From Promethearchaeota archaeon (GTDB lineage: Archaea; Asgardarchaeota; Lokiarchaeia; Sigyniarchaeales; SOKP01), in NCBI GenBank assembly GCA_030606485.1, contig JAUWGH010000013.1:8162-40161 (forward strand): DNA of 32,000 nt, given 5' to 3'. The position numbers and the translations under genes are program-made. A model generated the notes under the pieces. The model had not been told where the DNA came from, searched no databases, and worked only from the letters and a program-made list of their open reading frames with translations. Below are positions 1 through 32,000 of the stretch, piece by piece (the stretch's first letter is position 1; each line of letters starts with the position of its first letter).

Positions 1-579
1 CAATTGGACCCTGATGGCTATAATATTATTGATAATTATATAAGTGATCTTGGATCATTTAATCACACTCCTATACCTTATTTTTTGGACTATGGAGCGA
101 TGATTTCAGCTTTTTTATTAATCCCCATTATATTTTATATGGAAAAACAATTTGCGCCACTCCCAAAGGATGCAAAAGATTTACAAAATTATTCTCGAAT
201 GAGATTTCGATTAAGTAGTCTCGGTTTTCTATCTATGCTTATTGGAGTAGTGGGATTTTTTGGGATTGGATTATTTTCCGAAGATCGTACAACACCATTG
301 GGTTTACATATGATATTTTCGATTATTGTATTTAGTGGGTTTGTAATTGCCGGAATTTTTTTTGGATTATTAATCACATTTTATCCTACAAGGATTCCAA
401 GACCAATTGGGATATTTATGATTTTTGGACCCCCCATTGTAGCAATAATATTTTTATTAAATTTTCCCCCATCAAAACCATTTTGGGAGTGGATGATTAT
501 GTTTTCGATATTTATTTGGATAATTCCAGTTGGAATAATATTAATTAAAAAAATAAGTAAAGAATTGGCTTTAAAATAA
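1..579 (+). CDS. DUF998-family integral membrane protein, 5'-truncated by the window edge
   Basis: Frame is open from base 1 (caa ttg gac...). Motif GYNIIDNYISDLGS resembles the DUF998 Y..N.ISDLG signature and is followed by several hydrophobic helices. TAA at 577-579. Confidence 0.65.
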   Translation, partial: QLDPDGYNIIDNYISDLGSFNHTPIPYFLDYGAMISAFLLIPIIFYMEKQFAPLPKDAKDLQNYSRMRFRLSSLGFLSMLIGVVGFFGIGLFSEDRTTPLGLHMIFSIIVFSGFVIAGIFFGLLITFYPTRIPRPIGIFMIFGPPIVAIIFLLNFPPSKPFWEWMIMFSIFIWIIPVGIILIKKISKELALK

Positions 580-608
580 TTAAAATTAGCCATTTATGTT
601 TTAAATTG

Positions 609-1289
609 TTAAGTTGATTCAGGTGTGCCTTTCTTAAAGGGTTTTAAGCGGGGAAATCCTTTTTCAATCATATTGATAATGTTGCCGTAATTTCTATTAA
701 ATTCGATTTCAATTTCATCATAAGGAAAATCAATATATACGCCCCTATCTCCGACATATTCTACGAAAATATTTCCATTAACATCATAAGGAGCCAAAAG
801 TCCGTCATTTTCACCATCAAATTCAACCATTGGTAAAAATCCAGCTTTAAGGGCAGTATTTTTATCAAAAACGGGAGTAGCCTTAACCCATTTACCATTA
901 AGATAGAGTTCAGAATATCCATGAAAATAAAATACATTTGTCCCCATTAATTCCACAATTCTTTTAGGAACTAGATGATTTATGATGTCCACTATATGAA
1001 GTTTAGCTGGTATCCCGACAGCTCTCGCTAATGTAGATAATAAAATCGCCTTAGACACACAAAATCCGTTCATTCGGCGAATAGTTATACTTGCCTTGAA
1101 ATTATTTTTACGCATGTAAAATGCCATCATGTTATATTTTATTTTATCTCTAACCCAATAAAAAAGAGCAATCGCTTTCTCTTTATCAGTTTTTAAACCT
1201 TTTGTGATTTCAAGGGCTTTCTCTCTAACATTGCGCTTATTAAAATTGAAAAATTCAGTTGGTTGTAAATATTGTTCTAATTTATTCAT
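609..1289 (-). CDS. Transglutaminase-like (cysteine protease fold) domain protein
   Basis: ALFYWVRDKIKY, GFCVSKAILLSTLARAVGIPA (catalytic Cys) and FHGYSELYLNGKWVKATP (catalytic His). Confidence 0.85.
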   Translation of the reverse strand: MNKLEQYLQPTEFFNFNKRNVREKALEITKGLKTDKEKAIALFYWVRDKIKYNMMAFYMRKNNFKASITIRRMNGFCVSKAILLSTLARAVGIPAKLHIVDIINHLVPKRIVELMGTNVFYFHGYSELYLNGKWVKATPVFDKNTALKAGFLPMVEFDGENDGLLAPYDVNGNIFVEYVGDRGVYIDFPYDEIEIEFNRNYGNIINMIEKGFPRLKPFKKGTPEST

Positions 1290-1344
1290 AACCTGATTTA
1301 TTATATTGTGAATAAAAAATAAATATTATTAATATTTTTAGTAA

Positions 1345-1360
1345 TTGCTTAGTTAAGCAA
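1345..1360. promoter_or_regulatory. Palindrome TTGCTTA-GT-TAAGCAA; possible operator or terminator hairpin
   Basis: Perfect 7-bp inverted repeat between the dehydrogenase stop (1373) and the transglutaminase start (1289). Confidence 0.3.
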
Positions 1361-1372
1361 AATTAAATAATT

Positions 1373-3229
1373 TTAATGATCCTGCAATAAATGTTGAAGA
1401 TATCGTTGAGCAATCAGGTCTGAACTAACTTTACCTAAAACCTTTCCTTCTTTAACAACTGGTATAGCTGAAATTTGATATTGTTCAAACTCTCGTACAA
1501 TATCTAGAATAGTAAAATCTGGAGAGGCTGTAATAACATCCTTTGTCATTATTTTATCAAGATTAACATCACCAACTTCATCAGCATTAGATTTAGTAAT
1601 ATCCCATACAGTTACCACTCCTACAAGCTTATCTTCAGAAAGTACAGCAATAATACTGCTATTTTTTTCAATGATCAATGTAGAAGCCTCTTGTATATTG
1701 CTATTAACATCAATGGTTGGTATTGGAATCATGATATCTTTCGCTGTGCGCTCACTTTCTTTTGCGGTGAGACGTTGAAGGCTGATACGCTCAGCGGCTA
1801 CACAAGGGAGCATATCTGGGTGTGATACTAATAAATCAACCAATTCTATCATGTTATTATGAATAACATTTTCTCTATATTCCTCTCCTGCTTTCAAACG
1901 TTGTTTTGAAAGTTCAACAAATTCTTTAGTGTGATCTGTTAGCCATTTTTCCACTGCTTCACGATCACCTAACATTTCCTCGGGAACTTGTAAATAGTCT
2001 GGTGTCTTTACAATATGTTCTTGCGCAGCAAAAATTACACCACCTGAATTTACCAAATAATCATTTGCTATCATTACTCCCTTTTCACGATACACAATTT
2101 GTTCCATGCGGGTCCGAGCAGCTTTTCTATTTGGATCTGGGGAGTAAGTATTTGCGCCTTCAATAATTACTGTCCAGTTTCCCACATGATCAACTGTTGT
2201 TGATGCATTTTCAGATGGATGAACACCCAGATAATTAAATATAGGAGCGGCAGGCACTAAACAAAAAGCATTTTCAAGAAGTAAATTATTTGAATTTGTA
2301 GAAAATTTAGTAGGATGCTTATATCCCTCCAATATTATATTTTCTTTAAAATAAGCATTAGTAACTAACCTCTGTTCTCTCCATAATTTGAAAAGGTCCT
2401 CAATTGGAAGGCCAGATTTATTATATAAATAACCCTCCAAATCACTTATACCTATTATTTTGGCTTCAGGAATCCGCTCTTTCAAAATACGTGCTGCATG
2501 TGCGCCAACAGCACCAAAACCTTGTATTAATATTTCAAGATCTTTAGATTCTGGAATTTCTAAATTTACAAATTGTGGAAGCACTCTCAACCTGGGCATT
2601 ATTTCCAGTAATGTCTGCAGAGCAATTATTACACCCCCAGCAGCAGCTCCAAGTTCATCAATTCTGTTGCCACCCATATCAGCAGGTTTAGATACAGCAA
2701 AATCCAATCCATTTTCTATAGCAATAGTCTTCATATCAGCATCATTAGTACCAACATCAGGTCCCGGCACATAAACATCTCGATAACGGCGAATTAAGCG
2801 AGCAATGCCTCGTACCACTTCAACATGTTCCTCAGGTGAGAGATTGCTTTCAGCTACAATCCCTAATTTTCCACCGCCATAGGGAAGATTAGCAGCTCCA
2901 TTTTTTAAAGTCATACCTCGCGCTAAATTATAAATATCAGAGGGACTAACATCCGGCAACATTCTAATACCACCCATTGACGGGCGCCCCATTGAAAGGT
3001 TATCAACTACTAAATACCCACCAATTTCTAATTCTGATCTCTCATCCCATATACATGCAACAAGATCCGGACCAATTTTATCGCAAACAATTCCTATGCT
3101 GGATAAAAGATGTTCATCTGTATGACTAAATTCCAAATAACATTTCCCATCCTCTTTTTTAAGCCGATTCATAATAGCTGCCTTCGGAAGATGAGAACGA
3201 AGATAAGCGTCCATTTTTTTTGGAATCAT
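1373..3229 (-). CDS. Glu/Leu/Phe/Val dehydrogenase-family protein with a C-terminal CBS pair
   Basis: GGIRM, LARGMTLKN, LPYGGGK (catalytic Lys), GPDVGT, Rossmann GFGAVG, IIEGAN, DYLVNSGGVI. The last ~125 aa show the CBS pattern (TAKDIM...KLVGVVTVWDI; KIMTKDVIT...AIPVVKEGKVLGKVS). Confidence 0.9.
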   Translation of the reverse strand: MIPKKMDAYLRSHLPKAAIMNRLKKEDGKCYLEFSHTDEHLLSSIGIVCDKIGPDLVACIWDERSELEIGGYLVVDNLSMGRPSMGGIRMLPDVSPSDIYNLARGMTLKNGAANLPYGGGKLGIVAESNLSPEEHVEVVRGIARLIRRYRDVYVPGPDVGTNDADMKTIAIENGLDFAVSKPADMGGNRIDELGAAAGGVIIALQTLLEIMPRLRVLPQFVNLEIPESKDLEILIQGFGAVGAHAARILKERIPEAKIIGISDLEGYLYNKSGLPIEDLFKLWREQRLVTNAYFKENIILEGYKHPTKFSTNSNNLLLENAFCLVPAAPIFNYLGVHPSENASTTVDHVGNWTVIIEGANTYSPDPNRKAARTRMEQIVYREKGVMIANDYLVNSGGVIFAAQEHIVKTPDYLQVPEEMLGDREAVEKWLTDHTKEFVELSKQRLKAGEEYRENVIHNNMIELVDLLVSHPDMLPCVAAERISLQRLTAKESERTAKDIMIPIPTIDVNSNIQEASTLIIEKNSSIIAVLSEDKLVGVVTVWDITKSNADEVGDVNLDKIMTKDVITASPDFTILDIVREFEQYQISAIPVVKEGKVLGKVSSDLIAQRYLQHLLQDH

Positions 3230-3252
3230 GATTTGTTTCCCTCTATGATAAT

Positions 3253-3306
3253 TTATTTGTCAAATAAGATATGATGAATGATCTATGCAACTTCTTTATA
3301 GATCAT
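3253..3306. promoter_or_regulatory. Two inverted repeats upstream of the dehydrogenase-CBS gene
   Basis: TTATTTG-T-CAAATAA at 3253-3267 and ATGATCTAT-N11-ATAGATCAT at 3278-3306. Confidence 0.35.
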
Positions 3307-3393
3307 AATATTTGAATATAATTACTTTTTTTATATTTACTGATATGGATTATAATAATTTTAAAATTTTTCTTTAAAAAAAAATTAAAATAG

Positions 3394-3519
3394 TTAATTC
3401 CCCCAAACTCCTTGTAGAACAGAATCGACATTACGACTGTAAGCATGTCGCATATAAATATCAGCAGAGATAAATCTTTCTGAAACGATTTTTTTTAATT
3501 TTTGATATACTTCAGACAT
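3394..3519 (-). pseudogene. 41-codon remnant of an FAD-binding oxidoreductase paralog (not in the ORF track)
   Basis: Manual translation MSEVYQKLKKIVSERFISADIYMRHAYSRNVDSVLQGVWGN* matches the N-terminus of 4806..6320 at 23 of 33 aligned residues. An exact 20-bp match links 3428-3447 and 6232-6251. SD-like AAGGA lies upstream. Confidence 0.85.
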
Positions 3520-3578
3520 ATTTCATTCCTTAGAAAAATCTTAAAAAATTTTAAAAAATAAAATTTGATTTAAATATT

Positions 3579-4805
3579 TTATATTTTTGTAGCAATGTAA
3601 TCAATGATATCTAATACTTTCATATTTGTTTTTTCTTTTTTTACACTATCTGCTAAATTTCCAACGCAAAATGGACATTCTGTAAGCAATATATCTATAC
3701 CAGACTCAACTGCCTCATCAATCCTATCTTTTGCAATATCCAAAGCTAATTCAGGAAATTGACTTTTTACTCCACCTCCAGCGCCGCAACACCAGGCATT
3801 ATTTCTATTTCGCCTTAATTCAATCATTTCTGTATTTGGTATTTTCACAATAACTTCTCGAGGTGGCTCGTAAAAATCCATATGCCGACCTAAATGACAA
3901 GGGTCATGATAGGCAACTTTTATTGCTTCTATATCCTTTTCAGGAATTTTTAAACTTCCATCGTTGATTAGATCTAAGAGAACTTCTGTAACATTAACAA
4001 CTTCAAAAGGCAAATCTTGACCGAATATTTCAGGCCAGTCCTTTTTTAAAGTCCTATAACATCCTGCACATGCTACAAATACCTTTTTTGCACCAGTTTT
4101 TTTAATTTGCTCAAGATTGTGCTCAATATTCGGCTTTACAGATTCAATATCACCAATACGTATTGCAATAGAACCACAACACCATTCATCTTCTATAACA
4201 GCAAATTCTTTTCCTGCCGAATTAAAAATTTTGGCTAGATTTAATAAGGTTTCCTTTTGTCTTAGAGGTTCAGTACAGCCAGCATAAAAAGTGATATCCC
4301 CCATTTTAGAAACACCTTTAACATCATTGAGCCACTCAAACTTTTTCGCTTTAGGTTCACCATAAGGATTTCGCATATCCGGATTATTCATATATTCAAT
4401 TAATTTGGCATGTCGATCCAATGGTGCAAAACCTGCTTTAATTAAATCTTGCCTTAAAGCATGCCATACCTCTACATGATCAATCCATTTTGAAGTATTT
4501 AGAACAATATATGGATTATGCGTTTCATGACACGTGTCTGTACATGAACCGCATTCAGAACATTGATAAGCAAATTCTGCCAGCTCCTTACTCAAATCGA
4601 GGTTTCCTTCTAAAATACTTTTAAGAACATTCATTCTACCTCGGGCAAACCAAATTTCAAAACCTTCTTCTCCTTTTGCTTCTTTTACAGGACAAACTAA
4701 ATATCTCCCCACCGCTGGTCTTACGGCAAAACCACAATCACCACACCCCATGCAGGACATTATGGCTTCCCATTGTTTTTTTAAATTTTCTATTTTGCTC
4801 ATCAT
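3579..4805 (-). CDS. (Fe-S)-binding protein, HdrD/GlcF/GlpC-like, with two 4Fe-4S motifs and two CCG domains
   Basis: CMGCGDC...CP, CSECGSCTDTC, YAGC/WCCGS/ACAGC, YHDPCHLGRH/WCCGAGGG/ECPFC. ATG abuts the upstream TAA (TAAATG). Confidence 0.9.
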   Translation of the reverse strand: MMSKIENLKKQWEAIMSCMGCGDCGFAVRPAVGRYLVCPVKEAKGEEGFEIWFARGRMNVLKSILEGNLDLSKELAEFAYQCSECGSCTDTCHETHNPYIVLNTSKWIDHVEVWHALRQDLIKAGFAPLDRHAKLIEYMNNPDMRNPYGEPKAKKFEWLNDVKGVSKMGDITFYAGCTEPLRQKETLLNLAKIFNSAGKEFAVIEDEWCCGSIAIRIGDIESVKPNIEHNLEQIKKTGAKKVFVACAGCYRTLKKDWPEIFGQDLPFEVVNVTEVLLDLINDGSLKIPEKDIEAIKVAYHDPCHLGRHMDFYEPPREVIVKIPNTEMIELRRNRNNAWCCGAGGGVKSQFPELALDIAKDRIDEAVESGIDILLTECPFCVGNLADSVKKEKTNMKVLDIIDYIATKI

Positions 4806-6320
4806 TTAATCATCCTCCCAAAAATTAAATTTCCCACGACTTAAAATCATGTGTGGATCGAGGGTTTTTTTAATAGATTTCATAAGGTTATAATATTCAG
4901 AAGTATAGGCGCCAATTTCAACCATAAGACGAGAGGGAATGCTACCCATCATATAAAATTGGACTCCATGTTTTAAAACCAAGGTTAAAAATGATTTCCA
5001 TAATTTAAGATTGATATCTTTGATAATTTCATGGTATTCTCCATCATGATAACAACCAAAAGTGGTAAATCCGCAAGTTAATTCTACATTATTACCATCA
5101 ACCAATGGAACAACTCCAGTTCCACTAATTGGACGAAATCCCGCTATTTTCTCGATTTTTTTCATGTTTTCTTCATTTTCCATATCCCATACTTCGATAT
5201 CTTTGAGAATTTTAGGAAAAGAATTTATTGGTGTAAAGCATTCCGTGGTAATATTTTCAAAAGCAGGTATAATCCCCCAGCAATTATGATATGTCTGCCA
5301 TTGTCCTTCGGTATAGTGCCATTTGGCAAAATTCCCATTAGACATTTCTGGACCTAAATCTTCACACTTTTTATTCAAAAAAATTTTATCTAGTTGTTTT
5401 ACTTTTTCTTCTAATTCTTGTTCAGAATTTGCTTCTACGACATAAAAGACTATACCCCTTTTTCTTTTTAGATGCTCAAACATTGGATACATTCCGAATG
5501 TATTAGTGCCAAGTTTTATGAGGATTTCATCAATATACATGGCGTCATAAACATCTATTCCTTTTTGTCTTATTTCAGTATAAATTTGAGCAACAACGTC
5601 AGCTGAATTCCGCGGACACAAGAATGTTTTATAATTCGCAAAGGGAGGTTTTGGAAATACTTGTAAGGAAACCTTAGTTTTAACACCATAAATTCCGTTA
5701 TCTCCACAAAATAGTCCTGCCAGATCAGGCCCGTTGCCAAATCTGTTGAAGGGAAACTTTGAAAATTTATTTGCTTGAGATCCTGTCTCAATTATTTCAC
5801 CTGTGGGAAGGACTACTTCCAAAGAGACGAGTTGGTTTGTGCAAGCTCCATATTTAGCGCACCCACCAGCACCCACAGAGTGATGAGAGATTCCACCACC
5901 AATTGAAGCAGTTAAACCACTTCCTGGACCCATACAACCAGTATAAAGTCCAAACCGAGATAAATATTCATTTAATTTTCCCCATGAAATTCCAGCCTCT
6001 ACCGTGCAAATAAGATTCTCTTCATCGAGATTCACGACATTATCCATTCTTTTCATATCTAAGATAATTCCAACATCTCCAGTTGCTATACTTCCTCCCC
6101 ATTCACAATCTCCACCACCACGTGGTATAACGGGAATATTTTCTTCATTGGCCACTTTTAGGATTTCTGATATTTCCTTAGCATCTTTTGGTCTAACTAC
6201 ATATTCTGGAACGCCTTGTAAATCCGGATGTACATTACGACTGTAAGCATGGCGCACGTAAATATCATCGGAAGCAAATTTTTGAGAAACAATATTTTGT
6301 AATTTTTGTATTAAAGTCAT
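4806..6320 (-). CDS. FAD-binding oxidoreductase (VAO/PCMH fold, FAD_binding_4)
   Basis: VVRPK, IPVIPRGGG, ILDMKRMDNVV, CTVEAGI, SLEVVLPTG, GDNGIYGVKTKV; C-terminal LDPHMILSRGK. Confidence 0.9.
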   Translation of the reverse strand: MTLIQKLQNIVSQKFASDDIYVRHAYSRNVHPDLQGVPEYVVRPKDAKEISEILKVANEENIPVIPRGGGDCEWGGSIATGDVGIILDMKRMDNVVNLDEENLICTVEAGISWGKLNEYLSRFGLYTGCMGPGSGLTASIGGGISHHSVGAGGCAKYGACTNQLVSLEVVLPTGEIIETGSQANKFSKFPFNRFGNGPDLAGLFCGDNGIYGVKTKVSLQVFPKPPFANYKTFLCPRNSADVVAQIYTEIRQKGIDVYDAMYIDEILIKLGTNTFGMYPMFEHLKRKRGIVFYVVEANSEQELEEKVKQLDKIFLNKKCEDLGPEMSNGNFAKWHYTEGQWQTYHNCWGIIPAFENITTECFTPINSFPKILKDIEVWDMENEENMKKIEKIAGFRPISGTGVVPLVDGNNVELTCGFTTFGCYHDGEYHEIIKDINLKLWKSFLTLVLKHGVQFYMMGSIPSRLMVEIGAYTSEYYNLMKSIKKTLDPHMILSRGKFNFWEDD

Positions 6321-6323
6321 AAT

Positions 6324-6360
6324 TATAAGATTAGATAAAAAGAAATAAAAGGTTTAATTT
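6324..6360 (+). repeat. 37-bp imperfect direct repeat, copy 1
   Basis: tataagattagataaaaagaaataaaaggtttaattt; 33/37 identical to 10243-10279, with the first 15 bp exact. Confidence 0.75.
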
Positions 6361-6674
6361 TTTAAAAAATATTTTTCAATTTATTCAGGATGGTTTGTAT
6401 CTATGCAGAAAAAGAAAGTTGTTTTTTTTTGTATAAACAGAGAAGCCAATTATCATTATATGTTGTTTGAATTATTGTTTCTATGAAAGAAAAGATTCTT
6501 ATAATTTTGGATAAGGGGATCTAAATATATGGTAGTTAAGGAAATGATCGTATGATGAATCTTCTTTTTATTAGATTTGTAGGAAAAATTTATATTTTTA
6601 TATAATGTGCCATCAATGTATTCTTTATTCGAAAAGATCTAATATTAATTTTTAAATAAAAATTGCTGATATAA

Positions 6675-7814
6675 ATGACAATTGAGAATTTGGAAAGTAA
6701 CGAATCTGAATTAGGTGTATATAGGCAGTTACAGCAAACCCTTGATGAGATGCCTAAAGGATTCCCTTCAACAAAATCGGGTGTAGAAATACGTTTATTA
6801 AAAAGGCTTTTTACTCCTGAAGAGGCGAAAATCGCTTCAAAATTAAAATTTCACTGGAAAGATTGGGAATCGTTAGAGAATATTTACAAGAGGTTGAAAC
6901 CGTTAGGGTATTCGAAAGAAGAACTAGAAAACCATTTAGATAGTATGATTAATAAAGGAGCTATATGGGGTAGGAAAGAAGGTGATAAAAAATTATACAG
7001 TCTTGCATTGCTAATTATAGGAATATACGAATTTCAAGTAAATAAATTAACAAAAGAATTTCTTGAAGATTTCAATCAATATATGCAAGAAGCTTGGGGG
7101 GAAAATGCACAAAAAATAGCTATTCCTCAAATGCGAACAATACCAATTGGATTAAATCTTGAACACGATATTGGAATTGCTAATTATAATGACATAAAAC
7201 AGCTTTTTGAAAATGTTGAGGGGCCATTTTCAATAATTAATTGTATTTGCCGTCAAGAAATGGATCTCTTAGGTGACCCATGCCAAATTACTTCACGAAG
7301 AGAAGTGTGTATGGCATTTGGTTCTATGGCTAAATCATATAACGATGCAGGTTGGGGGCGTGAAATCACTAAGGAAGAAGCTCTTGAAATTTTAAAGAAA
7401 AATGAAGAAGAAGGGTTAATTTTTCGACCGGGGAATTCACAGAAAATTGATTTTCTATGCTCATGTTGTACCTGTTGTTGTGGTGGAATAAAAGGTTTAA
7501 AACAGCTACCGAATCCAGCAGATTTTGTAACATCAGATTATTATGCTGAGGTTGATCCTGATTTATGTACTGGATGTGGAACTTGTATTGATCGTTGTCA
7601 AATGGATGCAATTTCACTAGTAGAAGATATTTCTATAGTAAATCGAAAACGCTGTATTGGTTGTGGAAATTGTGTGTTTGTTTGCAACGATGATGCCGTC
7701 CAGCTCAAAAAAAAAGATAGACAACATGTACCACCAATGACAGGAACGGACTTATATGATGAGATTACTAAGGTAGAGTCTAAATTAAAAGCGAGAGAAT
7801 TATTAAAGAAATAA
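6675..7814 (+). CDS. 4Fe-4S-binding protein with a Cys-rich central domain and C-terminal 2x[4Fe-4S] ferredoxin domain
   Basis: CICRQ...C...VCMAF, FLCSCCTCCC, CTGCGTCIDRC, CIGCGNCVFVC. Confidence 0.85.
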   Translation: MTIENLESNESELGVYRQLQQTLDEMPKGFPSTKSGVEIRLLKRLFTPEEAKIASKLKFHWKDWESLENIYKRLKPLGYSKEELENHLDSMINKGAIWGRKEGDKKLYSLALLIIGIYEFQVNKLTKEFLEDFNQYMQEAWGENAQKIAIPQMRTIPIGLNLEHDIGIANYNDIKQLFENVEGPFSIINCICRQEMDLLGDPCQITSRREVCMAFGSMAKSYNDAGWGREITKEEALEILKKNEEEGLIFRPGNSQKIDFLCSCCTCCCGGIKGLKQLPNPADFVTSDYYAEVDPDLCTGCGTCIDRCQMDAISLVEDISIVNRKRCIGCGNCVFVCNDDAVQLKKKDRQHVPPMTGTDLYDEITKVESKLKARELLKK

Positions 7815-7983
7815 AGACGAGAAAAAAGAGCTGTAAGATAATAGCTAATATTCCTATTGAACGATCAATTTTTTTTAAAGAAAGTTAAATTCTTTAACTG
7901 GTAATCTTAAAGATAATGGATAAATATAATATCTTTAATTTTTCCTATATAAACAAAAATAATAAATTTTAGAAGGTTAAGTA

Positions 7984-9204
7984 ATGAACGTTTTAGCATT
8001 AGGTGGATGTGGGGATATGGGGAGAATGGTAGTTGCTATTCTTCTTGAATCCCCCAAAATTTCATTAATAACTATAGCTGATAAAAATTATGAGCTTGCG
8101 AAAACAATTGTTGAGATGATCGGTTCAGATAAATTATCTGCATTTGAAATTGATGTAAATGACAGTGAAAAACTATTTAATTTGATAGCGTCGCATGATA
8201 TTGTGATGAATACTGTAGGTCCTTTTTATAAATTTGCGAAAATGATTTTAGAAGCTTGTATAAAAGCTAAAAAGCCATATATAGATATTTGTGATGATTG
8301 GAAACCGACTTTAGATTTACTGGATATGGATGAAAAAGCAAAGACTGCTGGAATCTCCGCTATTATCGGGATAGGTGCAAGTCCAGGTATTACTAATCTC
8401 TTAGCTGTTCTTGCTTGCTCTAAGCTTGATGAAGTAGACGAGTTAATAACTGCATGGGGTTTTAGTGAAGGAAAAGAAGGAAAAAGACCTCGGTATTATG
8501 TTACAGGAAAAATGCTAAAGAAAAAATTAGGTCCTCCTCCTGAAAGAGCCAATGCCGCCGTAGAGCATCTTCTTTTCGAGACTCTTGAAAAAATTCCAAC
8601 TTTTAAAAATGGAAAAATCATCGAAATTGACGCACTTACCGAAGCTGAACCGCTTCAATTTCCTGGTTTTAAAGATACTTATGTATGTCACATTGGGCAC
8701 CCAGAAACAGTCACGCTACCAAGAATAATTAAAGCTAAAACAATATCACTGGTGATGTTTTTGGGAGAAACAGCCACTGATCTTACCCGTGAATACCGCC
8801 AGAAAATATTGGAAAAAAAACTAACTATAACCGAAGCCGCAATTGTGTTAGATAGAGAATTTAAAAATTTAATAAAGCGTGCTAGAATGGGACGAGCCCC
8901 AATAAAAGAATACATTGGAATGCCTCCAAGTTTATGTGTCATTGCCACTGGTACGAAAGATGGAAAAAGAAAAAAAGTTGCAATCGCACTTGGTCGCAAT
9001 CCTTACGATGAGATGGCAGGTTTAACAGGTGTTCCATTAGCAATCGCAACAATCATGATGATTGAAGGCAAAATTAAAGGAAAAGGGGTTCTTACACCCG
9101 AAGAATCAATTGATCCTGATGAATTTTTCGATAAACTTGCTCCTTATTGTGGAAAAAATCTTATGGGAAAAGATATTTTACTTAAAAGGGAAGTTGAACT
9201 TTAA
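7984..9204 (+). CDS. Saccharopine dehydrogenase-family NAD(P)-dependent oxidoreductase
   Basis: N-terminal Rossmann LALGGCGDMG, VMNTVGPFYKF, PYIDICDD, GIGASPGITNLLA; C-terminal GKGVLTPEE. Confidence 0.85.
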   Translation: MNVLALGGCGDMGRMVVAILLESPKISLITIADKNYELAKTIVEMIGSDKLSAFEIDVNDSEKLFNLIASHDIVMNTVGPFYKFAKMILEACIKAKKPYIDICDDWKPTLDLLDMDEKAKTAGISAIIGIGASPGITNLLAVLACSKLDEVDELITAWGFSEGKEGKRPRYYVTGKMLKKKLGPPPERANAAVEHLLFETLEKIPTFKNGKIIEIDALTEAEPLQFPGFKDTYVCHIGHPETVTLPRIIKAKTISLVMFLGETATDLTREYRQKILEKKLTITEAAIVLDREFKNLIKRARMGRAPIKEYIGMPPSLCVIATGTKDGKRKKVAIALGRNPYDEMAGLTGVPLAIATIMMIEGKIKGKGVLTPEESIDPDEFFDKLAPYCGKNLMGKDILLKREVEL

Positions 9205-9305
9205 TTTTTAATTTTTTAAAAATTCTTGATATTGAAAAAACGTTAATTAAATTAATATTATTACAATTAGAGAAAATAATTTAATGAAAATGTTGGATAA
9301 TTAAT

Positions 9306-10172
9306 ATGAAAGGAAAATCAATTATTGAAGTTCTATTAGTTTATATTTGCATTTCTTTGATTTCTTGGGTTCTACGTGCATTATTAGCCGATTTATTTAT
9401 TTTAGAAATTGAAATTTTAGGCTGGAGTTATATTGGAGGTACCATTCAAATTTTGATTACATTATTTATTCTACTAATAATAAAAGGAGATTTTAAATCG
9501 TATGGAATCACAAAAATGGGCTGGAAATTTAGCCTTGATATTGGTTTAACAAGTTGGTTAGTCATATTAATTCCAATTGGAGTTCTTATGGTATTCCAAT
9601 TAAATTATATGGGGTTTTTAGATGCAATAATTTTAGCTGGATGTGAAGCTATTGCTATAGTGTTGATTCTTTTGATCATTAGAGGGCGTAATATAGAAGA
9701 TTATGAAATAGACTCATCAAAATCCCGAATAAACGTTATATTTATTGTTTTTTTATTATTATTTCCTATTTTTTTAGGTCTTTTCTTCAATAAATCTCCA
9801 AATATAATGCTAAAAATTATTTCAACAGTAATTTGGCAATTTATTTTTTCTGGATTCGGTGAGGAACTTCGTTATAGAGGATATTATCTATCAAGAATAA
9901 ATGAAGAGTTTGGAAGACCTTACGAATTACTTGGTGTAAAATTTGGTCTTGGGCTAATTTTATCTTCTCTTTTATTCGGACTCAGCCATGTCTTAAATCC
10001 ATTTAGTCCTTTTGAAGGAAAATTTGAATTTGCATGGTGGTGGGGTTTGTGGACATTTTTTGCAGGGTTATTCTTTGGATTTTTAAAAGAAAAGACAAAT
10101 AATATAATAGCACCAGGTATAGCTCATGGTTCTGATGCTATAGGAGAAGCGCTAAATTTAATTTTTTCTTAA
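9306..10172 (+). CDS. CPBP (CAAX/Abi) family intramembrane glutamic endopeptidase
   Basis: Multi-TM protein with GEELRYRG (EExxxR), FGLSH (FxxxH) and AHGSD (HxxxD/N) motifs. Confidence 0.85.
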   Translation: MKGKSIIEVLLVYICISLISWVLRALLADLFILEIEILGWSYIGGTIQILITLFILLIIKGDFKSYGITKMGWKFSLDIGLTSWLVILIPIGVLMVFQLNYMGFLDAIILAGCEAIAIVLILLIIRGRNIEDYEIDSSKSRINVIFIVFLLLFPIFLGLFFNKSPNIMLKIISTVIWQFIFSGFGEELRYRGYYLSRINEEFGRPYELLGVKFGLGLILSSLLFGLSHVLNPFSPFEGKFEFAWWWGLWTFFAGLFFGFLKEKTNNIIAPGIAHGSDAIGEALNLIFS

Positions 10173-10242
10173 TTTTTTCTATTTTCAAGTTATTAAAATT
10201 TAAAAACCCATTAGAAATTTATGTAATCGCTTACCTAAAGTA

Positions 10243-10279
10243 TATAAGATTAGATAATGAGAAATAAAAGATTTTATTT
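10243..10279 (+). repeat. 37-bp imperfect direct repeat, copy 2
   Basis: tataagattagataatgagaaataaaagattttattt; 33/37 identical to 6324-6360. Confidence 0.75.
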
Positions 10280-10336
10280 AATGAATAAAAAGAAAAAATC
10301 AAAAAAAAAGATTTAAAATTTTTAATAGATTTTTTT

Positions 10337-11743
10337 TTAACTCTTTAATTGTAACTCTTTTAATTTTAACTCTTTTTCAGCGTGTATATCCAAGATTTTC
10401 TGTTTAACTTCTTTCAGATAATCTCCTTTAAGAGGATACAATATAAGAATTATTGCACCAATTAATACCAATATACCAGGAATTAAACCAATCAGTGCTT
10501 TTATTACCAATAATGCAGATGTGGGTTGAGGTAAAATGATTTCACCTGTTGCAGAGGTTAAAAAACCCGCAATTGTTAATAACGATGGACCTATTATTAA
10601 AGAGAGAGATTGAGCAGGTTTTGTTATCAATGCATTTACTCCGAAGAAAGCGGCTTCTCTTCTAACGCCTGTCCTTATTTCATCTTCATCACAAACTTGT
10701 GCAAAGAGAACATTTGTCAAAACTAATGGTCCGGATAATCCGAAGCCAGCTACGAGTAGAAAGAGATATATAATAACCCCATCAACGAAAAAGATTAACA
10801 TTAAAGGAATAGAACCGATAACCAAAAGCAGTTGATTAGCCTTAACTACACCAAGTTTACCTGCAAGAATATTGGCAACAAATGTCCCAACTATAAGTCC
10901 GATGATAACGCATAAATATAAGAATATCGAACTAACTTGCATAACATAATCAGCTAAATAAAAAATGTGGCTAAGTAATAGTTGTTGCATAAAAATAGAC
11001 ATAAAATTCGCACTTACTAATATTATAAATGATTTACTCTTAAAGGTATATTTCAATGAATCTTTTAAACCAAGAGGGATATCTACTTGCGTGAACTCTG
11101 GACGTTCTTTGAACTTATAAGTCGTAATTAGAATAAGTATCGCACCAACAATTCCTATTATCATCATTCCTATGTAGAAAGGGAATAGATCTGTTTGACC
11201 TACATGAGGTCGTAATATCTCTGGTAAGACAAATCCTAAAATCATTCCCACTAAAGATAATAAAGAAGCATACGTTTGAAGTGACCCTCTTTCCTTCTCA
11301 TCCTCTGTGATTTCTGGTAATAGTGCTGAATAGACTAAAAAGATAATCGTGTAGAATGTATCATAAAGTGCCATGGTCACCAACATCCAAATGAATATCC
11401 CAATTTGATCCAAACCTATTGGAACTAACCAGACTAAAATGAAAGTTAATCCCAAAAATGGTGCTGAATATCTCATGAAAGGGATACGCCGACCCTTTTT
11501 ACTGCGACTTCTATCTGACCAAAATCCGAATAATGGATCATTTACGGCATTCCATACAGCATACATTATAGCAGATAGTGCAATCCAGGAAGCACCTAAG
11601 TTCATATAAACATGATAAAAGTACTGCAATGTAGCACCATAAATATTAGAAATGATAGCGCCACCGAAAGAAGCACTAGCCCAAAATATTTTTTCTTTTC
11701 TTGAAAATTTTCGCATTATTTTACTTCCAGCCATATATTTCAC
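10337..11743 (-). CDS. MFS transporter, GPH (MelB-like) family; true start may be ATG at 11734 or 11716
   Basis: WNAVNDPLFGFWSDRSRSKKGRRIPF, LVYSALLPEIT, DEDEIRTGVRREAAFFG; about 12 TM helices. Confidence 0.9.
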   Translation of the reverse strand: MKYMAGSKIMRKFSRKEKIFWASASFGGAIISNIYGATLQYFYHVYMNLGASWIALSAIMYAVWNAVNDPLFGFWSDRSRSKKGRRIPFMRYSAPFLGLTFILVWLVPIGLDQIGIFIWMLVTMALYDTFYTIIFLVYSALLPEITEDEKERGSLQTYASLLSLVGMILGFVLPEILRPHVGQTDLFPFYIGMMIIGIVGAILILITTYKFKERPEFTQVDIPLGLKDSLKYTFKSKSFIILVSANFMSIFMQQLLLSHIFYLADYVMQVSSIFLYLCVIIGLIVGTFVANILAGKLGVVKANQLLLVIGSIPLMLIFFVDGVIIYLFLLVAGFGLSGPLVLTNVLFAQVCDEDEIRTGVRREAAFFGVNALITKPAQSLSLIIGPSLLTIAGFLTSATGEIILPQPTSALLVIKALIGLIPGILVLIGAIILILYPLKGDYLKEVKQKILDIHAEKELKLKELQLKS

Positions 11744-12040
11744 TTTTTTTTTATTTGTATCTTTTAAAATCGAATTTAACTAATTTTTTATTAAATTTTC
11801 TTGAATTTTATTAGAATATTTTTTGTTTAAGTATTATTTAATGTTATCTAATGTTTTATATTGTAAAATTATAAATTGATTTAACTTTTCTCCATAAAAT
11901 AATATTAATGATATTTAAGTTGTAATGAATTTTCTGATAAAAAAAAGATTTTAAAAAAAAGGTTTACAATTTGGTTATATAATATGTATCTCAGATTTTA
12001 TGGCTGAAAAATATATTAAATCTGACCTTAATTATTTGTT

Positions 12041-12883
12041 TTAGCTGATTTTGGGTGGTACGGGAGGATTTCCCAGCATTTCCCTCATCTGCTCTTGAAA
12101 GTTATCGAAGTGTCCGGGTAAAATTTTTTGAACATAGAATGCTTCGGCTGCTTTAAGTTTAACCTTCTGTCCAATGCCAGCAGCCATGGAACGAAATAAT
12201 TTATTTGCATATTTAGATAGTTTTTTCAGATCCTCTGGACTAACATTGGCAGGGTCAATATTTGGTGCAAATAATTGAGCTATGAGTGTTAGTGAGACTT
12301 CGAACTTTAGGATAGCATTAATTTTCTTTTCGAGGGTTGAAGAGATGTCTACAAAGTAATTAGGCAAGTGGCCTAGCAAACCCATATACCATACTTCAGA
12401 GCATGCATAAGGCTCGATACCCTCTTTAATTTGTTCAGGATATAGCAATGGGAAGACTGCGAAAGCTCCTGCCTCTGATGCCATTCGTCCCACAATTAAG
12501 TGGTCGGGATGCACTTCATAAGTTGCCCAAGGATCTAAAGTTACTATTCGGTCTGCTTTTAATTTCCTAACATAATATACAAGCTTTTTTCGTAGCTCTG
12601 GTCCTGGTATAAATCCACCATCTGGATACTCTAACATTAGACTTTCTTTCACTCCAAGTATTTTATTAGCAACTCTGAGTTCTTTTTCTCGCATATCAGC
12701 TACCTGTTCCCTTGTTAAATCAGTTCTTACTGTTCCTATATTTCCGCTTGTGCAACATACCACATAAATGTTATGCCCTTCTTCTGCCCACTTAGCTATT
12801 GTTCCCGCACAGAAGAATGTTAGGTCGTCGGGATGAGCAATAATCGCGACAATATTTAAAGATTTGGATTTCAACATAATCAC
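12041..12883 (-). CDS. PIG-L/LmbE-family deacetylase; likely start ATG at 12877
   Basis: IIAHPDD, REKELRVANKILG, HPDH metal-binding motifs; AEAF near the C-terminus. Confidence 0.9.
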   Translation of the reverse strand: MIMLKSKSLNIVAIIAHPDDLTFFCAGTIAKWAEEGHNIYVVCCTSGNIGTVRTDLTREQVADMREKELRVANKILGVKESLMLEYPDGGFIPGPELRKKLVYYVRKLKADRIVTLDPWATYEVHPDHLIVGRMASEAGAFAVFPLLYPEQIKEGIEPYACSEVWYMGLLGHLPNYFVDISSTLEKKINAILKFEVSLTLIAQLFAPNIDPANVSPEDLKKLSKYANKLFRSMAAGIGQKVKLKAAEAFYVQKILPGHFDNFQEQMREMLGNPPVPPKIS

Positions 12884-13180
12884 CTAGAGATCTCTCTCAT
12901 TTTTATTATATACATGTTGTCCACTTTTTAGAAAGATAATTTATATTAATTAAATTTTGATCTTATTAGAAAACTTTTTGTATTAGAAATATTTAATGAT
13001 TTTCATTATTATAATTATAATAACCCTAATGGGTTTTTAGCCATAAATTTTATTTAAATGTTCAAACTATGTTAAAATTATTGTAAAAAAAAAAACATTA
13101 TTAAAAACTAAAAGATTGTAATTAGATTATATAATTATTATTTAATATTTTAAGAAATCCCAATCAACGGCAGATTTTTT

Positions 13181-13861
13181 ATGGTAAGAATTGAAGAGGA
13201 TGGCCGAATACACATAAAAGTTTTATACTGGGGAATGGCTGGTTCTGGTAAAACTACTATTGTAGATACTTTACATCGTCTTACAAAAGAACAAAAATTA
13301 GATATGACACCCAAGGGAGAATTAAAAAAAATAGATATGGCAAATGGTTCTACTTTATACTTTGATAGAGGGATTTTTCAATCCACAAAAACCCCTAAGA
13401 TTTTTTACCATATTTATACAGTTGCAGGTCAAACTCAATTCTCTCCGTTAAGAAAGACGGTATTCGAAGGAACAGATGGAGTACTTTTCGTTGTGGATTC
13501 TCAAACTTTTCTTTTTGAAGATAATATTGAATCATTAAAAGAATTAAAAAAAGTAGCTCAAGGAGATTTAATAAAAGAAATTCCCATGGTTGTAATGCTT
13601 AATAAGAAGGACTTAGATGAAACAATTGGTGCCAGTGAATTTGAGCATATTTTAAAAGAAGAAGGATTATGGTATTCTCCCCCTAATAAATTATCTCTAT
13701 GGAATCCTATTATTTTTGAGACTTGTGCATTATATGATTTAAAAAGGGATATATATCGGAGTTTTTATGAATGTGCTAGAAGAACAGCACTATATCACAT
13801 ATATGGAAATGGAACCGCACCTATTGATGATGAATTTTTAAAAAAGTATGATAAAAAATAA
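13181..13861 (+). CDS. Small GTPase, MglA/Arf-like
   Basis: KVLYWGMAGSGKTT (G1), TLYFD (switch I), TVAGQ (MglA-type G3), GVLFVVDS, NKKD (G4), ETCA (G5). Confidence 0.85.
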   Translation: MVRIEEDGRIHIKVLYWGMAGSGKTTIVDTLHRLTKEQKLDMTPKGELKKIDMANGSTLYFDRGIFQSTKTPKIFYHIYTVAGQTQFSPLRKTVFEGTDGVLFVVDSQTFLFEDNIESLKELKKVAQGDLIKEIPMVVMLNKKDLDETIGASEFEHILKEEGLWYSPPNKLSLWNPIIFETCALYDLKRDIYRSFYECARRTALYHIYGNGTAPIDDEFLKKYDKK

Positions 13862-14058
13862 ATGAGTAATTAATATCCTTGTTATGATCTTCTTTTTTAC
13901 CTTTTCATTGAGTTTTAGAACTTCTTTTCTTATTTCTAGATCTTAATTTTTATTAATCTCTAGTAAGACTTTTGTTATTTTGAAAACCAATAAAAGTATA
14001 TGCCCTATGAAAAATAGAAAATAAATTTTTATTTCCGGAATTGATTTAAAAAATATAT

Positions 14059-14559
14059 ATGAACTTCCAGGAATTACTTGAGCAAATGCCTGATATTTTT
14101 GAAAAGGTTAAAGATGATGTTCGAAGAGTGGTAGGACATCATAGGGCAGGTTTAAGTTTGGGATTGGTAGATATGGGTATGTTCAAAGGAAATTTTATCG
14201 GTGGAATGTTTTTTCCTGGTGGGACAATGATTCTAATGAATAGAACCCCTTTAAAAATAATAATTACAGAACAACCAAATAATATCGTGTGGGCATATAC
14301 TTATCATATCCTATTGCACGAATATATTCATTCGTTAGGTGTTTTTGATGAACACGCCTGTCGAACAATTACCCGTGAGATTACTGAAAAAACTTTTAGT
14401 AATCTTTCACATCCAGCGGTTGTTTTAGCAAGACGTGGGTTAGGGACCTATTTTCCTAATTTACATTTAATATATGCACCCTCTGATATAGACACGAGTG
14501 AGATGGAGATTGAATACGTAAAGGGTTTTGATAGAGAAAGTCAAACTTATTTTGCTTAA
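14059..14559 (+). CDS. Small putative zincin-type metallopeptidase
   Basis: HILLHEYIHSLGVFDE: HExxH plus a downstream acidic residue. Confidence 0.6.
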   Translation: MNFQELLEQMPDIFEKVKDDVRRVVGHHRAGLSLGLVDMGMFKGNFIGGMFFPGGTMILMNRTPLKIIITEQPNNIVWAYTYHILLHEYIHSLGVFDEHACRTITREITEKTFSNLSHPAVVLARRGLGTYFPNLHLIYAPSDIDTSEMEIEYVKGFDRESQTYFA

Positions 14560-14990
14560 TAATTGGACAATGTTTTAAATATGAATTTATTCATAGATTT
14601 TCCATCTAAATTGAAAATTCATAAAAAAAATTGATTTATTTATTGAAATAATGAAAATCCTTGAAAGTACCAGAAGAATAGATTGAGTTATTTAAAATAA
14701 AAAGGTAGCCCAATTTTGAGATATTATGTTTTTTTTAGAAAATATTCTTTATTTCTCTTATAACCATCAATATTTTATTTCATTAAAGAATCTCTATCTC
14801 GATATTTAACTTTGATAATTAGAGTTAATCATTTTCTCTAAAAATTTGTTGAGAAATAACATTGATGGTTTGAATTTTAAAAAAGTTAATTTAAAATTTG
14901 GTAAATAATTTCTCTAAATGTTATTTTCAATTTATTTAACTATGAAAAGGAATCATAAAAAATAAAAAATATAATTTCGAGGAAAAAACT

Positions 14991-16481
14991 ATGAGTTACA
15001 AAAAACCTGATAATAAAGATTTGGAGGCTATGATTGGGATTGTAGGTAAAAATTACGCAACCGCAAACGATGCAATCTGTGCGTCCTATCTTAGTAAAAG
15101 CGTTATGGGACTCGAGGCTCAAATCCCTGACATCGTTATTCGTCCAAAATACCCTGAAGAAATTAGAAAAATTCTTGTCTATTGTTCTCAAGAGAAGATT
15201 CCAGTGTCGCCCATATCTGGAGGATTATCTGGAGGGTTCGCATGCCCATTAATAAGACCCGGAGGCGTTGTATTAGATTTAAGTAGAATGGATCGTATAA
15301 TAGAAATTGATACCGAAAATAGAATTGCAATAATTGAACCCGGAGTAACACTCGGTCAATTATGGGCATATATGCATAAGCACACCCCAGAATATTGCCC
15401 TCCCATTCCCGATGGAGCTCCTCCTTCATCAACCGTTATGGGAGATGCAATTGATAGAGGGTTCTCTTTAGTCACCTCATCCATGGGGCCTCAAGGAGAT
15501 ATATTCATGTGCGCAGAAGTAGTCATTCCAAGAGGTGATATACTCTATACAGGTTCGTGGGCTCTCCCTACAGCAAAACCATTTTATAAATATGGTATAG
15601 GACCAGATCTGTGGTCTACCTTAATGGGCTCACAAGGAACTATGGGGGTCATCACAAAAGTAGCAATTAAAATCTTTCCCCATCCAGAACATAAGACTGT
15701 TGTGGTTTGGGGCATGAGTAACCCACAGGATATGCAAAATTTAACATGGCAAATTGGAAATCAAGAATTTGGAATTGCACATCACTGTGTTATGGTTCAA
15801 GGTGGAAATTATCCACTTGTAATGACGCGCTGGCCTAAAGAGAAAGTTCCTCATGATTACGAATTTTACAAAGAAATTGGATTTTCTAAGTGGTGGATGA
15901 ATTTTGAAGTCTGGGCACAAACTCAAGAAGAATTAGAATATACTGAAAAAAGAATCGATGAATTTGCTAAAAAATTTATGGAATCTAAAGAATGCAAAGA
16001 TCCGAAATCTATAAAAAAACAAGAATTACATCCAAAACAAATTGCCAGTAGATTAAAGAAACCTAACAAAATTGCAATTCCATATGGCTACTGGGAAGCT
16101 GGATTTCTCTTCATAACCTGGTATACGCCATGGAAAGATTGTGCGGAATTTGCTGAAATGTACACTAAGGTCCTTGAAGATCATGGTATTGCACCGGTAA
16201 TGTGGATTGCAAGCGTTGAAAGATGTAGACAAGCTATTTGTATGCCAATAATTTGCTTTGACTCAACGAAACAAGAAGATTTTGAAAAAGTACAAGAAAT
16301 TAATCGTATCACCACTGAATATTCCATTAAAAGAGGTTGGTTAAATTATCGACCGGATCCTTACATCCATGCACCAATGATGTATTCTCAAGCAGGTACA
16401 TATTTGAAATATTTAAGAGAGGTTAAGAAAATGTTTGATCCTAATTTTATAATGCATCCAGGGAGGTTAATGCTTCCATAA
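14991..16481 (+). CDS. FAD-binding oxidoreductase (VAO/PCMH fold)
   Basis: IVIRPK, VLDLSRMDRIIEID, IIEPGVTLGQL, GDAIDRG, YKYGIGPD, GTMGVITKV, GWLNYRP, FDPNFIMHPGR. Confidence 0.9.
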   Translation: MSYKKPDNKDLEAMIGIVGKNYATANDAICASYLSKSVMGLEAQIPDIVIRPKYPEEIRKILVYCSQEKIPVSPISGGLSGGFACPLIRPGGVVLDLSRMDRIIEIDTENRIAIIEPGVTLGQLWAYMHKHTPEYCPPIPDGAPPSSTVMGDAIDRGFSLVTSSMGPQGDIFMCAEVVIPRGDILYTGSWALPTAKPFYKYGIGPDLWSTLMGSQGTMGVITKVAIKIFPHPEHKTVVVWGMSNPQDMQNLTWQIGNQEFGIAHHCVMVQGGNYPLVMTRWPKEKVPHDYEFYKEIGFSKWWMNFEVWAQTQEELEYTEKRIDEFAKKFMESKECKDPKSIKKQELHPKQIASRLKKPNKIAIPYGYWEAGFLFITWYTPWKDCAEFAEMYTKVLEDHGIAPVMWIASVERCRQAICMPIICFDSTKQEDFEKVQEINRITTEYSIKRGWLNYRPDPYIHAPMMYSQAGTYLKYLREVKKMFDPNFIMHPGRLMLP

Positions 16482-16493
16482 ATGGAAGGAAAA

Positions 16494-16499
16494 GGAGGT
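16494..16499 (+). promoter_or_regulatory. Shine-Dalgarno site GGAGGT
   Basis: GGAGGT ends 8 nt upstream of the ATG at 16508. Confidence 0.7.
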
Positions 16500-16507
16500 T
16501 AATAGAT

Positions 16508-17815
16508 ATGGAAAGATTAGAAGTAATGAAAAAAGAACTTTATCGTTGTATTCATTGCAAGGCGTGTAAATTTACATATAGTGGAGATCCAAGCAGAGAT
16601 GGAGTAGGAGAACATAAAGGAGTCCTATATGAAGGCATGGTTCCGAGCTGTCCAAGTGGTTTAGAATATGGCTGGGAGAGTTTTTGGAATGCCGGAAGAA
16701 TGTGGATTGCTCGTTGTATTTTGGAAGGAGATTTAGAGTTTTCGGAAAATGTCCGTGATACGATAATGCAATGCATAACTTGTGGGATGTGTGAAGTCCA
16801 GTGTGAAAATAAGGTTCCATGCGTTGATATTATTGAATCATTACGGGCAGCTTGTTATTTTTCTGGAGTGCCTCTTATCGAGAAACACGAATTAGTCTCA
16901 AAATTCGTAGTAGAAAGAAATAATCCTTATGGTGGAGATAAAGACAAAAGATTTGAATGGGTAAAAGAAAATGGGCTTGAAGAATACTTAGACAAAAAAG
17001 GTGCCAAAATTGCTTATTATGTAGGTTGCACTGCAAGTTATAGGCAAATAAATATTGCGGTCGCTACTTGTAAAATTTTTAAAAGATTAGGTATTGATTT
17101 TGCGTTGGTCACAAAAGAAGTTTGCTGCGGTAGCCCATTCTTTAGGATTGGAAGAACCGATATTTCGCAAGATTTAATGAATACAAACCTTGAACTTTTT
17201 AAAAAATATGAAATGGTTTTATTTTCTTGCGCTGGCTGCTATCGAACCTTTACAGTGGACTATCCGAAATGGATTAAAAAAGAATTACCCTTTAAAACAA
17301 ATCATGCTTTTGAGTTAATTTCAGATATGGTGAAAGATGGAAAAATTAAATTTAAAGAAAATCCAGAATTAAGAGGAAAAGTAGTCACATATCACGATCC
17401 TTGCCATACTGGTCGTCATTTTTTCATTGATGCTCAGAGAAAAATTATTGATGAGTCTAAGAATTTAATATTTGACTTAAGAAAGATTAATAAATGGAAA
17501 GAGGAATGGTTTGAGAAGCCTAGAATCATAATTCGTGCATTACCCGGTGTTAAATTTAAGGAGATGTACAGAATTCATGAGAATTCGTTCTGTTGTGGAG
17601 CAGGTGGTGGAGTTAGAGCGGGATATCCTGATTTCAGTTTAAAAACAGCAAGTTTAAGGCTTGATGAAGCTGAAGCCGTTGGTGCTGATATTATGTTAAC
17701 GGAGTGTCCATTCTGTTGGAGGAATCTAGATGATGCAAACACAATGTTCAATCACGGCATACCAGTTTATGGCATTTTAGAATTAATTGACAAATATGAT
17801 TTAATTGCAGATTAA
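16508..17815 (+). CDS. (Fe-S)-binding protein, HdrD/GlcF-like CCG-domain protein
   Basis: CIHCKAC...CP, CITCGMCEVQC, YVGC/VCCGSP/SCAGC, YHDPCHTGRH/FCCGAGGG/ECPFC. Confidence 0.9.
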   Translation: MERLEVMKKELYRCIHCKACKFTYSGDPSRDGVGEHKGVLYEGMVPSCPSGLEYGWESFWNAGRMWIARCILEGDLEFSENVRDTIMQCITCGMCEVQCENKVPCVDIIESLRAACYFSGVPLIEKHELVSKFVVERNNPYGGDKDKRFEWVKENGLEEYLDKKGAKIAYYVGCTASYRQINIAVATCKIFKRLGIDFALVTKEVCCGSPFFRIGRTDISQDLMNTNLELFKKYEMVLFSCAGCYRTFTVDYPKWIKKELPFKTNHAFELISDMVKDGKIKFKENPELRGKVVTYHDPCHTGRHFFIDAQRKIIDESKNLIFDLRKINKWKEEWFEKPRIIIRALPGVKFKEMYRIHENSFCCGAGGGVRAGYPDFSLKTASLRLDEAEAVGADIMLTECPFCWRNLDDANTMFNHGIPVYGILELIDKYDLIAD

Positions 17816-18039
17816 AAAAATTAATTTTTAATCTTTTTTTTCTTAATTATACTAAATACTAAAAGATTTAGTCGAAGTCTTTATTATTCTAATTAATTTA
17901 CTTAAAGGAATTTAGTTATTACTTTGTTTTTTGATAGATTTTAGCTGATTGGGAGGTTATTTTATTTTTATTTTTTTTAACCATAATTATTTATTTTTAA
18001 TTTATTATATCTAATTTAGAATTTACAACAAACAATTAT

Positions 18040-21000
18040 TTGGTTGAGCACAAAAACATGGCAGAGGTAAAAGATAATTCAGCATATCCGTATGTATCGG
18101 TATTCAAAAAGAAACCTTTTAGGTCATTTACTTTTGCCATAGAGGAAGATATAGGGAATTTTTTTATACCAGATTATAATAAGATCGTAGAATTTTACAG
18201 ATATTTTGAAAAAAATTTATTAAATTTTAAAAATCTGAATTTAGAGAATATATATTGGTTTCTTTTATTGGGGAAATATTTGAGGGAAGATATATCCATA
18301 AATCTCAAAAAGATCATTAATTTCATAACAGGATGTGAAATTTTTGAAGAAAATTCCCTAGGATTTAAGTTCTCTCCTGAATCTAAACAGAGAAAACCCG
18401 ATAATTGGTCAACCTTTTTTGCTTTAGCCAGTTTAAATTTATTAGGACAATTAGATGCTTATTTGTCTACACATCCAAGAGAAAATATAAAAGAAAAGAT
18501 TATTAATTTTATTTTTAAGACCAGAGATAAAGGGCGTTTTGTTCATTGTTTAAACAAAAATTGTACAATTTGCCAAAAAACAACGCCTATTAGAACAAGT
18601 TTTTTCGTAATAGAAGCATTAATTCTTCTAGATTTTGATATCAAATTACAACAAAATGTGTTTTTAAAATATTTTAATGATTTAAAAAAGAAATATTCTA
18701 TAATATTTCAATTACTGAGTCTTAAATATTTTGATTTAATTTCTGATATCGAGACTAAACACTTAAAATATTTACACCAATTTCAACAAAATGATGGTGG
18801 TTTTAGTTTTAAGGAAAATATTGGAAAAATTAATGAAACATTTTGGATTATTTATGTTTTGGAAAACTATTCCTGGTTGCTTGATTACAATCGTGGAAGG
18901 ATTTATTCTTTTCTCTCAACGAAAATCAAAGGCTTAAATCATGATTATAATTCATTTAATACCTTGAAATTGATGGATATTTCGAAAATTATTTTAATGT
19001 GCTCATTTATTTGGTCTAAATTTATTGAAGAAGTTGAGAGAACCGCTTTTAGACATTTGGATATAAATACTTCTTTAGACTTAAATATTTTGAAAAAAGA
19101 GTTAGGAATAAATGAGGGAATACCAGAAATTCTTAGATATATTAATCAGAAATATAACTTTAATTTAGAGATTTTAGATAATGAAATTGAATTTAATAAT
19201 TATTTAAGAAATTTAACTCGAGAAAATGCATATTTAGCTAAATCAGTATATGCGTCGATAAAAAATAATAGCGTCATCTATTTAAATAAACTTCTGAATG
19301 ACTATAAATACAATTACCCAAATAAGTCAAAAAAAATTAGGGATTTGATCCTTCTAATAGAAGATTTAATTTCGCACAACTTTTTCCAAGGTCGAATTCT
19401 TCGGAAAAACATGATTTTTTTTAGTAAATATTATTTATATAAAGACAAATTTATTTATGAAGTAATTAGAATTGATTCTGATATAAATAGCGAAGAAATA
19501 ATTAATGAAAAATTTAAATTGGAGGAAATCAAAACAGATATTTATAATATTATAATTAAATTAAAAGATACGCCAAAAAAGATTAAAGAAGAGATTAAAA
19601 GCCTAATACTTGTAAATGAATTCGACTTAGCAAAAGAAAGGTTAAAATATAATGTTAAAAATGCTTTAATGGAAGCCGATTTTTTAAATGAAAATATTGA
19701 AAATTCCTTTTCTACAGATTTTAAATACATAAATCCAAATTATCAGTTATCTAATGAGATAGTAGAATGGAACAAGAATTATTCGGAAATTCGAGGCAAG
19801 TATTTTAATTTACAAAATTATTTTAATGAAATTTTCAAGGAAAAAGAAAATTTAAAAAATTTCAAATTAATTTTGAATAAATTGGAAGACATAATTGACA
19901 AAAATGAACAAAAGATCTATTCTTTAATTGATCACTTTAAAAACTTATTTAGAGAATCCCTAGAGAAATCATATTCCAATGAAATTGTCCAACAATTATT
20001 AAAAGTATGCGAACATCTTAATTCAGAAATTATGAAATTAGATACGCAAATCTATGAAATATCACATAAAATTACTTCTAAAGAAAAATCCATTCAAAAA
20101 GTGCAAAAGAAGGTCATCTCAAAATGGATATCAATTAAAGAAGATGCAGATACGTTTATTGATTATTTCCTAGAAGGATTTAAGATTTATGAAAATGATA
20201 AAAATGAAATGAATGAAATAGAACAAAGTACTTCTATGATGATTAATGAACTCAAAAACACAGTTGATTTAATTTTAAAAGAAAAGAAATATCAACTGGC
20301 ACTGGAAATTATTGAAGAGAAAACTGAGAAGCATTTAAATGAAAAATTAGAATTAGTTAAAAATTCTCAATCGAAGTTAAAGGAAAATATGAAGAGTAAG
20401 AGAAAACTTTTTCTACTTCTAAAAAAAATTCAAGAGGATTGGAATAATTTAGAGCAAAAAATAATTGCGAAAATTGATAATTATCGAAATTCTATTGAAG
20501 AGAAAGTTATTCAAGAACGCGAACTTGAGAAATTAAAAGAATTTGACTATTTTATAAAAAGCAATATTTCTATTTTAAAAGAACAAATAAGAAAGAAAGA
20601 AAATGAATGTGAGAAAGATTTAAATTATCAAAAACTTAAAATCAACAATTTAAAATCTCGAATTGATAAACTTTCTAAAGAGTATTCAGATCTCAACGAA
20701 AAAGTTAAAAATAAAGTAAAACAACTTACTAAAATTGTAGTGGATTTTCAAGAGAAATCAAAGTTATGTATGTTATCATGGAATAAATTCCTAGATCTAT
20801 TTAAAAATAATTTGAATGATTTAAAAAATAAATATACAAACGAAATTATTAAACAAGAGATTCTGTCAACTAGCTCACAATCAAAAACAAATCTCATAAA
20901 ACTAGATGATTTAAAGAAAAAATTGAATCTTAAATGTAATGTTTTAATAGAAAGAATTAATGAAATGATAGAAATTACAAAATTAGACGGAGAATTGGAT

Positions 21001-22470
21001 GAAAATGACAAAGAACTTCTTGTTCACACTGATGATTATTATAAGAATAAACAATTGCGAAATTTTATTGAAAAACAAATAGAGAAATTAGGAAATGATT
21101 TCGGAAAATTAGTATCTCTATATGAATCTGCAATAAAAAATAAATCTCTTAAAGTTAATATTTTAGAAATTCAAAATAGAATAGAAGATTTTAATACACG
21201 GCAATTAAATTTAGAAAGAAGTTACCAAAATGAAATTTTAAAAATTGGTATAAATATAAATAGAGATGATTTCTTAGCGAATAGAAATTTTTTCAATACT
21301 GAACTTAATAGATATAGAGATATTATTGATGAAATTAACAAAAATACAATACTTTTTAATCAACTTATTAATTTCATCGGTGGAGTATTCAACTCTCTAA
21401 GAATCCAATTACGGGAATTAAATAAATCCTTTCAAGATGAAGCTGAAAAAATAAATGATTATGAGAAACTTTTAAATAATTTTAGCGGAAAAATCTTGAA
21501 ATTATCTGAAACTATGAGAGTTTCTTTCAATAAAAATGAGCAAGAAATTAGCACCACGATGATCCAGAATGAAAGTTTAAAAATATTAAATTCTGAAATT
21601 CGAGAAGAGCTCGTTTTTAATAAAAATTTATTTAATAAAGAATTTGAAGAATTTAAGGAAAATGTATCAAAAAAATTAAACTTGATTAAAAATGACGCTT
21701 TAAAAGAGAATTTAATGCATTTTATAAATAGAAACCAGGTTCTACTTAATCAAATGCTAGGATCCTTAGAACGAAAAGTTGAAGATAAATTAGAAATTAA
21801 AGATTTTAAATCTACAAGTATTATGGTTCAAAGAAGGGTTAAGAAAATACGTGAAAAATTAAAATATATTGAAAATGAAACATCTAAACTTAAAAAAGAA
21901 TTCAAAAAAGCATCTCCTACATTCAATACAAAAAATAAATTTCTTTTTGATGATTTCAAACATTTTCTGCATGAGTATGATGAGATAATTAATGAGAAAA
22001 TTAAAAAATTAGAGCAATTAATTCTAAAAAGCTATGTTGAAATTGTTATTAAAGCGGTAAAAGACGAATATATAACAATATCTTTTTTGGCGCACGAACT
22101 AAAAAATAAAAAAGATAAGATTCAAACATATATTATAAATATGATTGGTGCTAATGAATTACCTGGAAAATATGACCCTGAACTTCAGATTTATTTTGAA
22201 AATCTTGAGATTATTGATAATCTAAACCCGGCTCAGCTAAAAGTAATTAAAACTACTAATTTTAAACTCTATGAATTTCTTAACCGGTTACGTTTTTTTA
22301 CCAGTCAATATAGTTCCATACTTACTTTTATTGCCGCAATTTTCACAATAACATTATCCCTTTATAATTTATCTGGGGGAAATCCATTAACAGTAATAAT
22401 TCCTCTCTCTATTGCGATATTAATTACCTTATATCTTTTATTAAGAAAGCAAAAAGAAGAGAAAATATGA
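18040..22470 (+). CDS. Large coiled-coil protein with N-terminal prenyltransferase-like repeats, PCI-like winged-helix modules and a C-terminal TM hairpin; likely start ATG at 18058
   Basis: Uninterrupted 1476-aa ORF rich in K/E/N/I/L. Contains FQQNDGGFS...NETFW, IKLDDLKKKLNL...MIEITKLDGELD and ITISFLAHEL...MIGANELPGKYD, with two hydrophobic helices at the C-terminus. Confidence 0.7.
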   Translation: MVEHKNMAEVKDNSAYPYVSVFKKKPFRSFTFAIEEDIGNFFIPDYNKIVEFYRYFEKNLLNFKNLNLENIYWFLLLGKYLREDISINLKKIINFITGCEIFEENSLGFKFSPESKQRKPDNWSTFFALASLNLLGQLDAYLSTHPRENIKEKIINFIFKTRDKGRFVHCLNKNCTICQKTTPIRTSFFVIEALILLDFDIKLQQNVFLKYFNDLKKKYSIIFQLLSLKYFDLISDIETKHLKYLHQFQQNDGGFSFKENIGKINETFWIIYVLENYSWLLDYNRGRIYSFLSTKIKGLNHDYNSFNTLKLMDISKIILMCSFIWSKFIEEVERTAFRHLDINTSLDLNILKKELGINEGIPEILRYINQKYNFNLEILDNEIEFNNYLRNLTRENAYLAKSVYASIKNNSVIYLNKLLNDYKYNYPNKSKKIRDLILLIEDLISHNFFQGRILRKNMIFFSKYYLYKDKFIYEVIRIDSDINSEEIINEKFKLEEIKTDIYNIIIKLKDTPKKIKEEIKSLILVNEFDLAKERLKYNVKNALMEADFLNENIENSFSTDFKYINPNYQLSNEIVEWNKNYSEIRGKYFNLQNYFNEIFKEKENLKNFKLILNKLEDIIDKNEQKIYSLIDHFKNLFRESLEKSYSNEIVQQLLKVCEHLNSEIMKLDTQIYEISHKITSKEKSIQKVQKKVISKWISIKEDADTFIDYFLEGFKIYENDKNEMNEIEQSTSMMINELKNTVDLILKEKKYQLALEIIEEKTEKHLNEKLELVKNSQSKLKENMKSKRKLFLLLKKIQEDWNNLEQKIIAKIDNYRNSIEEKVIQERELEKLKEFDYFIKSNISILKEQIRKKENECEKDLNYQKLKINNLKSRIDKLSKEYSDLNEKVKNKVKQLTKIVVDFQEKSKLCMLSWNKFLDLFKNNLNDLKNKYTNEIIKQEILSTSSQSKTNLIKLDDLKKKLNLKCNVLIERINEMIEITKLDGELDENDKELLVHTDDYYKNKQLRNFIEKQIEKLGNDFGKLVSLYESAIKNKSLKVNILEIQNRIEDFNTRQLNLERSYQNEILKIGININRDDFLANRNFFNTELNRYRDIIDEINKNTILFNQLINFIGGVFNSLRIQLRELNKSFQDEAEKINDYEKLLNNFSGKILKLSETMRVSFNKNEQEISTTMIQNESLKILNSEIREELVFNKNLFNKEFEEFKENVSKKLNLIKNDALKENLMHFINRNQVLLNQMLGSLERKVEDKLEIKDFKSTSIMVQRRVKKIREKLKYIENETSKLKKEFKKASPTFNTKNKFLFDDFKHFLHEYDEIINEKIKKLEQLILKSYVEIVIKAVKDEYITISFLAHELKNKKDKIQTYIINMIGANELPGKYDPELQIYFENLEIIDNLNPAQLKVIKTTNFKLYEFLNRLRFFTSQYSSILTFIAAIFTITLSLYNLSGGNPLTVIIPLSIAILITLYLLLRKQKEEKI

Positions 22471-22491
22471 ATTAAAATTACATAAAATTTT

Positions 22492-24039
22492 TTATACGTT
22501 TACTTTTCTTGCTTGCTCAATCACTTTCATTGGTGATTGTTGTACCGTTAAATCTTCATACATATTGTTTTCTTTTAATTGAGAGCTAATTACATCTCCA
22601 GAAACTCCCATAGTACGAAGCATTTGGTAACCATTTCTTATTACTGCTTTAATGAATCTAGGGACTTGGGGAAGCATCCAATTGAATTTGGAAAATGGAT
22701 TAATATAACGTTTTGCTATCATTTTGAGCCAATCTCTGCCCATATAATAATCAGCATAAGCTTCTGCCACTAACCCATACATCTCTTGATTGCTTAATTG
22801 TTCTGTTCTCATCATAGCATGGAAGAGATCGTAGTACTTATAGTTGTTGGTTGTAATCATATTTTTACTCTTCATCTCGTCGTAAAAGGGAGTGCCAGGA
22901 AAGGCGGTAATTGGTGTAAATTGTACAAAAGTCAAATTAAGCGATTTTGTGAATGAAATATTTTGACGGACCATTTCTTTGGTTTCACCAGGATAGCCAA
23001 TTATTACACCTCCAAAAATAGAAATACCATGATCTTGCAGCATTTTAACAACTTTTATTATTTTAGCAGGTGTAGTATTTATTTTACCCATAGCATCAAG
23101 GCTTTGTTGATGAACAGATTCAATGCCAAGAAATACTTGTCTCATACCTGCTTTTTGCATAAGATCAACTAACCATGGATTTTGGTAAAGTGTATCGACT
23201 CTTGATTGGCAGCTAAAATAAAATTTATTTGGAAACCCCGTCTGGATAATAGTATCTAAAATTTTTTTGGTACGTTTAGCTTTAATAGTAAAATTATCTT
23301 CACAGAAAAAAATAAAATTATGACCCAAATTCACATCATATATTTCTTGCATGATTCTTTTTACGCTTTTAGTTCGATATGAGATATGGTGGATGGGATC
23401 TTTCCACATTTTAATGATACAACAAAATTTACACGAGTGGGGGCATCCTCTTGATGTTTCAAGTTGAGCCACTCTTGTACCTAAATAAATATACTTTTTC
23501 CATTTTAATAAATCTCTTCTAGGCATAGGAAAATTATCTAAGTTCGTTTCTAATCTGCGATCCTTATTATGAATAACTTTCCCATTATTATTTTTATAGG
23601 AAACACCATCTATTTCTTTTAATGCTACTTGATTTAGATTTCCATCAATATAATCAATTATTTCTTTAAAAGTATGCTCACCTTCACCCCGAATTGCATA
23701 GTCAACGGATTGATGTTTAGCTACATAATCCGGATCGAGTGTTGGATGATATCCGCCAATAATTGTTGTACAACCCTGTTCTTTGGCCATTTGTGCAACT
23801 TCAAACGCGTGATCTATTTGGGGTGTCATACTTGTAATCGCAACAACATCATGACGGTTTAATTCGCGTCGAAATCTTTTTTCTTTAAATTTATCAATTT
23901 TGAAATCAAATAATTTTGCGTCATGTTCAGGAACCATAGCTGCGATTGAAATAAGACTCAGTGGGGGACCTTTAATGATCGCATCAAGCCCAGATTCGAG
24001 TCGAGCTGGATTAACATATAAGATTCTCATACTACTCAA
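22492..24039 (-). CDS. Cobalamin-binding-domain radical SAM protein; likely start ATG at 24030
   Basis: N-terminal B12-binding region (VVAITSMT, TIIGGYHPT, IRGEGE), then ETSRGCPHSCKFC (CxxxCxxC), EDNF, FLGIES, IIGYPGET. Confidence 0.9.
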   Translation of the reverse strand: MSSMRILYVNPARLESGLDAIIKGPPLSLISIAAMVPEHDAKLFDFKIDKFKEKRFRRELNRHDVVAITSMTPQIDHAFEVAQMAKEQGCTTIIGGYHPTLDPDYVAKHQSVDYAIRGEGEHTFKEIIDYIDGNLNQVALKEIDGVSYKNNNGKVIHNKDRRLETNLDNFPMPRRDLLKWKKYIYLGTRVAQLETSRGCPHSCKFCCIIKMWKDPIHHISYRTKSVKRIMQEIYDVNLGHNFIFFCEDNFTIKAKRTKKILDTIIQTGFPNKFYFSCQSRVDTLYQNPWLVDLMQKAGMRQVFLGIESVHQQSLDAMGKINTTPAKIIKVVKMLQDHGISIFGGVIIGYPGETKEMVRQNISFTKSLNLTFVQFTPITAFPGTPFYDEMKSKNMITTNNYKYYDLFHAMMRTEQLSNQEMYGLVAEAYADYYMGRDWLKMIAKRYINPFSKFNWMLPQVPRFIKAVIRNGYQMLRTMGVSGDVISSQLKENNMYEDLTVQQSPMKVIEQARKVNV

Positions 24040-24148
24040 AATATTATTTGTTTGTTAAATCTACATAAAAATCAATTTACTTAGAACATAGTAGTTAAAA
24101 AAAGTATTTAAACTTGTCTGTTCTACATACCCTTATAAATAAAATTAG

Positions 24149-24166
24149 AAAAAAAAGAAAAAAAAA
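24149..24166 (-). terminator. Oligo-U tract, putative archaeal-type terminator
   Basis: A8-G-A9 on the + strand, a U-rich run on the - strand ~20 nt after the stop at 24187. Confidence 0.35.
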
Positions 24167-24186
24167 GGTTTGTAAAGTTCTATTCT

Positions 24187-25365
24187 CTAAATTTCAACGT
24201 CATACTCTAATTGGTCGATAATTTCTATTAGATCTAAGATTTCAAACCCCATATTAAATTTTTCATTTGCATCGCTTAAATTGGTTCTACAAAATGGACA
24301 TGTTGAAGATACAATAGATGCCCCAGTTTCTTTTGCTTCTTCTAATCTTTCCTGTGATATTTCAACGGACCAATCTGGATATCCAATCTTAACACCTCCT
24401 CCAGCACCGCAACACCATGCATGATTCCGATTTCGTCTCATTTCTACAAAATTTATTCCAGGAATCTGTTTATAAACATCTCTTGGGATTTCATATATAC
24501 CAGAATGTCTACCTAAATGACATGGATCGTGATAGGTCACAGTTTTATTGTAATTTGATTTGAATTTTAATTTACCTTTTTCTATTAATTCCTTAAGCAG
24601 TTCACAAGTATGATATAGTTTAAAATCATATACAATACCAAATTTTTTAAAATCATTCTTTAATGTTCGATAACACCCAGCACAGGAAGTAATTACCTTA
24701 GTTGCACCCGCTTCTTTTATCTTTTCTATGTTATAATTCATAAATTCTTTTGAAATCGAGATTTGACCCGTTCTTATCATGGGAGAAGTGCAACAATGCT
24801 CATCGATTAATGTAAAATTAATACTTGCCTTTTTGAGAAAGTTTAATGTTGCATCTCTTAAGGATTGTTGGCGATAATTTGAAGTGCATCCAATATAATA
24901 TACCCATTCTGCTTTATCGGGTAAATCATATTTTTTCTTTAGCTCTTCATTATCAGAATTTGGTTCATCATAAGGATTAAATTTTTTAATAGCTCGCTCA
25001 ATTAATTTTTCTTGGTTTTGGGCTGGACCAATATGTTTGACTGCTAACTCTCTCAAGGCTTCTATCATATCAACAATATAATCTGCATGTGGTGCTTGAC
25101 ATGCATCCATACACGCTCCGCAAGTAGGACATGCAAAAATGGCATCTTTTAATTCATCATTCCATTCTAAATCTCCATTTAATAACCCCCTTATAGTTCT
25201 TATCTTACCAGATGCCCAAAATGATTCAAATAGGAATTTTTCACCTGAAGGACATGATGGTTCAAAAGTCTTATAACTATATTTGCACGTACTACATTTT
25301 ATACACCGCTCAAAAGCCATTTCTAGATACTCTTTCCCCATTAAACTATTATCTATTTCTACCAT
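24187..25365 (-). CDS. (Fe-S)-binding protein, HdrD/GlcF-like CCG-domain protein
   Basis: CIKCSTC...CP, CPTCGACMDAC, YIGC/HCCTSP/SCAGC, YHDPCHLGRH/WCCGAGGG/TCPFC. TAAATG junction with the upstream gene. Confidence 0.9.
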   Translation of the reverse strand: MVEIDNSLMGKEYLEMAFERCIKCSTCKYSYKTFEPSCPSGEKFLFESFWASGKIRTIRGLLNGDLEWNDELKDAIFACPTCGACMDACQAPHADYIVDMIEALRELAVKHIGPAQNQEKLIERAIKKFNPYDEPNSDNEELKKKYDLPDKAEWVYYIGCTSNYRQQSLRDATLNFLKKASINFTLIDEHCCTSPMIRTGQISISKEFMNYNIEKIKEAGATKVITSCAGCYRTLKNDFKKFGIVYDFKLYHTCELLKELIEKGKLKFKSNYNKTVTYHDPCHLGRHSGIYEIPRDVYKQIPGINFVEMRRNRNHAWCCGAGGGVKIGYPDWSVEISQERLEEAKETGASIVSSTCPFCRTNLSDANEKFNMGFEILDLIEIIDQLEYDVEI

Positions 25366-26841
25366 TTATGTATTCCACCTCCCTGGATTAAAGATACCAT
25401 TTGGATCCATACATTTTTTTATTTTTTCAAATAAGTTTAACCAGCCAGGATTAATTTTTTTACGCATTTTTTCCGTCATCCAGGCAGGTGTTTTATAAGG
25501 GATACAACCCAATTCTAAACAAGTATCAACGATTTCTTCTAATAACTTATGAATTCTTTCCTCATCTTTAAATTTATCAAAGCGTATTATTGGTCTAAAT
25601 ATGCAATAATGTGAATATTTCATGCTTTTCATGTATAGGTACAACGGAACATTATATTTTTTAAAAAGTTTATCTACTTTTTGTGATAATTCTTCTATTT
25701 TATGAGAGGGAGCATAACTACCAAACCATGTTAAACCAGAATATTCAAATAAAGATAAAACCATTGATGGTAAATCTACTAAACTACGAAGTCTTAAGTT
25801 AAATAATTTTACAAATTCATCAAAATCTATTGAATATACTCTAATACCTTTTTGTTTAATTTTCTCAACTGTATTTAAATATATCTCCTTTTTTGCTTTA
25901 TATTCATTCTCTGTATGAGCCGTAATTATGGAAATCGACATCATTCTTGGCTCTCCAGGAAATGTTTTAGGTTCCGGAATTCCACAGCACATTTTAACTA
26001 TTTCAATGCTTCCAAGGGCAATATCATCAATAACCTCCGTTCTTCCAATTTCTCTACTAATTTCTCCTACATCCTCCAAATTAAAAATTATTAATGCTTC
26101 AGATTTACGAATTGATTTCTTTGGCCATAATTGAACTGCACATTTTGTTATTAATCCGGTCATACCTTGCCAATTTACAAATAATCCCATTAAATCGGGC
26201 ATTGGATAACGACTCCACCAACTATCGGGGTCAGCTTCCTCTTTCCCATAAAAACATGAACCTATCCGTGCGATGTCGCCATCAACTGTAATAACTTCTA
26301 AACCGTTAATAGAATCCCCCATTGATCCGATTTTACATGACAAATTATTCATACCGCTTAACATAACATTTCCTACTACACCTGCATAGGGTGGTGCAAA
26401 AGGATAATTATATCTAAGGTGCGGATAATTTTCATCTAAATGCTTCTTTAATTGTCCAAATGTCACTCCGGGTTCTAGTAAAGCATACATCATATTTTCA
26501 TTTATATGTAAGATTTTATTCATTTTTTTACCGAAATCTACGATAATTCCTCCCCGTTCCGGTATTGTGAGGCCTCCAACATTATTTCCAGAGATATAGG
26601 GAACAATAGGGATTACATTTTGATTACAATATTTAACTAACTCTACTAATTGTTCTTTATTTTCTGGGATTACAACAAAATCCGGCATATTCGGAGCGCA
26701 TTCGGTCATATCGTAAGAATAAGGATATAAATCAACACTTTTACTTGATACATTCTCCTTTCCAAAAATTTCAACTAACTTTTTATAAACTTCTTCTTTA
26801 TTGACTTTTTCAAAAATATTTGTTTCTTTTGAGATTGTCAT
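25366..26841 (-). CDS. FAD-binding oxidoreductase (VAO/PCMH fold)
   Basis: PYISGNN, IVDFGKKMNKIL, YALLEPGVTFGQL, GLEVIT, GMTGLITK, GCIPYKTP, MDPNGIFNPGR. Confidence 0.9.
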   Translation of the reverse strand: MTISKETNIFEKVNKEEVYKKLVEIFGKENVSSKSVDLYPYSYDMTECAPNMPDFVVIPENKEQLVELVKYCNQNVIPIVPYISGNNVGGLTIPERGGIIVDFGKKMNKILHINENMMYALLEPGVTFGQLKKHLDENYPHLRYNYPFAPPYAGVVGNVMLSGMNNLSCKIGSMGDSINGLEVITVDGDIARIGSCFYGKEEADPDSWWSRYPMPDLMGLFVNWQGMTGLITKCAVQLWPKKSIRKSEALIIFNLEDVGEISREIGRTEVIDDIALGSIEIVKMCCGIPEPKTFPGEPRMMSISIITAHTENEYKAKKEIYLNTVEKIKQKGIRVYSIDFDEFVKLFNLRLRSLVDLPSMVLSLFEYSGLTWFGSYAPSHKIEELSQKVDKLFKKYNVPLYLYMKSMKYSHYCIFRPIIRFDKFKDEERIHKLLEEIVDTCLELGCIPYKTPAWMTEKMRKKINPGWLNLFEKIKKCMDPNGIFNPGRWNT

Positions 26842-26853
26842 AAATTTTACCCC

Positions 26854-27276
26854 TTACCTGGTTTTCTTATTCAATTCAAAATAATTGGTATTAGGTTCCG
26901 CTGCAACCATTTGCATAGAAACCATAAAAATGTTATAGAATCTAACCATTAAATCACTATCATCACCTAATCCTTCCATCTCCATTAATCCTTCTCCCAC
27001 CCCAAGAAGGGGATCTTCCCGACCATAAGCAAAATCCAGCATAGTTTGCAAGTTAAGCTTTACTTTCATATCAGCCTTATCAGATTCTCCTATCTCGAAC
27101 TTTATCATATTACCATCAAAGATAACAGTCAATGGATAAAATGGTTCTATATGAATAACAATTTTCTTATTCCAGTTAGAGACAAGTTCAATGAATTCTT
27201 CTTCATTTTTTCTATAGCTAAAAATGTTATGCAAGGATATCGAAATTAAATCCTCGGGTTTTTGTATAGAAATCAT
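26854..27276 (-). CDS. SCP2 sterol/lipid-binding-domain-like protein
   Basis: 140 aa with the SCP2-like pattern: hydrophobic strand (LTVIFDGNMIKF), ADMKVKLNLQTMLDFAYG.DP...GLMEMEG. Lies 12 bp upstream of the flavoprotein gene. Confidence 0.6.
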   Translation of the reverse strand: MISIQKPEDLISISLHNIFSYRKNEEEFIELVSNWNKKIVIHIEPFYPLTVIFDGNMIKFEIGESDKADMKVKLNLQTMLDFAYGREDPLLGVGEGLMEMEGLGDDSDLMVRFYNIFMVSMQMVAAEPNTNYFELNKKTR

Positions 27277-27361
27277 TTTTTAATCACATTAATTTTGGTA
27301 AATATTATTTATGTTATTATTTGATATTAGTTATAATTAATATTATATTTTTATTAAGTAT

Positions 27362-28141
27362 TTGAAAAGTGAAATAAAAATAGAATACTTGCAAAATCTA
27401 AGGAAAATCATTGAAGATATTGAGACTAATAATGAAAATATTAAAATTTATGATTCTCCTCAAAATCTATCAGAATATTTGAAAACAATGGAGATAGGCG
27501 TTAAACTAGACGCATTTAATGAGATTATTTTGGAGGAGGAAACTCAGATTGAATTAGGAGGCATTAATAAATACTCTACTTCTGTAATTTATCCATTATC
27601 CAATAAAAATAACATTCAAAATGGACAAATAACATTAATTGGTCCCGAAATTCAAGAGATCCGAGAAAATAATATCGATTTTGGTCAAATAATAATTATT
27701 GGAGGAAAAAAGATATCAGAATCTCATTACAATGATTTCCAGAGATTGCAATTTATTTCAGATGGAATACAGGGGTTCATGATTCGCTCCATTCCTCGAA
27801 GGTTTTGGTGCAGAATAAGTAAAGATGTGATTAAGAAAGGTTTTTCATTTAATTTATTGGGAAATTCAATTATCTATCTATTCAAAAAACAATTTCCAGA
27901 GTTAATAGAAGCTGTAGAGATAATTTTTATAAGCGCGAATGAGCTAAATATCAAAAAATTTGAACCAGTTATTTCAAAAATTAGAGAAATATATAAAAGA
28001 AATTGGGCTAAAAAAATTGAAGAATGGAAAGAACGTGTAGATTGTAATTATGATTGGATCTGTGATGTGTGTCCTTATAACGAAACATGTTATAATATTT
28101 CAGATATATATGAGCTAAGAAAAAATATTGAATTCGACTAA
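27362..28141 (+). CDS. Truncated acetyl-CoA synthase beta (CdhC)-like protein; start uncertain (TTG 27362 or ATG 27488)
   Basis: IELGG, GQITLIGPEI, GFMIR...WCRISKDVIKKGF...LGNSIIYLFKKQFP...VEIIFI resemble the CdhC domain as I recall it. The C-terminal A-cluster domain is absent and replaced by CNYDWICDVCPYNETC. Confidence 0.65.
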   Translation: MKSEIKIEYLQNLRKIIEDIETNNENIKIYDSPQNLSEYLKTMEIGVKLDAFNEIILEEETQIELGGINKYSTSVIYPLSNKNNIQNGQITLIGPEIQEIRENNIDFGQIIIIGGKKISESHYNDFQRLQFISDGIQGFMIRSIPRRFWCRISKDVIKKGFSFNLLGNSIIYLFKKQFPELIEAVEIIFISANELNIKKFEPVISKIREIYKRNWAKKIEEWKERVDCNYDWICDVCPYNETCYNISDIYELRKNIEFD

Positions 28142-28155
28142 TTAAAAAAATTATT

Positions 28156-28956
28156 ATGAGCCAAAAAAAACCTTATATTATAGCAGTTATAGGAAAGGGT
28201 GGTTCAGGAAAATCAGTATTTTGCGCCATCTCAATAATGATAATTGCTAATATGAAAAGATTTAAATTATTTGCTGTTGATGCAGACCCAACTCATTCTC
28301 ATTTATCTGATCTTCTTGATGTGAAAATTGATAAAAGTTTAGAAGCAATCAGGAAGGAAATTATTAAAACTGCAGCACAAGGAAGGGAATCTGGAAAAAT
28401 AAAATTGGCAGAAGACATAGATTATTTAGTTTATAATGCAATCGTTGAAAATAAAGATTTCTCCTTATTAGCTGTAGGACTGCCCGAAGGTCCTGGATGT
28501 TTTTGTCCAGCAAATAGTTTACTGAAAAAAGTAATATCTTCAATATCTTTGGATTTTGATATAGTTCTAATTGATTGTGAAGCCGGTTTAGAACAAATAA
28601 GTAGAGAAGTAATCAGCAATGTGGACACAATAGTAATAATATCAGACATTTCAGTTAGGAGTATAGAAACCGCTAAAACCCTACTTCAAAACTCTAAAAA
28701 ATTTACAAAATATAAACATATCGGCATTGTCGTTAATAGAGTTCGAGGAGATATATCTTTTCTAAGAAAAAAAATTAATGATATGAATATACCTACTTTT
28801 GGAGAAATCCCCGAAGATGATAATGTTATAAAATTAGATATTGAAGGTAAATCAATGAGAAATTTATCCTTTGATACATCAATATATAAAAGTATTGAGA
28901 AAATTATACAGAAAGTTTTAGATTTCAGGGTATCATTAAAAGATTTAAAGATATAA
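28156..28956 (+). CDS. cooC: CooC/AcsF-type Ni-insertion ATPase (MinD/ParA-like P-loop)
   Basis: Deviant Walker A GKGGSGKS, VDADP, GPGCFCPAN (Ni-binding CxC), DCEAGLEQISR. Confidence 0.85.
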   Translation: MSQKKPYIIAVIGKGGSGKSVFCAISIMIIANMKRFKLFAVDADPTHSHLSDLLDVKIDKSLEAIRKEIIKTAAQGRESGKIKLAEDIDYLVYNAIVENKDFSLLAVGLPEGPGCFCPANSLLKKVISSISLDFDIVLIDCEAGLEQISREVISNVDTIVIISDISVRSIETAKTLLQNSKKFTKYKHIGIVVNRVRGDISFLRKKINDMNIPTFGEIPEDDNVIKLDIEGKSMRNLSFDTSIYKSIEKIIQKVLDFRVSLKDLKI

Positions 28957-28982
28957 TTAAAAAAAAAATTATAAGATATATT

Positions 28983-30383
28983 TTAAACACTTATATGTTT
29001 TTCTAATTTTTCTTTATGTAATTTATCAGCTTCCAGTTTTATTTGTTCATATTTTTCCTTAGTAATTGGAAATCGACTCATTGATACGATTCCAATGCAT
29101 AAGGCAATCGCTGGGAAAATAAACATCAAACTGCGAAGTCCAAAAATTGTTTGTTCTGTAGTTCCTAAGGGGTCAAAAACTGCCCAACCAACACTAGTAA
29201 AGACAATACTAATTGTAAGAAATATTAAAATCGTTGATAGTTTTGTTATCAAGGCATTTATTCCGTAATATCCCCCTTCTCGCCTTATTCCGGTAGTTAA
29301 TTCATCCTCATCAATGACCGCAGCTAAAACGAGATCTACATATAATATATCTCCTGCAAGACCTATTCCAACAAGAAAAAACGCTATAAAGGCAGTAATA
29401 ACATCAGAAATGAACATGAATGGAAGAAGTGTGATAATAAACGTAGTCATTGACATCATTAGACCTTTTTTTACTCCAACCTTAACAACTACCCAACGCC
29501 AAAAAAATACAAATATAGCTGCAGAAATAAATGTTACTCCCAATAAAAGACCTAATATTGTTGAATTCGATTCATTTAAAACAAACAGACCGTAAAGTGG
29601 TACAATAGTTGGAAGCATTCCCACAACGAACCAATGTCCAAGATTTGCAATGATAAAAGTTCTAAATCCTTTATTTTTCATTGAAACTTTTAAAGATTTT
29701 AATAATGAGGGAGCTTTTTTATAATCATCAGAAAATTCAATTCTTTCCCGAATACCAAACTTGATTAATATGATTGCGCCTATAGCTATACAAATACACA
29801 TAAATATCCCTGCATAACTGTATTCCGCTATATAAATAGGATTTGCTAATTCAGGTATGAAAAAGGTCGGCATTATAAAGGCAAAAATTAACCCTAACAC
29901 TGTAAAAATTTGTTTAATAGTATTAGCTTTAGCTCTATCGCTTAACTTTAAGAACATCTCAGGAAACAAGGATGCATAGTTTAAGTCATACATTGTATAG
30001 AAGAATTCCCATAGGATTATTATAAACAAAAAATATATGAATTTTGTAATATCCGTTGTAAGAACTGGAGTCCATAAAAATATCATTATAACACATAGCG
30101 GGATAAATGCAACAATAATATACGGTTTTCTTCGACCCCATTTCGTCCTTGTACGATCAGATAATGCTCCTAATAGGGGATCATTAAGTGCGTTCCAAAT
30201 AGCCCAAATAATAAATCCTATTGTAATATAAGTTACATCTAATCCAACTACAGCATAATAGAATGTGAAAATTAAGAATGTAAACATTTGGGAGGCAATT
30301 GTATCCGAGAATTGACCTACTCCATAGGTTGCTGCTTTTCTTAATGAAAAAAATTCTTCAGTTTTTTTAGTTTCTTTACTCAT
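28983..30383 (-). CDS. MFS transporter, GPH (MelB-like) family
   Basis: WNALNDPLLGALSDRTRTKWGRRKPY, YASLFPEMF, DEDELTTGIRREGGYYG; about 12 TM helices. Confidence 0.9.
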   Translation of the reverse strand: MSKETKKTEEFFSLRKAATYGVGQFSDTIASQMFTFLIFTFYYAVVGLDVTYITIGFIIWAIWNALNDPLLGALSDRTRTKWGRRKPYIIVAFIPLCVIMIFLWTPVLTTDITKFIYFLFIIILWEFFYTMYDLNYASLFPEMFLKLSDRAKANTIKQIFTVLGLIFAFIMPTFFIPELANPIYIAEYSYAGIFMCICIAIGAIILIKFGIRERIEFSDDYKKAPSLLKSLKVSMKNKGFRTFIIANLGHWFVVGMLPTIVPLYGLFVLNESNSTILGLLLGVTFISAAIFVFFWRWVVVKVGVKKGLMMSMTTFIITLLPFMFISDVITAFIAFFLVGIGLAGDILYVDLVLAAVIDEDELTTGIRREGGYYGINALITKLSTILIFLTISIVFTSVGWAVFDPLGTTEQTIFGLRSLMFIFPAIALCIGIVSMSRFPITKEKYEQIKLEADKLHKEKLEKHISV

Positions 30384-30529
30384 TTTTATTCATTTATCTT
30401 AGATTTGAATTTAATTATATTGAATAAATTTTCATCAACAAATTATATAATATTTTAGTTTGGGAAATTTAATTTATAGTTAAATAATTCTTCTAAAATT
30501 TAAAAAGTATCAACAAACCGTTCAATTCT

Positions 30530-31513
30530 TCATTTTTTTAATGTGGTAATTGGACGGCTTTGTAATATGTATATTTTATCATTTTCTATTGCCCATTCAA
30601 TATCTTGAGGTAAATTGAATGCATTTTCAATTTTTAATCCTAAATTATGAAGTTGGCGAAGTTGTTTTTCGTTTATAGAGCAGACAGTCCTGGATTGGGG
30701 GTCTGTTTCTATCAAAATTGTATATGGCCCTTCAGGATTCTTAATCGACTTTTTCTCTTTTTTACCGATAATCCTCTTTATAATTTCGAATTTTTTTTTT
30801 TTAATTATAATAGTATCTGGGATTATTAAATCATCCGCAATAGTATCACCAAGCCCCCATGCGGAATTTATCAACATTTGGTTCGAATCATTATTTATTA
30901 CATTAGCTGTAAAAAAAACTCCTGATATTTGTGAATTAACCATTTGTTGAACAATAACAGCCATATGAATATCAGATAATGAAATATTTAATCCTTTTTT
31001 CCGCATTTGAAGGATATAAAGCAGTGATTGAGGGGAAAATAATGATAACCAGCAATTTTTTAAAGATGCTATAATATCATGAATATTATTGTTATGTAAA
31101 TAGGTATCAGCTTGTCCAGCAAAGGAGAATTTTTTGGAATCTTCGATTGTTGCTGAAGATCTAACTGCGAAAGAAATTTTACTCCCAATTTTTCCTTTAA
31201 TCTTATCAAATGCTACTCTGATTTCATCGATTATTTTTTTAGGAATTTTTGATTTCAATATTAAATCTCTGATTTTTATTGAGTATTGTAGAATTTCTTT
31301 TAAATGAAATTGTTTTGATAATAATTTCATCAATTGATTGCTGTATTTAGATTCTTCAAGGAATTTTTTATAAGATTTTGTATTGATAATGAATCCAGAA
31401 GGGACCCTTACTCCTATTTTTATTAATTTGATTAAATTGGATCCTTTACCTCCCAATAAATCAATATTAGGTGTTACTTCTGAAAAAAATACAACGTATT
31501 GCGAAAGTTTCAT
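30530..31513 (-). CDS. Stand-alone PEP/pyruvate-binding (PEP synthase/PPDK N-terminal ATP-grasp) domain protein
   Basis: GGKGSNL, FAVRSSATIED...SFAGQADT, AVIVQQMV, SGVFFT, AWGLGD, PQDIEWAI, ILQSRPIT. The protein ends exactly at the domain boundary. Confidence 0.9.
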   Translation of the reverse strand: MKLSQYVVFFSEVTPNIDLLGGKGSNLIKLIKIGVRVPSGFIINTKSYKKFLEESKYSNQLMKLLSKQFHLKEILQYSIKIRDLILKSKIPKKIIDEIRVAFDKIKGKIGSKISFAVRSSATIEDSKKFSFAGQADTYLHNNNIHDIIASLKNCWLSLFSPQSLLYILQMRKKGLNISLSDIHMAVIVQQMVNSQISGVFFTANVINNDSNQMLINSAWGLGDTIADDLIIPDTIIIKKKKFEIIKRIIGKKEKKSIKNPEGPYTILIETDPQSRTVCSINEKQLRQLHNLGLKIENAFNLPQDIEWAIENDKIYILQSRPITTLKK

Positions 31514-31781
31514 AGATATTCTTTGAAATAGTAATAAATAAAATATATTTAATTAAATATTAAAAATTTTTATCATTTTAAATTAACTCCTTTATTATTT
31601 TTATTTAATTTAATAAAAATAGCAAATACGAGTTTCCTAATTTATTAATTTTTTAATTTTTAAGATATCATAAAGCATATTTTTATTTGAATCTTTTAAA
31701 AAAATAAAGTTTTATTAAAGATTAAATGAAATAATAAATTAATAATTATTCAAAATAATATTTTCAATATAGTTGATTTAG

Positions 31782-32000
31782 ATGAAAAAAATTGGGGAAG
31801 GATCATCTTGTTCGTCCAATTCAGAAGTTTTAGGAGAATTTGTGTATATCCAATCCGTCGAAGACGTAATAAATTTATTTGATGATGCTAACGGGAAAAT
31901 ATGTATCGTAGATGATTCGGGTACTACTACTCTTGGTCCAATTTTATCAGATTTAGCAGGAGTATTGTGTCCACTCGGTTCTGCGGGCTCACATCTAGCT
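31782..32000 (+). CDS. PEP-utilising enzyme mobile (phospho-His) domain protein, 3'-truncated by the window edge (not in the ORF track)
   Basis: Manual translation from ATG 31782: MKKIGEGSSCSSNSEVLGEFVYIQSVEDVINLFDDANGKICIVDDSGTTTLGPILSDLAGVLCPLGSAGSHLA. The G..SH.A motif places the His at 31992-31994. Confidence 0.8.
   Translation, partial: MKKIGEGSSCSSNSEVLGEFVYIQSVEDVINLFDDANGKICIVDDSGTTTLGPILSDLAGVLCPLGSAGSHLA

Follow-up and report, generated by a model that had tools for sequence, protein, structure and literature searches.

A membrane-anchored lokiarchaeial protein that joins a prenyltransferase-type toroid to winged helices and spectrin-like bundles

What kind of protein is encoded at 18040–22470 of this lokiarchaeial window (the whole 32,000-nucleotide stretch that was analysed), and what might such a protein do? 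A first-pass annotation, made from the letters alone, had proposed a single large gene for a coiled-coil membrane tether or scaffold. Our analysis showed that the reading frame is uninterrupted and represents one intact gene, as proposed, and that full-length homologues exist. These are 1465–1475 residues long and their starts align with Met7, so that the true start is probably the ATG at 18058, yielding a product of 1470 residues. This protein is real and uncharacterised, and it comprises a toroid head, a helical rod and a C-terminal membrane hairpin (Table 1).

Table 1. Coordinates of the gene and of the segments of its product in the window
Feature	Position	Strand	Remarks
Whole ORF	18040..22470	+	1476 codons counted from TTG
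N-terminal peptide, aa 13–30	18076..18129	+	K-S/T-A-Y-P-Y-I-T-x-F-K-K-E-P-F-K-S-F
Alpha/alpha toroid, six helix pairs	18163..19029	+	closest to protein prenyltransferase beta subunits
HCx4Cx2C motif (H169, C170, C175, C178)	18544..18573	+	hairpin of toroid repeat 3
WH1 (aa 345–390) and WH2 (aa 394–478), packed on toroid	19072..19473	+	AlphaFold2
First three-helix bundle, aa 484–605	19489..19854	+	in rigid head unit
Rod A, three spectrin-like three-helix bundles, aa 607–947	19858..20880	+	AlphaFold2 and periodicity
WH3, PCI/DDRGK-type winged helix	20893..21024	+	Pfam PCI match aa 923–993
Rod B, three spectrin-like three-helix bundles, aa 998–1339	21031..22056	+	AlphaFold2, hhalign, periodicity
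WH4, PCI-type winged helix	22069..22197	+	Pfam PCI match aa 1314–1384
C-terminal membrane hairpin and basic tail	22312..22467	+	TM1 aa 1425–1444, SGGNP loop, TM2 aa 1450–1472

A census of homologues places the family in 148 of 160 other Lokiarchaeia genomes (129/134, 1/1, 12/14, 0/4, 2/3, 2/2 and 2/2 in the seven families of the class), and only two marginal matches were found in about 240 genomes of the phylum outside this class. One copy is present in the genome of origin, as throughout the family. The module formed by WH1, WH2 and the first bundle has only 53 matches among 1.84 billion representative proteins, each with the same architecture or fragments of it, and the same collection holds no eukaryotic counterpart of the whole family. 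The combination of domains, which the first annotation could not assign to any described system, appears to be undescribed: it was found in none within Pfam, the PDB, the literature searched or the 1.84 billion representative proteins, and no mention of the family came up in the Asgard literature searched, structural-proteome papers included. PDB searches with the single sequence and with a whole-protein profile gave nothing significant; weak matches covered stretches of RabGGT beta and DDRGK1, and the remainder were compositional or helical (apolipoproteins, keratin and designed bundles). ESM Atlas feature searches with aa 340–600 and aa 900–1400 returned no usable match. Among public sequencing runs, those listed with the gene are DNA runs from cold-seep and marine-sediment metagenomes, and no RNA run is listed.

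The head begins with a short peptide in which 14 of the 18 positions show conservation of at least 90%, a candidate docking motif; AlphaFold2 leaves it unplaced, with pLDDT below 50 for aa 1–22. From there to aa 605 the head is rigid (pTM 0.84 for a model of aa 1–600). Repeats of the GxF type at G108-F109, G164..F167 and G253-G254-F255 had been recognised at the outset as toroid repeats with a Cys/His insert, and this is borne out both by Pfam PF00432, which was matched by 81 of 81 family members in per-member scans, and by the AlphaFold2 fold, an alpha/alpha toroid built from PFTB (GGF) repeats as in prenyltransferase beta subunits. In structure comparisons the nearest matches of the head are catalytic prenyltransferase beta subunits, and equally good matches come from stand-alone toroid proteins of bacteria and archaea and from eukaryotic RabGGT beta. 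Because prokaryotic toroids match equally and the family is without a eukaryotic counterpart, the label "eukaryote-signature-like" that the protein had been given is weakly justified.

The sites at which prenyltransferases bind their catalytic zinc have diverged. By collinear repeat order and alignment of the RabGGT motif (PDVCYSWW), rather than by residue-level superposition, the zinc ligands D238 and C240 of RabGGT beta fall where the inner helix of pair 5 begins; the corresponding family columns, 263 and 265, vary among N, D, S, E and T. At the inner-helix start of pair 6 (columns 301–310), neither His nor Cys is conserved. The family has thus not conserved the canonical Asp/Cys/His ligands, nor the basic residues that lie ahead of them in RabGGT beta. 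What is conserved is HCLNKNCTIC (aa 169–178), in which H169, C170 and C175 never vary across 81 sequences and the residue at 178 is C, D or H in 79 of the 81. The motif is kept in the most divergent members; in one divergent member (P0137) the hairpin is wholly deleted. It is a probable Zn site, and it looks structural, since four protein ligands (H, C, C and C/D/H) would saturate zinc in the manner typical of such sites. A motif search found no Walker A, DxDD or DDxxD in the protein, in agreement with the earlier remark on Walker motifs; the toroid is thereby without the DxDD of class II terpene cyclases (squalene-hopene type). Matches to the PPTA repeats of alpha subunits (PF01239) in the same genome were limited to two below threshold (23.1 and 21.8 bits, cut-off 29.5), both in one 854-aa frame.

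Given the lost catalytic zinc site, the missing terpene-cyclase motif and the structural appearance of the His/Cys motif, we read the head as a binding module that is probably non-catalytic. It is also conceivable that the protein is a membrane-tethered enzyme, in which a relocated His/Cys-bound zinc activates a thiol or binds an isoprenoid substrate and the rod merely positions the active site; the chemistry could be protein or lipid prenylation, or thioether formation, analogous to that of prenyltransferases or LanC cyclases. The structural proximity to catalytic beta subunits is consistent with this, the H169/C170/C175 hairpin lies at the same barrel end as the catalytic-zinc repeat loops of prenyltransferases, and LanC carries adjacent Cys-His ligands on an alpha/alpha toroid. 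Placed at the funnel end of a prenyltransferase-like barrel, the invariant metal motif could be catalytic. We nevertheless consider an enzyme unlikely, in view of the unconserved ligands and basic residues, the saturated four-ligand site, the deletion in P0137, the missing DxDD and DDxxD, and the sub-threshold PPTA repeats. The isoprenoid-binding head of the first annotation thus stands with respect to the prenyltransferase-type toroid; because that toroid lacks the prenyltransferase zinc ligands, isoprenoid binding itself may be suggested and not more firmly stated.

Two PCI-like segments had been placed at ~20880–21030 and ~22060–22200, and Pfam and AlphaFold2 bear out their exact positions. 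The winged-helix subdomain of PCI proteins (PF01399) is recognised at aa 923–993 with 23.7–26.8 bits and at aa 1314–1384 with 21.0 bits (cut-off 22), and in 56 of 82 members (best E 4.2e-9); AlphaFold2 models winged helices at aa 952–995 and 1344–1386. Both folds anticipated for the protein, alpha/alpha barrel and winged helix, are present in the models, and the winged helices number four in total instead of the two first noticed. For the C-terminal model, PCI proteins make up most of the Foldseek and Atlas lists, through weak whole-model matches (E 3e-3 to 0.1, TM about 0.1–0.2), and no PDB entry was matched by Foldseek at E ≤ 0.001.

These elements raise the possibility that the winged helices do the work, forming a membrane platform like UFL1/DDRGK1 or a PCI complex that docks a large particle, such as a ribosome or multi-subunit complex, at the membrane, with the toroid as an accessory. 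WH3 scores above the Pfam PCI cut-off and has a weak match to the winged helix of DDRGK1 (E 0.0075–0.025), which WH2 matches faintly (E 0.13); in the Atlas, PCI proteins and a Promethearchaeota UFL1/DDRGK/PCI cluster come closest in shape. The genome also encodes a UFL1-like protein of 795 residues, and the origin of UFL1 and DDRGK1 has been placed in Asgard archaea (PMC10183829). Against this, the structural matches are weak (TM about 0.2) with PDB E-values that are not significant; three-helix bundles, rather than the TPR-like solenoid of PCI proteins, are modelled ahead of both WH3 and WH4 when the C-terminal part is folded as a whole; and no MPN/JAB or UFL1-like gene was seen linked to the locus in the loci examined. 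With DDRGK1 moreover anchored at its other end, we regard a winged-helix platform as improbable.

The remainder of the protein was first described as a long, heptad-rich coiled coil. Its periodicity is genuine: hydrophobic residues recur at 3.5-residue spacing in aa 484–947 (z 10.4) and aa 998–1339 (z 6.8), and do not in the toroid. The two-stranded, golgin-like arrangement is not the one predicted: AlphaFold2 models the helical region as seven intramolecular antiparallel three-helix bundles with a spectrin-like period of 102–112 residues. The first of these is the best-conserved stretch of the protein, and the best structural matches of the rod are tandem spectrin and plakin repeats, although Pfam Spectrin (PF00435) gave no match at E ≤ 1 or in per-member scans. 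Alignment of aa 614–988 with aa 1005–1380 by hhalign (probability 95%, E 2.4e-8, score 69, compared with 23–50 for reversed and block-shuffled controls) indicates, at the level of sequence, that rod B with WH4 is a tandem duplicate of rod A with WH3. On an assumed ~5 nm per bundle, a fully extended rod would span roughly 40–50 nm; the C-terminal model has a pTM of only 0.37, and the protein may be extended or folded back.

A homodimeric, golgin-like tether that captures vesicles or membranes, the reading offered by the first-pass annotation, would draw on the strong heptad periodicity, the C-terminal anchor and the small GTPase genes of the genome, among them an Arf-family gene 4 kb upstream. 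We find it very unlikely, because the helices are predicted with high confidence to fold back on themselves, the breaks between helices are regularly spaced and conserved in position, the rod is interrupted by winged helices, and the Arf-family gene is not adjacent and recurs in just one related locus. A complex prediction with two copies of aa 335–610 scored 0.00, which counts neither for nor against a homodimer. That the helices instead spread on lipid like those of apolipoproteins, with the toroid binding an isoprenoid lipid, is highly improbable, since the profile matches to apolipoproteins A-I and A-IV are marginal (E 0.001–0.05) and driven by K/E/L-rich composition, and bundle packing is predicted with high confidence.

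At its C-terminus the protein carries the two-helix anchor with basic tail that had been foreseen; the tail after TM2 reads RKQKEEKI, and 4–10 basic residues are found at this point. With basic flanks on both sides of the hairpin and no N-terminal signal peptide, the protein should be cytoplasmic and fixed at the inner face of the cell membrane. The neighbourhood revealed no conserved operon partner across the window and the relatives' loci. In the window the gene is preceded by an FAD/CCG pair and followed by a convergent B12-radical SAM gene; in relatives' loci a DEAD/ResIII helicase gene lies downstream, a bitopic membrane protein of ~200 residues is encoded upstream in 24 of 80 relatives, and a Prok-JAB gene occurs ~8 kb away in two. 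The nearby Arf-family GTPase was considered as a prenylation client and rejected for want of a C-terminal Cys motif, and other PF00432 proteins of the genome were rejected as paralogues, the architecture not being shared.

We propose that the protein is a cytoplasmic, membrane-anchored, rod-shaped scaffold or spacer, non-enzymatic and specific to Lokiarchaeia, that presents a ligand-binding head, a reading to which we give about an even chance. The hairpin would attach it to the inner membrane face, and from this anchor would rise a rod of seven spectrin-type bundles, broken by two PCI/DDRGK-type winged helices and originating in part from tandem duplication of a unit of three bundles and a winged helix. 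At the far end, a rigid head made up of the flexible conserved N-terminal peptide, a toroid derived from the prenyltransferase-beta fold, two winged helices and the first bundle may bind a peptide, or a ligand that bears an isoprenoid, within the toroid funnel or close to it, so that this partner could be kept at a set distance from the membrane or organised along it. More speculatively, and with a small probability in our estimation, this tail-anchored spectrin-type rod may be an element of a membrane skeleton, its head reading a lipidated or peptide ligand and coupling the membrane to the cytoskeleton or a large cytoplasmic particle. In that case linkers of the nesprin/spectrin type would have in it a prokaryotic analogue, or even a forerunner, and its head would represent the prenyltransferase beta fold at a non-catalytic stage.

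The first Asgard archaea to be cultured belong to the Lokiarchaeia, whose unusual cell architecture, with long protrusions and an actin cytoskeleton, is central to ideas on the origin of eukaryotes. A large membrane-anchored rod protein that occurs once per genome, in nearly all members of the class and specifically there, may plausibly be a structural component of this architecture; it is undescribed so far, and a concrete target for localisation and interaction work in cultured strains. It joins three folds prominent in eukaryotic cell biology, namely the prenyltransferase beta fold, the PCI/DDRGK winged helix and the spectrin-like repeat, in a combination without eukaryotic or bacterial counterpart, and so shows how such modules are put together independently in Asgard lineages.

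Each of its parts resembles a known system and departs from it. Relative to the prenyltransferase beta subunits (FTase, GGTase-I and RabGGT/GGTase-III; PF00432), the family has HCx4Cx2C in repeat 3 in place of the Asp/Cys/His zinc site, its toroid is fused to ~1150 further residues and a membrane anchor, and no alpha subunit was detected above threshold in the genome. As in PCI proteins of the proteasome lid, COP9 signalosome and eIF3, WH3 and WH4 match almost the entire PCI winged-helix model, at near-threshold scores, whereas three-helix bundles are predicted in place of the preceding TPR-like solenoid and no MPN partner or complex context was seen. DDRGK1 is likewise membrane-anchored with a long helix, in addition to the weak winged-helix match, although its anchor is N-terminal and that of the family C-terminal. 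Golgins share the long helical build, the C-terminal anchor and a distal binding end; they are parallel dimeric coiled coils with a single tail anchor, in contrast to the predicted intramolecular bundles and two-helix hairpin of the family, in which no GRIP, GRAB or Rab-binding motifs were identified. Membrane-anchored rods of spectrin repeats are known from bacterial EzrA, which has an N-terminal anchor and binds FtsZ, and from eukaryotic nesprins, spectrins and plakins, nesprins having a KASH peptide and calponin-homology heads. In contrast to the single TM helix and luminal KASH peptide of nesprins, the family has two TM helices and its short basic tail, and, unlike spectrin-repeat rods generally, it has a toroid as its head and winged helices within the rod. 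What it would nonetheless have in common with these rods is its predicted build, with tandem three-helix bundles of ~105 residues, continuous helices between them, and attachment to a membrane.

The reading best supported by our analysis is that the giant protein is a non-enzymatic, membrane-anchored rod presenting a rigid, zinc-stabilised head. Its homologues (1465-1475 aa) align from Met7 onward, so that the true start, judged from the sequence, is most likely ATG 18058, giving 1470 aa. A word-indexed search returned 99 relatives, nearly all of 1460-1510 aa, 37-40% identical over their full length and encoded in MAGs labelled Lokiarchaeota or Promethearchaeota; remoter relatives, about 23% identical, are labelled Helarchaeota. 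Conservation is spread along the full length (mean column identity 55%), with peaks at an N-terminal peptide (aa 13-30), the Cys/His motif, aa 481-570 and aa 1321-1420. The GC content of the gene, 0.23-0.25 versus 0.30-0.39 in neighbouring genes, is consistent with a protein rich in K, L, I, N and E.

The gene is present in one copy in its own genome (3.75 Mb, 13 contigs, 100% complete), which holds no paralogue of either half of the protein. Searching 400 genomes of the Asgardarchaeota with a head profile gave matches in 129 of 134 genomes of its own family, SOKP01, in 1/1, 12/14 and 0/4 genomes of three other families of the Sigyniarchaeales, and in 2/3, 2/2 and 2/2 genomes of three further families of the Lokiarchaeia; about 240 genomes outside this class yielded 2 marginal, toroid-level matches (E about 1e-6). 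The gene is also carried by three closed genomes (4.3-6.0 Mb) from the sister family. A HMMER profile of the module formed by the first two winged helices and the adjoining bundle matched only 53 of 1.84 billion representative proteins. Each is either a full-length member or a fragment in which the module is placed identically, and wherever a source is named the label is Promethearchaeota or Helarchaeota. Neither of two separate PF00432 proteins (388 and 1029 aa) has the giant architecture; the shorter, with its N-terminal signal anchor and C-terminal TM helix, is probably extracellular.

Features of the giant protein (aa counted from TTG), its neighbourhood and other proteins discussed
Feature	Position	Detail
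Giant gene	window 18040-22470 (+)	single open frame, 1476 codons from TTG
Toroid	aa 42-330	six alpha/alpha helix pairs; AlphaFold2
Long helix	aa 308-342	AlphaFold2
WH1 winged helix	aa 345-390	AlphaFold2
WH2 winged helix	aa 394-478	AlphaFold2
First helical bundle	aa 484-599	AlphaFold2
Four three-helix bundles (first helical bundle included)	aa 484-947	AlphaFold2
WH3 winged helix	aa 952-995	AlphaFold2; Pfam PCI aa 923-993, 23.7-26.8 bits (cut-off 22)
Three three-helix bundles	aa 998-1339	AlphaFold2
WH4 winged helix	aa 1344-1386	AlphaFold2; Pfam PCI aa 1314-1384, 21.0 bits (cut-off 22)
Two hydrophobic helices	aa ~1425-1444 and ~1450-1472	short SGGNP loop between
Antisense ORF, 87 codons	window 20748-21011 (-)	within giant gene opposite WH3; most likely spurious
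Arf-family small GTPase	window 13181-13861 (+)	Pfam Arf 57.8 bits; no C-terminal Cys motif
FAD_binding_4 + CCG/4Fe-4S gene pairs	window 14991-17815 (+), 24187-26841 (-)	flank giant gene
B12-binding radical SAM gene	window 22492-24039 (-)	converges on giant gene, gap 21 bp
PF00432 toroid protein, 388 aa	L007 1201-2367 (+), G000:C10	90 bits
PF00432 protein, 1029 aa	L093 2777-5866	
854-aa frame	G000:C3:67153-67749 (-), L010/L011	two PPTA matches, 23.1 and 21.8 bits (cut-off 29.5)
UFL1-like 795-aa frame	G000:C1:449005-449844 (-), L094/L095	Pfam E3_UFM1_ligase 55.9 bits, PCI 41.6 bits
986-aa frame	G000:C10:343644-343775 (+), L096	PCI-type winged helix, 26.4 bits

An AlphaFold2 model of aa 1-600 (81-sequence alignment; pLDDT 88.8, pTM 0.84) indicates that the head is one rigid unit. 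Free-standing toroid proteins of bacteria and archaea, from the ESM Atlas, match the head (TM 0.70-0.71) no less well than eukaryotic RabGGT beta (0.66), so the modelled resemblance to the prenyltransferase fold is not specifically eukaryotic. The catalytic zinc ligands of RabGGT beta are D238 and C240, in its PDVCYSWW motif (the HMMER-printed numbering agrees), and H290; they lie where the inner helices of pairs 5 and 6 begin. Because the structural alignments are collinear across the entire toroid, the equivalents of these ligands can be placed at about aa 263-265 and 301-310; these columns of the family alignment vary among N, D, S, E and T, without a conserved His or Cys. Within the toroid a single metal-ligand cluster is conserved, H169-C170-x4-C175-x2-C178, located in the repeat 3 hairpin. 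Its first three ligands are invariant across 81 sequences, whereas at position 178 there are 64 with Cys, 10 with Asp and 5 with His; even the most divergent members still have the motif. A putative structural zinc is suggested by the four protein ligands. A less probable rival reading is an enzyme, tethered and with its zinc site relocated. A motif search of the giant protein found no Walker A, DxDD or DDxxD motif, and alpha-subunit PPTA repeats gave only below-threshold matches in its genome, in the 854-aa frame, which may simply be TPR-like repeats. Among homologues, P0137 has lost the whole hairpin, and the Helarchaeota-labelled P0146 has, in addition to the family motif, a ~65-aa insert (aa about 100-165, between repeats 2 and 3) containing several CxxC pairs that Pfam interprets as zinc ribbons.

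For aa 470-1476 (82 sequences; pLDDT 81, pTM 0.37), the model is confident in local structure but not in global shape. Its helices are by turns long (62-75 aa) and short (27-40 aa), repeating every 102-112 aa. This predicted arrangement is typical of spectrin-type three-helix bundles in tandem, where helix C of each repeat continues into helix A of the next. In both rods hydrophobic 3.5-residue periodicity is strongly enriched (z 10.4 and 6.8), and the toroid shows none; this bears out the heptad-rich stretches of the first-pass annotation, and the two PCI-like segments it had proposed correspond to WH3 and WH4; Pfam PCI matches span positions 11-80 of the 84-position model and occur in 56 of 82 members (best E 4.2e-9). 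In a profile-profile comparison, aa 614-988 align over 370 columns to aa 1005-1380 (E 2.4e-8, probability 95%) with a score of 69, against 23-50 for reversed or block-shuffled controls, so the rod contains a tandem duplication of three bundles plus a winged helix.

The winged helices raise the possibility of a PCI/DDRGK-type docking platform. UFL1 and DDRGK1 have a reported Asgard-archaeal origin and a possible UFM1-independent role (PMC10183829), and the genome encodes a UFL1-like protein, but the likeness of the giant protein's winged helices to UFL1/DDRGK1 is weak. The UFL1-like protein, a 795-aa frame, has winged-helix repeats and belongs to the type for which an Asgard-archaeal origin is reported; the 986-aa frame is possibly another large helical or winged-helix protein. 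Less probable than the tethered enzyme and the docking platform are a golgin-like dimeric tether and, last, an apolipoprotein-like lipid binder; all four are less well supported than the non-enzymatic rod with its rigid head.

The anchor helices have basic residues on either side, with NRLR ahead of the first helix and RKQKEEKI following the second. Given these flanks, the absence of an N-terminal signal sequence from the giant protein and the Cys/His metal motif, the 1400-residue N-terminal part should, by the positive-inside rule, be wholly cytoplasmic. The head would offer a toroid funnel together with an N-terminal peptide that is conserved and flexible, and the extended rod would measure roughly 40-50 nm by our estimate if each bundle adds about 5 nm.

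The gene appears to be monocistronic and has an A+T-rich spacer of about 240 bp upstream. Its neighbours differ between relatives; the FAD/CCG pair recurs upstream within the family, and a DEAD/ResIII helicase or B12-radical SAM gene lies downstream. In one related locus, L006, a small GTPase gene likewise precedes the FAD/CCG pair, so that there is partial synteny of the order GTPase, FAD oxidase, CCG protein, giant gene. In 24 of 80 related loci (e.g. L016 1152-1781 (+)) a small bitopic membrane protein of ~200 aa, with an NxS/T-rich middle between its N- and C-terminal TM helices, is encoded on the same strand about 220 bp upstream, often preceded by a peptidase C13-like gene; the window lacks it. 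Gene context in the window and related loci points to no partner.

Source records call members "hypothetical protein" or "conserved membrane protein of unknown function", and we found no description of the family in the literature searched, Asgard structural-proteome papers included. What appears to be new is the way the domains are combined, together with the change of metal site and the family's strict confinement to Lokiarchaeia; known already are each of the folds singly and the concept of a membrane-anchored rod, as in EzrA, nesprins and golgins.
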